Virus genome (UHGV): UHGV-0210343
Length of the DNA: 49,929 nucleotides
From: a virus
Strand: one strand, 5' to 3'
Within the stretch, counting starts at the first letter, position 1. Every line of letters begins with the position of its first letter. Shown here in pieces: positions 1-49,929 of the stretch. The notes beneath the pieces are model-generated. The model searched no databases. It was not told the origin of the DNA and saw nothing but the letters and a program-made list of their open reading frames with translations. A program made the translations under genes and the position numbers.

Positions 1-6
1 TTGAGT

Positions 7-681
7 ATGCCAGCAAAGATCACCATTGAAGAATTCATTTCTAGAGCCAAAGATGTTCACGGCAACAAGTATGACTACAATCTTGTAAAATTTAACAAAA
101 TTCATGACAAAATATCTATAACATGCCGATACCATGGTGAGTTTATGCAAAGGGCTTATAGTCACCTTGCTGGCTTTGGCTGTTCCATGTGCTCAGGAAA
201 GAAGAAAATGAACTCCACTGGATTTATCAGCAAGGCAATTTCTATCCATGGAGATAAATATGGTTACAAGAATGTTAAATATAAAAATAACCACACCCCT
301 GTGACAATAACATGCATGAAGCATGGTGATTTCAAGCAGACTCCATCCGCGCACACATCCGGACAAGGATGCCCATCTTGCGCAGCCAGGGGATTTGATA
401 GAAATAGAGTTTCTTTTGTGTATTTCTTAATGGGTGACGGCTCGATAAAAGTTGGCGTTACAAAGGATATAAAAAATAGGGTTAGGCACTTGAAGGTAGT
501 TACTCCATTTGATTTCGATCTCATACACAAAATAAAAACAGATGGAGTTAAGGCTCGTAAAATTGAAAAGTATTATCATAAGAAATATGAATCCAGTGGT
601 TTTAAAGGATTTAACGGTGCAACGGAGTGGCTTAAATACTCACCAGAACTTATGAATGAGATAATGAAAGAAGCCCCATAA
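7..681 (+). CDS. Free-standing homing endonuclease-like protein. The N-terminal half has two tandem Zn-ribbon-like repeats (HG.KY.Y..V......I.C..HG.F ... CxxC). The C-terminal half (FVYFLMGDGSIKVGVTKDIKNRVRHL) is a T5orf172/GIY-YIG-like domain. The ORF is open from position 1 and the ATG at 7 is the likely start.
   Basis: Repeat architecture and the T5orf172-like motif read directly from the translation; it lies on the opposite strand between tail genes. Confidence 0.5.
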   Translation: MPAKITIEEFISRAKDVHGNKYDYNLVKFNKIHDKISITCRYHGEFMQRAYSHLAGFGCSMCSGKKKMNSTGFISKAISIHGDKYGYKNVKYKNNHTPVTITCMKHGDFKQTPSAHTSGQGCPSCAARGFDRNRVSFVYFLMGDGSIKVGVTKDIKNRVRHLKVVTPFDFDLIHKIKTDGVKARKIEKYYHKKYESSGFKGFNGATEWLKYSPELMNEIMKEAP

Positions 682-691
682 GGGGCTTCTT

Positions 692-3625
692 TTACTCCGT
701 AGCTCTTCTGTTTGTGCTGTAATTCCTTGAAATTGCTTGCCCAACAGCTCCTCCATTGTCTATATCTGCGACGATTGTTTCAATTGTAACCGATCCATCT
801 CCATTGTCTCTCGCGCTGGTAGTTGCTGTTGCTCCACTTGAATTATTATAAACATTGTTATTTATAATCAAGCCACCACCAGAAGAGCCGCCGGTAAGGT
901 CTTTGTTACTGATAACCCTTCCTGAATCTCCGGGAATCATATACTGCTTACCCGTGCTTGCCTGGAATATTTCTGGAGCATTTCCCTCGCCGACCTGATA
1001 CATTGAGCCAGCCTGCGCAGGGCCACCATTCTTCAATGCTCCCGCAACAGACATTGCTTTAGCCACACCAACAGTGGAAGCAATGCCAGCCTGCGCGGGT
1101 ATTGCGTTGGCTCCGCCTGTGGCAAGTGAGGTCATTGCCGCAGCTGGGGCCATAGCCGCTGCGATTATCTGGGCCTGAGCAGCCGTCATCGTTGCTGCTG
1201 CGGTCATCCCAACCTGACCCATAATCACCGATTTAAGCCACTCCACACCCATCTGAACGAATGAGTTAATCACAGCGTTCAACACAGTGCTGCCGATTGA
1301 CTGTAGCGCCTCGCTAACAGACATTGAGCCAGTCAGAACACCAGTCAAGGCATTGCTTGCGGTTTGCCCAAAAGCATCAAATGCAGCAGCGGCCGCTTGC
1401 GTAGCCGCGTTCTGCTGACTCCACTCCTGCCACATGGCATTAAGGCGCTGCTGGCGGTATTGTTCCTCAATTGCTGCTCTGGCCTGCTCAACCTCCGCTA
1501 TCTTTTGCGGGTAAGCTACTGCGTAAGCATTGAGCGCTGCTAAATCCTTCTGATAATTTGTTTCAACGGCAAACATTGGGGATGTCTGCGATTTTAATGC
1601 AGCAAATCCCTTGACAGCTTCGACTCTTTTTTTCTCCTCCTCTGCCTGAGCCTTGAGCGCGTTGGCATTATCCCATGCCTTAGCCGCATATTGCCCGGCA
1701 AGGTTAATTTGCTCCTGAGTGGCGCCCTTGCCAAGGGATTGCTGAGCAGCCAGTATTGACTGTTCGCGGCTAAGATCTCTTGTACTTTCAGCGGTAAGCA
1801 GTGACTTCTGTCGAAGTTCCTCAAGTTTGTTGTTGATATTCTCCTGCTCTGTGGCTGCTTTTTTGGCAGCTGATTCCGCAGCACTTTGTGCGCTACGCTC
1901 ATCTTTCAGAGCCTGTGCGTTTTTCTCCTGCTGCTGATAGGTTTGCAGGCGAACATTGTAATAGTCACGGAATGCCTGAGTCCCGGCTTTTAGCCCCTGA
2001 TTCTCAGCATCACGCCATGCGAGCGCCTTCTGTTTCTCTACGCCAGTCTGTCTCTCAATGAAAAGCGTCTGCCTGGCCTGCTGCAACGCCTTATCCTGAG
2101 AGTCAGTTAAATCATCAGTCATTTGCTTCAGCACCCGAAGGCGCTCAGTTGCATCAGCGCTGCTGGTTGCAATATCAAGTAGTCTCCTTGCATACTCCCG
2201 CGCCGTTGCTGCGCCGCTGGATGTACCTTCCCCGACTCGTAGCAGAGTGGCAATCAGAGACTGCAATTTCTCATCAGATGGATTTTTTGCAATATCGGAA
2301 AGCTGTTTTGCGAATTCAAAAGCCTGCTGGTCTGAGAGCTGGAATTTACCAGCCAATGCGCCTACCGTGGCAATCATGCCATTCATTGACGTCTGACCGG
2401 CCTGACCTGCTGCTGACGCTTGTTTAATGGCTTCCGTCCAGCTATTCGTTGTGATATTAAGCTGCGACATATAGTCATTGAATAGCTTCACGCTCGCATA
2501 GCCACCACCAAGCGATGAAACAAGCGAATCGCCAAATCCGATAAAGTCACTTGATGCCTTCGTTACTTCCGCTGAGACTTTAGACAGAGCTGCCTTCAGC
2601 TCAAGCTGCGCCTGTTGGCGCATCAGGGTGGCAACTGCTGAGTTGACTTTTGCAAGCCGTGCGAATTTGTCGGTATAGACAGCGACACCAGAAGATGAAA
2701 CCGATACGACGCTATCCATGGTCGCTATGGCTTCTTTCAGGGCGTCAATGGCATTTTTACCGTTACCCAAAGATGCTATTAATGAACCAGCAATAACTGT
2801 GCTCACGGTCAATAGTGCGCCAGCTATGGCACCTCCAGCCCCAAAGACGCTGATTAGCTGAGAACCTTGCTGGCTTAGTGCCACCAGTGCTGATTGACCA
2901 CCCTGGACCTGTACGACAAAGTCCTGAATCTGATAGCCGCTTTGTTGTAAAGCGTTCTTAAAATTACCAGTTGATTTCCCGGCAACCTCGGTGCTGTTTT
3001 TCATGTCATACAGGCGACCAGTAAGCTCAGCTATTTTTGCTTTCTGTGCGTCAGTGGCGCTATCTCCTGCACGAAGCTGCGCAGCCAGTATGGCCGCACT
3101 TCTTGCGCCTTTTTCCGCTTGTTCGTCGAGGATTGCGATCTGGTTTCCAAGACTCTCAATCATCCTGTCAATTCCAGAGATTGAGCCACCTGTTTCAGTT
3201 GACTGAGCGCCAAGCGCGCGAATTGCCTGAGTGACCTGATTGACTGAGTTTTGAAGTGCAAGGCCGGTTGCGTTCGCGGATACCTGCGCCTGCTGCATCT
3301 GTGCGAGCTGTTGGTTTAGGGCTGCAATAACTTGCTCTGCACCGGTGACGCTGGAGGTTGTAGCTTCTACTGAGCTGGCGGCAGTCTTCGACGATGAAGC
3401 CATATCCTTCAGCGTTGCATCAATGGAGCTTACAATTTTTGCCAGGGCTGAAAGCTCTTTGCCAGATGATGATGCCGCACCATCCAGCTTATCCATGCTT
3501 TTTGATGAGTTTTGTGCTGACTTGTCAATGCTGTCAAGTGCATCCTCTGCCTGTTTAGCGCCAGCAGTGAGGCCCGAGACCTCCATGCCAACCTCATAGA
3601 CAATGCCGCCAACTTCTTCTGCCAT
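692..3625 (-). CDS. Tail tape measure protein (977 aa)
   Basis: Very long Ala/Gln/Ser-rich coiled-coil protein with a hydrophobic Gly/Ala-rich C-terminal segment; it sits directly downstream of the chaperone gene with a TAATG stop/start overlap. Confidence 0.85.
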   Translation of the reverse strand: MAEEVGGIVYEVGMEVSGLTAGAKQAEDALDSIDKSAQNSSKSMDKLDGAASSSGKELSALAKIVSSIDATLKDMASSSKTAASSVEATTSSVTGAEQVIAALNQQLAQMQQAQVSANATGLALQNSVNQVTQAIRALGAQSTETGGSISGIDRMIESLGNQIAILDEQAEKGARSAAILAAQLRAGDSATDAQKAKIAELTGRLYDMKNSTEVAGKSTGNFKNALQQSGYQIQDFVVQVQGGQSALVALSQQGSQLISVFGAGGAIAGALLTVSTVIAGSLIASLGNGKNAIDALKEAIATMDSVVSVSSSGVAVYTDKFARLAKVNSAVATLMRQQAQLELKAALSKVSAEVTKASSDFIGFGDSLVSSLGGGYASVKLFNDYMSQLNITTNSWTEAIKQASAAGQAGQTSMNGMIATVGALAGKFQLSDQQAFEFAKQLSDIAKNPSDEKLQSLIATLLRVGEGTSSGAATAREYARRLLDIATSSADATERLRVLKQMTDDLTDSQDKALQQARQTLFIERQTGVEKQKALAWRDAENQGLKAGTQAFRDYYNVRLQTYQQQEKNAQALKDERSAQSAAESAAKKAATEQENINNKLEELRQKSLLTAESTRDLSREQSILAAQQSLGKGATQEQINLAGQYAAKAWDNANALKAQAEEEKKRVEAVKGFAALKSQTSPMFAVETNYQKDLAALNAYAVAYPQKIAEVEQARAAIEEQYRQQRLNAMWQEWSQQNAATQAAAAAFDAFGQTASNALTGVLTGSMSVSEALQSIGSTVLNAVINSFVQMGVEWLKSVIMGQVGMTAAATMTAAQAQIIAAAMAPAAAMTSLATGGANAIPAQAGIASTVGVAKAMSVAGALKNGGPAQAGSMYQVGEGNAPEIFQASTGKQYMIPGDSGRVISNKDLTGGSSGGGLIINNNVYNNSSGATATTSARDNGDGSVTIETIVADIDNGGAVGQAISRNYSTNRRATE

Positions 3626-4332
3626 TATTTTGCTCCTTTGCTTTTAGCGGCCTTTCTGGCGGCTTTCTCTTTCAGTTTCTGTTTATTCAGCTTGGCCCGT
3701 TCATAAGACGCATCATACTGCTCGCGCGTCATGCCTTCCGGTTCCGGGTATTTTGATTTTATCATTTGCTGATACTCGGTCATGGTCAGGTCTTCCGCTT
3801 CCTCGCGGGTGATGCCAAAGTGAGTGCGAGCTGAAATGATGTAATCCGACATTCTCAATTCACTGGTTGTGCGCTTTTGGTTTTCCGAGCGCTGAGGAAC
3901 CTTGAGCGGAGACTTGCCGATGATGCCATGCTCCATCAGGTTTCGAGCAATAATAATAATGTCATTTACTGGCATTCTTCCGGTGACGTACTTCACACCG
4001 CGCGGAGTTGGCTTCCATGACCCAATGAGCACCGAAATATCATCATCGCAACAGGACTGCATGATGAGACAGGCGGCGCTGAGCACTTTCTTACCATAGG
4101 CAGGGCGCGACAGGATTTTTGCCACCTGAATCTGCGCGCCATACGGCATTGACTGAATGGCGCCGAGTATGGCCGCGTATTCATAGCCATTAAGCGTAGC
4201 GTACAGCTCGACAATCTCTTTTGGTGAGCCAAGTTCATTCATCGCCGCAAATGAAGGCTTGAAGAAAAAAGACTTATCAGCCAGGGAGATGCGCATCTCT
4301 CCGATTTCTGTTAGCGGTGTGCGTTGTCTCAT
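3625..4332 (-). CDS. Tail assembly chaperone (gpG/GT-like position), 235 aa
   Basis: Placed immediately upstream of the tape measure gene with a basic, Lys-rich C-terminus; its own extended -10 promoter (TGGTATAAT) lies just upstream. Confidence 0.5.
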   Translation of the reverse strand: MRQRTPLTEIGEMRISLADKSFFFKPSFAAMNELGSPKEIVELYATLNGYEYAAILGAIQSMPYGAQIQVAKILSRPAYGKKVLSAACLIMQSCCDDDISVLIGSWKPTPRGVKYVTGRMPVNDIIIIARNLMEHGIIGKSPLKVPQRSENQKRTTSELRMSDYIISARTHFGITREEAEDLTMTEYQQMIKSKYPEPEGMTREQYDASYERAKLNKQKLKEKAARKAAKSKGAK

Positions 4333-4360
4333 GTCTAAATCCTGTTTTCATAATGATGTA

Positions 4361-4369
4361 ATTATACCA
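4361..4369 (-). promoter_or_regulatory. Extended -10 promoter (TGGTATAAT on minus strand) for the chaperone/tape-measure/tail-tip operon
   Basis: Perfect TGnTATAAT about 30 nt upstream of the 4332 start; back-to-back with a plus-strand promoter. Confidence 0.5.
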
Positions 4370-4415
4370 TTGACAGGGGGCGCAAGACTGACGTAGATTG
4401 AAAGCATAAGATGAT
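4370..4415 (+). promoter_or_regulatory. Plus-strand promoter(s): TTGACA-N18-TAGATT overlapping cTGACGTAGATTGA-N16-GATGAT
   Basis: Member of the recurring TGACGTAGATTGA promoter family; precedes the plus-strand Dam cassette. Confidence 0.45.
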
Positions 4416-4429
4416 TGAGGGTTTGACAT

Positions 4430-4564
4430 ATGAACGAGACTGATGCTGATTTGAGATTTTACATCGACCTTTACATCGATCAGGGCTACACCTATGAAGA
4501 GGCCCGCGTAAAGGCGATTTTGTTGCTGGCTAAGATTGGCGTAGTGGTGGAGGATAAGAGATGA
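4430..4564 (+). CDS. Small hypothetical protein (44 aa); ATGA overlap with the next gene
   Basis: First ORF after the promoter, translationally coupled to 4561..4953; there is no strong SD. Confidence 0.3.
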   Translation: MNETDADLRFYIDLYIDQGYTYEEARVKAILLLAKIGVVVEDKR

Positions 4565-4953
4565 GCACTGATTATAGCAAGATGAGTGATTTTGAAATAG
4601 ATAAGGCCGTCGCAGATGCGTTGGGTATTGATTACGATATCGCAATAATGTTGGTTAATCCGGTAGATAAAATCAACGGCAATCACGTTGAAGAGTACGT
4701 CAGGAAGAAAATAACCAGTAATGAAAAGCACTGGAAGCGCTTCTCGCCAACAAGAATACCTAACGATGCATGGCCGGTTATTGATGAGAACAATATTACC
4801 ATCATCAATGACAACTCCTCCCTTCGATTTGCAGTAAGCGAAGTTGTGGCCTATTTCAATGGCTCAAATAACATTTGGAGTGCTTATGAAAATGGGCTCA
4901 GGGCGGCAATGATTACATTCCTGAAAATGCAGGAGTCCAAAAATGCCAGTTAA
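4561..4953 (+). CDS. Hypothetical phage protein (130 aa) whose N-terminus (MSDFEIDKAVADALG) is reminiscent of the DUF2591 family
   Basis: Motif recalled from memory only; needs an HMM check. Confidence 0.35.
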   Translation: MSTDYSKMSDFEIDKAVADALGIDYDIAIMLVNPVDKINGNHVEEYVRKKITSNEKHWKRFSPTRIPNDAWPVIDENNITIINDNSSLRFAVSEVVAYFNGSNNIWSAYENGLRAAMITFLKMQESKNAS

Positions 4954-5095
4954 CAAAGACGATGAAGATGTGATATCTGCATATGCAGGCCAGCGCATAG
5001 ATATAAACTACGCGATAGCAATTCACCTCAGACGATCTGAGTTTATTGCTAATCTGATTTTGTGGGGCATCAAGAACAAGACGAGGAAGGCGTGA
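4943..5095 (+). CDS. Small hypothetical protein (50 aa); its stop overlaps the Dam start (TGATG)
   Basis: ORF with an ATG inside the previous gene's 3' end; tight coupling typical of phage operons. Confidence 0.3.
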   Translation: MPVNKDDEDVISAYAGQRIDINYAIAIHLRRSEFIANLILWGIKNKTRKA

Positions 5096-5796
5096 TGAAG
5101 TACATGGGAAGCAAGGCGAGATTAAAAAAATACATAATCCCATTAATGGATATTAAAGACAGGGTTTATTATGAGCCTTTTGCTGGAGGTATGAACATGA
5201 TAGACGGAGTGCATTGCGCCAGAGCAAGGTTTGCAAACGATAGTAATAAATATGTGATAGCAGCCTTTAAGATGCTCTGTTCTGGATGGCAGCCTGAGTT
5301 TATAACAAAAGACCAATATCATGAGCTTAAAAAAATGAATGGAGAGGACCATCTCATAGGATGGGCAGGAGTCGCCTGTTCTTACAGTGGCAAATGGTTC
5401 GGTGGGTATGCAGGTATCGTTGAAACCAGATCAGGAAGAAGAGATTACCAGGCTGAGGCAATAAAAAACGCAATCAAGCAGGTAAAAAATTTAAAAGGTG
5501 TTTTATTCTCAAGCCTTGACTATACAGAAATGTCAATAGAGTCAGGTTCTGTTGTTTATTGCGACCCTCCATACAAAGGAACAACTGGTTATAAGGATGG
5601 CTTTAATAGTGATGATTTTTTTGACTGGTGTCGGAGCATGGCAAAAGATAAGAGATGTGATGTTTATGTTAGTGAATATTCTGCGCCAGATGACTTTGAA
5701 TGTATTGCTGAATTTAACTTAAATAGCAGCCTTAGCGCCAATGGAAGATATGGCGGATCAAAGTCATCAATAGAGAAATTATTTAAAGTGAAATAA
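5095..5796 (+). CDS. dam: DNA N6-adenine methyltransferase (Dam family)
   Basis: N-terminal KYMGSKARL...YYEPFAGG (AdoMet motif I) and DPPY motif IV (VYCDPPYKGTTGY); SD GAGGAAGG upstream of the ATG at 5095. Confidence 0.85.
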   Translation: MKYMGSKARLKKYIIPLMDIKDRVYYEPFAGGMNMIDGVHCARARFANDSNKYVIAAFKMLCSGWQPEFITKDQYHELKKMNGEDHLIGWAGVACSYSGKWFGGYAGIVETRSGRRDYQAEAIKNAIKQVKNLKGVLFSSLDYTEMSIESGSVVYCDPPYKGTTGYKDGFNSDDFFDWCRSMAKDKRCDVYVSEYSAPDDFECIAEFNLNSSLSANGRYGGSKSSIEKLFKVK

Positions 5797-5822
5797 ACCC
5801 CCTTTCGGGGGTTTTGTTTTAT
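5797..5822. terminator. Bidirectional rho-independent terminator (ACCCCCtttcGGGGGT with T-tracts on both strands)
   Basis: Perfect GC hairpin flanked by TTTGTTTT on plus and TTTATTTC on minus; it separates the Dam cassette from the convergent major tail gene. Confidence 0.75.
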
Positions 5823-6574
5823 GCCGTAACGGTAACAACACACTTGGTGGAGTCAACGTAATCAGGACTGGTTGCCGAGTCAGTCACGCGGCAGAAGTAC
5901 GTACCAGCATCACCTGCGGCAGCAGTGGCCTTGGTGAACGTGTCGGTAGTAGAACCGCTGATCGGCGAAGTGCCTTTATACCATTGGTAGGTATAAGGCT
6001 CGACACCGCCAGAAGCCGCAACGGGGCCAAGCGTCAGAGTGGCGCCAGTAGCAACGCTTTTGGTTGCGCTGATATCAGTAGTCAGCGTCAAATCTTCGAT
6101 GCTGGACACGTCAACAGTAGAGCCATCATAAGGCTTGAATTCAACTGAGCCGGTAATGATGTCGTTGGTGCCGCCATCATAGCTCAGCGCGGTGATGTTG
6201 CAGTAAGCAACGACAACGGTATTACCGGTGGTCTGGCGAACCCACAGCGACGGCTGGCGACGAGCTTTTACTTCGGTGACAAAGTATTTGATGAGGTTAT
6301 GTACGCCATACTCATCAGCCTTGTCGGCCTTGCGAACTTCGAAATCACCAGAAATGGTGAGGTCTGCGGTAGTGACCAGCGTCGCAACAAAGCCATCGCC
6401 ATCATCAGCCTCAGAGGTGGTGGTGCTCGGGCTGAAGTCGACGCCTTTTGAGGTCATGGGAGCAAAAAACTTCCAGTCTTCCTCTGCTGGCACAGCATCC
6501 CAGCAGCCATCAGCCAGCTCAATGAGCGACTGGCGACCTGTGATGATGCCGTTATCATTTGCACAAATAGCCAT
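5819..6574 (-). CDS. Major tail (tube) protein with a C-terminal Ig-like domain
   Basis: C-terminal YQWYKG...GTYFCRVTD is a classic Ig-like (Big_2-type) fold as in lambda gpV; position is between the neck genes and the chaperone/tape measure. Confidence 0.65.
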   Translation of the reverse strand: MAICANDNGIITGRQSLIELADGCWDAVPAEEDWKFFAPMTSKGVDFSPSTTTSEADDGDGFVATLVTTADLTISGDFEVRKADKADEYGVHNLIKYFVTEVKARRQPSLWVRQTTGNTVVVAYCNITALSYDGGTNDIITGSVEFKPYDGSTVDVSSIEDLTLTTDISATKSVATGATLTLGPVAASGGVEPYTYQWYKGTSPISGSTTDTFTKATAAAGDAGTYFCRVTDSATSPDYVDSTKCVVTVTA

Positions 6575-6619
6575 GTTTAGAATCCTCTGTGTTTAGCTAA
6601 ACAATCGCATTATATCATG

Positions 6620-6648
6620 TTGACAGGTTCTGATTGGTGGTGTAGATT
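6620..6648 (+). promoter_or_regulatory. Sigma70-like promoter TTGACA-N17-TAGATT directed at the tRNA cluster
   Basis: Consensus -35, 17-bp spacer and the TAGATT -10 shared with other plus-strand promoters in this genome. Confidence 0.5.
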
Positions 6649-7201
6649 TAACTTGCTGGTCTCAGAATGCAGGAAGATTGACAGGTTGCATTCGGATTGA
6701 CTGTTAATTTGAGGCGCCAGCAGCTATCAGGCAAGAGCATTAGGCAGACGGCAATCTTTGTTTTCAGACTAGCGAACTGTGAAATGCCGACATAGAATTG
6801 TGACGACGCTCGTCAGTGCTCTTTCCGATAGTTTTCGGTGCGACTTTGCGGGTTTTTAGAAACTGACCACAAAGATAAATGCAAACGAAGAAATGTATCT
6901 GGCAGTAGCCTAACGGCCAAACACCAGCAAGGTCTTCCGACTCCTTGTAAATGAATTCGGCGCATTGCGGCCCTGAGATGTGATTAATAAATCAGGGCAC
7001 ACAACAGGTAAGAGCATGTCAGGTACCATGCTGACTTATAGCAGGCGTCTAAGATGTGCTCTTTCCGTTGTGGTGAATGCGTAGGCTGATACGTTAGAGA
7101 CGGCACCCCTTGATGAGGACAGCGCTATCTCTGGAGAATAGTCTTGGGTACGTGTAATGCCAGAGAAAGCCGGAGATCAGCACCGGCCACCACAACACCC
7201 C

Positions 7202-7289
7202 GGATAGTTGGCTGAGAGGCCGAAAGCAGTCGGTTGCTAACCGATAAACCGGAAACGGTTCACAGGTTCGAATCCTGTACTATCCGCCA
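7202..7289 (+). tRNA. tRNA-Ser (anticodon GCU), type II with long variable arm
   Basis: Hand-folded: 7-bp acceptor GGATAGT/ACTATCC, anticodon loop TTGCTAA, variable hairpin AACCG-GAAA-CGGTT, T-arm ACAGG-TTCGAAT-CCTGT, encoded CCA. Confidence 0.8.
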
Positions 7290-7295
7290 CATTCA

Positions 7296-7372
7296 GCACC
7301 ATTAGCTCATCAGGATAGAGAAATTGCCTTCTAAGCAATCGGTAACTGGTTCGAATCCAGTATGGTGCACCA
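7296..7372 (+). tRNA. tRNA-Arg (anticodon UCU)
   Basis: Acceptor GCACCAT/ATGGTGC, anticodon loop CTTCTAA, T-arm ACTGG-TTCGAAT-CCAGT, encoded CCA. Confidence 0.8.
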
Positions 7373-7375
7373 AAT

Positions 7376-7452
7376 TCCCGTTTAGCTTAACTGGTTAAAG
7401 CACCCGACTCATAATCGGATGATTACAGGTTCGAATCCTGTCGCGGGAACCA
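7376..7452 (+). tRNA. tRNA with CAU anticodon (elongator Met, or Ile2 if lysidine-modified)
   Basis: Acceptor TCCCGTT/CGCGGGA (one mismatch at 7-66), anticodon loop CTCATAA, T-arm ACAGG-TTCGAAT-CCTGT, encoded CCA. Confidence 0.75.
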
Positions 7453-7480
7453 CAACTACAAACTAAATGTAGAGGGTAAT

Positions 7481-7612
7481 ATGCCATTATTTCCACCAAG
7501 CTCTGATTGGTATAAAAAGCAACGGCTTATGAAGTCAATTAGCCATATAGCAAACCCGCATAAAAGAAAGTCCATGCTAAACACAAAATCACTGTGGATG
7601 AAGGTTAAATAG
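7481..7612 (+). CDS. Small basic protein (43 aa) co-transcribed downstream of the tRNAs
   Basis: SD AGAGGG 6 nt upstream of the ATG; ORF ends just before the terminator hairpin. Confidence 0.3.
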   Translation: MPLFPPSSDWYKKQRLMKSISHIANPHKRKSMLNTKSLWMKVK

Positions 7613-7640
7613 GCCGGTCAGCGGCCTTTTTTATTCACCA
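7613..7640 (+). terminator. Rho-independent terminator (GGCCGgtcaGCGGCC + TTTTTTATT) ending the tRNA transcript
   Basis: GC hairpin followed by a T-run on the plus strand. Confidence 0.65.
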
Positions 7641-8014
7641 AAAACAACCCTCAGCAACAATTCATAAACAGGCCGTTGCTCTGTCGTAAGCGTCGGGCGA
7701 CCAAGCGGCGCCTGTAGCTCAATCATGCCAATACAACTATCAACTGGATGCTCTTTGATATATGAGATGACATCAAGCGCTTTTGCTTTGGTTTCCTCAA
7801 TGTTGTACTGCCCTTGCTGGCCGACGATGTACAGCGAGAAATAGAAGTCATTGGCAAGCGATTTGCTGACGGCGGTTCCACCATTTGACTGAAGTACCAT
7901 AAAGCGCTCAGTGCCAACGCCGGTATCATTCCAGAACTCAAGCTGAGATGTCCAGCCGGTATAAAGTCCAGCATCCTCAAGATACTGGTCAACAAGCTCA
8001 AGCATGTCTCTCAT
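7631..8014 (-). CDS. Neck / tail-completion protein (127 aa), putative
   Basis: Position between the capsid module and the major tail protein; small structural-gene string with overlapping stops and starts. Confidence 0.4.
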   Translation of the reverse strand: MRDMLELVDQYLEDAGLYTGWTSQLEFWNDTGVGTERFMVLQSNGGTAVSKSLANDFYFSLYIVGQQGQYNIEETKAKALDVISYIKEHPVDSCIGMIELQAPLGRPTLTTEQRPVYELLLRVVFGE

Positions 8015-8427
8015 TTCAATGTCATCTCTTTTTTGATTATCTGGTCGACCAGTTCGCGCGTATTCTCTCCGGCTTTAAGCAGGAATTTAGGCTCGCCGCC
8101 AGTATCCCATACGTTTCCTTTGCCTTTGAGCCTGCCGGTACGAGGTGTGTTTGTGCCAAGCAGTTTACCAGGCGCGTTGTGGACGTACAGGGCGTAATTT
8201 GCAGAATAGCCAATCTTGCCGGTTATTCTGGTGCCGTTCACTTCTACAGTGTCATACTGGCTGTTTAGCAGCACGGACGTTGCCACAGGCGTCATGGCTG
8301 CCGACTCGGTCCTTATGATGTAGTTCGCGCTCTTGATGGCTGCCACGGCCTTCTCGCCAGTTATCTCGCCAACAATCTGCTGCGTGCGCTTAATGGCCTC
8401 CTGTATGCCTCGCATTTTGGCTGCCAT
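8011..8427 (-). CDS. Head-tail joining protein (138 aa), putative
   Basis: Synteny only. Confidence 0.4.
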   Translation of the reverse strand: MAAKMRGIQEAIKRTQQIVGEITGEKAVAAIKSANYIIRTESAAMTPVATSVLLNSQYDTVEVNGTRITGKIGYSANYALYVHNAPGKLLGTNTPRTGRLKGKGNVWDTGGEPKFLLKAGENTRELVDQIIKKEMTLK

Positions 8428-8430
8428 GCA

Positions 8431-8775
8431 TTACCCCGTTACCAGTGCGAAATCTGGAAGATCATTGCGATCGAACGTGTTTCCGTAGTTAACCACATTG
8501 CGAATCTGGTCAGCGCCAGCGGTAAGCGGGTCTGGCTCGGTGATGGTGCCAATCATAATAAAGTCGCCAACCGATGCATCCTGGTATTCTGTCCAGAATG
8601 TATTTTTCTGCGCAATCTCGTTTCCGGTTGCGCCGGTGTTAAGGTCTTTATCGAATCCGTAATCGCACATGAGAGGCTCAGGAGCTGCATAAGTTGGCTT
8701 GCCATACTTATCCTTGCCTGTCAGCCTCCAGATTGTGCAGGGCTGCGTATAGCTCCATCTGGCGATTGCTGTCAT
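8431..8775 (-). CDS. Head-tail adaptor / neck protein (114 aa), putative
   Basis: Synteny only. Confidence 0.4.
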   Translation of the reverse strand: MTAIARWSYTQPCTIWRLTGKDKYGKPTYAAPEPLMCDYGFDKDLNTGATGNEIAQKNTFWTEYQDASVGDFIMIGTITEPDPLTAGADQIRNVVNYGNTFDRNDLPDFALVTG

Positions 8776-8893
8776 GATGCGGCCTTAATAGTAAACATCC
8801 AGCGAGGGATTTGAATGCGCAGTAATACCAGAAGGTAGATAATACCCAGGCACCATTTGCGAATTTGAACATTGACAATTAATTTTCCAGTTT

Positions 8894-9288
8894 TCATCTG
8901 CATCTACTCCCGGTAACAACACGAAACCACGGCTTGGCGCTATCTTCAGGGTCCTCAACAAGGTCGCCGGTGCAATCAGCGGTATCAAGCAGCTTCATCT
9001 GATTGTAAAGTGCCACCCACGGCTTGCTTCCGTATGCGAATGACTGGGATGCACCTGATGGCGCATGCTGGCTTGTGACGTATCGGCCAGCGGTATTCGC
9101 AGCGATAAGGACTGAAGCCCACAGCATGATTGCGTCCTGTTTGCACGTGTCTCCGGGGTAGCTGGTCTCCAGGCATTCCGTAATTGCCGCGAGCAGGCAA
9201 AGAATGCCGGTTGCATCCGCTTCCGTGATGGTCATGCCACGGGATGCCATTGCTGCAACAAGCTCACTTGCTGTTGGTGCTGCCATTT
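8894..9288 (-). CDS. Head-tail connector-like protein; the ORF is open to 9367 but the likely start is MAAPTASE at 9288
   Basis: Synteny; the alternative upstream start would overlap the previous gene extensively. Confidence 0.4.
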
Positions 9289-9551
9289 CTTTTTGTCTCC
9301 CGGATTTTCCACCACATTTCGAAAAGGTTTTTTGCCACCAATGACAGCGCGCCAAGGATAGACGCAACGGCGGCCCATTCTGTGATTGAGTGAGGAATCA
9401 TTGACTCAATGTATGACTGTGCTATAGGCGTTTGCTCTGCCACCTTCAGGCCGAGGCCAGTGCCGATTGAGGTGTAACCTGCCTTGTCGATGACTTGCCC
9501 GACAGTTCCACTAATTATCTGGTTTGCGGCGTGCTGAAACGCGTCTCTCAT
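9264..9551 (-). CDS. Small structural or assembly protein (95 aa) with a hydrophobic C-terminal segment
   Basis: First gene of the minus-strand neck block; TGATAAAAT extended -10 about 150 nt upstream (9697-9705). Confidence 0.4.
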   Translation of the reverse strand: MRDAFQHAANQIISGTVGQVIDKAGYTSIGTGLGLKVAEQTPIAQSYIESMIPHSITEWAAVASILGALSLVAKNLFEMWWKIRETKRNGSTNSK

Positions 9552-9712
9552 TAATGAATCTCCGAATGATGAACTTCCAGCATCTGTACACCTGAACCAG
9601 CGAAAACGCTATGACGATAACGCCGATTGCTATATCCAATTTCGCCGCCTTACGTTTTTCAGGACGGAACAGCGCGGGGTTGATTGTGCTGAATTAATTT
9701 TATCATAAACTG

Positions 9713-9741
9713 TTGACGTAGATTGATGGTGTCGCTATAGT
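9713..9741 (+). promoter_or_regulatory. Promoter TTGACGTAGATTGA...-N17-TATAGT driving the plus-strand ParB/DGQHR cassette
   Basis: Family motif with a good -10. Confidence 0.55.
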
Positions 9742-9782
9742 GATGACGTAGAAACAACAATAAATGTTAGAGGTGATGAGAA

Positions 9783-9992
9783 ATGTTAGGTTATGAATAC
9801 CCGAAGTTGGAAGTTGGTGACGTTTACGACATGGGCGACGGAGTTCGCGGCAAAGTTACGGCTGCATGGAGGAATGGTACGGCAAATATGCTGGTTCTCG
9901 ACGGACCAACAAAGGGAATTACATGGTGCGTTAACGGCCAGTCAACTAGTGTATATACAAAAATTAAAGATGACTGCAAAGAACGTCGATAG
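9783..9992 (+). CDS. Hypothetical protein (69 aa)
   Basis: First ORF of the cassette. Confidence 0.4.
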   Translation: MLGYEYPKLEVGDVYDMGDGVRGKVTAAWRNGTANMLVLDGPTKGITWCVNGQSTSVYTKIKDDCKERR

Positions 9993-10010
9993 AATCATAG
10001 GGGAATCAAA

Positions 10011-10115
10011 TTGATTCGTGAACAAGACGCAAAAGAATGGCGCAAATTCAAAATCAAACTTGCATTAATCGTTATCGGATTCGCCATTGCCAGTGCAGTC
10101 GCCTTATCAAAGTGA
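10011..10115 (+). CDS. Possible small single-pass membrane peptide (34 aa, TTG start)
   Basis: GGGG spacer then TTG; hydrophobic LALIVIGFAIASAVAL helix. Confidence 0.2.
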   Translation: MIREQDAKEWRKFKIKLALIVIGFAIASAVALSK

Positions 10116-10150
10116 TTGCGAAGTGAAAAAAATCCAATGCGGAGGTGAAG

Positions 10151-10810
10151 ATGCATGATCTTATTAGCCAGTCATCCGACGAGGTGAAATACCGTGAACC
10201 ATTTTTTGTGCCTGTTGGCGAACTGGTTGTGAGTGAGCCACATCCAGAAAAAGAGGTTGTGGACTTTTTCGTTAGAGAAATGCAGTCCGGCATGAGAATG
10301 CCTCCTGTTGAGGTTAAGCGACTTGAGGATGGGAAGTTTACCGTCGTCATCGGCAAGGCAAGAGCCATTGCTTCAATGATGGTTGAATCAATGATGGTTG
10401 AATCAAGAGTAGATGAGGAGAAACTTGTACGGTGCAGGATGTATGAGTACAAAAACCTTATCCCAATTTTCAACTCAATACAGCGCAGCTCCGGTGATGT
10501 TAATGGTTTGTTTTTTAGAATTCGTGGATATAAATTTCTAAAAATGACAGGCATGACTGGCAAGGAGATATCAAGAAAATGTAAAAGGAATATGGATGAT
10601 CTCATCAAATGCATGATTGTAGATTCTATGCCATGTCACATTAAAAAAATTATCTTGAACGGCACTCTGTCACCATCTCTGGCGGTGGTCGTTGTGAAAA
10701 AGTTTGGTGCGCATGAAGCACATAGGGCAATAAGTAAAGCCTCAAATGACCCTTCCTTATGGGAAGGAAAGAGAATTACCCCAAGAATGATAATGAATCA
10801 TATTGATTAA
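10151..10810 (+). CDS. ParB/Sulfiredoxin-fold (ParB N-terminal nuclease-like) domain protein
   Basis: VPVGELVVSEPHPEK...VDFFVREMQSGMRMPPVEV...GKFTVVIGKARAIAS matches the ParBc consensus, with GKAR in place of the GERR Arg finger; GGAGG SD. Confidence 0.55.
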   Translation: MHDLISQSSDEVKYREPFFVPVGELVVSEPHPEKEVVDFFVREMQSGMRMPPVEVKRLEDGKFTVVIGKARAIASMMVESMMVESRVDEEKLVRCRMYEYKNLIPIFNSIQRSSGDVNGLFFRIRGYKFLKMTGMTGKEISRKCKRNMDDLIKCMIVDSMPCHIKKIILNGTLSPSLAVVVVKKFGAHEAHRAISKASNDPSLWEGKRITPRMIMNHID

Positions 10811-10830
10811 ACATAACTGGAATTCATAAG

Positions 10831-11646
10831 ATGACATCTCTCGGAAAAATTTACTCAGACAAAGAAACTCGCGGCGGAATCGTGGTCAACAAAGGTTATC
10901 AGGTTCCTGTCGACCAGCTTTACCTTGAGCCAGGCTACAACATCCGCGAAGCCGATGAGCAGCACGTTGAATACTTCGCGCAGTGCTGGGAATCAGGCCA
11001 GCCAATCCCGGCGTTAACTGTTATTCCTGATGCTGACGGAAAGCGCATCAAGATTCTTGACGGCCAGCATCGTTATCTTGGCGCATTGCGTGCCATTGAG
11101 CGCGGCGTGCCAATTGCGCGCATTGAGTGCAAAGACTTTACCGGCGATGAAGCGGATAAAATCGCCTTCATGGTGTCTTCCAGTCAGGGTAAGCAGCTCG
11201 ACCCGCTTGAGCGTGCGAAGGCTTATGTGCGTCTGAAAGGTTTTGGATGGACGAATGAAGAAATCGCCAAGAAGGTCGGTCGCTCAGTTTCTGATGTACA
11301 GATGCACCTGTCACTTGGTGATGTACCTGATGCCATCAAGCAGCGCATTAACGCAGGGCAAATCAGCTATGCCAACGCCGTTGCAGTCGCACGTGAGCAT
11401 GGCGATGATGCCGTTAACGTTATTGATGCTGCCGTTGAGGAAGCAAAAGCACAGGGCAAGGATAAGGTGACGGCCAAAACGCTCAAAGCCAAAAAAGTTA
11501 AGCCGATTGACCGCCTGATTCAGCTGCTGAAAGAAGCAGATCATATGGTGGTTACTGAGGGTCATGTGGCACAGGAGACCGAGGAGTTTTTGCGCCTTCC
11601 ATCTGCTGAGTTGAGTGAAGTGCTGGCGATTCTGGAGAAGCTGTGA
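10831..11646 (+). CDS. DGQHR-domain protein (DndB-like branch of the ParB-fold superfamily)
   Basis: LEPGYNIRE...ILDGQHRYLGALRA carries the eponymous Asp-Gly-Gln-His-Arg motif of the DGQHR/DndB family. Confidence 0.55.
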   Translation: MTSLGKIYSDKETRGGIVVNKGYQVPVDQLYLEPGYNIREADEQHVEYFAQCWESGQPIPALTVIPDADGKRIKILDGQHRYLGALRAIERGVPIARIECKDFTGDEADKIAFMVSSSQGKQLDPLERAKAYVRLKGFGWTNEEIAKKVGRSVSDVQMHLSLGDVPDAIKQRINAGQISYANAVAVAREHGDDAVNVIDAAVEEAKAQGKDKVTAKTLKAKKVKPIDRLIQLLKEADHMVVTEGHVAQETEEFLRLPSAELSEVLAILEKL

Positions 11647-11840
11647 TGATTACAATTGGCACTGCTGCAAAAAACATAAAAGAAGGCGATCACATCCTAA
11701 TGCGAGACGGCGTGGCTCGCCAGGTGGAGAAAATTCACTATCAGGAGGATATAATCGCATTTGAAATGAAGCGTTACGAAGAAAAAACAAGGCATTTCTT
11801 ATTTTATGATGAATGCGCAAACGTGGTGGAGAGTTGGTAA
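11643..11840 (+). CDS. Hypothetical protein (65 aa)
   Basis: ATGA-coupled ORF. Confidence 0.4.
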   Translation: MMITIGTAAKNIKEGDHILMRDGVARQVEKIHYQEDIIAFEMKRYEEKTRHFLFYDECANVVESW

Positions 11841-12013
11841 TGAATCCCGAACAATTCATAGAGAAAAACCTGCGCGAAAAACTGCCAGGCATCGACAACG
11901 CGGCCATAGAGGCTGCGTTACAACACTATCGACAATGCCGAAGCGTTACAGGAAAATCATTTGATGAGATGCTGTATATTGCAAAGCAGCATTACATTAA
12001 GAACAAAAAATAA
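11840..12013 (+). CDS. Hypothetical protein (57 aa; start MNPEQF)
   Basis: TAATG stop-start overlap with the previous ORF. Confidence 0.4.
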   Translation: MNPEQFIEKNLREKLPGIDNAAIEAALQHYRQCRSVTGKSFDEMLYIAKQHYIKNKK

Positions 12014-12038
12014 CTGTTATACCAATGAGGATTTAGTG

Positions 12039-12290
12039 ATGAAAAAGAATGGTGTTTTTACTCAGAAGGACGGCTCAAAAGTTGCCCGTCTTGGTGATGG
12101 TTACGTTGGCATTAAATTTGGCTATTGCCATGGTGAAAAGTTAATAGCCATTGCGAATAGCATAAATCGTAGGGTGCCGGGCGATGAAGTTGATGATATT
12201 GATGAGGCGGAAATTTATATCACATTCAAAGACAACGCCTCAATTCAGCGGCTGATTGATGGCCTCGTCAATCTCCGCGACCATAAGTAA
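12039..12290 (+). CDS. Hypothetical protein (83 aa; start MKKNGVF)
   Basis: SD-like GAGGAT upstream; ends at the terminator. Confidence 0.4.
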   Translation: MKKNGVFTQKDGSKVARLGDGYVGIKFGYCHGEKLIAIANSINRRVPGDEVDDIDEAEIYITFKDNASIQRLIDGLVNLRDHK

Positions 12291-12312
12291 ACAAAGCCCC
12301 TTTCGGGGCTTT
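12291..12312. terminator. Bidirectional terminator AAGCCCCtttcGGGGCTT
   Basis: Perfect hairpin with T-tracts on both strands. Confidence 0.7.
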
Positions 12313-12319
12313 TCTTTTA

Positions 12320-13138
12320 TCACGGAAGATAAGCGTCATCCTCAAACCACGAAACGTAAGCATTGATATTTTGTGCCGCAGTATCCAGTGACGTAATGCG
12401 CAACAGATAGGTAGTATTAGGCGCCATGATGACCTGTTCACCAAGTTTTGCCTGTGAATTACCCTGCCCCTGGTTTGATGCGTTCCCTTCACTATACGTC
12501 GCCGCCACCGTCAGCTGCCCAATGCTTGTCACAGTAGAGCCAGTCAGAAGCTGCGCTGTTGCAGTATGCGGCGCGATATCATTTGGGTTATTAATCTCCG
12601 CAGCGGTGCCGCCAGTCGCAACCGCTCCGCGATAAATTGACGCGATAACACCCTTTCCGGTGTAGCCGATAATGCGCTGGTTAAAAATAACCTGCTTAGC
12701 ACCAGTGATGAAAATGCTATCGAGGTTGGCGGAACCTGCAACCGCCTCAACGCGCCGTGATGCGGTAAACAGCTTGCCTTGTTTATTCGCTCTCTCTATG
12801 TATGATTGCACTGTAAGGCTGCTGGCCGGTGGTGCGATATCAGCTCGCCAGATGAGGACGCGCAATGATGCCACTGCCGCTGGTAACTGGCTCTTGACCA
12901 CCTTCAGGCGCAAGGCGACGCCATAATAATTATTATTGTTGACGTCAATCCAGTAATCGCCAGAGTCAAAAGGTGAAACCTTAACGGCAATAGCGCCACT
13001 TGTGAGCGGCGTGTAATTCCCTGATGCATCCAACGGCACAATGCTGACCTGTAGCGCCGTCCAGTCAGGTGACATCCTTTCACCCAACAACACCTCTCCA
13101 TCAGTCGGAGTGGTAAAAATTTCGTATCTGATAGCCAT
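12320..13138 (-). CDS. Probable virion structural protein (272 aa from MAIRYE; the ORF is open to 13306)
   Basis: The terminator hairpin at 13148-13178 lies inside the longer ORF, so the downstream ATG at 13138 is the likely start. Confidence 0.4.
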   Translation of the reverse strand: MAIRYEIFTTPTDGEVLLGERMSPDWTALQVSIVPLDASGNYTPLTSGAIAVKVSPFDSGDYWIDVNNNNYYGVALRLKVVKSQLPAAVASLRVLIWRADIAPPASSLTVQSYIERANKQGKLFTASRRVEAVAGSANLDSIFITGAKQVIFNQRIIGYTGKGVIASIYRGAVATGGTAAEINNPNDIAPHTATAQLLTGSTVTSIGQLTVAATYSEGNASNQGQGNSQAKLGEQVIMAPNTTYLLRITSLDTAAQNINAYVSWFEDDAYLP

Positions 13139-13147
13139 AAATCCCCC

Positions 13148-13178
13148 AATAAAAAACCCGCTTGTTTGCGGGTTTATT
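13148..13178. terminator. Rho-independent terminator AAACCCGCttgtttGCGGGTTT with T-tracts on both strands
   Basis: Hairpin plus T-runs. Confidence 0.65.
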
Positions 13179-13373
13179 TTACTTGGTTTTCTTCGCCCTG
13201 GGCTGCGATTCTTGCGGAGTTGCAACTTCCAGAATTTTCTCACTAACCGGGCGAAGTTTTGACTCAATGTGCGGGCTTGATTCGTCAATGATATCGCCAA
13301 TAGCAAGCTCGCGCAGGCGACCGTCTTTATCCTTGACGAAGATTCCGCTGGCGATAACTTCGTATTTAGCCAT
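13179..13373 (-). CDS. Stand-alone 64-aa protein with its own promoter (TGTGTTATAAT at 13402-13412) and terminator
   Basis: AGAGGA SD; perfect extended -10. Confidence 0.45.
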   Translation of the reverse strand: MAKYEVIASGIFVKDKDGRLRELAIGDIIDESSPHIESKLRPVSEKILEVATPQESQPRAKKTK

Positions 13374-13464
13374 GATAAATTCCTCTATTTTGATGTTGAT
13401 TAATTATAACACATAGCGCATTGGTGTGATAAGATGGCAAAACCAAATCAGTAAGGATTACATC

Positions 13465-14262
13465 ATGACTACAAGAAAAGAGCTGGCTATTAAAGCCAGA
13501 GGGCAGGGATTAAAGCAGTTTATCTGCACTGAACTCCCTTGCGCAAAGTGTGGTTGCGTCACCTTTTTTACTGCTGGAGGAGGAAGATGTAAGGATTGTT
13601 TGTATGAGTTCACCAGAGCTAAGCGCGCAACAAGCGAGGGGCAGGAAAAGGAGCGTATTAGCCGAAAAAAATCATATGACAAATATTACTCCGTGCCTGA
13701 AAACAGGAAAAAGAAATCAGAAAAAGATAAAGCCTACATAAGGCGCGTAAAGTCTGATCCCTCAAGGCGTGAGGCGTTCCTGGAGAAGAAAAGGAAGATT
13801 TATCGTAAATGGTATTATTCTGAGCATGGGAATGCAAAAGCACTACAAAATGTAAAGCAATGGATGAATGAAAATCCACACCATAGACTACTTAGGAAGG
13901 CATTAGAGAGGATGGACATCAAGATCGGTGCTATTCTTTCCGATTCAAGCGTGGATGAAGTGCTTGGTTACTCAAAGGATGAATTCATTAGCCATATAGA
14001 GTCAACAATGGAGCCGTGGATGAGCTTTGATGATAGAAGCTCCTGGCATATTGACCACATTCTTCCTGTGAACTGGTTTGTTAAAAATGGGCTTGTGTAT
14101 CCAGAGTTAGTTAATTGCTTGCATAACCTTAAAGCTGAGCCTGCCGAGTACAATTTCAAAAAGAATAGCCGGTGGCTAAGGGATGATATTACGGAATGGG
14201 AGTGGTGTTATATGCTTCAGTGGATGGTTTATGGCGAGATAAGGTATAAAGAAGGGGGCTAA
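13465..14262 (+). CDS. HNH homing endonuclease
   Basis: C-terminal SWHIDHILPVNWF...LHNL HNH motif with Zn-ribbon Cys pairs near the N-terminus; AAGGAT SD; free-standing, on the opposite strand from its neighbours. Confidence 0.65.
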   Translation: MTTRKELAIKARGQGLKQFICTELPCAKCGCVTFFTAGGGRCKDCLYEFTRAKRATSEGQEKERISRKKSYDKYYSVPENRKKKSEKDKAYIRRVKSDPSRREAFLEKKRKIYRKWYYSEHGNAKALQNVKQWMNENPHHRLLRKALERMDIKIGAILSDSSVDEVLGYSKDEFISHIESTMEPWMSFDDRSSWHIDHILPVNWFVKNGLVYPELVNCLHNLKAEPAEYNFKKNSRWLRDDITEWEWCYMLQWMVYGEIRYKEGG

Positions 14263-14275
14263 CGCCCCCTTATCA
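14250..14275. terminator. Bidirectional hairpin GGGGGCtaacGCCCCC right after the capsid gene stop (minus) and the HNH stop (plus)
   Basis: Perfect 6-bp GC stem with a T-tract on the minus side. Confidence 0.6.
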
Positions 14276-14276
14276 A

Positions 14277-15365
14277 TTACAGCGCGGTTTGCGTGCCGTA
14301 GCCGTTAAACACTTTGCTTAGGCCGTTATGATCGCGCCGAATTTGCAGACCCATAGCAGCCCACGTTAAAAAGTTGAAGTTAGCGTGCGGCGTGGTACGC
14401 GGCTCTGCATAGGTGGACACCGGCTGAGCGACGCGAGGGCGAATATACAGCGCATTCTTCACGTAGCCGACAAAGTGGTTGCCGGTCAGCTTGAAGTTGG
14501 TGCCGATAGACGCGATGCGGCCAACGTTGCCAGTTTTGCCGAATGCGAGGATGTAATCCTCAATGGTGCCGCCTTTGAAGCCTGCCGCGTTGGAGTACGG
14601 ACGGCTGAAAGAACGACGCACAGACGGAGAAACCCACAGAGTAACCGGCTCGAACACGTTCTGTGCATCCAGAACCGCCTGGAAATCCTGGTTGAAGAAC
14701 TCAACGATTTCATCAGGGGTTGCAGTTTGCAGGTCGATGTTCAGCGCACCAGTGCCGGAGGCGCTCAGGTTGAGCTGCACAGTGTTCGGGTGGTTAGTGA
14801 TACCGTAAGCAGTATAAACACCGTTCACGTTCAGGCTTGCATCGCCGACCAGCAGATAATCAGCCATGTCTGCGCGCAGGTTGAAGGTGGTGCTTTCCTG
14901 GTCATCAATCAGCGGGTCGAAACCTTCAGACTGCATACCCAGCAGCTCTCGCCACTCGCGGCCATAACCGGTTTTGAAGATCGGGATTACATCGCCGCTG
15001 TAGGAATAGCGGGTTTTATCCAGGTCTTCAGGCTCCTGACCGGAGATGGTGCGCACAACCTTGCCAGCATCGGAGGCCATGCGGCTGATTGCCACGGTCT
15101 TGCCGATGTTGATGTTGGTCGCCAGCGTCATCAGGTCGGCCATCATGTCCATGCCGGACTCGTTGCGGAATACACGGGTGGTCACGTCGTCCACTTCGCG
15201 CCAGTAGTCTTTCGTTACCAGTGCGGTGGCGTTTACGCCGTACTCTTTCGCCAGAGCGTTTTCACCATTGATGAAAACCTTGCGGTCAACGGTCAGGTGG
15301 CGCCACTGCTCTCTAACCACCTGCGAGTTGGTGATCAGGCCTTTCGTAAAGATAATCTTTTCCAT
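14277..15365 (-). CDS. Major capsid protein (362 aa)
   Basis: Size and position after a scaffold-like gene and a small head protein; followed by a terminator, as expected for a highly expressed capsid gene. Confidence 0.7.
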   Translation of the reverse strand: MEKIIFTKGLITNSQVVREQWRHLTVDRKVFINGENALAKEYGVNATALVTKDYWREVDDVTTRVFRNESGMDMMADLMTLATNINIGKTVAISRMASDAGKVVRTISGQEPEDLDKTRYSYSGDVIPIFKTGYGREWRELLGMQSEGFDPLIDDQESTTFNLRADMADYLLVGDASLNVNGVYTAYGITNHPNTVQLNLSASGTGALNIDLQTATPDEIVEFFNQDFQAVLDAQNVFEPVTLWVSPSVRRSFSRPYSNAAGFKGGTIEDYILAFGKTGNVGRIASIGTNFKLTGNHFVGYVKNALYIRPRVAQPVSTYAEPRTTPHANFNFLTWAAMGLQIRRDHNGLSKVFNGYGTQTAL

Positions 15366-15376
15366 TGTTCGGCTCC

Positions 15377-15841
15377 TTACGCCGCAGGCATTGCAGCATT
15401 GCCAGCGCGACGAACTGCAACTAGTTCAGCGCCATCAGATGCTACGGTGTAGGCTTCATACGCATAAAACAGGATGTTTTCGCCTGCTTCTGCAACCTTT
15501 AACGCGCCGGAGCCATTGCTTGCCAGCGGAGTACCTTTTACCAGCGCGGAGGATGCCGCAACCAGAGCGTGATACGTTACGCCAAATTCGCACTGTACTG
15601 CCATGCCGGTAGCATTTGCCGGTACAGCTTCGCTCACGTCGCCGCCGCCAACATAGTTGTGTTGCAGGACGTAAGGGAAACCATGACCGCCAGCAGTCGC
15701 ATGCGCGATGATTTTGTCAGAGGAGTTGAAGTCGACCAGTGCGCCCGGTTGCAGAGCAACGTTCATCAGACCTTCACGCAACTGCGGGTCGTTTTTGCGG
15801 GCCGGGCCGCCGATGATGGTGCCATAACGGATAGTAGCCAT
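15377..15841 (-). CDS. Small head protein (154 aa), possible capsid decoration/auxiliary protein
   Basis: Gly/Ala-rich protein between the scaffold-like gene and the capsid gene. Confidence 0.4.
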
Positions 15842-17244
15842 TATTCAGGTGCCTCCATATCAAAATCTTCTTCGGCACGGTTCGGCTGGAACCCGCCGGA
15901 AATCGGAGCCGCTTTACTGGTGAGCGCATAGGTTTCACGCAGTGCTTCGCCAGTCAGCGCATTAACAGCAGATTCCGGCAACTTCAGCTCAGCCATAATG
16001 GCGGCGCGCATTGCGGTTTCTTCCTGTGCGGCATTGGCTTGCAGCTGGTCGCGCAGGGTTTTGTTTTGCGCCTCCACGTCGGCCAGTTTCTGGTTGACTG
16101 CGGTCAACGATTCCTGAACCGGTTTGAGGGCATCGGCTAATACAGCCTGTAATTCCTCGTTAGTCATTGAGATTTCCCCTTGAGTTGTTTTTACCGGTTC
16201 AAGCTCTGTCTTATAAACAGCCTTAACCCGTTCACCGACTAATTGTACCACATCATTTATAATAACGTAGGACTGCATATATTTGACGCCATCAATCTCA
16301 ACGCCAAACTTATCATCATAAACAGCAAACACAAAAGGCCAGCTATCCTGGGATAACTCCTCTTTTATTTTTCCACGTATCTGATCGGCAATCTCATCAA
16401 ATGACAGGTCGCTATTTCTGGTGATGTAGTTGATGGCACGCTGCCACCATTTGATTTTGTTTGCACTTTCGTCTGGCATTGCCGATTCCTCAAGGTTAAC
16501 TACAACACGCTCAATGTCTTCGCCGTTAGCAGCGAAGATACCGACACCATCAGCAGGGCCGCCAGCACCAGGAATACCAGGCGGAAGAATTGCAAGGTGG
16601 TCCCATTCCATATTCCTGGCAATCCAGGAATATTTTTTGCCCTTAGAAGTTCCCGATGCTTGCTCGCGGTTGAGCAACAGGCCCGTGGACACTTGCACAG
16701 GTTCAGCATCGACGCTGTTAACTTTGAGCCCATCAATACGCAACAGCAACTCCCTGCCTTTATCAGATCGCTCAGCTACCACCTTGTTAATATAAAGGTC
16801 TACCAGTGCCTTGCTGCCGTCATGAGATGAGTTCTCAATCCATGCGCCAACGCTGAACTGATTAGCGGCCCGCGTCATGTTGGCTGACACATATTTGCCA
16901 TCAATCTTCGGGTGGTCATATGGCGCCGGTTTCCCGTCAAGACCATGGAATGACTTTTTAATCTCATCACCAGGATACAGGCCGCCATTCATGACAATGT
17001 CGTCCACAACCGGCACAACATTTTTGATGACATAATGCGGGTCGCCATCAATGATTTTTTCACTGATGTTGCTGGCTGAGTTGATGGTGTACAGGATGTT
17101 AACCTGTAATTTATTATTCATATGCTTGAATGCCTCCACCTCAGCAAGGCGCTTTTTCGCCGCCTCTTCGGTGTCGTACTCGCCAAACTGGTGCGAGCCA
17201 TCCTTAGATTTAACGACCCACTTGTCGCCAATTTTGACAATCAT
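15841..17244 (-). CDS. Scaffolding-like protein with an acidic coiled-coil C-terminus; possibly a fused prohead protease
   Basis: The C-terminal 120 aa are coiled-coil and end in an acidic tail; ATGA overlap with the downstream gene. A protease domain is not proven. Confidence 0.4.
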
Positions 17245-17274
17245 GACCTTTCTCCGCGCTTACTTTATGCCCGG

Positions 17275-17287
17275 ATTATAACACACC
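17275..17287 (-). promoter_or_regulatory. Extended -10 promoter GGTGTGTTATAAT (minus) for the capsid operon
   Basis: The same TGTGTTATAAT element as at 13402-13412. Confidence 0.5.
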
Positions 17288-17426
17288 ATGAATATGCACC
17301 ACGAAACGGATGCGAGAAGGTAAAGCGGAGATGCGGTAAAAGCGAAAAGAGTAGCAAAGAATGATATCAGTATGATTGGCATGGCTGCTACCTCCTGAGT
17401 GCAAGGTAACAGCCACGGAAGAGAAT

Positions 17427-17771
17427 TTATTGAGGACTATTCTTATTTAACATTCCGCAGTTAATTTTTGCGCGGTTTACGGCATCCATAAATTTACCGA
17501 CAGGCATCGTTTTTCGGATTTCAGCCAGAATGGCGCCGTGCAACATTCTTTCTTCGCCGTAGTAGAGCTTATCAAGGCGAGTGCGAACCAGTGCGCGGGT
17601 GCGCTTCATGTGGTCTCTTGCCTTCATGGCCTTCTCTTTCCAGACCTTATTTCCATTCTGATTGCCAGCAAGCTGGCGCTCGATAGCCTCAATCTCAAAG
17701 GCAAGTGTCATATCAATGTCATCCAGTTCGCTGATTGTTGCTTCCATGATTTCGTTGAGTTGTAGTTTCAT
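17427..17771 (-). CDS. Hypothetical coiled-coil protein (114 aa)
   Basis: Operon member. Confidence 0.4.
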   Translation of the reverse strand: MKLQLNEIMEATISELDDIDMTLAFEIEAIERQLAGNQNGNKVWKEKAMKARDHMKRTRALVRTRLDKLYYGEERMLHGAILAEIRKTMPVGKFMDAVNRAKINCGMLNKNSPQ

Positions 17772-18121
17772 TTCTTTACCTCAACATGCACTGGCTTGCC
17801 GTGATAGACTGGAACAACATAGCCTCCTATTTCTGATGCAATACGTTTTGCGCATGATTCATTGCTTTGTGAGTGCGCTATAAATATCTCATCCTCAGTA
17901 TCTGGGTAGTAAGTGCGCCAGCATACTGGATGCTCTATATCAAATCCAATAGATTCGCGCGAGGCTTGCCATATGCCCCACCACCCGTTTAATGGCTGCA
18001 TAACATTCATGCTGTCAAATGCGTGCAGATACCTGTCTCCATTTCTCGCATCAAATATCATTTCAACTGGAATCCCCAGCCTATCTGCTGCATACTTCTC
18101 GAATTGCTCTCTACTTTTCAT
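17768..18121 (-). CDS. Hypothetical protein (117 aa)
   Basis: ATGA-coupled. Confidence 0.4.
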   Translation of the reverse strand: MKSREQFEKYAADRLGIPVEMIFDARNGDRYLHAFDSMNVMQPLNGWWGIWQASRESIGFDIEHPVCWRTYYPDTEDEIFIAHSQSNESCAKRIASEIGGYVVPVYHGKPVHVEVKK

Positions 18122-18393
18122 TTCTCCTCCTCATCAAAATACTTAATCTCGCCATCAACCATGTTTTGCCATGGAATATGCAAATCAGTGCCATTAACTG
18201 ACAGCATGATGCTGTTATCCATCTCTGCGCATCCATCGGCAAAGAAAGTGCTTTTCTTTCCGTTTAGCCACTCAATTGTTACTCTGCATTTTCTTTGTTC
18301 CACTATCCACCCCATCTCTCTGCGATTATTGGCCGTGCGTTCACAGTTGGTGACAAACAGCACGGTTCCTGATTTATGCTTTACCGCCCACAT
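18118..18393 (-). CDS. Hypothetical protein (91 aa)
   Basis: ATGA-coupled. Confidence 0.4.
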   Translation of the reverse strand: MWAVKHKSGTVLFVTNCERTANNRREMGWIVEQRKCRVTIEWLNGKKSTFFADGCAEMDNSIMLSVNGTDLHIPWQNMVDGEIKYFDEEEK

Positions 18394-18905
18394 GACTGGC
18401 GCGCCCCGGCAAGCAGCTTTTCAAACATCATCCTGTCACGGCTCATGCCAAACGGGATGATCTCCTGCCAGTAATATTTCCATGCGCCGCCGGGGAGCAT
18501 TTCGCGGTCAACCTGACCAATGCTTGCCAGATAGCGCATGCGTGCCTTGAGAATGGTGTAGCTCACCCCAATGGCGGACGATATCTGTTTGCTTTTGCTG
18601 CCCGGGTGCGCCTCAAGATGTTGCTGAATAGCCAAATCAAGCGCAGTATTATCGGGGTTGAGAAAATACTTAAAGCAGCGCCTGCCATGGCTGACGCTTT
18701 CCTCTTTAATAATAAATCCCATACCCTCCAGCTCAATCAGATAGCCTGTAACGCTGGCTCGGTTTGTCATGCCCGTCTGCTTGCGTATCATGGCATTGGT
18801 TGCGCCACCACAGCGCTCTATCACCGTGAGTATTTGCGTTTTAAAGTCCATTTGCGCGCTCCAGTGCATCTTGTTTGTAGTCATCAGCGGTATAGAGGTG
18901 GCCAT
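18381..18905 (-). CDS. Putative DNA-binding protein with two winged-helix-like segments (start uncertain, possibly MDFKTQ at 18851)
   Basis: Two ~60-aa segments with wHTH-like pattern (QILTVIERCGGATNAMIRKQTGMTNRASVTGYLIELEG; QISSAIGVSYTILKARMRYLASIGQV). Confidence 0.35.
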   Translation of the reverse strand: MATSIPLMTTNKMHWSAQMDFKTQILTVIERCGGATNAMIRKQTGMTNRASVTGYLIELEGMGFIIKEESVSHGRRCFKYFLNPDNTALDLAIQQHLEAHPGSKSKQISSAIGVSYTILKARMRYLASIGQVDREMLPGGAWKYYWQEIIPFGMSRDRMMFEKLLAGARQSCGR

Positions 18906-19083
18906 TTCTGGTGTTCCATTTGCGTACAGCTGATGACTTGTTAGGTCTTACTCCTGTTCCACAACCGCAATTCCCACACCAAATAAAATGCTTCTTCCCT
19001 TCCAAATCAGAGTCAGGATACACATCATTGCTATTGCAAAACGGACACTCCAGCAGCCCATCATCATTCATCATTGGTTTCAT
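18841..19083 (-). CDS. Lar-family restriction-alleviation-like Zn-ribbon protein
   Basis: ECPFCNSN...WCGNCGCG...VRKWNTRN matches the Lar pattern CPFCG...C..CG...W N R. Confidence 0.5.
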   Translation of the reverse strand: MKPMMNDDGLLECPFCNSNDVYPDSDLEGKKHFIWCGNCGCGTGVRPNKSSAVRKWNTRNGHLYTADDYKQDALERANGL

Positions 19084-19271
19084 TTCGCCACCCATTCACC
19101 AATATTGCTGAAATGCGGGCGCCCTTCGCGCCACTCAATAATTTCGCGGTTAACCTGCCGTTGCATGCGGTTGCGAACATCGCGCAATTCGCTTTCAACC
19201 CATGCTCGAGTGCGGTCTAGTTCTTCCAGCTTGTTCAGCAATTCTTTTTCGTACACCTGATCAGTAGTCAT
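19080..19271 (-). CDS. Hypothetical protein (63 aa)
   Basis: ATGA-coupled. Confidence 0.35.
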   Translation of the reverse strand: MTTDQVYEKELLNKLEELDRTRAWVESELRDVRNRMQRQVNREIIEWREGRPHFSNIGEWVAK

Positions 19272-19437
19272 TTTTTCTCTCCATCAGCACTTTGTAGTGA
19301 ACGCCATAATACTTGAGCACCTGACTATGGTTGTGCAGATACCCATCATCATCTTCAATCGGTAGTCTTACCACGATGTAAAACGCCCGGTAGAGTTCTG
19401 TCCATCCATGACAACATTTGCGCTTCCTCGGCTTCAT
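19261..19437 (-). CDS. Possible small basic protein (start MKPRKRK); overlaps the next ORF by ~80 nt out of frame
   Basis: ORF only. Confidence 0.2.
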   Translation of the reverse strand: MKPRKRKCCHGWTELYRAFYIVVRLPIEDDDGYLHNHSQVLKYYGVHYKVLMERKNDY

Positions 19438-19570
19438 GTGCGGCCTCCATAGCAGCCAGGTCAATACGCTGCTCGATAGATTTAATGATTGACTCCGGCA
19501 CATTAAGCATTTGCAGAGTCTCCCGGCAATCGCGCTTATGAACCTCTGTCACCTCCTGCCACTTCTTCAT
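19355..19570 (-). CDS. Hypothetical protein (71 aa; start MKKWQEV)
   Basis: AAGGTGGTG SD; first gene after the divergent promoter region. Confidence 0.4.
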   Translation of the reverse strand: MKKWQEVTEVHKRDCRETLQMLNVPESIIKSIEQRIDLAAMEAAHEAEEAQMLSWMDRTLPGVLHRGKTTD

Positions 19571-19615
19571 TCCACACCACCTTTTATCATTATGGTACAA
19601 TCTACAACACAGAGT

Positions 19616-19641
19616 ATTGACTAATTGACGTAGATTAGTCA
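19616..19641. promoter_or_regulatory. Divergent promoter/operator: 9-bp inverted repeat TTGACTAAT-N8-ATTAGTCAA embedding TTGACGTAGATT
   Basis: Perfect palindrome centred between the divergent transcription units. Confidence 0.5.
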
Positions 19642-19665
19642 AGATGATTTCACAGGAGAGCGACA

Positions 19666-19866
19666 ATGGCGAGACAACGCAAAGAACCACTGGAAGTACT
19701 GACTGAGATTATCGCTAAGCGCCATCCGTTAAGCCTGCGAGATGTCAGATATTACGCGCACTGCTATGTAGCAATGCGGGAATGGAGCGCTGAAGAAATG
19801 TATGCGTTTGTGCGCGAACACTTCAGCGTGGATGAGAAAAACAAGGTTACGTTGAGGGTGGAGTGA
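19666..19866 (+). CDS. Hypothetical protein (66 aa)
   Basis: GGAGAG SD. Confidence 0.45.
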   Translation: MARQRKEPLEVLTEIIAKRHPLSLRDVRYYAHCYVAMREWSAEEMYAFVREHFSVDEKNKVTLRVE

Positions 19867-20336
19867 TGAAATACAAATACCTGAAGGGGAGTGCTGATTA
19901 TTTTAATGGTCATGAAGATGCCGTTCTTGTTGTGAAATCAGCAACCAGTGGCAAAATCTACTACCTCAGCGCGGATTACGCAGGACGGGATAAGGATATT
20001 GAAAAGGTTGGCGATATCGTTATTGCCCATCGTGAGCCAGTAACTGATGATGACTTGAATGGGTGCACCAGTTCCACAGAAGCCCTCATCACCGAGCGCG
20101 GCAGCCGCTATGGCAAATTCAAGGACGGTGCAGATATCATGCAGTCACTGAAAGACACCATGCGCGACGTTGACGGCTGGGATAACCTGACAGCAAGCCA
20201 GAAGGAAGCACTCGACATGATTCAGCATAAAATCGGTCGCATCCTGAATGGGGACCCGACATACGACGATAGCTGGAAAGACATTGCTGGCTATGCAACA
20301 TTAATTGTTAATGAACTGAATGGGGAGGTAAAGTGA
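19863..20336 (+). CDS. Hypothetical protein (157 aa) with a conserved-looking C-terminal module (ERGSRYGKFKD...GDPTYDDSWKDIAGYA)
   Basis: ATGA-coupled. Confidence 0.45.
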   Translation: MMKYKYLKGSADYFNGHEDAVLVVKSATSGKIYYLSADYAGRDKDIEKVGDIVIAHREPVTDDDLNGCTSSTEALITERGSRYGKFKDGADIMQSLKDTMRDVDGWDNLTASQKEALDMIQHKIGRILNGDPTYDDSWKDIAGYATLIVNELNGEVK

Positions 20337-20545
20337 TGGGTGTTTATGATGAACTTGACGATGCAATTCTGCGCCGTCTTGATGATTCAATCCGTCCTGT
20401 AGATATCGGGTCGATTTGGCGTGAGGTGTTGGGCATTTCACCAGTCAAAAACATCACAATCCTTGACAGGAGAATGCAGGCGCTGAAAAAGAAGTGGCTG
20501 GTTTATAACGTGAAAGGCAAAGGCTGGGCGAGGTTATCGAAATGA
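20333..20545 (+). CDS. Hypothetical protein (70 aa)
   Basis: ATGA-coupled. Confidence 0.4.
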   Translation: MMGVYDELDDAILRRLDDSIRPVDIGSIWREVLGISPVKNITILDRRMQALKKKWLVYNVKGKGWARLSK

Positions 20546-20904
20546 AAAGACTCCTGAGAAACATCGCATGGGATATCTTCCTGACGTGGCCGCTGATTTA
20601 CTTCGGCCTGTTTATGCAGAATGTGTATGCATACAATATGGCTGTGGCTTTTTTCTGGTTCATGTCGATTGCGTCAATCATTGCATCAGTTGGCTTGCTC
20701 TCAAGCAAAGACCTACTTGATAAATCCGTTGCTCGCTACAAAAAGCCGCTATGGATTCATCATAAATACCAGATTGTGACGACATTTTGCGAAATAGCAG
20801 TGATGTTCGCGCTTGGTTATTTCTGGCTTGGTGGGTTTTACCTGACCGCGACGCTGTTTCGGGCTGCCGCCAAGGATAAAGTGGCAGAGGAGGATTGCAA
20901 ATAA
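20542..20904 (+). CDS. Integral membrane protein (120 aa, ~4 TM helices)
   Basis: Hydrophobic helices. Confidence 0.45.
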   Translation: MKRLLRNIAWDIFLTWPLIYFGLFMQNVYAYNMAVAFFWFMSIASIIASVGLLSSKDLLDKSVARYKKPLWIHHKYQIVTTFCEIAVMFALGYFWLGGFYLTATLFRAAAKDKVAEEDCK

Positions 20905-21116
20905 TGCCAATCGAAAATCCAACGCCTCGCATCGAAATCGAAATGGTGGAGTTACACGAACCCGCTCGGCGTGATTATCATGTGCCGAGGCTTGCAGAAC
21001 CAGTAGCCTACATCATCACCAGCAACCGTGGCCGCCGCTATCTGGCTTTTGCTGGTAGTGTTGAGCATCAGAATGCGACCATGTTTGGGTATAAAATTAA
21101 ACCACTGTATGAGTGA
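20895..21116 (+). CDS. Hypothetical protein (73 aa)
   Basis: ORF. Confidence 0.35.
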   Translation: MQIMPIENPTPRIEIEMVELHEPARRDYHVPRLAEPVAYIITSNRGRRYLAFAGSVEHQNATMFGYKIKPLYE

Positions 21117-21123
21117 GAGAAAA

Positions 21124-21273
21124 ATGGAAGAGAAAAAGTATGTTGTTGAGTTCACTGAGGGTGAGCTTAATCAGGTAATGGAGTGTATCAAGCAGGCGTG
21201 GGCTGATGGCTTTGAAGATAAAGACCTTGAGAGCGCCGGAAGCAAGATTGTCGACAGGCTTAATGACCTGTAA
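21124..21273 (+). CDS. Small acidic protein (49 aa; start MEEKKYV)
   Basis: GAGAG SD; ends at the terminator. Confidence 0.35.
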   Translation: MEEKKYVVEFTEGELNQVMECIKQAWADGFEDKDLESAGSKIVDRLNDL

Positions 21274-21274
21274 A

Positions 21275-21302
21275 ACAAAGCCCCTTACGGGGCTTTTTTA
21301 TT
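21275..21302. terminator. Bidirectional terminator AAGCCCCttacGGGGCTT + TTTTATT
   Basis: Hairpin plus T-runs on both strands. Confidence 0.75.
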
Positions 21303-21779
21303 GCGCAAAGAGTTGTACTGGGCCTGACATGTCATTCCTGCTTCTCTTGCTGAGTCAGCATATTCTGCCAGTTGTCTGTTTCTTTCGACAGATTCACTGA
21401 GCAGCTGGGAGAGCAAAACTCCGGTACTGGCGGCTGGATTGCCAATGGACTCAGTGCGGGAATAATCGACGAGCTGCTTTCTGATTGTGGCGAGCTGTTG
21501 CTGCAACCTGCCAGACTTAACAGCAGCAGCGGAAGCATCAGCTCGCGCGGCATCAATACGGCCTTGCGCTTCCTGCTCGATGGTCTTTTTGTCTTGCTCA
21601 TGTTGTTCGCTTGCCTCTTTGTCTTTGACCTTCTGCGCCTCTACGGCGGCCAGATATCCAGAGTTATATTTCTCCTTCCCGTAATTGAACCACTTTCCGT
21701 AGACAATCAGCGCCAGAAGTGCGACGCCGATGATAGCCGCAATGATTTTCCAGTTAGCCTTGAGGATTTGCAGAATCAT
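21285..21779 (-). CDS. i-spanin (Rz-like): N-terminal TM helix plus periplasmic coiled coil
   Basis: TMD IIAAIIGVALLALIVYG then a charged coiled coil; last gene of the lysis cassette. Confidence 0.65.
   Translation of the reverse strand: MILQILKANWKIIAAIIGVALLALIVYGKWFNYGKEKYNSGYLAAVEAQKVKDKEASEQHEQDKKTIEQEAQGRIDAARADASAAAVKSGRLQQQLATIRKQLVDYSRTESIGNPAASTGVLLSQLLSESVERNRQLAEYADSAREAGMTCQAQYNSLRNKKAP
21332..21601 (-). CDS. o-spanin (Rz1-like lipoprotein) fully embedded in the i-spanin gene in the +1 frame
   Basis: Lipobox LSLAGC, Pro-rich mature part, nested out-of-frame inside Rz as in lambda Rz/Rz1. Confidence 0.6.
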   Translation of the reverse strand: MSKTKRPSSRKRKAVLMPRELMLPLLLLSLAGCSNSSPQSESSSSIIPALSPLAIQPPVPEFCSPSCSVNLSKETDNWQNMLTQQEKQE

Positions 21780-21999
21780 TTTTCAGCGCCTTAATCTCTT
21801 TCTTCATGCCGTGCATTTTTCCAAACAGCGAGGCAAGAAGGATGCTGTAGCTGATCGCCTTGACCGCAATCGGCGGGATGGCAGACTTGAGGTCTTCAGG
21901 CATGAAAGCCCATACATGAACCATAGCGTCAGGCCAGAGCTGAATCAGCGAGCAGAATGATGCCCAAATGCCGATAAGCCAGTTACTGAGGCGCTTCAT
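21754..21999 (-). CDS. Putative holin (81 aa, 2 TM)
   Basis: Small membrane protein between the endolysin and the spanins with a charged C-terminus. Confidence 0.5.
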   Translation of the reverse strand: MKRLSNWLIGIWASFCSLIQLWPDAMVHVWAFMPEDLKSAIPPIAVKAISYSILLASLFGKMHGMKKEIKALKNDSANPQG

Positions 22000-22445
22000 G
22001 ACATGTAGACCTGACGCTCCGCAGCGCGGCGCTTAGTTAGTCCGTTCATGACCTTGCCATTGGCACGATTCCACACCCTGAACTGGTCGGCAGCACAGGT
22101 GTAGCAGCGTGCGTTATGCTTCTTTAACAGTGTGGATTTGCCGAAATTCCCAAGCCCGATGTTGTACGCCAGGGACACCATTGCATCGAATTGCCCCTGA
22201 GTGGTCGGCGCGGTGAGCAGTGCTGATACGCCAGATTCAAACTTTGCGACATCATGCCGTAAATATTCCTCAGCCCGCACCTGGCTTGCTGTGTCTCCTT
22301 TTTTAACCTTCGACCCGTTGGGGTAAATGGTTGTGCCATAGCCGATGGTCCACGGCTCCGCCCCTGTTGCTGGGTCAGGGTACGCGTTACCACGATAGCC
22401 TTCAAACTGCTTTATCAGGTCAATGCCAACTTGTGATATTTTCAT
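21996..22445 (-). CDS. Endolysin, T4-lysozyme-like (GH24)
   Basis: FEGYRGNAYPDP...GYG motif around the catalytic Glu. Confidence 0.8.
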   Translation of the reverse strand: MKISQVGIDLIKQFEGYRGNAYPDPATGAEPWTIGYGTTIYPNGSKVKKGDTASQVRAEEYLRHDVAKFESGVSALLTAPTTQGQFDAMVSLAYNIGLGNFGKSTLLKKHNARCYTCAADQFRVWNRANGKVMNGLTKRRAAERQVYMS

Positions 22446-23174
22446 TTAGTCCTCGCGGCTGAATTCTTTGTGATGCCTTATTCTAACATCTTTCACCCAA
22501 TCACTGGCCTCATCTATGTTGTCAAAGCGTCTCTCTGCAACCAGACGCCTTGACGCATAAACTCTAGCCTTCCATTGCGAGGTCCTTTTCTCCCAGCATA
22601 CACCCTTAACGCCAGAGGTGTTGCGAGCACTGGTTCCCTTGTTTTGCTGGTTTTGGCAAAAACTTGCCAGCCTAAGATTCTCAATCCTGTTATCAGTTCG
22701 CACGCAGTTTATGTGATCAATCTCATCTGGCGGCCAAACCCCATAAACCATGAACCATGCCAGCCTGTGCAGCAGGTATCTTTTGCCTTGGATTTGGCAT
22801 TCCAAATATCCTTGTTTTGTAAGGCTTCCAACTTGCTTTCCAATGGTATTGCGAATGGTTGTATTCTGAAGCCAGAAGAACTTACCGGTGACTTTGTCAT
22901 ACCTGACAAAGTCAGACACCTCATTCCCAATAGCCTTACTTTCACACCTTTTTGCTGACCGTCTGCCGTGCTGGGTCCTGGCGCATTTATCGCAGCCACC
23001 ATGCTTGCCATTTAGGTGCGTATCAGGATGGGTGGCAAAATCACCATGCACTTTGCACGTTATTGTTATTTTATTTTTCTTGCCATTGTAGGCGCATGAA
23101 AGGTAAGAAAATCGATTCCCATGCCTTGCTTTGGCCGATTCAACAAATTGATCGGTGGTTATTTTTTTACTCAT
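22446..23174 (-). CDS. HNH homing endonuclease with an AP2 DNA-binding domain and N-terminal Zn-ribbon repeats
   Basis: HRLAWFMVYG...IDHIN..RTDNRIENLRL (HNH_3); GVKGVCWEKRTSQWKARV (AP2); N-terminal HGNRFSY...KITITCKVHGDF repeat like the ORF at 7..681. Confidence 0.7.
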   Translation of the reverse strand: MSKKITTDQFVESAKARHGNRFSYLSCAYNGKKNKITITCKVHGDFATHPDTHLNGKHGGCDKCARTQHGRRSAKRCESKAIGNEVSDFVRYDKVTGKFFWLQNTTIRNTIGKQVGSLTKQGYLECQIQGKRYLLHRLAWFMVYGVWPPDEIDHINCVRTDNRIENLRLASFCQNQQNKGTSARNTSGVKGVCWEKRTSQWKARVYASRRLVAERRFDNIDEASDWVKDVRIRHHKEFSRED

Positions 23175-23204
23175 CTAGCCCTCCATCTTCCAATCCTGTG
23201 TGTC

Positions 23205-23213
23205 ATTTTATCA
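23205..23213 (-). promoter_or_regulatory. Extended -10 TGATAAAAT (minus) for the HNH + lysis operon
   Basis: Same element as at 9697-9705. Confidence 0.4.
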
Positions 23214-23221
23214 CAAAATCC

Positions 23222-23250
23222 TTGACGTAGATTGAAAGATGACCGATGAT
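23222..23250 (+). promoter_or_regulatory. Promoter TTGACGTAGATTGA...-N17-GATGAT followed by a GATGTAGAT element
   Basis: Family motif. Confidence 0.5.
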
Positions 23251-23279
23251 GTAGATACACAAAACACAGGGGCAGCAAA

Positions 23280-23570
23280 ATGAAAAAATCAATCGTAGCA
23301 GCAATCATCATGGCAGCATCTTTCGGCGCATCAGCTGGCGAGCTGTGCGATGCAGTAGGTGAAGTCGGAGAGGCAGCAGCAGAGGCGCGTGATGCAGGAG
23401 TACCCCTTGCTGTCGCTGTAGCAGCGGTGTCGAATTCATCAGCCAATAAGCAGGTTAACGAAGTCAGCAAAGTGACTGTAGAAGCCGCCTACAAAATGGC
23501 GAACAAGTCACCGAAAGAAATGGAGGAAATCACCAAGGCCGTCTGCCTGTCAACGCTCGGTGATAACTAA
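23280..23570 (+). CDS. Secreted small Ala-rich protein (signal peptide, ASA cleavage site)
   Basis: MKKSIVAAIIMAASFGASA signal; AGGGGCAGCAAAATG SD. Confidence 0.5.
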   Translation: MKKSIVAAIIMAASFGASAGELCDAVGEVGEAAAEARDAGVPLAVAVAAVSNSSANKQVNEVSKVTVEAAYKMANKSPKEMEEITKAVCLSTLGDN

Positions 23571-23701
23571 TGTGCCAGCGCCTGATGTCTAAAGCTCGCG
23601 CGCGGTATGTCAAACTGGTAATGCGCGGAATGGATGAGCATGATGCATGGCTCAACGTGATGGGTGAGTTGAAAAGTATTTATAATGGAGAGAAGAAATG
23701 A
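23570..23701 (+). CDS. Small basic protein (43 aa), coupled by TAATG and ATGA overlaps
   Basis: ORF with translational coupling. Confidence 0.3.
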   Translation: MCQRLMSKARARYVKLVMRGMDEHDAWLNVMGELKSIYNGEKK

Positions 23702-23952
23702 AATTAGTTGATAAACAAGGCAACCCGATAGAAATTAACAGTGCGTATAAGTACGTGTTCGCGCAGCCTGGTAACGATACGACTATTCTCATCACCAAGG
23801 ATCTGACGCCTGATAACAAGGTGAGATGTTACGACATTAACTTTAAATTTGAAATATGCGTTGAAGCTGGTGATTTGTTCAAGCCATTAAAATATGGCTT
23901 CGATGATTATGAAATGAAACTAATCGATAAGGCGCTAGGAGAGAAGAAATGA
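23698..23952 (+). CDS. Hypothetical protein (84 aa)
   Basis: ATGA-coupled. Confidence 0.4.
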   Translation: MKLVDKQGNPIEINSAYKYVFAQPGNDTTILITKDLTPDNKVRCYDINFKFEICVEAGDLFKPLKYGFDDYEMKLIDKALGEKK

Positions 23953-24854
23953 AACTGATTGATATTTTGGTGCAGGAGTTGCCGAAACGTGGCGGGTGGT
24001 CAGCGAAGGCATCGCACGCTGTCTACGCAAAACGTTTCAGTAGAGTGCTTTTCACTAAGGGTGGCGCACCAGTCATCGTTGGCGACGACGTTTCAATCTT
24101 CGAAAACGATGGCGCCAGTCGTGATGTCTTTTGGGTTCCCGGTGTTGTGCTTGATTGCGAAGAACCGATTGACTACACCACCTCCATCATCACCCGCGAG
24201 CAGTACGAAGCCGCTCTGGCCGCTAAAAATGACGGCTGGATTGAGTGGGGTGGTGGTGAGTGTCCGGTGCCGTGCGGAACAGCGGTTGACGTCAAGCATC
24301 GTTGCGGGGCGGTCAGCGAAAACCAGCAAGCGTGGCCGAAACATCATAAAGAAAGCGATGTAGTGGTTAATCCATTTTCTAATGCTGGGCAGGCATTTTG
24401 GCGGCATGAAAATTCAGTTGTGGATATCATCGCCTACCGCCTACACAATCCTCAGGAAGTCACCGAAGCCGATGACGAAACCGAGCTGAATGAGTGCATC
24501 TGTCAGGATGTTGCGCAGGTGTGGAGCGGTGATGGGCTACCTCAGGCTGGGTGTGAATGTGAGTATCAATATAAGGTTCACGGAAGTGAGTGGCACCCAC
24601 TGGAGTGCGTGGCTGTTGATGGTAAGGCGGTTTTTGGGTGGAGTAATAACACCCCGGTAGCTCTGCAATCAAACACGCATAATTTTCGCCCAATCCGCTC
24701 AGAAGCCGATAAGAAGGGTGATGCTGCTGTTGAGGATATTGATTACTGGCTGCCTGAGTTTATTGCTGATACACCAAACGAACTTTATCATGCCAAGAAA
24801 ATTTACGATGCCATTGCAGCCGGTAAAGTTCGCGGCGTGAAACTGGAGGATTGA
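23949..24854 (+). CDS. Cys-rich hypothetical protein (301 aa)
   Basis: Multiple C..C and C.C pairs (ECPVPCG; CICQD; GCECEYQ); no family recognised. Confidence 0.45.
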   Translation: MKLIDILVQELPKRGGWSAKASHAVYAKRFSRVLFTKGGAPVIVGDDVSIFENDGASRDVFWVPGVVLDCEEPIDYTTSIITREQYEAALAAKNDGWIEWGGGECPVPCGTAVDVKHRCGAVSENQQAWPKHHKESDVVVNPFSNAGQAFWRHENSVVDIIAYRLHNPQEVTEADDETELNECICQDVAQVWSGDGLPQAGCECEYQYKVHGSEWHPLECVAVDGKAVFGWSNNTPVALQSNTHNFRPIRSEADKKGDAAVEDIDYWLPEFIADTPNELYHAKKIYDAIAAGKVRGVKLED

Positions 24855-24856
24855 TA

Positions 24857-24988
24857 ATGAAGCCCAAGATAGCGTTCCTTATTGGTGTTATTTTCTTCGC
24901 ATTCTCATTGATAACAAAGAGCGATACTGACCTTGTTATCGCGCATGTATGGTTTGCAGTATCAGCCATACTTGGTGCAAAAAAATAA
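24857..24988 (+). CDS. Small membrane peptide (43 aa, 2 TM)
   Basis: GGAGGA SD; hydrophobic. Confidence 0.35.
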   Translation: MKPKIAFLIGVIFFAFSLITKSDTDLVIAHVWFAVSAILGAKK

Positions 24989-25018
24989 CCAACAAGCCGC
25001 CATCAGGCGGCTTTCTTG
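24989..25018. terminator. Bidirectional terminator AAGCCGCCatcaGGCGGCTT
   Basis: Hairpin with T-tracts, between convergent units. Confidence 0.65.
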
Positions 25019-25995
25019 TGCGTATCCTGCCATGCTTCTCGCTGCTTATCGAGCCTTTCCTGAGTCTTCTCAAGTATCACCGGCTTGCCATCCATTACCA
25101 GCGCTGGAATCTGAGCGCAGTGACAATTCCTGCGGTTTGCGCCTTCGCTGTAGAACTCATCAATCTCTTCCGGGGTGTAATACTTTCCATGACGCGCGGC
25201 ATGAGTGACGCGGGTGGTCTTCATCAGCGCCGACTGCCAGAGCATGATGGTGTCCATACCCAGCGTGACCTGTGCCTCCTTCACTTCGCGCCTGTTGGCT
25301 TCGCGCAGGGTATTGGTAATTTCAGTCTGAGCAATAGAGCGCGCGTAACTCCTTGATACGTCCATGCGGTTAACGATGTTTTGCTCAACCACTCCCGGAG
25401 CGTCGCCATTTGCAATGCCAGCAGTGATTACTTCCGCCACCTGCTGACGAGTGTAATCAGATAGCCCGCCCCAGTCGTTATACGTGCGTGTGTACGCAAG
25501 TTGCAGGCGGTCGAGGTACGGCTGCGAATACAGGATTTCAGCGAGCGGCCTGCTGTCTTTATATGCATTTGACAGGCTTCCGAGGTCTGAGTTTGCCTTC
25601 TGCGTACCGGCATACATAGCATCGCTGACATAGGCCGAAGCCCACAGGCGGCCGTGGTTGAAGTCGTCACCTTCCAGCAGCATGCCATCGAGAATGCTTT
25701 GAAGCTCATCAAGAAAGTTGGCCGAGCGATAGGCAGAGAAGTCGTAATAATAATTACCAGCCTCCGCATTGCCTGCTGACACCGGGATGGTCTGGAATAG
25801 TTCCTTCACCTGCTTTTTCATGGTTACGTAGCGACTGTCAACGTCGCGCACCATTTTGCTGACCCAACCCATTGCGTTGAGCGGGTCAGTCAGGCTCATG
25901 CTTATTTTTGGCTGTGGAAGCCTGGCATTAACTTTGAGGAGGCGCATCGGTCTGCCCCTGTTGCTGGTCTTGCTGCTGGCCTTCCTGCATTCCAT
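25003..25995 (-). CDS. Head morphogenesis protein (Mu gpF / SPP1 gp7 family)
   Basis: Position right after the portal; C-terminal motif [12 protein letters not shown] typical of the F-like family. Confidence 0.55.
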
Positions 25996-27355
25996 CAGGC
26001 AATTCCCACTTGAGCGGCTCCATGCCTACCAGCCCGCGAGCCTCATCGACGGTGAGCAGTGCCTGCTGCCCGGCATCAAAGAATGACTTGTTCGCCACGC
26101 TAAGTTTTGACAGTAGCTCCGCCTTGTCGATGTCGGACGGGGCCATAAGGTCATCCCACTTGCAGTAGTAGCCCACCTCAGGTGCTTTGTCGAGAATGCC
26201 AAAGGAAATCATGCGGTCGATAAACACGCCGATGATGTAGTCGAGCCAGTCATCACGTCGCTGCGCTGCGGTAAGCGCGTAGTCAGTCTTATCCTCATCA
26301 GAGGCAAGGCGGCCGGTCTGCTGACCAAACAGGATAGTGAACGGGATTTTAATGGACGCCGAGAACTGGTTGGCGGCCACAGTCCATGTCGGCGACGGGT
26401 CTGCTGGGGTGACGGATAGCACCTTGACATCAGCACCCATAGTGAACATGGCGGCGTCAATGGCCTCATTCAGTCGAGCCACATCCTCGTTGAGCACATC
26501 GGCAAGTTCTTCGAGCTGCACGCCCATCTGCTGCGCCAGGGACTGCGCTGACACGCTGTCTTTATTGTAATTAACGTTGAGCTGACGACTGGCGTTCTTC
26601 AGGAAGCCCTCGGCGCTGGAGCCTGTAACCTTCGCCATGTCGATGAGGTGGTTATACCCTGCACGCAGAAGCGGAACGCCAGAGTAAATGGAGCCATCCA
26701 TCGCACCCTCGGCAAAGATAATGACGCGGTCAGGGTGGATGCTTAGAGAGCGTTCTGGTCTGCCGTCACGGTCGCATACACCGACGCGAGACTCCTGATA
26801 TTCGAACATTGTGGGCTGGCCGTAGTCCTCGCTGGCCTCATCATTATTCCACTCGCTAACTCGCAGCTGCTCCTCCCATGCGGGGATAAAGCGCACAATA
26901 GCGGAATCTTTCAGGCGGCGTGTCTTTGACAGGTCTACCGGCTCACCCCATTGCTTCCCGTCGCGGATTTGCAGGATAAGGCCGGAGTAGCGGTTGATGA
27001 GGTTGCGGCGGTCTGCGTCTTTAATGAATGGCGCCGCTCGCTTGAACAGCTTGTTGGCTGCCTTTTCCCACGGGCTTGACGGTTCGTCATCGGCATCTTC
27101 TTCGAGGATTTGCGGGCAGGACTGCCAGCACTTATCAAGCACACGGTTTACGCCCGCCGCAGCTGGCGCGTAGCGCTCATAGGCGTAACGAAACATCGCA
27201 GGCGTGATGATTTCAGGGTAGCCGCACTCCAGGTAAAGACGGTCGTGCTTGGCGTCGATGTTGACGCCAGAGAACTCTCGCCGCTGTCGCTCAATCAGCC
27301 TGTTATTGTTCGCTACCCTGTCTTTGATGTATGCGTTTACCGCGTCTAACTTTGA
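25928..27355 (-). CDS. Portal protein (the ORF is open to 27382; the likely start is MSKLDAV at 27355 with a GGTGA SD)
   Basis: Size about 475 aa with an acidic Gln-rich C-terminus; follows the terminase genes and precedes the F-like gene. Confidence 0.7.
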
Positions 27356-27365
27356 CATTTCGTCA

Positions 27366-27409
27366 CCATAAAAAAATCCCATCGGTATGATGGGATTGTA
27401 TCATGATTA
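27366..27409 (-). promoter_or_regulatory. Terminator hairpin AATCCCATC-ggtat-GATGGGATT plus U-run, overlapped by the extended -10 promoter TGATACAAT (27395-27403)
   Basis: 9-bp perfect stem plus 7 T; the -10 places the TSS inside the hairpin. Confidence 0.5.
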
Positions 27410-27427
27410 GGCGGTTGCTGAAGTCTG

Positions 27428-27670
27428 TTACATGTCGTATTCGATTTTAGACGATGAGATTGACACTTTATCACCAGGAGATATTGCACAGGCTTTTTCG
27501 TTGTTTACCTTAACCATCTTGCCTTGCATGAACTTGTAAGCGCTAATTGTTCGCATCGTTACATTTCCTTCATTGTCTTTATAGCTTGCAAACATAACCA
27601 TGTCGGCATCATAGACAACCTCAAGAAAGTCACCGTCGTCGCTGTTTTTGATGGTATGAGCTACTAACAT
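27428..27670 (-). CDS. Hypothetical protein (80 aa); its own TGATACAAT promoter lies at 27702-27710
   Basis: GGAGG SD. Confidence 0.4.
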   Translation of the reverse strand: MLVAHTIKNSDDGDFLEVVYDADMVMFASYKDNEGNVTMRTISAYKFMQGKMVKVNNEKACAISPGDKVSISSSKIEYDM

Positions 27671-27715
27671 CTTGCCTCCAAGGGATTATTGGTATGATGA
27701 GATTGTATCATGATA

Positions 27716-27913
27716 TCAGTCACCAAATGCGTGCTTTCGCAGGGCGCGATTGTCGTAATGAAATACAGCAATCTCTATCCTGTCGCCAAGAACCAGGCCT
27801 CTGCACTTTGCATATAGCTGATATCTCTTTCCGGTAAATCCTGGTCTGAACCATATTTCCTCAATCCATTTTCCGCAACCAGTAGCCACGTCGTGAATTT
27901 CTCTTCTTGTCAT
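27716..27913 (-). CDS. Hypothetical protein (65 aa)
   Basis: ORF. Confidence 0.35.
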   Translation of the reverse strand: MTRREIHDVATGCGKWIEEIWFRPGFTGKRYQLYAKCRGLVLGDRIEIAVFHYDNRALRKHAFGD

Positions 27914-28146
27914 CGCTTTGCCTTACTTTGCTTGTCGTCAACCAAAAAATCGCACCACGCCCAGTAATTTTTAGCGCCCAGATTATGGTCTATCTTTTTC
28001 ATAAAGCGCGCAGCGTCATCGGTTTTATCTGATATGTAATACAGGGCCTTATGCGACGCCAGAAGCAATCCGCCGATAATCAGCATCACGATTAAGTGCG
28101 GATTTATGATGAAAAACAGGATTGTTTTTAGTGCTTTTTTCATCAT
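27910..28146 (-). CDS. Membrane protein (78 aa)
   Basis: TM helix; ATGA-coupled. Confidence 0.4.
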   Translation of the reverse strand: MMKKALKTILFFIINPHLIVMLIIGGLLLASHKALYYISDKTDDAARFMKKIDHNLGAKNYWAWCDFLVDDKQSKAKR

Positions 28147-28328
28147 TCCACCTTCTCCAGCCTATCGATTACTACATCGCTTCCGTTATTCTTATATTTT
28201 GCCAGTTCTTTGCTATCCATGAACCAATCGAAGGCATCATTAGCGTTAGCTGCGCACGCAATGGCGCACACCTTCGCTACAACCTTGCCGCCATCAAGAA
28301 CTTCCGCATGAATAAAGTAAGTGCTCAC
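28143..28328 (-). CDS. Hypothetical protein (61 aa)
   Basis: ATGA-coupled. Confidence 0.35.
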   Translation of the reverse strand: MSTYFIHAEVLDGGKVVAKVCAIACAANANDAFDWFMDSKELAKYKNNGSDVVIDRLEKVE

Positions 28329-28621
28329 TTGTCACCATCCTCGTTATTATAAACGCGCCACTTTCCTACTCCATACCAGCTGCCATATCTACATCTGGTG
28401 CATTCAAATGTGCGACCAAAAACCTCATAGCAACCGACAAACATGCGAAAAAACCCCTTCAGATTAACATCAGGATATTCCCTGGCAATTGCCTTGTACC
28501 ACCTGACCATGCTTATAGCTTCTACTGCCGGCAAAATAAACCACGCCCAAACAACAAGCAGGACAAACATCGCCACAACGATATTGGCAACCAGCCCGCA
28601 CCACCATAGGTATTCGCTCAT
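28325..28621 (-). CDS. Membrane protein (98 aa, 2 TM) with a C-terminal CxxC...Cys cluster
   Basis: Hydrophobic N-terminus. Confidence 0.4.
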   Translation of the reverse strand: MSEYLWWCGLVANIVVAMFVLLVVWAWFILPAVEAISMVRWYKAIAREYPDVNLKGFFRMFVGCYEVFGRTFECTRCRYGSWYGVGKWRVYNNEDGDK

Positions 28622-28800
28622 TACTCAATCTCCTCGCCATCAATCCAGCGTTGCAGGGCGTCGATAAGCTGCGCGGCCTGGTGTTTGTCGATGATTATAG
28701 TGTCGTGGGATTGACACAACATCAAATCATGCTCATCTGACAGCCTTCCATTAATGATTAGATTGCACGCATCTAATTTTGTATGGCCTTCAATAATCAT
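28621..28800 (-). CDS. Small protein (59 aa); TAATG and ATGA overlaps with its neighbours
   Basis: GGGGATGA SD; not in the ORF track because it is under 60 aa. Confidence 0.3.
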   Translation of the reverse strand: MIIEGHTKLDACNLIINGRLSDEHDLMLCQSHDTIIIDKHQAAQLIDALQRWIDGEEIE

Positions 28801-29285
28801 TTCATCCCCTCACCATGTTTGAATTGATAGGTTTTAACATTCGAGTCAGTAAAAGCGTCTAGTGCTGACGCGGTAATTACCGCCTGTTCAGCCGTCTGCC
28901 CCAAATACATTGCGGTCATAGCGAAGTCGCGCCCACAACCAGCGGCAAGCGGGGGAGTGACTACGTAAACCGCCGGATATTTATTGTCAGGAATCTTCTG
29001 GATGGCAAAACAGTTACCTTTATCCGTGAATACCCATTGAGTAAAGTCCAGCTCTTCTGGCATCTCCATGATGTCATCAACGTTCCGCCGCATGAACTGC
29101 TTCGCGTATCGCTCATCACCAGCAGCACCACTACCAACAATCAATACAGCCAGCTCTCCGCAAATAAAAAACCTATCATCGGCATCAAGCACAAAAGACT
29201 TCTGCTGGTTAGCCATAATAAGGCTCCCGGCAGTGGCCTGGCTATCGTGAGCAATCGTAATCCCATCCCAAGCAATTGTTGTCAT
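28797..29285 (-). CDS. Putative Ntn-hydrolase of the proteasome/HslV-like fold (162 aa)
   Basis: N-terminal MTTIAWDG.TIAHDSQATAG resembles the HslV start MTTIVSV...GDGQATLG, with Thr1 as nucleophile; similarity judged by eye only. Confidence 0.35.
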   Translation of the reverse strand: MTTIAWDGITIAHDSQATAGSLIMANQQKSFVLDADDRFFICGELAVLIVGSGAAGDERYAKQFMRRNVDDIMEMPEELDFTQWVFTDKGNCFAIQKIPDNKYPAVYVVTPPLAAGCGRDFAMTAMYLGQTAEQAVITASALDAFTDSNVKTYQFKHGEGMK

Positions 29286-29316
29286 TTCATCACCTCAATC
29301 ATAAATACGATACCAT

Positions 29317-29556
29317 TCATAAATCACCCCCCTCATCGTTATTTAACTCAACATTCCGAAAGAAATCGTTAATCGTCTTCAGGCCACTATAACCACGGCG
29401 CCGCTGCAACTCACACAGCACTTCATCATACATGCGCAGCAGAATGGCCTCATCAACATCGTACCTTTCGCACAGAGCCTCATCAGACACACCGGCTCTT
29501 GCTAGTGAGTATATTTTTTCCTTCTGCTCCCACGAAAAAGATGAGTATGCCTTCAT
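29317..29556 (-). CDS. Hypothetical protein (79 aa)
   Basis: First gene of the minus unit. Confidence 0.4.
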   Translation of the reverse strand: MKAYSSFSWEQKEKIYSLARAGVSDEALCERYDVDEAILLRMYDEVLCELQRRRGYSGLKTINDFFRNVELNNDEGGDL

Positions 29557-29589
29557 GATGCCCCGGTGATGTAGTTATGTCAACGCTCC

Positions 29590-29618
29590 TTGACGTAGAT
29601 TCTAGCATGGCGTAGATT
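29590..29618 (+). promoter_or_regulatory. Promoter TTGACGTAGATT-N17-TAGATT
   Basis: Family motif; the GTAGATT element occurs at both the -35-proximal and -10 positions. Confidence 0.55.
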
Positions 29619-29644
29619 AAAATGAAACCTCTCGGAGAAATCTT

Positions 29645-29935
29645 ATGAAATGTGTCATTTTCGAGCTTGATGGTGTGCTGCGCGATGCTGAAGGTAATGT
29701 TATTGCTGGCAACGTAGCGCTGGCTAAGTCACTATACTCTGCTGGGCATGATGTGCTGATTATGAGGGCAAAGCATGCGTATGAATGGCTGCATGCTAAC
29801 GATATTTTCTATGATGACATTATGGCTTCGCACCAGCAGATTGACGCTGACAGGGTGGCAATGGCAGTCGTGTCTGATGATGTGATTTATGCCGCAATGC
29901 GGAATGCAGGGATTCATTGCTGGCTTTACAAATAA
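29645..29935 (+). CDS. Hypothetical protein (96 aa)
   Basis: ORF after the promoter. Confidence 0.45.
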   Translation: MKCVIFELDGVLRDAEGNVIAGNVALAKSLYSAGHDVLIMRAKHAYEWLHANDIFYDDIMASHQQIDADRVAMAVVSDDVIYAAMRNAGIHCWLYK

Positions 29936-29948
29936 TTTATTATAAATG

Positions 29949-29977
29949 TTGACGTGGATTTATCGCTGATGTAGATT
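29949..29977 (+). promoter_or_regulatory. Promoter TTGACGTGGATT-N-TGATGTAGATT
   Basis: Family motif with 17-bp spacing. Confidence 0.5.
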
Positions 29978-30005
29978 GTAGTTATTGAGGCGGTCATAGC
30001 CGTAA

Positions 30006-30278
30006 ATGAATGAGGGTAAGATGATGTTTGAACAATCTTTTGAAGAAATGAAAGCAAGCGTTTTTGTTGAAAGCAAAGATGCCGGGATGGCTTTCCAATA
30101 CGGCATCGCCACTATCACGACCGGTTTCAACGAAATTAGCAGCCTTGAGGCAATTGAGCTTGTTCGCAAGTTTGACCGCCTGCAGGTTAATGTTCCAAAG
30201 CGCTCGCAAAAGAAATGGCGCGCCCTGCGAATGTCATTTGCGCTGGCTTTTGGCCCTGAAATGCTTGAACGTATTTAA
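30006..30278 (+). CDS. Hypothetical protein (90 aa)
   Basis: GAGGGTAAG SD. Confidence 0.45.
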   Translation: MNEGKMMFEQSFEEMKASVFVESKDAGMAFQYGIATITTGFNEISSLEAIELVRKFDRLQVNVPKRSQKKWRALRMSFALAFGPEMLERI

Positions 30279-30282
30279 ACCA

Positions 30283-30310
30283 ACATGCCCCGGAAGCGGG
30301 GCTTTATTTC
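30283..30310 (+). terminator. Terminator GCCCCGgaaGCGGGGC + TTTATTT
   Basis: Hairpin plus T-run. Confidence 0.65.
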
Positions 30311-31737
30311 TACCTCTTACTCCTGCGCAGCCATCCACTACCGCGCTGAACAATCATATCCCCAAGCGCATAGCGCACTGCATCCCAATAGTGGTTGTGC
30401 GCATCGACAATATCAGTCAGCACGTTGCCGGTCAGCTTATCCACCTTGTAGTTGTAATTCATAGCCTCGTCTTTCAGCTCGGCGCAGCGGTCGTGAATGA
30501 TAATGCTGTCGCAGCCACGCAGCCATGCAATGCCATCCTCAACGCTGCCAGGCCATTTGACGCACGGATGCATGTTATATCCGGCCTTATTTTTCATGTG
30601 ACTAATCATCTCCGGTCGCGCACTGTCGGCAATCCATTTGTGTCGCTTGCCACCGGGGAACCACTGCTCAAGCGCTGTTTCTGTGTCGGTTATCTCAAGC
30701 CCGACGCGACCGCCTTCACGATAAATATAAACTTTGCGCCTGTCGCCAGGTAGCTCCTCTACATAAACCTCGACAGCGGCCAGCGGATCGGTGCTGAATC
30801 CCCAGTCAAGGCCATAGTAAGGGCCGTGCCAATGCGGTTGCGGCTCGAATGTATCGGTACGCCACTTGCCGCCAAATATTTGCTCATCGCTACGCTTATT
30901 AAATTTTCCTTCCCAAATCCAGAGGTAGCGGTCGAAGTCGGTAGACTTCATTCGCTCCATTGATTTTGGTAGCGGGGTGTCGTAAAACCACGGGTTATCT
31001 GTATAGTTACACTCAATGATGAGCATATCATCATCTTCGTAAATACCATCAATCATGCGGCTGCGATATGGCTCTATCCAGTTCTTCCAGGTAGGGTCCG
31101 TTTCCTTGTTGGGGTTGAATGAACACCATAACTCAGAGTTAGCTGCGCGAATGGTCGGCTCAAGTATATCCCAGCTGCTCTGGCTGACGTTCTCGGCCTC
31201 TTCCACCCATCCAATGGTGATGCCAGCAAAGCCTTTAACCGTGGTTTGGTTGCGATACAGACCTTTGAAGCGGAACTTTGATTTGGTCTTCTTGTGGGTT
31301 ATCTCGTTATTGATGACCCTGAACTCTGCTGCTTCACCCTTGCGAGAAATTTCATCGACAAGCTCCTGATAGGAGCTGTCTTCAATCGACTGCTGAATCT
31401 CACGGAAGCATGCCACGCGGTCTTTACGGAAGCGAGCGCGCTCAGTGAGGATGGTGATGATGGTTCTGGTCTTTGCTGAACCACGCCCACCGAAAGCAAA
31501 CTTAAAACGCTTAGGATAAAGCAGCCTTTCGAGTTTTGCTGGGATTAAATGGTCTGCATGCGTGGTTGCATGGGTGACATCTTCAACTCCGTCAGCGGTC
31601 ATTCTGAGGCGCTTAATGACGTTCTTCTGCATGTCGCAGATGCCGAAGATGGCAGATTCGGCGACATCAGTCAGCACATCGTCGACCTGCGCTTCCAGCT
31701 TTTCTATTGCCAGTGCGGAAAGGCGTTTACGAGCCAT
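30310..31737 (-). CDS. terL: Terminase large subunit (475 aa)
   Basis: Walker A GGRGSAKT near the N-terminus; size; position after the small subunit. Confidence 0.85.
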   Translation of the reverse strand: MARKRLSALAIEKLEAQVDDVLTDVAESAIFGICDMQKNVIKRLRMTADGVEDVTHATTHADHLIPAKLERLLYPKRFKFAFGGRGSAKTRTIITILTERARFRKDRVACFREIQQSIEDSSYQELVDEISRKGEAAEFRVINNEITHKKTKSKFRFKGLYRNQTTVKGFAGITIGWVEEAENVSQSSWDILEPTIRAANSELWCSFNPNKETDPTWKNWIEPYRSRMIDGIYEDDDMLIIECNYTDNPWFYDTPLPKSMERMKSTDFDRYLWIWEGKFNKRSDEQIFGGKWRTDTFEPQPHWHGPYYGLDWGFSTDPLAAVEVYVEELPGDRRKVYIYREGGRVGLEITDTETALEQWFPGGKRHKWIADSARPEMISHMKNKAGYNMHPCVKWPGSVEDGIAWLRGCDSIIIHDRCAELKDEAMNYNYKVDKLTGNVLTDIVDAHNHYWDAVRYALGDMIVQRGSGWLRRSKR

Positions 31738-32176
31738 TCGCGCTCTCCATCATCTTCTCAAGTCGCTCAAGCCTCTCGGCAAGCTCAGTAAGCTCTTTGA
31801 CGTCAAGGCCAACCTTAATCATTGATACAACCTGAGACGCAACATCAATTGGAAGTTCTCCAAGCGAGACTGACTGAATGACATCTTCAATCTGCTGGAC
31901 TGGTGTTGCACCCTTCTGATACTTGAACTCAACAGGAGGGGCCATTGTCTTCTGCATGGGGCTAATGCGAAGAAATATTTCTTTCAGCATTTGCACGCCC
32001 TGGGTTGGATTTTCCTCCACCATTCTGATTGACGTGCGAATGAATGCGTCAAGAAACTCCTCTTCACCCATCCCGCAGCGCTTTAATGCTTCTATTAGCC
32101 TGTTTCTGTAGCTTAAACCTCTTCCTGCTGGCTGATATTCAGCGGAAAACTTCATAACTGGATTCGGGTTTGCCAT
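31727..32176 (-). CDS. Terminase small subunit (149 aa), putative
   Basis: Immediately upstream of, and overlapping, the large subunit; TGGTAACAT extended -10 at 32211-32219. Confidence 0.5.
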   Translation of the reverse strand: MANPNPVMKFSAEYQPAGRGLSYRNRLIEALKRCGMGEEEFLDAFIRTSIRMVEENPTQGVQMLKEIFLRISPMQKTMAPPVEFKYQKGATPVQQIEDVIQSVSLGELPIDVASQVVSMIKVGLDVKELTELAERLERLEKMMESANGS

Positions 32177-32231
32177 GCTCTTTTCGTCTTTTCGTAAACC
32201 GGATAGCCCTATGTTACCACAATGGCGTAGA

Positions 32232-32262
32232 TAAAAAAGAACCCGCCGAAGCGGGTTAAAAG
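32232..32262 (-). terminator. Rho-independent terminator AACCCGCttcgGCGGGTT + U-run ending the 34629->32290 unit
   Basis: Hairpin with a T-run on the minus side only. Confidence 0.65.
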
Positions 32263-32610
32263 GGTGGTGGGTGATGTGATGGACTTATTTTACATCACTA
32301 TTCACATAACACCAAACATTCTGCTTATCTGATTTCACATGAACGATATCAATCGCATCAGGAAAGGCTTTCGCAATGGCGGCAATGAAGTGGTCAACCT
32401 TTTCCTCTTTGGATTCCTGCCATACCTCCTGCTTCGTTTTCTTCGGCATTACTTATACCTCACCGTTGAGTACATGTACTGCAATGATAAATGATGCTCG
32501 ATAACCATCATCATGCTGCCAACCTGAATAACGGAGTGATGCATGCCAGTCTCCTCATACAGGAAATCAGCCTCTTCGCATGCGGCCTGGATGTCGCTCC
32601 ACAGCATAAA

Positions 32611-32958
32611 TTACCTCACGATAAACCAGACAGCTAACGCAACAGCAATCCAGAATGCAGCGCAGGCTACAGCAACAAGCCTTCGTATGATGTATGGTTT
32701 CATGGTTTTTACTTCTGCTGATGACTTATACATCAACCACTTTTGCTCGATAAATTTGTAAGCAATGGTCATAATGATCTTTGGCCACAACACAATGAAG
32801 AGTAGCAAGCACAGAATGTTATTCTTAATGCCAGTTGTTTCGTCAGCCCTTGTTATTTGAGCCAAAATCCACAAAACAAGACCGATGGAGAAATACCATT
32901 CCATTACTTCACCTCCTGCGGGGCGGCTGGCAACTCCATCCAGTGGGTGGGCGTCCAT
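32611..32958 (-). CDS. Membrane protein (115 aa, 3 TM)
   Basis: Hydrophobic helices. Confidence 0.4.
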   Translation of the reverse strand: MDAHPLDGVASRPAGGEVMEWYFSIGLVLWILAQITRADETTGIKNNILCLLLFIVLWPKIIMTIAYKFIEQKWLMYKSSAEVKTMKPYIIRRLVAVACAAFWIAVALAVWFIVR

Positions 32959-33455
32959 GACGCGCCGGGGATCAACCAGCCGCTACTCTGCGAATCAGGG
33001 TGGCCAGGGATATACGTTGCCCATTTGCAACACCACCGCGGCTTCTCTCCCCACCAACGCCCGACCAATACCTCATAACGAGGTGGCGGCATCCGCTCGC
33101 TTACCGGAATCCATTTACCCGGCACGGTGGCCGGTTCACTGCTGGGTGACTGCGGGGCGGCTACGATGCGATCGGTGGCGGGGGTTTCCACGTCGAGAAC
33201 AAACTGAAATTCATGTAACGTCTGACCGTCAACAAAATCACCGATTGATGGGTCGATCAGTTTATTGAGCCTCGAGTACACGGCGCATGCTTCTCCGAGC
33301 AATTCCTTGCCTTTTGACTTCAGCGCCACATTCTCTGCAGCCAGCTGCACGCACAGCTTTGCAACATTGAGGTATTTTTCCTCTTTGATTGAGAGTTCAC
33401 CACCACCATCAAGGTTTTTAATAATTTCCAGAACTTCGTTAATTTCGATATCCAT
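32904..33455 (-). CDS. DUF551-like phage protein (183 aa); W-rich C-terminal domain (KWIPVSERMPP...VLVGRWW...W)
   Basis: Motif match by eye. Confidence 0.45.
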   Translation of the reverse strand: MDIEINEVLEIIKNLDGGGELSIKEEKYLNVAKLCVQLAAENVALKSKGKELLGEACAVYSRLNKLIDPSIGDFVDGQTLHEFQFVLDVETPATDRIVAAPQSPSSEPATVPGKWIPVSERMPPPRYEVLVGRWWGEKPRWCCKWATYIPGHPDSQSSGWLIPGASWTPTHWMELPAAPQEVK

Positions 33456-33461
33456 AAATCC

Positions 33462-33761
33462 TCACTTAACCGCCTGTAAACGCTCAAGCTCACGCATCAG
33501 TGCAGATACACGGCGCTGCCGCAAAGTCTCTGCATGCTCTTTTGCCTGCTGCTCATCAAGCCAGTATTCGCCACGTTTAAAGTAAACATCGCCAACAACC
33601 GCCACGTTTCCACCTGCAAACAGCTGAGCGCTTTCGTACTTCTGAATGCCACGGGTAAGTGCATATTTCGTTACCCATATGGTTTCGGCGCTTGTTGCGT
33701 TAGCGATAACCAGTAAAACCACTGCAATTATCTTATTCATCGTTGCTAAACCTGTTCGCAT
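33462..33761 (-). CDS. Secreted/periplasmic protein (start probably MNKIIAV; signal peptide ATSA|ET)
   Basis: Signal peptide. Confidence 0.4.
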   Translation of the reverse strand: MRTGLATMNKIIAVVLLVIANATSAETIWVTKYALTRGIQKYESAQLFAGGNVAVVGDVYFKRGEYWLDEQQAKEHAETLRQRRVSALMRELERLQAVK

Positions 33762-33820
33762 CAGTGAAATTCAATAAGTATGTTTTTTACTTCACACACC
33801 AGGCCACATAAACATTAAAT

Positions 33821-34309
33821 TTATTTACCATGATTCTCATGGAATCCGTAGAACTCTTCAGCCTCTCTTCTCACTTTTACTGCCATATCAAAGCTGTTAA
33901 ATTCACCAAGATGTATATTTCGTTTAAACAATGTTATTTGTGCTCTCCATTTTTTGCTTCTCCTGTCCCATGACACCCCCGTTACTCCGCTTTTATTATT
34001 TTTCTTTTTTGTCATATTCCATGCATTATCAATTTTTGTTACTAATCTGAGGTTCTCAATTCTGTTGTCATCACGAATGTGGTTGATGTGGTCTATATAC
34101 ATACCATCAGGTATTGTTCCATTGTGCATCTCCCATACTATGCGATGCGCTGCTGTTATCTTTCCATCAACATTAACATAAATGTATCCATTTTTCCTTT
34201 TAGTCCCAGCAACATCACCTTTCTTGATTCTTGTGCAGTCTGATTTAGACCACACCAAAACACCATTGTTTATTGAAAACTTATCCAGGAGCATGCTTTT
34301 CCTGTCCAT
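33821..34309 (-). CDS. HNH homing endonuclease with AP2 domain
   Basis: HRIVWEMHNG...IDHINHIRDDNRIENLRL (HNH_3) + GVTGVSWDRRSKKWRAQI (AP2). Confidence 0.7.
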   Translation of the reverse strand: MDRKSMLLDKFSINNGVLVWSKSDCTRIKKGDVAGTKRKNGYIYVNVDGKITAAHRIVWEMHNGTIPDGMYIDHINHIRDDNRIENLRLVTKIDNAWNMTKKKNNKSGVTGVSWDRRSKKWRAQITLFKRNIHLGEFNSFDMAVKVRREAEEFYGFHENHGK

Positions 34310-34443
34310 TTCTTTTCCTCATCGCTTTTAATCTACAGTAGTTGCAGCAATACTTCTTGTCCTTCCTGCAACCTGGTAAAAGTTCTTTTCCGCACATCTG
34401 ACACTTCATGTCTCACCTCATGAATAATGATAACACATAATCG

Positions 34444-34629
34444 TTACGATACAATAATTACTTCTTCTAAAATTTTACGCTTACCTTCGCCACTAAAAAC
34501 GCGACAGACGCGCTTACCGTTGCTGTATGCATGCATTGCCTGCGCCATCATAAAGTTTTTCGCTTTCACTGCGCCCATTTCTGGTTCAAGTTGAGTGCGC
34601 GTGTAGATTGCTTTGGTCATTTTCATCAC
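34444..34629 (-). CDS. Hypothetical protein (61 aa)
   Basis: First ORF after the promoter. Confidence 0.35.
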   Translation of the reverse strand: MMKMTKAIYTRTQLEPEMGAVKAKNFMMAQAMHAYSNGKRVCRVFSGEGKRKILEEVIIVS

Positions 34630-34650
34630 CTCTTTGTTGTTGGTGTGGTA

Positions 34651-34679
34651 ACTATACGACTGCGCTCAATCTACGTCAA
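34651..34679 (-). promoter_or_regulatory. Promoter TTGACGTAGATTGA-N-TATAGT on the minus strand
   Basis: Family motif with 17-bp spacing; the only minus-strand instance found. Confidence 0.55.
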
Positions 34680-34689
34680 TATGATGGTG

Positions 34690-35117
34690 AAAATAAAATT
34701 TAGTTAGTAATCACTTACAGTTATCAATTTTGCAAGTTGTTGATATATATAGAATACACTCAACCCATTTAACCCAAGATTTTTTTTGTTTAACCATAGA
34801 TAACCATGTAAATTCATTAACTTATGTAATGTTCAACCATTTATCACTTAAACCTTCACCATGATAGAAAAGTAGAAAATTTTTGATGCGTTTTTTGCTA
34901 AAATTTGCGCAAAGCAAAAAATGGGTTGAATTGGATAAATACTACTATCTACTGATAATAATAGTAGTAAATACATATACATAGTATGTAAAAACACTTA
35001 TCCAACCACTTATCCAACTTTATCAATTTCAACCCAAAGCGCGACCCACGAACAAGAGGGTAAGGTATTGCGCCGATTTATTTAATATTTTATAATCACA
35101 AAAAATAAGGAGGAGTT
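34690..35117. repeat. AT-rich non-coding region (~430 bp) with two tandem TTATCCAAC boxes (34998-35006, 35010-35018), an inverted TTGGATAA (34931-38), an 8-bp inverted repeat ACTACTAT/ATAGTAGT (34941-68) and AACCCATTTAACCC-type repeats
   Basis: Read directly; the boxes match the DnaA-box consensus TTATCCACA at 8 of 9 positions. Confidence 0.45.
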
Positions 35118-35333
35118 ATGTACAGACCTGGCAGCGATTTGGCTCACGTTTACCATCACGTATCTGGCATTAATGTCAATGAGGTTAAGCTCTTGCCGTC
35201 CAGCGAGATAGTTGGCATGGACATAGCAAGATTCAGGATGAACCTTTCCAAAGTTTCAAAGGATGCTGGCATGATGTTCATCACCCGTTTTGATAACCAT
35301 AAAGAAATCCTCACCATCAGAAGGATCTCATGA
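35118..35333 (+). CDS. Hypothetical protein (71 aa) with a strong SD (AAGGAGGAG)
   Basis: SD and ORF. Confidence 0.5.
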   Translation: MYRPGSDLAHVYHHVSGINVNEVKLLPSSEIVGMDIARFRMNLSKVSKDAGMMFITRFDNHKEILTIRRIS

Positions 35334-36820
35334 TGGCAATAAAGACCATTTACGACCTCACCGCCGACATCAAAAAAGACTCATGGTACGACATCACCAA
35401 GCCGCCTGGGCTTGCTGGTGAGATAGCTGAAGACATCGCCGCTGGTGAGGTGCGAGAACAGCCAAGGTTGCGCGCTGTGGCAGCACTGCATGAGCTGGTA
35501 ATTGCCAGCAAAGGTAAAATTAAAACCCCAAGCGGCATGAAAGGAAACTTGCTGACCATCTGCATTGCTGATTCTGCCGGTGGTAAAGACCGTTCTCAAA
35601 GTCACTTCAAGATGATCGCCCGCGATATCGACAAAGGTCAGCACGTTTTTGGCCGCATAGCATCATCAAAAGATATCGGGCGCACACTGATAAACCACGA
35701 AGGCGTGGCAACATTTATTATTGATGAATGCCATGGTCTTTTTGGCGTGATGTCACAAAAGAATGGCGCCACCTATATGGCAGAGCTTGGCTCTGAAATT
35801 CTCTCAATCTATTCAGACCGCCTGAAAAAATTCTCTGACCTTGATGCCATTAATGCGAAGGAGTTGCTGGAGAAGGAGTTAAAAAAACTGCGCGCAGAAG
35901 TTAAGGATAAGGGCATTGTTGAAACTGAGTATCGTCGACGTGAAATGCAGCTCGAAAAAGAAATCTTATGGCCTATCCAGAACGGGATAGAAGACCCTAT
36001 ATTTTCAATGATGTGCTTCTCAACGCCTGAAAAGCTGGCAAGCATCATCTGCTCTGAAAACATTGGCACCGGCCTTATTGGTCGTGCGATATTCATCAAA
36101 GGAAAAGATGGCCGAGCAAGGAAAGCAAAAAGATTCGGTCACAAGACGCCGCCATCGCTTATCGAGAAGATGAAACAGATAGAGAAATCAGCACCAACCG
36201 TGGCGAGGTACGAAGATACAATGGTTGAGCAACTTGCCGAATCTCTTGATGATCGTTTTGAGGAGTTGCGGAATGATGTTGCGCTAGGGGCTGTAATATC
36301 ACGTTCATTTGAGCAGGTTGAAAAGGTTGCAACAGCTCTTTCTGCTGGTAATAAAGGAGTCATTACAGAATCCATGCTCATGTGGGCTTTTTGCTTTGTA
36401 TGCGAAAGCCTTACTGACGTGATGAGCATGCTTAAAGTGAATGAGAGCCAGGAGGAACTTGGTACTATGGCGCGATGGAACGAGATTAAAAACCGCATTG
36501 AAAACGTGCTATCTGGTAGAACACGCGATGATTCAATGCCTCAGTCAAGCATTATTCAGCGCGTAGTTAAAACCAAGTCGCTAAAAGGACTGGCAGAAGC
36601 TATTGCTCGTACCAATGGAGAGGATTTTAATTTCGGCGCAAAAACACTTATCACGCCAGTAATGCAGGCATTAATGGAGTCAAGAGCTATTGATGCTGTC
36701 GGTTGCGGTTACTGGATTAACGACGCGAGCAAATTTGAGTCGACAAAAATGAGCATTAAATTCTCTCAGATTGTTGAGGGTATCGGCATGAATATGGCGG
36801 CGCAGAGAGGTTGGAGATGA
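35330..36820 (+). CDS. Large hypothetical protein (496 aa) with FIIDECHGLFG (DExH-like Walker B) and a degenerate P-loop-like ADSAGGKD
   Basis: Motifs only; sits next to the origin-like region. Confidence 0.4.
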   Translation: MMAIKTIYDLTADIKKDSWYDITKPPGLAGEIAEDIAAGEVREQPRLRAVAALHELVIASKGKIKTPSGMKGNLLTICIADSAGGKDRSQSHFKMIARDIDKGQHVFGRIASSKDIGRTLINHEGVATFIIDECHGLFGVMSQKNGATYMAELGSEILSIYSDRLKKFSDLDAINAKELLEKELKKLRAEVKDKGIVETEYRRREMQLEKEILWPIQNGIEDPIFSMMCFSTPEKLASIICSENIGTGLIGRAIFIKGKDGRARKAKRFGHKTPPSLIEKMKQIEKSAPTVARYEDTMVEQLAESLDDRFEELRNDVALGAVISRSFEQVEKVATALSAGNKGVITESMLMWAFCFVCESLTDVMSMLKVNESQEELGTMARWNEIKNRIENVLSGRTRDDSMPQSSIIQRVVKTKSLKGLAEAIARTNGEDFNFGAKTLITPVMQALMESRAIDAVGCGYWINDASKFESTKMSIKFSQIVEGIGMNMAAQRGWR

Positions 36821-37032
36821 AAAATAAGTGGATTGAATGTAGTGAAAAATTACCAGAGGAAAATACAAAAGTAATTTTTTATCCAAAAGATGATGAGCCA
36901 CTACATGGAGTTTATCTTCAAGGACACTGGTTTCAGGATGTATCTTGGTGCAGCATAGACTCTGATGGAGTTCTTGATAACATGGTAACAATTGGTGTTA
37001 CTCACTGGATGCCAGTTCCAGAAAAACCATAA
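36811..37032 (+). CDS. DUF551-like small protein (73 aa)
   Basis: KWIECSEKLPEE...THWMPVPE. Confidence 0.45.
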   Translation: MEMKNKWIECSEKLPEENTKVIFYPKDDEPLHGVYLQGHWFQDVSWCSIDSDGVLDNMVTIGVTHWMPVPEKP

Positions 37033-37062
37033 ACAAAAACCCTCCATCAGGAGGGTTTGTTT
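37033..37062. terminator. Bidirectional terminator CCCTCCatcaGGAGGG + T-runs
   Basis: Hairpin. Confidence 0.75.
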
Positions 37063-38000
37063 TTTAGTGCTTCAAATAGTTCTTCTGGTTTATACAGCCT
37101 TTTTCTGATGGCACTGCTGTAACGGATATCCTGACCGTCATCAGTAATCAGCATCGGTAGACCTGCATTCTCGGCTGCGCATATCTCGTCGAAATTATTA
37201 TTAATGATACAGCGTAGTTTAGCTCGCTGCTCATCGCTGACATTGCGCACAACTTCCCACATATTTTCCGGAGACCAGCAGCACCAGACATGAGCACCGG
37301 TAAGCCGGTGTGCTCGCCAGGCATCGAGGTAATCCGCAACAAGGTATGTCCACTCCGTCTTATCGCCGATGGGTGTCACTGCGCCGCGCGTAAGTCTTCC
37401 GCGAGTGTACTCATGGCTGAAACCAGCGCGAAATGACACGATTTCATCGTCAGCAATGAATGCAACATTGCATGGCGTCATGGTTCCAGCCATATAGAGC
37501 GGTATCGCCACCAGTTCACCGGTTTTGCCGGTTATGGTGTCGCCTCCTGTTTTTTCCATGATGGCCGCCACTTCTGCCTCTGTCAGGTAGTCAGAAGCAT
37601 GGTTGACCTTCGGAAGTTGCTTTCTAATCGCCTCAAGTTTTTCGCGTGGGTGCATGTTTAGAAATCCGGCCAGTGCCTCCATTGACTCTGGAAACGTCAT
37701 TCCTGACAGCTTCATTAGCCAGGTGATTCCGCTGCCGTTTCCGCACTGGTTGCAGATGGCGCCGCCGTCGCCTTTGTAGTCTAAGTGGTCATCGAATCTA
37801 AACCTGTCCTTGCCAGCGCAACTTGGGCATGGCTGATGTTTACCATTGAAAATTCTCACATCGACATTTACTATCGACATGATGGCAGCCTGCCAGTTGC
37901 CTACCATTAAAGGCTCTATATCCTTCCAGTCGTATCGCATAATTTCTTCCAGTTGACTATGATGTAGATTCATTGTAATCTTTACACAAGAAACAATCAA
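37047..38000 (-). CDS. DNA primase (Zn-ribbon + Toprim); start is either 38000 or MNLHH at 37973
   Basis: CPSCAGKDRFRF...CNQCG zinc ribbon, followed by an acidic Toprim-like segment (VAFIADDE). Confidence 0.65.
   Translation of the reverse strand: MIVSCVKITMNLHHSQLEEIMRYDWKDIEPLMVGNWQAAIMSIVNVDVRIFNGKHQPCPSCAGKDRFRFDDHLDYKGDGGAICNQCGNGSGITWLMKLSGMTFPESMEALAGFLNMHPREKLEAIRKQLPKVNHASDYLTEAEVAAIMEKTGGDTITGKTGELVAIPLYMAGTMTPCNVAFIADDEIVSFRAGFSHEYTRGRLTRGAVTPIGDKTEWTYLVADYLDAWRAHRLTGAHVWCCWSPENMWEVVRNVSDEQRAKLRCIINNNFDEICAAENAGLPMLITDDGQDIRYSSAIRKRLYKPEELFEALKNKPS
37954..37982 (+). promoter_or_regulatory. Promoter TTGACT-N17-TAATCT containing a GATGTAGATT element
   Basis: Family motif. Confidence 0.45.
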
Positions 38001-38047
38001 TCGTTACTTGCAATGAAACAATTAACCGTTACAATAGAGGGTAAGAA

Positions 38048-38200
38048 ATGGCTATCACCGTTAAGAAATGCGAGGTTTGCGGAAGTGAGTTTATCGGAAC
38101 TGCAAAAGCAAAATGTTGCTCAGGAAAGTGCAGGTTGCGAAAGCACAGGGACAAAAAAGAAATGCTCAAGATGCAATCTAATGCTTCCTGCAACAAGTGA
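38048..38200 (+). CDS. Small Zn-ribbon protein (50 aa) with a strong SD (AGAGGGTAAG)
   Basis: CEVCG...CCSGKC pattern; it has a better RBS than the annotated start of the overlapping long ORF. Confidence 0.35.
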   Translation: MAITVKKCEVCGSEFIGTAKAKCCSGKCRLRKHRDKKEMLKMQSNASCNK

Positions 38201-38786
38201 TTACTTCTACTCAGACAAGAAGATGAGGCTTGGTTTAAAATCTCATTGTAAATCATGCGATGGAAACAAAGGTAAAAGGCTGAGATATCTTGTTGATGGA
38301 AGGAAGGTCTGCTCTAAATGCAACTCAGTTCTTGATGCAAATGAAGAAAACTTCAATAAAAACAAATCATCACTTGATGGTCTTAGGCCTGAATGTAATA
38401 AGTGCCAATCAGAGTTCAAGAAAAGTAATTACGCAGCAAATAAGAACAAGATAAAGGCAAAATCAAAGAAGTATTACAATGAAAACAAAGATAAGCACAA
38501 TGAGCAATCAAGACGCTGGAGGGCTGAAAATAAAAATATTGTTAGATATCACCAGCGTAAATATAAATATCTAAAAAGAAGGTCAATTCCATCTTGGTTC
38601 GAATCTGAAAGGGTTCTGATAGAGAAGGTTTATGAAATGGCAGCCAGTCTTGGAATGCACGTTGACCATATTGTTCCAATAAATAGCAAGTTGGTTTGCG
38701 GTCTTCACTGCTGGCATAACCTTCAATTGTTAACTCCAAGCGAAAACAGATCTAAGAGCAACGTTTACTGGCCTGACATGCCATAG
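38181..38786 (+). CDS. HNH homing endonuclease with three CxxC Zn-ribbon repeats (the ORF is open from 38013; the start is uncertain, 38181 or 38223)
   Basis: C-terminal HVDHIVPI...HCWHNLQLLTPSEN. Confidence 0.6.
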   Translation: MLPATSDYFYSDKKMRLGLKSHCKSCDGNKGKRLRYLVDGRKVCSKCNSVLDANEENFNKNKSSLDGLRPECNKCQSEFKKSNYAANKNKIKAKSKKYYNENKDKHNEQSRRWRAENKNIVRYHQRKYKYLKRRSIPSWFESERVLIEKVYEMAASLGMHVDHIVPINSKLVCGLHCWHNLQLLTPSENRSKSNVYWPDMP

Positions 38787-38794
38787 GTGATTAA

Positions 38795-40702
38795 ATGCAC
38801 AAGATAGATAAGCTAATAAGTGAAATAGACATCACAGCAATACAATCAACGATAAGCACAGGAGAAATCACTCCTCGTGATTATCAGTTTCTTTGCTACC
38901 ACTTGGCAGCTCAGGAAATTCGTCATTATGCAGGGCCTTTTTATATAACAGCCAGTGTCGGCGCTGGGAAGACAATCATGATCGCGATGATTGCGAGAAG
39001 ATTTTCAGACATGGGTTATAAAGGAATGGTACTCGCCAGACAGTCTGAAATTATTTCTCAGAATGCTGAGGAGTGCTGGAATTTTGGTGTTAAAAATTCA
39101 TTGTTTAGCGCTGGGCTTGGTCGCAAGTCAACTGCTTATCCGTTGCTTATGGGTACAGAGGGAACGGTCGTCAACTCTCTTTTTGATGCGGATGATAAAA
39201 AACAGCCATTAAGCGATTTTGTCCCCCGTTACCTAATCATTGACGAATGTCACCAGGTGGATTGGGCTGATGTTGTAGGTGATGCAACAACGCAGTACGG
39301 AATTATAATAAATACCTTCATGAAGCGCTGCAAAGACACGCATGGTCATGAGTTGAGAATTATCGGCCTTACTGGCTCACCATTTCGTGGCGTTGAGTCA
39401 ATCAAGGGCGCATTCTGGAAAAAGGAAGTGGTTAGCATTGATACTAAATACATGGTTGATCGTGGCTTTCTGGTTCCTACCATCTTTGGCTTGCATGATG
39501 CTGACGACCTTCACTATGACCTCTCTAACTTTCATTCATCGGATGAAGATGGAGTGCAAGATTTTACTTTTGAGCAATTAAAGCAGATGCAAAAAGAGAT
39601 TCTCGATCAGGGTACTCTCACGCAAAAAATAATGCTTAAAGTTATGGAATTAACCGCAAATCGCAACGGGGTTCTTATAACGTGTGCTGGTAAAAAACAC
39701 TGTCAAGAAGCCGCGAAATACCTGCCAGATGGCACTTATGCAATTGTCACTGAAGATATGGGGATCAAAGCTCGACAGAAGGCGCTAAAGGATGCTTACC
39801 AAGGTCGCATTAAATATGTGTTGCAGATTGCCGCGCTTACTACTGGTGTGAATATCCCACTATGGGACACGAGTGTTATATTGCGAAAAATAATGTCACT
39901 TACCCTTCTTGTTCAGTTGCTTGGCCGTGGTATGCGTCTTTTAAAACCTGAGCAAATTGCAGCAGGTTACAGGAAAGATGATCACCTTGTATTAGACTTC
40001 ACCGGAACCATGTTTGAGTTGGGCGGTCTGTACGAAGACCCTATTCTTGAGGAAGCAGAAGCGCAGCGCGCCAAGCGCAGCGGAGAGCAGGTTCCATGCC
40101 CTAAATGCCAGACGATGAACAGCCCATATGCACGGCGCTGCATCGGTAAAGACTCAACGTCGCCAGATGGCCGATGCGAAGAATTTTTCAGCTTCATTCG
40201 CTGCGGTTTCGACAAGCACGGCATCCGTATTTTTGATGCTGGTTGCGGCACAAAAAACGACCCGACAGCTCGTTATTGCCGTCAATGCGATCACGTTTTG
40301 CGCGACCCTAATGCGGCGCTTAATGAGCGCGCCTACACGGATAAAGAATGGACTGACGTAAAAGAATTCAAAGTAGAGCTCACCAAAGACGCTGAGGGGG
40401 TTCTTTATCGTTACCTGGTGGTAAAAGCTGATGGCAAGACCGGCTGGGCAAATGAAGTGTTTTATCCGTTTGGAGGCAAGCCAAAGCACCTGCGCGACAT
40501 GTTTAAAATGAAGGCTCTGCTTCCGCATCTGGAAGATAAATCAATGATGAAGAAAATGATGGACTGTCATGATGCGAAGACTTTCATGCATTACGCCGGG
40601 TTAATCAGAGCACCTAAACGCATTACGCATCGTTTTAACGATAAAGGCCGCGATATCATCCACCGCAAGGATTTCATTGGAGAACAAATTGAAGCAGCTT
40701 GA
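38795..40702 (+). CDS. SF2 DNA helicase (DExH) with C-terminal Zn ribbons
   Basis: Walker A GAGKT, LIIDECHQV motif II, CPKC...C and CRQC ribbons. Confidence 0.8.
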   Translation: MHKIDKLISEIDITAIQSTISTGEITPRDYQFLCYHLAAQEIRHYAGPFYITASVGAGKTIMIAMIARRFSDMGYKGMVLARQSEIISQNAEECWNFGVKNSLFSAGLGRKSTAYPLLMGTEGTVVNSLFDADDKKQPLSDFVPRYLIIDECHQVDWADVVGDATTQYGIIINTFMKRCKDTHGHELRIIGLTGSPFRGVESIKGAFWKKEVVSIDTKYMVDRGFLVPTIFGLHDADDLHYDLSNFHSSDEDGVQDFTFEQLKQMQKEILDQGTLTQKIMLKVMELTANRNGVLITCAGKKHCQEAAKYLPDGTYAIVTEDMGIKARQKALKDAYQGRIKYVLQIAALTTGVNIPLWDTSVILRKIMSLTLLVQLLGRGMRLLKPEQIAAGYRKDDHLVLDFTGTMFELGGLYEDPILEEAEAQRAKRSGEQVPCPKCQTMNSPYARRCIGKDSTSPDGRCEEFFSFIRCGFDKHGIRIFDAGCGTKNDPTARYCRQCDHVLRDPNAALNERAYTDKEWTDVKEFKVELTKDAEGVLYRYLVVKADGKTGWANEVFYPFGGKPKHLRDMFKMKALLPHLEDKSMMKKMMDCHDAKTFMHYAGLIRAPKRITHRFNDKGRDIIHRKDFIGEQIEAA

Positions 40703-41105
40703 TAGCGGGATATGGGTATTCGACAGTGGTTATCGTGGAGAATGCCCTAAAGAAGAGACTGACCAGATGGGATATGGCCTTTGGATGCAATACCGTTTTC
40801 CTGATGCTCTGTGGTTTCATGTTCCAAATGAGACCGGCACAAAGAGTGGGCCGCAATTCATCGAAAAACGCCGCAAAATGGGCGTCAGGAGCGGTGTAAG
40901 CGACAACGTGATACTAACCAACGGCATTAATCATAAATGCGGCCTGATTGAACTGAAGAGGCGTGACAAGACAAAATCAAAAGTGTCGCCATCACAGATT
41001 GAGGTTCTTGAGTGCGCCATTGCAGAGGGTCACTTTGGCGCCATTGCTTATGGTCTTGAGGAGATAAAAAGAGCGACGTTATTCTATTTTGGGCTTGATG
41101 AATGA
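40677..41105 (+). CDS. VRR-NUC-like nuclease domain protein (start uncertain)
   Basis: HVPNE...GxxxGxxD...IELK...SxxQ pattern resembling VRR-NUC. Confidence 0.4.
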   Translation: MENKLKQLDSGIWVFDSGYRGECPKEETDQMGYGLWMQYRFPDALWFHVPNETGTKSGPQFIEKRRKMGVRSGVSDNVILTNGINHKCGLIELKRRDKTKSKVSPSQIEVLECAIAEGHFGAIAYGLEEIKRATLFYFGLDE

Positions 41106-41123
41106 CGTGGTTTGATGTAGATT
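41095..41123 (+). promoter_or_regulatory. Promoter TTGATG-N17-TAGATT with a TGACGTGG/GATGTAGATTGA element
   Basis: Family motif. Confidence 0.45.
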
Positions 41124-41142
41124 GATTTAAAAATAAAAAGAG

Positions 41143-41340
41143 GTGATGGATATGAAGTTATTTTGTTCAAGTTCAACTAATGAAAGATTCACTGAATGTG
41201 AATTTTATGATGCTCAATTTAATGGGCGTCAATTCCATGTTACAGACAACACAAGTAAAGCGTGGTCAGCTTTATATGAGGATGACTCTGGATTCATAGT
41301 AATTGAGATGGTCGGCGGTGACTTTGTGGAGTTCGAGTAA
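41143..41340 (+). CDS. Hypothetical protein (65 aa)
   Basis: GAGGTGATGG SD. Confidence 0.45.
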   Translation: MMDMKLFCSSSTNERFTECEFYDAQFNGRQFHVTDNTSKAWSALYEDDSGFIVIEMVGGDFVEFE

Positions 41341-42296
41341 TGAAAGTATATCTAAACAACGAACTCAGCAACGATCAGTACCACGCTGACACAGAGCACA
41401 TCAACGGCTCTGGCCTGTGGAACATCTATGACCGCTGCCCGGCAGCATGGCGCTATAAAGACGAAGAAGACGAGCAGTCAAAGGCGCTTGTTTTCGGCAC
41501 CGGTAGCCATACCGCTCTGCTTGAGCCTGAGCGTTTCGAAGCAGAATATGCCCGCATGCCAGTTGTCGAAGATTTTCCAAAAGACAAAGATGGCAATCGC
41601 ACGGTGCTGGTGACAGCTTCCGACATGAACTCATGGGCGAAAGAGCGCGGCATTAAAGGGCTTTCAGGTAAGACTAAAGCCGAAGTGATTAAAATTATTC
41701 AGGCCACTGGCGAGACAGTGCAGATTTACGATGTTATCCGTGAAGAAGCAGAGAAGGCCGCTACTGGTAAATCAATGTTGGAAGGTAATGACTATGACGC
41801 CATCATGCAGATGCGCGCCGTAATCCATGCAAACAGCTATTACAGCAGCCTGCTTTCTAGTGCTTATTTCGAGGTGTCAATTCTCGGTCAGTTGCTTGGC
41901 GAGCCATCAAAAGTGCGCTTTGACTGCCTTACTCGCGGAGGCGACATCATCGACTACAAAACAGCGGTTAGCGCCAAGCCTGATGAGTTTTTCCGCCATG
42001 CAGCACGCCTAGGATACTTCATGAAAATGACAATGCAACACGATATGTTTGTTGAGGCTTATGGGCATGCTCCCCGCTCTGTAAACCTCCTGGTGCAGGA
42101 GAAGAAATCGCCATTCATCCCTGCACTGATTCGTCTGACGGATGAGCAGTTACGCATTGGTCGTATTCAGCTGCGCAGCGCGATGGAAATCTATAAGGCA
42201 TGCAAAAAAGCCAATTCATGGCCAGGTTACTCAATGGGTAATCCGGTCATCGAAATGGAAACGCCAGAATGGTTCAAAAAGCAATTTAACCTGTAA
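41340..42296 (+). CDS. PD-(D/E)XK family exonuclease (RecB/Cas4-like fold), recombination-associated
   Basis: GTGSHTALLEP ... DIIDYKT (D..D.K motif). Confidence 0.6.
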   Translation: MKVYLNNELSNDQYHADTEHINGSGLWNIYDRCPAAWRYKDEEDEQSKALVFGTGSHTALLEPERFEAEYARMPVVEDFPKDKDGNRTVLVTASDMNSWAKERGIKGLSGKTKAEVIKIIQATGETVQIYDVIREEAEKAATGKSMLEGNDYDAIMQMRAVIHANSYYSSLLSSAYFEVSILGQLLGEPSKVRFDCLTRGGDIIDYKTAVSAKPDEFFRHAARLGYFMKMTMQHDMFVEAYGHAPRSVNLLVQEKKSPFIPALIRLTDEQLRIGRIQLRSAMEIYKACKKANSWPGYSMGNPVIEMETPEWFKKQFNL

Positions 42297-42316
42297 TTTA
42301 TAGTAAATGAGGTGAA

Positions 42317-42979
42317 GTGATGAAATTTTCAGAACAGAAAGCAAACCTGATTAAGGCTCTGGTAGAGGCGCGAAAGGTGATGAGCAGCAGCGCTAAAAAG
42401 AACGCGCAAAACCCGCACCTTAAAAGCAACTATGCTAACCTTGAGTCATTCCTGAATGCCATTAGACCAGCGCTTGAGGCAAACGGTCTTATCATCATCC
42501 AGAACGCCATTGAGAGCGATACGGTTGATGTTTTGAAGCTGGAAACAACAATCATGCATGAGTCTGGTGAATACATGTCTTCAGTCATGCCAATGCCGGT
42601 TGCCAAGAAAGATGCTCAGGGTTATGGCTCCGCAATGACGTATGCTCGCCGCTACTCTATTGCGTCTATGTTCGGTATTGCGCAGGCTGATGACGATGGC
42701 AATGCTGCACGGAAGTCTCCTAAAGATGCAGCCGCACTCATTCGCTCAGCAGCAAACATGGATGAGCTTACTGCCATTTATGGTGAAGAATACAAATCAT
42801 TCCGTGGTGATGACGCTGCTACTCGCGTAATCGTCGGCGCATACCAGGAAATGAAAGCGAAATTCATTGCTGGCGGCAGTGATTTCAACCCGGCCAAACT
42901 CCAGAAAGCAGAGGCGCCTGCGTCATCTGCAAACGAAGATAAGCCATCAACGTCTCAACAGAACATCGAAAACTTTTAA
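42317..42979 (+). CDS. erf: Erf-family single-strand annealing protein
   Basis: N-terminal LIKALVEARKVM...NPHLKSNYANLESFLNAIRPALEANGL matches the Erf signature. Confidence 0.7.
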   Translation: MMKFSEQKANLIKALVEARKVMSSSAKKNAQNPHLKSNYANLESFLNAIRPALEANGLIIIQNAIESDTVDVLKLETTIMHESGEYMSSVMPMPVAKKDAQGYGSAMTYARRYSIASMFGIAQADDDGNAARKSPKDAAALIRSAANMDELTAIYGEEYKSFRGDDAATRVIVGAYQEMKAKFIAGGSDFNPAKLQKAEAPASSANEDKPSTSQQNIENF

Positions 42980-42988
42980 GGGTAAATT

Positions 42989-43486
42989 ATGGCATCTCGC
43001 GGAATCAACAAAGTAATCATTTTAGGCACTCTCGGACAAGACCCGGAAGTTAAATATATGCCATCTGGCGGAGCTGTGTGCAACCTTTCTCTGGCAACAT
43101 CAGAACAGTGGAACGATAAAGCAACAGGGGAAAAGAAAGAGCAAACTGAATGGCATCGCGTGGTTATCTTCGGAAAACTGGCAGAGGTAGCTGGCGAATA
43201 CCTGCGCAAAGGCTCTCAGGTGTATGTAGAAGGTAAATTACGCACTCGCAAATGGACAGATCAAAGCGGTGTTGAAAAATACACTACTGAAATCGTCTTG
43301 CAGCCTATGAACGGCGTTATGCAAATGATTGGTGGTAAATCAAGTGATAATGGAAGTCAACCATCACAGCAGCAGCAACAGTCAGGAAATAATCAGCAAT
43401 CAGGATGGGGCAAACCTCAGCAGCCATCAAGCACACAAAAACCACCGGCAAACGAACCGCCGATGGAAGATGATATTCCTTTTTGA
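42989..43486 (+). CDS. ssb: Single-stranded DNA-binding protein (OB fold, acidic DDIPF tail)
   Basis: [16 protein letters not shown]...[12 protein letters not shown] and the C-terminal DDIPF. Confidence 0.9.
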
Positions 43487-43615
43487 GTAATTAAAGTGGA
43501 TGCTAGTATGTCGCGCATCGTCTTGACGATCTATAGTAACCAGTCACCAAGACGTGCCGACGTCGTGACGTATGGGTTTAAATGCTATATTGATGGTTTA
43601 TAGGAGGATATGTAA

Positions 43616-43738
43616 ATGAGAATTATCAGTATTAGACGACTAACCAATGCTGCGGTGTTGTTTAGGGGTGATAAAACAGTTGTTTATAATTGTATTTACT
43701 CCAATGACCATAAAACGCAAGGATTTGTTATTTCCTAA
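43616..43738 (+). CDS. Small protein (40 aa) with a strong SD (TAGGAGGAT)
   Basis: SD plus ORF, followed by a hairpin at 43741-43769. Confidence 0.3.
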   Translation: MRIISIRRLTNAAVLFRGDKTVVYNCIYSNDHKTQGFVIS

Positions 43739-43740
43739 AA

Positions 43741-43775
43741 TGTGGCGGCGGTCTTATACACCGCCGCCTAATTTA
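43741..43775. terminator. Hairpin GGCGGCGGtcttatacaCCGCCGCC between convergent units
   Basis: 8-bp GC stem; T-tracts are weak. Confidence 0.45.
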
Positions 43776-43946
43776 CACCAAGGTTCCATCGAATCCAACT
43801 AATGTATGCGGACTACCGTCCTGCGATGTACATTTCACATTCCATGAATTATCAATTTTCACGGGAGCACTGATAACGACTAAAATATCGTTGTCGTTGA
43901 TTTGTATCTCATCCCCAATTTTAAGATCGCTCAAAAGCGTAGACAT
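43773..43946 (-). CDS. Small protein (57 aa) downstream of the tail fiber gene, with a strong SD (AGGAG)
   Basis: SD plus ORF. Confidence 0.4.
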   Translation of the reverse strand: MSTLLSDLKIGDEIQINDNDILVVISAPVKIDNSWNVKCTSQDGSPHTLVGFDGTLV

Positions 43947-43958
43947 ATCATACTCCTA

Positions 43959-45980
43959 TTAGCTGGCTGGGCGGAGTCGTTCAAACGTAACATTCAGACG
44001 ACGGGTCCCTGATGGTGGAGCGGTGCCGAAACTTATCCCAAACAGAGAAGTTGTTTTTGTAAAGTCAAGGTATCGCATGGTCGTTAACCAGTCAGGGACG
44101 ACAGAAACAATTCGGTAATTTGTGTCAGTAACCTGTTCTGGTAGCGACAAAGTGAAATCCGTAGTAGTGCCGTCGCCAGAAAGACTATATGCCTGGGTCC
44201 GCGACACAATGTACCCCTGGGAATTTCTAATCTGCGGGTCCGCAAGAGTAGCGCCGCCGTAGCTTATTTTACCGTCTCCAGCAGAATCCTGAAAATCGCA
44301 CTCACCTAAGAGAAGGTTCCCGATAGTCCCTGAACTTCCCATCGCTATGTCACGACCCGCATTCCCGTAGAAAGTAACTCCTGATATATCAGGACGGAAG
44401 CATGAAGACAGGTTAGACTGAATATCAATACCGATGCCTGTACTTGTTTTAACAGTTCCAGTTCCATTATCGGTGTAAGTCTGTTTAACACAATTGGTGA
44501 TACTGCCTCCACGTATTTTAAACCCGACGAATCCAGAACAGTAAATACCACTACCACAGCTATCGATGTTAGTATCGGACACACTGCACCGGGTTAAAGA
44601 CCCTAGAGAGCCCACCCCTGACCTTTTACATAACCGAGCCGAGCATCCTTTTATATGGCAGTTATTTATATTGTTTTCTCCCATATAAAATCCATCCTGG
44701 CAATTGACCGACACGCAATTTATAAATTGAGCGTTATCGCATCCATTCATATCACATCCGTTGTCTACACACCCTTCACAATAGGCGCCTTCCACAATAT
44801 GATCGCGACACGTTCCGTTTGCTATCCCGATAAATCCAGCGCGGTAGACCTTATCACCTATAGACCTGCACCCGATAGTCAAGCCTAACGAATCTGCCCT
44901 AAATTTAATGCCATTGCTGCCAGTGTCTCTGATGTCGTTATACCGGGACTCATGGCGTTTACAGTTAGTAATATACTGGCCAGCGGCTGTTTCTACGGCA
45001 CCACCTGTAATGTCCCGGATGGTTGAGTTTAAGCAGAAGGTGTCCTCACACCCTGAAAAATAGGCGCCATAGCTATTAAAATCCCTTACGTCCATGCTTT
45101 CCATCCCCGCACCGGATACGCCTACAGCACTAAAGCATCTACGGATAGCTGTTTGGTTTGCGGAGTTTCCTCGCGCACGGGAATATTTATCATTACCTTT
45201 TAAAACTGAATCATTAGACGAGATAAACATGTGCCCGGAGGCATTAGCCTTATGAGTTAGTGTGACGCGGCCAACGCGAAGCGTAACGCCATCCGGGATG
45301 GTTAACGAGTCAATTACGCAATTAACATCAAAGATAACAACCCCTGTAGTTGCCTGGGCTTTTGCTGACGCCATATTAAATATGAGAGGCGTAACCTCGT
45401 CACCAGAAGCCACCCCATAATCTGAGATTCTCGGCGATGAATTTTGGATGTATTTACCGACAGAAACATCAAGAACCGTGTTTACTAAATCAGCACCCAA
45501 CCCTTCTTCGCTTGAACTGAGGTTTTGACGAAGGGTTGCATCACCAACGCTTACAAGATGAGTTACATCTACCGTCCAAGATGCGCTATTAACCCCCGTA
45601 GTTGTATATGGTGGCGTTGTTGATGAGTTTAATCGCCATAGCTCACCCTGATAACGAATTACCTGATTAAGCTCATTTATTGTATACGGTCCATTTTCAT
45701 AATCTCCTAAAAACTGATATCCAGAGCTTAAAAGAAATTGTTGAAAACGTGCTTCTTTATCAGCCTGTGATGCAACAAATTCTGCCTCACGCTCATCTTG
45801 TGCTGTCTGAAACTGATTATTCCTTCCGGTATTCGTCAGTCTCTGCGCGCCAAATCGGTCGGTGTAGTAATCAGCACTGCCATTGACCTCTTCATCAATC
45901 TTGCCAGCGTTAAATTTCAGGTCGCGCGGGTCTTCAGAGGGGATTGGCTTATTAGTTGGGGTAGTAGCCATCGGCTGCAA
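43959..45980 (-). CDS. Tail fiber/tailspike with a right-handed parallel beta-helix (pectate-lyase-like) central domain
   Basis: Repetitive N..G...G, Cys/Asn-rich segment (NGCDMNGCDNAQFINCVSVNCQDG) typical of beta-helix depolymerase domains; N-terminal anchor domain. Confidence 0.6.
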   Translation of the reverse strand: MQPMATTPTNKPIPSEDPRDLKFNAGKIDEEVNGSADYYTDRFGAQRLTNTGRNNQFQTAQDEREAEFVASQADKEARFQQFLLSSGYQFLGDYENGPYTINELNQVIRYQGELWRLNSSTTPPYTTTGVNSASWTVDVTHLVSVGDATLRQNLSSSEEGLGADLVNTVLDVSVGKYIQNSSPRISDYGVASGDEVTPLIFNMASAKAQATTGVVIFDVNCVIDSLTIPDGVTLRVGRVTLTHKANASGHMFISSNDSVLKGNDKYSRARGNSANQTAIRRCFSAVGVSGAGMESMDVRDFNSYGAYFSGCEDTFCLNSTIRDITGGAVETAAGQYITNCKRHESRYNDIRDTGSNGIKFRADSLGLTIGCRSIGDKVYRAGFIGIANGTCRDHIVEGAYCEGCVDNGCDMNGCDNAQFINCVSVNCQDGFYMGENNINNCHIKGCSARLCKRSGVGSLGSLTRCSVSDTNIDSCGSGIYCSGFVGFKIRGGSITNCVKQTYTDNGTGTVKTSTGIGIDIQSNLSSCFRPDISGVTFYGNAGRDIAMGSSGTIGNLLLGECDFQDSAGDGKISYGGATLADPQIRNSQGYIVSRTQAYSLSGDGTTTDFTLSLPEQVTDTNYRIVSVVPDWLTTMRYLDFTKTTSLFGISFGTAPPSGTRRLNVTFERLRPAS

Positions 45981-46009
45981 TCTCCGTAATCATTAATTGC
46001 CCTATTGTA

Positions 46010-48490
46010 TCACGCAACAGGGTTGGTGTAGGCGTACATAGCATCGTTGTACTCGGTCACAGTCAGTGAGACTGTGCCATCTGTGCCTGGAGTTTTCTGG
46101 CTGACTGTCCATAACGTTGAGTCAAGCTCAACCTCTGTTGAGATGGCATATCTTGATTCTGACTGAACATTAACGCCGTCAAAAATGTTTAACTCGAAGT
46201 CAGATGGTAATGCGCACTCGAATGTATTCAATCCAGTAACGGTACAAGCGAGACGCCCTGACACATTCCCATTGGCGCCAGTAATGACCACAAACAGGCC
46301 GCTTCCTGCCGTGAGCTGTTCACTGGTAGTAAATACGTTTCCAGACCTTGAGCGGATAACGCCTGTTTGCTGTACTGAATCATAAATATCGACAACAGAA
46401 ATCATATCGCCAACGTTCACCCACTCGCCATCAGCAAGCGCTTTTATCTCCATTCCGCGACGTGAGTACATCAGACGATTGCATTCAAGCATGGCCCGGT
46501 CTGTTGCCTGATACAGGTTTCGAACATATAGCATGTCGAATTTTTTCGGCTTAGCTGGCTCTCCCGGTTCGATACCAGAAGTGCCAACTTTATAATAAAC
46601 GTAAGCCTGTTTGTTTGTGTTTGGGTCGCGGTACTGAATGCTTACGCCATCATATGACCCTGGCAAAGTCATGTCATAAGACATTTTATAACCGTCGGCC
46701 TGTGTATTCCTGGTATTGAACACGGTTTCAGGTGTTGATTTTTGCTCATCTCTTGAAAACGATAAAACGCCATCATCCCAAAAAACCGTTACGCGAGCTG
46801 CATCACAGATGGTCTGGATTCGCTCGCCAATTGACTTATCCTCATCGTCAAAGGTGTAATCAAAATAACCAAGACGCTCATCAGGCAGCGCATCAGCTAT
46901 TTCATAGAGCCTGCCTATGTCAATGGTGCTTTCAGGCTGACCAGCAGTAATAAGCCAGTTATGCAGCACTGAATCTGCAAAACTTCTTGATGGAGTTAAC
47001 GTATAGTCGACTGTCCCGGTTATTCTGTTGTATCCAATAGTCCAGCGGGTGATCAGCGCATTATATTTGCGCTCAGTAACTGATGTGGGCTGAAGCGTGG
47101 CCTTCACCGTCACTTTAACAAGGGTGTCATCAGGATAAACCACATTCTCGCGGATGTTGATAGCGTGCGCCGCCTGCAACGTTACGCGGTTGCCAGAGTT
47201 TGAGTTGTTTGTCCTTTCAATGCTGATGGCATACTTAGCCAGCCCATAAGCAGGAGTTAACTTATACGTGCGATAATAGGTTTTTGTCGTCTGATTAAAT
47301 GGGTTATCAATGCTGTCTGCAAGCTGCTCCTCGGTTCCTGGAATGGCATCCCCATTATCATCAACCGCCCATACCTTGATCAGATAATCTGCCGTGCCAC
47401 TGGTCGGCCCAAGTTCAGACTGAACGTGAACCCAAACCTGCGTTGATTCCACAGCCCCAACATATGGGCCAACAACAAGTGCCTCATTATCCACAATCTG
47501 AAAATAAGTGTTGTTGATGGTTGCTCCTGTCAGGTTGCCAAGATTTGCGCCGGTCAGGTTATTGAAGGTGAAATTATAGAAATACTGAATATCAGGAATG
47601 ACGCCTGTCTCAGTTTCCTCAGCTGAAATGATGTTGCCACTAAGCTGGATATTTTCAGTAACTGGCCCGGATGTCGAGTTGTAGGTAATATTTATTGTTA
47701 ATGACACAGAGTGCGGCAAAGAGAGACCCATAAAGTAATCGAAATCAGTGTTTTTTGGTATGACCATTAACAGCTGACCGCCAGCATAATCGCCACTGGT
47801 AACAGATGTCGTGGTCGCTGTCTCTATCGGGGTGTCCTCTGACTCGTTCAGCCCTGGAACTTCCTGACCATCAAGCCCGTCGAACTGGTAAGGCTCAATG
47901 ATTTGTCCAATCACATCACCTGGATTGTAGATGACATGAGTGGCGCCGGGCAGAGAACCAAGATTAGTTTCCGCATAGCGAACCGATGAAATGGTGTATT
48001 TCCCAAGGCCAAAGTTCATGAACTCAGTGACGTACTTCAGATCGTCAATGTATTCAAAAAGCGATTCCTGAATAAGGTCGGGAAATGCCCTTATCTGGCC
48101 GAAGTTGTCAGGTCTTGCCTCTCCGTTTCGCGCAATATTGGTTTGCGACTTCAGGCTGTTATTGGGTGATTCAACCGTCGTGCCAGTGCTGGTTGATGGC
48201 GTTGATGCTTTTGGCAGCAGGAAAGAAAGAACCTTAGTTACAGGCTTGAGTATCGTGCTGATAAGGTCGCCAATGGCGCCGAGAGGCTGACAGTAAATGT
48301 TAACAATATCGTTTTTCTTTAACGATATCGACAATTCATCATCAGGGCCAAAAATGCGGCCATTCAGTGCAATCCTGATGTCAGATGGAAGGCCGGAATT
48401 CTCCAGCCATCTCCACAGATTAGTGCCAGCTGGAACATTACCCGTCTCTTTTGGAACTCCTGGCATCTTCTGAATGTGAATAACCGGCAT
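46010..48490 (-). CDS. Central tail fiber / host-specificity protein (gpJ-like) with a fused N-terminal gpI-like domain
   Basis: The N-terminal ~120 aa resemble lambda gpI (ubiquitin-like start followed by a ...[15 protein letters not shown] segment); large beta-rich remainder. Confidence 0.55.
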
Positions 48491-48917
48491 AAGTCAGGAA
48501 CCTTAATTTTGTTGATAATTTTTCGAGTGTTTTAAGGCGGTCTGTCTTGACTGCCGTTTTCTCTCGCGCATGCAGTATTTTATCACGACCCCACCACAGC
48601 GCGACATGTACCGGATGACTTCCGCGATAGGCAACCACCACATCGCCAGTTTTTGGATGATCGGTGTCTTTCCAGAATGAAACTTCTCCATTGAAACAAG
48701 TGACAAAATCGCCGCCACTTGAATATGAATCATCGTGATGAACATTGACATTCATGCACAGGCGATAGAACAGCACCACCAGACCCCAGCAGTCCACCGC
48801 GTCAACGTGACAACACCTGTCGACGTATGGCTTGCCAAGCATCATCCTCTCAAAATAGTCAAACGGTACGCAATCCGGGGAATTCTGTGATGTCATAAAG
48901 TTTTGCCACGTTGCCAT
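48438..48917 (-). CDS. Tail tip assembly protein, NlpC/P60-like (gpK-like)
   Basis: VDCWGLVV with a downstream His, a papain-like Cys-His arrangement; position. Confidence 0.45.
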
Positions 48918-49329
48918 TGATTGGGTTTTTTATGGAGATGGAGACAGTCACATCAGACTGATCAAGCGTCACATCGTTCACATAAAGCGTATATGGTTTT
49001 AATGGTGTGTCTTTGTCGGTCTCGTCAAAACGCTGGTATAACGCAGTGATAGGCTCAATACGTCCAGAGCCTGACCATAACTTTAAATATTGCTTAAAGT
49101 CATTAGCCAGCCGTGCAAACTTCAGCGTGGCATTAATTACCGGCGTGTTCGATTGCTGACTTCTGGTCACGTCCATGCGCACTGGCTGGTAAGTCTGACC
49201 GCCAAGTACAATATCAGAAAACTCATTACCGACTAGCCGGACATAACCAAATGAAGAATGATAAAAGGTTATGGTGTCATACAGCTTCCAGTTTGGCCTT
49301 TTTGACTGGTATTCACGCAATGTTGGCAT
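48859..49329 (-). CDS. Minor tail protein (gpL-like)
   Basis: GQTYQPV motif resembling lambda gpL RQYQPYP; position. Confidence 0.4.
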
Positions 49330-49802
49330 TATGGATACTCCGGCAAATCCCTGTTAACGACTTCATCAAGCCATGAATACCATCTCTCATCAAGCTCAAC
49401 AAGCACATCATCAAACTCATCCATGGAGTTATTGAGGGTTTTACAGATGACATTTCCAGTCCATGTAACGATGCCACCATTGATGCTGGTTTGAACTGGA
49501 TAGTCAGTAAAATGTAATGTCTGTTTTTGCCTGCCGCTGCCACCAAGGTCGATATCCATCGTAAACCATTCATTACAGTGGTTGAGGTATTTTGAACTTC
49601 TTAACCACTGCATAAAAGCACGCTCCTGCTCCAGGGTGAAGACCCATGTAAGGCTCCATGTTACTGCAACGTCGGTCGTTAACTTTTGAAAAATTGGCGC
49701 CCCAACCGCAGGCTGATCGCTGCGGAATGGGGTTTGAGTCGTCATGTTCTTGCTGGCCCGCTGCGCAAGCGGTAGCCATGATGGATAAGGGATAGCCATA
49801 GC
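49329..49802 (-). CDS. Minor tail protein (gpM-like / distal tail); the ORF is open to 49847 and the likely start is MAIPYPS at 49802 (GGAG SD)
   Basis: Position immediately after the tape measure gene if the window is wrapped. Confidence 0.4.
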
Positions 49803-49929
49803 AGTCTCCATTTTGTATTGTTGTATTTTAGCACGTTGATGGTACAATCACAGTGCAGCTAGTCCGGCCAGACGAAAAGATGAACGTAGACATCCTGCTG
49901 CACCCTCACTCTACGAACCTGCTACGAGG

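Follow-up and report, generated by a model that had tools for sequence, protein, structure and literature searches.

The gene cassette described here is a conserved accessory operon of a virulent Roufvirus-like siphophage, driven by host RNA polymerase and running against the late structural genes. Its main gene encodes a DNA-binding protein of the ParB/KorB type, here called protein B, which is ordinary and nearly universal in this phage group. The only unusual part of the cassette is the gene for protein A, a rare, fast-evolving and shortened copy of B. The window analysed was a stretch of 49,929 nucleotides, UHGV virus genome UHGV-0210343, and the positions of the features are collected in Table 1.

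Table 1 Features of the cassette and of the tail-gene promoter region, with positions in the window
Feature	Position	Strand	Description
Candidate operator	6590..6603		Perfect 14-bp palindrome TGTTTAGCTAAACA; outside the cassette coordinates
Cassette promoter	9713..9741	+	Sigma-70 type, TTGACG-17-TATAGT, 10/12 matches; extended -35 TTGACGTAGATTGA
Direct repeat D1	9744..9752	+	Second copy of TGACGTAGA, right behind the -10 element
First gene	9783..9992	+	69 aa; variable slot of the cassette
34-aa gene	10011..10115	+	Starts with TTG; predicted to be hydrophobic; relatives have a 38-aa homologue
Gene of protein A	10151..10810	+	219 aa; divergent, C-terminally shortened paralogue of B; ParB N-domain, HTH, no C-terminal domain
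Repeat D6	10368..10397	+	In-frame 15-bp tandem duplication in A (MMVES MMVES)
Gene of protein B	10831..11646	+	271 aa; orphan ParB/KorB-type protein; HMM matches, AF2 model
64-aa gene	11646..11840	+	Start overlaps the stop of B (TGATG); variable slot
57-aa gene	11840..12013	+	phrog_4439, profile match 1e-16
83-aa gene	12039..12290	+	RBS GAGGA ahead of the ATG
Hairpin	12293..12312		GC-rich, 8-bp stem, 4-nt loop; terminator score on both strands

The plus-strand block (9783-12290) is bounded on both sides by minus-strand structural genes, with the neck/connector genes (7631-9551) on the left and a phrog_5335 gene (12320-13138) and the major head gene (14277-15365) on the right. The initial annotation had described a self-contained plus-strand operon, and the promoter-like site, the terminator hairpin and the minus-strand flanks bear this out. 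It had also assigned the cassette to a T1-like phage, which was wrong, and had seen it as an insertion into the neck-tail block. The cassette in fact sits between the head and neck modules, and it was not inserted: in Roufvirus, Skatevirus, Segzyvirus and their relatives the cassette, its promoter and B share one and the same location. The promoter is kept in the related loci L001-L007 and L016, and together with the 5' leader (9600-9779) it is 82-96 % identical in relatives from several genera. A scan for the promoter consensus alone did not rise above chance (4 sites found, 5.7 expected); the extended -35 of the cassette promoter belongs to a motif family, TTGACGTMRA, with 11 matches in the window against 0.32 expected. 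The TGACGTAGA repeat copy behind the -10 element, kept in relatives with one mismatch in L001, is possibly an operator. The hairpin terminates both the cassette and the convergent phrog_5335 gene, and the DNA flanking it is conserved in relatives.

Protein B consists of an N-terminal nucleotide-pocket domain, an HTH_ParB domain and a small alpha/beta C-terminal domain, in this order. Pfam gave HTH_ParB (PF17762) at residues 122-203 with 43.4 bits (cut-off 22.6) and the KorB domain (PF08535) with 27.9 bits (cut-off 22.3); the ParBc model of the N-terminal domain was not listed for B at E ≤ 1. B matched phrog_1033 over residues 3-270 (E 2.1e-87), and in PDB sequences it matched Spo0J (1vz0, 1.4e-11; 6e-16 with the family profile) besides ParB, Noc and KorB. 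The match to the TIGR00180 family of ParB/RepB/Spo0J partition proteins, 43.4 bits, is below the cut-off of 58.45. The AF2 model of B (pLDDT 85.2) had KorB 8qa9 as its top Foldseek match (E 1.5e-9, target-normalised TM 0.70, rmsd 3.5), with ParB 6t1f (ParB-parS) and Noc 7nfu among the further best matches, and the sequence of the DNA-binding domain resembles chromosomal ParB more closely than KorB. Judged by these sequence matches and by the predicted model, B is an orphan protein of the ParB/KorB/Noc class with the ParB-CTPase fold. That the cassette encodes two consecutive ParB/Srx-fold proteins, as had been proposed, is likewise supported by sequence matches and AF2 models of both A and B.

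The pocket residues of B are conserved and unusual, namely N37-x-R39, D77-G-x-H-R81 and S117-S-Q-G120. Invariant in the B family are G56 and P60 in the loop of box I, G78 and R81 of GxxR in box II, and His45, and the invariant columns cluster at the pocket elements. The string DGQHRY aligns with GERRY/F of ParB, and SSSQGK stands at the position of box III. Only G and the last R of the ParB GxxR are kept; the canonical GERRxR and ENLQR residues are missing, the Glu position of GERRxR is Gln or His, and the catalytic Glu and Asn are not conserved. As the Glu of GERRxR is crucial for CTPase activity (PMC11790492), and because the canonical residues are missing, ParB-like clamp cycling by B is uncertain. 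Nucleotide preference is not predictable from sequence or AF3 (PMC12704722).

The Asp-Gly-Gln-His-Arg signature that had been pointed out is literally present at B residues 77-81, and membership of the DGQHR/DndB family does not follow from it. The match of B to TIGR03187 reached 17.9 bits against a cut-off of 58.85 and spanned only 46 residues around the motif (61-106). No DndB family was found for B in Pfam or NCBIfam at E ≤ 1, nor were other Dnd models such as TIGR03233, and no cassette protein had a match in PADLOC. Within the B family D, G, H and R are invariant, while Q is replaced by H in members of at most 56 % identity. Because Q varies and the motif aligns with the GERR of ParB, the string is a superfamily feature and is not diagnostic of DndB. 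Neither the window nor the annotated relatives yielded dndCDE, dpd or ssp genes, in line with the earlier statement that ParA, Dnd and Dpd/TGT partners are absent. With a sub-cut-off HMM match, no dnd, dpd or ssp neighbours and an HTH of the ParB type, a DndB-like identity of B was rejected. The two share the ParB/Srx superfamily and a D-G-Q-H-R at the phosphate-binding loop, and they may work alike, since DndB too is a nucleotide-modulated DNA-binding repressor (PMC12704722).

B is the constant gene of the operon and its position is conserved across genera. At 80 % identity or above it was found in 192 phage records, compared with about 203 records containing the capsid gene at 60 % or above, and it is present in about 95 % of the relatives. 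Its dN/dS of 0.009-0.015 indicates very strong purifying selection. In Klebsiella phage VLCpiS13d only the first 25 codons of B are left, which shows that at least one isolate can do without it. The initial annotation had said that a ubiquitous core gene pair with a known packaging role would speak against its reading. Half of this holds: B is indeed nearly ubiquitous in its own phage group, a known role was not found for it, and we found no experimental study of any member of this phage family in the literature.

Five small genes accompany A and B, of 69, 34, 64, 57 and 83 aa, where four had been counted before. Companion-gene counts were taken over 66 related loci. DNA-metabolism genes are the conserved neighbours of B: the phrog_4439 gene, its most constant companion, lies downstream of it in 56 of the 66, and a RusA-like gene is present in 43, although none occurs in this window. 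The 34-aa gene has a weak match to phrog_31975, is present in 34 of the loci and is 81-89 % identical in DNA to its equivalent in L001-L003 and L005. The 64-aa and 83-aa genes, found in eight and nine loci, respectively, had no family match. The first gene had no match in Pfam, PHROG, NCBIfam or PADLOC and a homologue in two phage records only. Its slot is filled in relatives by a P22_Y8K6-like gene, an anti-restriction gene (phrog_14587), a DUF5420 gene or an A2-type ParB paralogue.

Protein A, to judge from sequence, arose by duplication of B and has since diverged. Its start was placed at ATG 10151, where the ORF finder had listed GTG 10145. A matched phrog_1033 at residues 14-199 (E 2.6e-11) and B itself with 25 % identity in BLASTP (5e-11). 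In hhalign (99.2 %, E 8.8e-20, 199 columns) A 7-212 aligned with B 12-216, and the alignment stops at the start of the C-terminal domain of B. The AF2 model of A (pLDDT 82.5) had Noc and ParB as best matches, although this fold is not fully independent evidence, because the model alignment included B-family sequences. A has retained the fold and the GxxR phosphate motif (G68-K-A-R71), and its HTH has a recognition helix unlike that of B; the C-terminal domain, the motif D and H, the N-x-R segment and box III have been lost. Residues G47, P51, P52, G68 and R71 are invariant in both A lineages. With a dN/dS of 0.23-0.28 A evolves about 20 times faster than B, a value from which we conclude that it is a functional gene. 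It is very rare: only three close clusters were found in 5.8 billion proteins, and only two representative clusters at E < 1e-10 in 1.84 billion. In all four known A1 contexts A is directly upstream of B. The MMVES duplication is missing from P0001-P0003 and falls in a low-confidence loop of the model (residues 85-87).

The view that the pair fits no described system could not be maintained, as B belongs to a recognised class, the orphan ParB-CTPase-fold proteins of mobile elements (Kaljevic et al. 2025, PMC12704722; phrog_1033). Like these it is encoded without ParA on a mobile element and keeps the GxxR P motif, and we saw no difference between B and this class; its fold is common to many viral proteins. 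A departs from the typical orphan proteins: it has lost most of its pocket residues along with the C-terminal domain, and it stands in tandem with a full-length paralogue. With chromosomal ParB/Spo0J and Noc, its best sequence matches, B shares the fold of N-domain and HTH_ParB, but it stays under the TIGR00180 cut-off, is without ParA, ParA-binding motif and multi-copy parS, and has its setting in a virulent phage. Noc shows that a duplicate of ParB can take on a new function (PMC12704722), and the same is proposed for A. Two ParB-fold proteins of which one misses a domain of the other are also found in the GmrS1/GmrSD2 doublets (PMC12373910), and in the phage 5mYOX system a ParB-fold protein is a partner or activator with no part in segregation (PMC13229309). 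Those proteins differ in having DUF262/HNH or no HTH and in belonging to host defence or DNA-modification systems, whereas the present cassette has neither nuclease nor dioxygenase.

Several other functions were weighed. Given the 'ParB-like partition protein' name of B in RefSeq and its sub-threshold TIGR00180 match, we asked whether it is part of a genuine partition system that serves a plasmid-like carrier state (pseudolysogeny or a phage-plasmid). This is very improbable: no ParA was found in the annotated relatives or in the window, of which 74 ORFs were scanned for ParA-like families; no integrase, repressor or plasmid replication module was found; and the phages were isolated as lytic. 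The N-terminus of B, MTSLGKIY, with SLGKIY at the relevant place, departs from (L/F/I)G(K/R)G(L/F/I), the motif by which ParA is bound (PMC12704722). It has also been suggested by annotation ('ParB-like nuclease domain' in some relatives) that the N-domain is a DNase, which would degrade host or competitor DNA or process phage DNA together with a RusA-like resolvase. The invariant D-G-x-H-R and His45 could make an active site, and resolvase and endonuclease VII genes are often neighbours. To this idea we give little credence, as B comes nearest to DNA-binding clamps among solved structures, the word 'nuclease' goes back to historical naming in Pfam, no metal-binding motif of nuclease type was identified in B, and this window has no RusA-like gene to act with.

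A role as accessory to DNA modification, in which B would load or activate a DNA-modifying enzyme like the ParB-like activator of 5mYOX or the ParB-methyltransferase fusions, is similarly unlikely. A C5-cytosine methylase starts at the stop codon of B in BUCT541 and eight of the 66 related loci, ParB-fold/methyltransferase fusions are frequent in phages (PMC12704722), and a ParB-dependent 5mYOX has been described (PMC13229309). The window itself, said initially to contain no methyltransferase, encodes a D12-class, Dam-like methylase at 5062-5796. However, this gene lies in an operon separate from the cassette and has no counterpart in any of 80 related loci, whereas B is constant. Most relatives, like this window, have no modifying enzyme beside B, and the 5mYOX-associated ParBs are without a DNA-binding domain (PMC13229309), whereas B has a full HTH_ParB. 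The initial annotation had offered anti-defence as one of several options; here A, B or both would antagonise host defences (Dnd, Ssp, Dpd or others with ParB-fold or DUF262 domains) or serve them as decoys. DUF262 and ParB-fold domains do occur in SspE, DndI and GmrSD (PMC11662687, PMC12373910), and the cassette is a hot spot of host-takeover genes, with the anti-restriction phrog_14587 in the first slot of Segzyvirus LPSTLL and methylases downstream of B in eight of the 66 loci. A is patchy and fast-evolving, as is often the case for counter-defence genes. B, on the other hand, is near-core, and a dN/dS of about 0.01 is atypical of an arms-race gene. Apart from the superfamily motif, neither protein specifically resembles a component of the Dnd, Ssp or Dpd systems, neither PADLOC nor the DndB/DGQHR models claim the proteins, and no support for the idea was found in the literature. 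A decoy function thus finds no support for B and is possible only for A; overall we regard anti-defence as improbable.

We hold with moderate confidence that B regulates or organises phage DNA as a nucleotide-gated DNA-binding protein, and that A is its modulator or an accessory regulator. The structure and homology of the genes, the fold, the pattern of conservation and the selection described above are supported directly; that B binds a nucleotide and dimerises, which DNA is targeted, what regulation results and whether A and B interact are matters of inference. The small C-terminal domain probably dimerises B; the dimer would recognise a specific site in the phage DNA and then repress, spread or clamp. 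In this way B may act on the regulation or organisation of phage DNA, the timing of a late promoter being one example, and its role would be neither replicon partition nor the countering of a defence system. A may be a modulator that competes for the N-domain of B or caps it, or an accessory regulator that binds a different DNA site. KorB and BisD, ParB-like CTP clamps that regulate promoters, provide a precedent (PMC11790492, PMC12409273).

KorB of the IncP-1 plasmid RK2 is a CTP-dependent sliding clamp of the ParB family (PMC11790492) and a global repressor. B resembles it in the order of N-terminal domain, HTH and C-terminal domain, in the Pfam KorB match and in the best structural match, and B too has its gene on a mobile element, with promoters as its probable targets. 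A further likeness is the palindrome at a phage promoter, with half-sites of the KorA/KorB type (TTTAGC). This TGTTTAGCTAAACA palindrome lies in the +1 region of the promoter of the major tail gene, between its extended -10 (TGATATAAT) and RBS, and back to back with a plus-strand promoter, TTGACA-17-TAGATT, facing tRNA genes. It is a single site per genome, conserved in all Roufvirus-like relatives, and Skatevirus-like relatives have at the same position the O_B-spaced site GTTAGC-N-GCTAAC. RK2, in comparison, has 12 O_B sites. The site type co-varies with the B subtype, a correlation confounded by shared ancestry, and the palindrome is absent from Citrobacter phage K1M, which has B, and from more distant phages with B (at most 73 % identity). 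It is identical to the oligonucleotide of the RK2 KorA operator (O_A) used in PMC11790492, so the exact match of the phage is to the KorA site and not to a KorB site, and no KorA-like protein was found in the window. We therefore treat the palindrome as an intriguing, unproven candidate site, and its link to B is weak. B differs further from RK2 KorB in having DGQHRY for GERRxR and SSSQG in box III, and in being without an IncC/ParA partner, a recognisable KorA or TrbA partner and the long disordered N-terminal peptide.

It is a rather speculative extension, and in our estimate an unlikely one, that B is the phage analogue of KorB, a nucleotide-gated clamp loading at the TGTTTAGCTAAACA palindrome, with A as a clamp modulator evolved from ParB. 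From the back-to-back tail and tRNA promoters, B would time late-gene expression over a distance, and A, as a headless, dimerisation-defective paralogue, would cap or lock B and so take the part that KorA and TrbA have towards KorB. If this were true, the KorA of a resident IncP-1 plasmid could bind the tail promoter of the phage and interfere with infection.

The sequence represents approximately the entire genome of a siphophage of about 50 kb, in which short plus-strand operons alternate with minus-strand late genes, and the region 9713-12312 is one such operon. The initial annotation had described it as a plus-strand cassette with two ParB-fold genes, and this observation was correct, with minor corrections only, when the start codons were checked against relatives and ribosome-binding sites. 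The two proteins are here called B and A, A being a shortened paralogue of B. The same annotation regarded the cassette as inserted and the phage as T1-like; the comparison with relatives contradicts both. The nearest relatives are the Klebsiella phages BUCT541, MK54, 6991 and RCIP0103 and the Roufvirus pIS4-A, followed by Skatevirus, Segzyvirus, Buchananvirus and Shuimuvirus, none of them T1-like, and in the relatives the operon with B is always found at the same place. B at at least 80 % identity occurs in 192 phage records, compared to about 203 with the capsid protein at at least 60 % identity. B is therefore near-core and has a constant operon position between the head and neck genes.

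Coordinates of the cassette, its flanks and other features of the genome
Feature	Position	Strand	Remark
Endonuclease gene	1-681	+	free-standing
NinX-like gene	4561-4953	+	
Dam-like D12-class N6-adenine DNA methyltransferase	5062-5796	+	
Palindrome TGTTTAGCTAAACA	6590-6603		candidate operator
Tail-gene promoter, extended -10	6606-6614	minus	TGATATAAT
TTGACA-17-TAGATT	6620-6648	+	faces tRNA genes
tRNA cluster Ser-GCT, Arg-TCT, Met-CAT	7202-7452		
Tail terminator	7631-8014	minus	left flank, neck/connector genes
Neck/connector gene	8011-8427	minus	left flank
Neck/connector gene	8431-8775	minus	left flank
DUF7370/phrog_786 gene	8894-9286	minus	left flank
Membrane protein (phrog_13738)	9264-9551	minus	left flank
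TTGACG-17-TATAGT	9713-9741	+	cassette promoter
69-aa product	9783-9992	+	cassette gene
34-aa product	10011-10115	+	cassette gene
A, 219 aa	10151-10810	+	cassette gene
B, 271 aa	10831-11646	+	cassette gene
64-aa product	11646-11840	+	cassette gene
57-aa product (phrog_4439)	11840-12013	+	cassette gene
83-aa product	12039-12290	+	cassette gene
GC-rich hairpin	12293-12312	both	terminator score on each strand
phrog_5335 gene, 272 aa	12320-13138	minus	right flank, conserved
Endonuclease VII/HNH-like ORF (phrog_1035)	13426-14262	+	
Major head gene	14277-15365	minus	right flank
Endonuclease gene	22446-23174	minus	free-standing

B exceeded the Pfam cut-offs for both HTH_ParB (43.4 bits) and KorB (27.9 bits) and matched phrog_1033 ('ParB-like partition protein') with an E value of 2e-87, while its TIGR00180 score of 43.4 was under the cut-off of 58.45. 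Among solved structures the best sequence match was Spo0J 1vz0 (1.4e-11, or 6e-16 with the family profile), followed by ParB, Noc and KorB. In the AF2 model of B, derived from 42 homologues (pLDDT 85.2), an alpha/beta domain at the N-terminus is followed by a helical HTH domain, a long helix and, at the C-terminus, a small domain that is again alpha/beta. Foldseek placed KorB 8qa9 at the top of the PDB matches (TM 0.70, rmsd 3.5 over 211 columns), with ParB-parS 6t1f and Noc 7nfu next; the fold is widespread in viral proteins.

The literal DGQHR string of B (residues 77-81) aligns to GERR(Y/F) of ParB. D77, G78, H80 and R81 are invariant across the B family, and Q79 is replaced by H in more distant members; SSSQGK takes the place of the ParB box III ENLQRE. 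A DndB-like assignment had been proposed for B. The DGQHR family model TIGR03187 reached 17.9 bits where 58.85 are required, and covered 46 residues only, neither a DndB model nor PADLOC matched B, and no Dnd, Ssp or Dpd neighbours were found. Based on the HMM scores and the negative DndB and PADLOC searches, we assign B to the ParB/KorB/Noc type, with a variant phosphate loop, and not to the DndB family. It is one of the orphan ParB-CTPase-fold proteins of mobile elements, a class already described (PMC12704722); for these phages no functional study of B was found in the literature. The most conserved columns of the B family are the pocket-forming positions, a pattern suggestive of a functional ligand site. 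The nucleotide preference is not predictable, and hydrolysis-driven cycling is uncertain because the catalytic residues of the ParB CTPases are replaced.

A had no Pfam, NCBIfam, PDB-sequence or PADLOC match, and matched phrog_1033 at 2.6e-11. Its sequence is clearly homologous to that of B, with 25 % identity over 176 residues in BLASTP (E 5e-11) and a probability of 99.2 % (E 8.8e-20) when the two families were compared with hhalign, where residues 7-212 of A correspond to 12-216 of B. A ends where the C-terminal domain of B starts, and since it lacks this domain it would be unable to form the same closed dimer. The AF2 model (pLDDT 82.5) matches Noc, ParB and KorB, but the alignment contained B-family rows and the fold is thus not independent evidence. 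A has a 4-residue deletion at the position of N37-x-R39 of B, I-G-K-A-R in place of D-G-Q-H-R, no counterpart of SSSQG and a different HTH recognition helix. As the GxxR P motif (G68 and R71 are invariant in both A lineages) and the box-I-like G...PP loop are kept, A may still bind a nucleotide. In the A of this phage a stretch of 15 bp is also duplicated in tandem and in frame (MMVES MMVES, 10368-10397); the duplication is missing from the three closest homologues and sits in a loop that was modelled with low confidence.

Two lineages of A were recognised, the type found here (A1) and a second one (A2) about 27 % identical to it. A1 had no match in 50,697 phage records and forms only three clusters in 5.8 billion proteins; in all recovered contexts (loci L005, L006 and L041 of related phages) it lies directly upstream of B. 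A2 likewise comprises three clusters and occupies the first operon slot in RCIP0103 and VLCpiS13d. When 1.84 billion representatives were searched exhaustively with HMMER, E<1e-10 was reached by these two lineages alone; the remaining matches were B-like ParB proteins with DGHHR (three of them G-H-x-R). A is an unannotated, rare and shortened paralogue, a new member of the ParB-CTPase fold. Selection on the two genes is sharply different, with dN/dS values of 0.23-0.28 for A and 0.009-0.015 for B, so that A is a functional gene with a rate of evolution about 20 times that of B.

Operon content was counted in 66 IMG/VR loci with enough flanking sequence, all of which contain B, as this was the selection criterion. 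A1 was upstream of B in one of them. The 57-aa phrog_4439 gene was present in 56 loci, a RusA-like resolvase, missing from the present genome, in 43, and a 34-38-aa gene in 34. No other gene accompanies B as constantly as the phrog_4439 gene; variable genes are placed between the two, and the phrog_4439 product could be a partner of B. The first slot is variable and holds a P22_Y8K6-like gene, an anti-restriction gene, a DUF5420 gene, A2 or the 69-aa gene seen here. A natural B knock-out was found in the Klebsiella phage VLCpiS13d (L004, locus 3947-5400), where B is reduced to its first 25 codons and the A2-type paralogue is retained as the first gene of the operon.

A C5-cytosine methylase directly follows B in 8/66 loci; in some relatives, such as BUCT541 (L002 and L009; locus L002 5816-6838), it begins at the B stop codon and is followed by an endonuclease VII gene. 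This arrangement suggests translational coupling of B to a DNA-modifying enzyme in these loci. The present genome had been stated to contain no methyltransferase, which overlooked the Dam-like enzyme; this lies next to the NinX-like gene in a separate plus-strand cassette and is missing from 80/80 related IMG/VR loci. The phrog_1035 ORF separates the phrog_5335 gene from the major head gene, and in L005 a gene is present at its place. The other free-standing endonuclease genes are an HNH_3 gene and a T5orf172/MUG113 gene, and the scattered endonuclease genes look like homing endonucleases.

The cassette promoter matches the consensus at 10/12 positions, although the consensus scan by itself was not above chance (4 sites, 5.7 expected). 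The promoter is supported by its conservation and by its recurring extended -35: promoter and leader are 82-96 % identical across relatives of several genera, even with a different first gene, and the extended -35 TTGACGTAGATT is found again at 19625, 23222 and 29590 (plus strand) and 34670 (minus strand), with a one-mismatch copy at 4389 and a second copy at 9744. The pattern TTGACGTMRA had 11 matches in the window, compared to 0.32 expected. The promoter-like sites have TTGACGTAGATT(GA) in common; a palindromic variant, TTGACGTCAA, occurs in three copies (12939, 24286 and 31797), and the motif at 19617-19642 is bracketed by the 9-bp inverted repeat TTGACTAAT...ATTAGTCAA. A search for parS-like repeats or palindromes within the cassette gave weak chance-level pairs only, except for the direct repeat TGACGTAGA at the promoter.

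Seven perfect palindromes of at least 14 bp were found in the window, including TGTTTAGCTAAACA. Among about 45 Roufvirus-like relatives examined, all have kept this palindrome, three of them with a single mismatch. In the sense of the major tail gene, the palindrome follows the extended -10 at a distance of 5 bp, in the +1 region of the tail-gene promoter, and precedes the start codon by 15 bp; on the opposite strand it is 16 bp upstream of the -35 of the promoter facing the tRNA genes, so that the two promoters stand back to back around it. The same 14 letters make up the RK2 KorA operator (O_A) oligonucleotide of McLean et al. (PMC11790492), and the O_A core GTTTAGCTAAAC is also given in PMC2680271. 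With seven palindromes, the probability that one of them coincides with a specified 14-bp palindrome is about 4e-4, a post hoc figure for which several ParB-family operators were eligible. Skatevirus-like phages have GTTAGC-N-GCTAAC at the equivalent position, with the spacing of the KorB operator (O_B) and the core TTAGCNGCTAA.

The palindrome tracks B in Roufvirus-like and Skatevirus-like phages, but this is confounded by ancestry. A link to B is disfavoured by several findings: there is only one candidate site per genome, a KorA-like protein was not found, K1M has B and no such palindrome, loci with B of at most 73 % identity lack it, and in sequence the HTH of B resembles that of chromosomal ParB more than that of KorB. 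No KorA/TrfB-like or other small partner regulator was found among 54 small ORFs, apart from a weak MarR/wHTH match elsewhere in the genome. In the window, BUCT541, K1M and LPSTLL no further palindrome or O_B-like copies were above chance beyond the single site and a copy in tRNA-Met, a one-mismatch O_A core (GTTTAGCTTAAC) at 7380. We regard TGTTTAGCTAAACA as a speculative target of B, a lead and not a result. The Rfam search returned the three tRNAs and nothing else, and the approximately 550 bp ahead of them (6650-7200) had no convincing ORF and no Rfam match. In the Escherichia phage Alux-21 (L008), a B homologue of 49.5 % identity occurs in a different, P2-like context together with several AACAAT-N-ATTGTT palindromes (about 14057, 17800, 19182 and about 19925), one just upstream of the ParB-like gene; this may be the protein's own site.

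In the best-supported reading, B is a dimeric member of the ParB/KorB/Noc class that binds DNA sequence-specifically and is modulated by a nucleotide, and on the phage DNA it would have the role of a regulator or organiser. An anti-defence role had no direct support, and an arms-race function is disfavoured by the near-core status of B, its extreme constraint and its DNA-metabolism neighbours. A partition role, as the phrog_1033 name would have it, is disfavoured by the absence of ParA; B has no ParA partner and lacks the motif for ParA binding. Direct support was likewise not found for partition, for a nuclease or for an accessory to DNA modification. The simplest reading of A is that of a neofunctionalised duplicate of B, comparable to Noc as a duplicate of ParB. 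It is possible that A modulates B via the common N-domain, or that it binds a DNA site of its own.

Phages and plasmids commonly carry orphan ParB-fold proteins, but for those of virulent phages a role is known in almost no case. The present group of phages is a clear-cut example, with a near-core B under very strong constraint, the natural knock-out VLCpiS13d, two independent A lineages and one testable candidate operator; the main points of interest are the pairing of A with B and the palindrome identical to the KorA operator. For annotation, a literal 'DGQHR' string is insufficient for a DndB-like label, and calling B a 'partition protein' is probably misleading in this group. If B is not a nucleotide-gated regulator of late transcription, the present result is routine annotation. 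If it is, lytic phages would join plasmids and ICEs as elements on which ParB clamps exert control over long distances.
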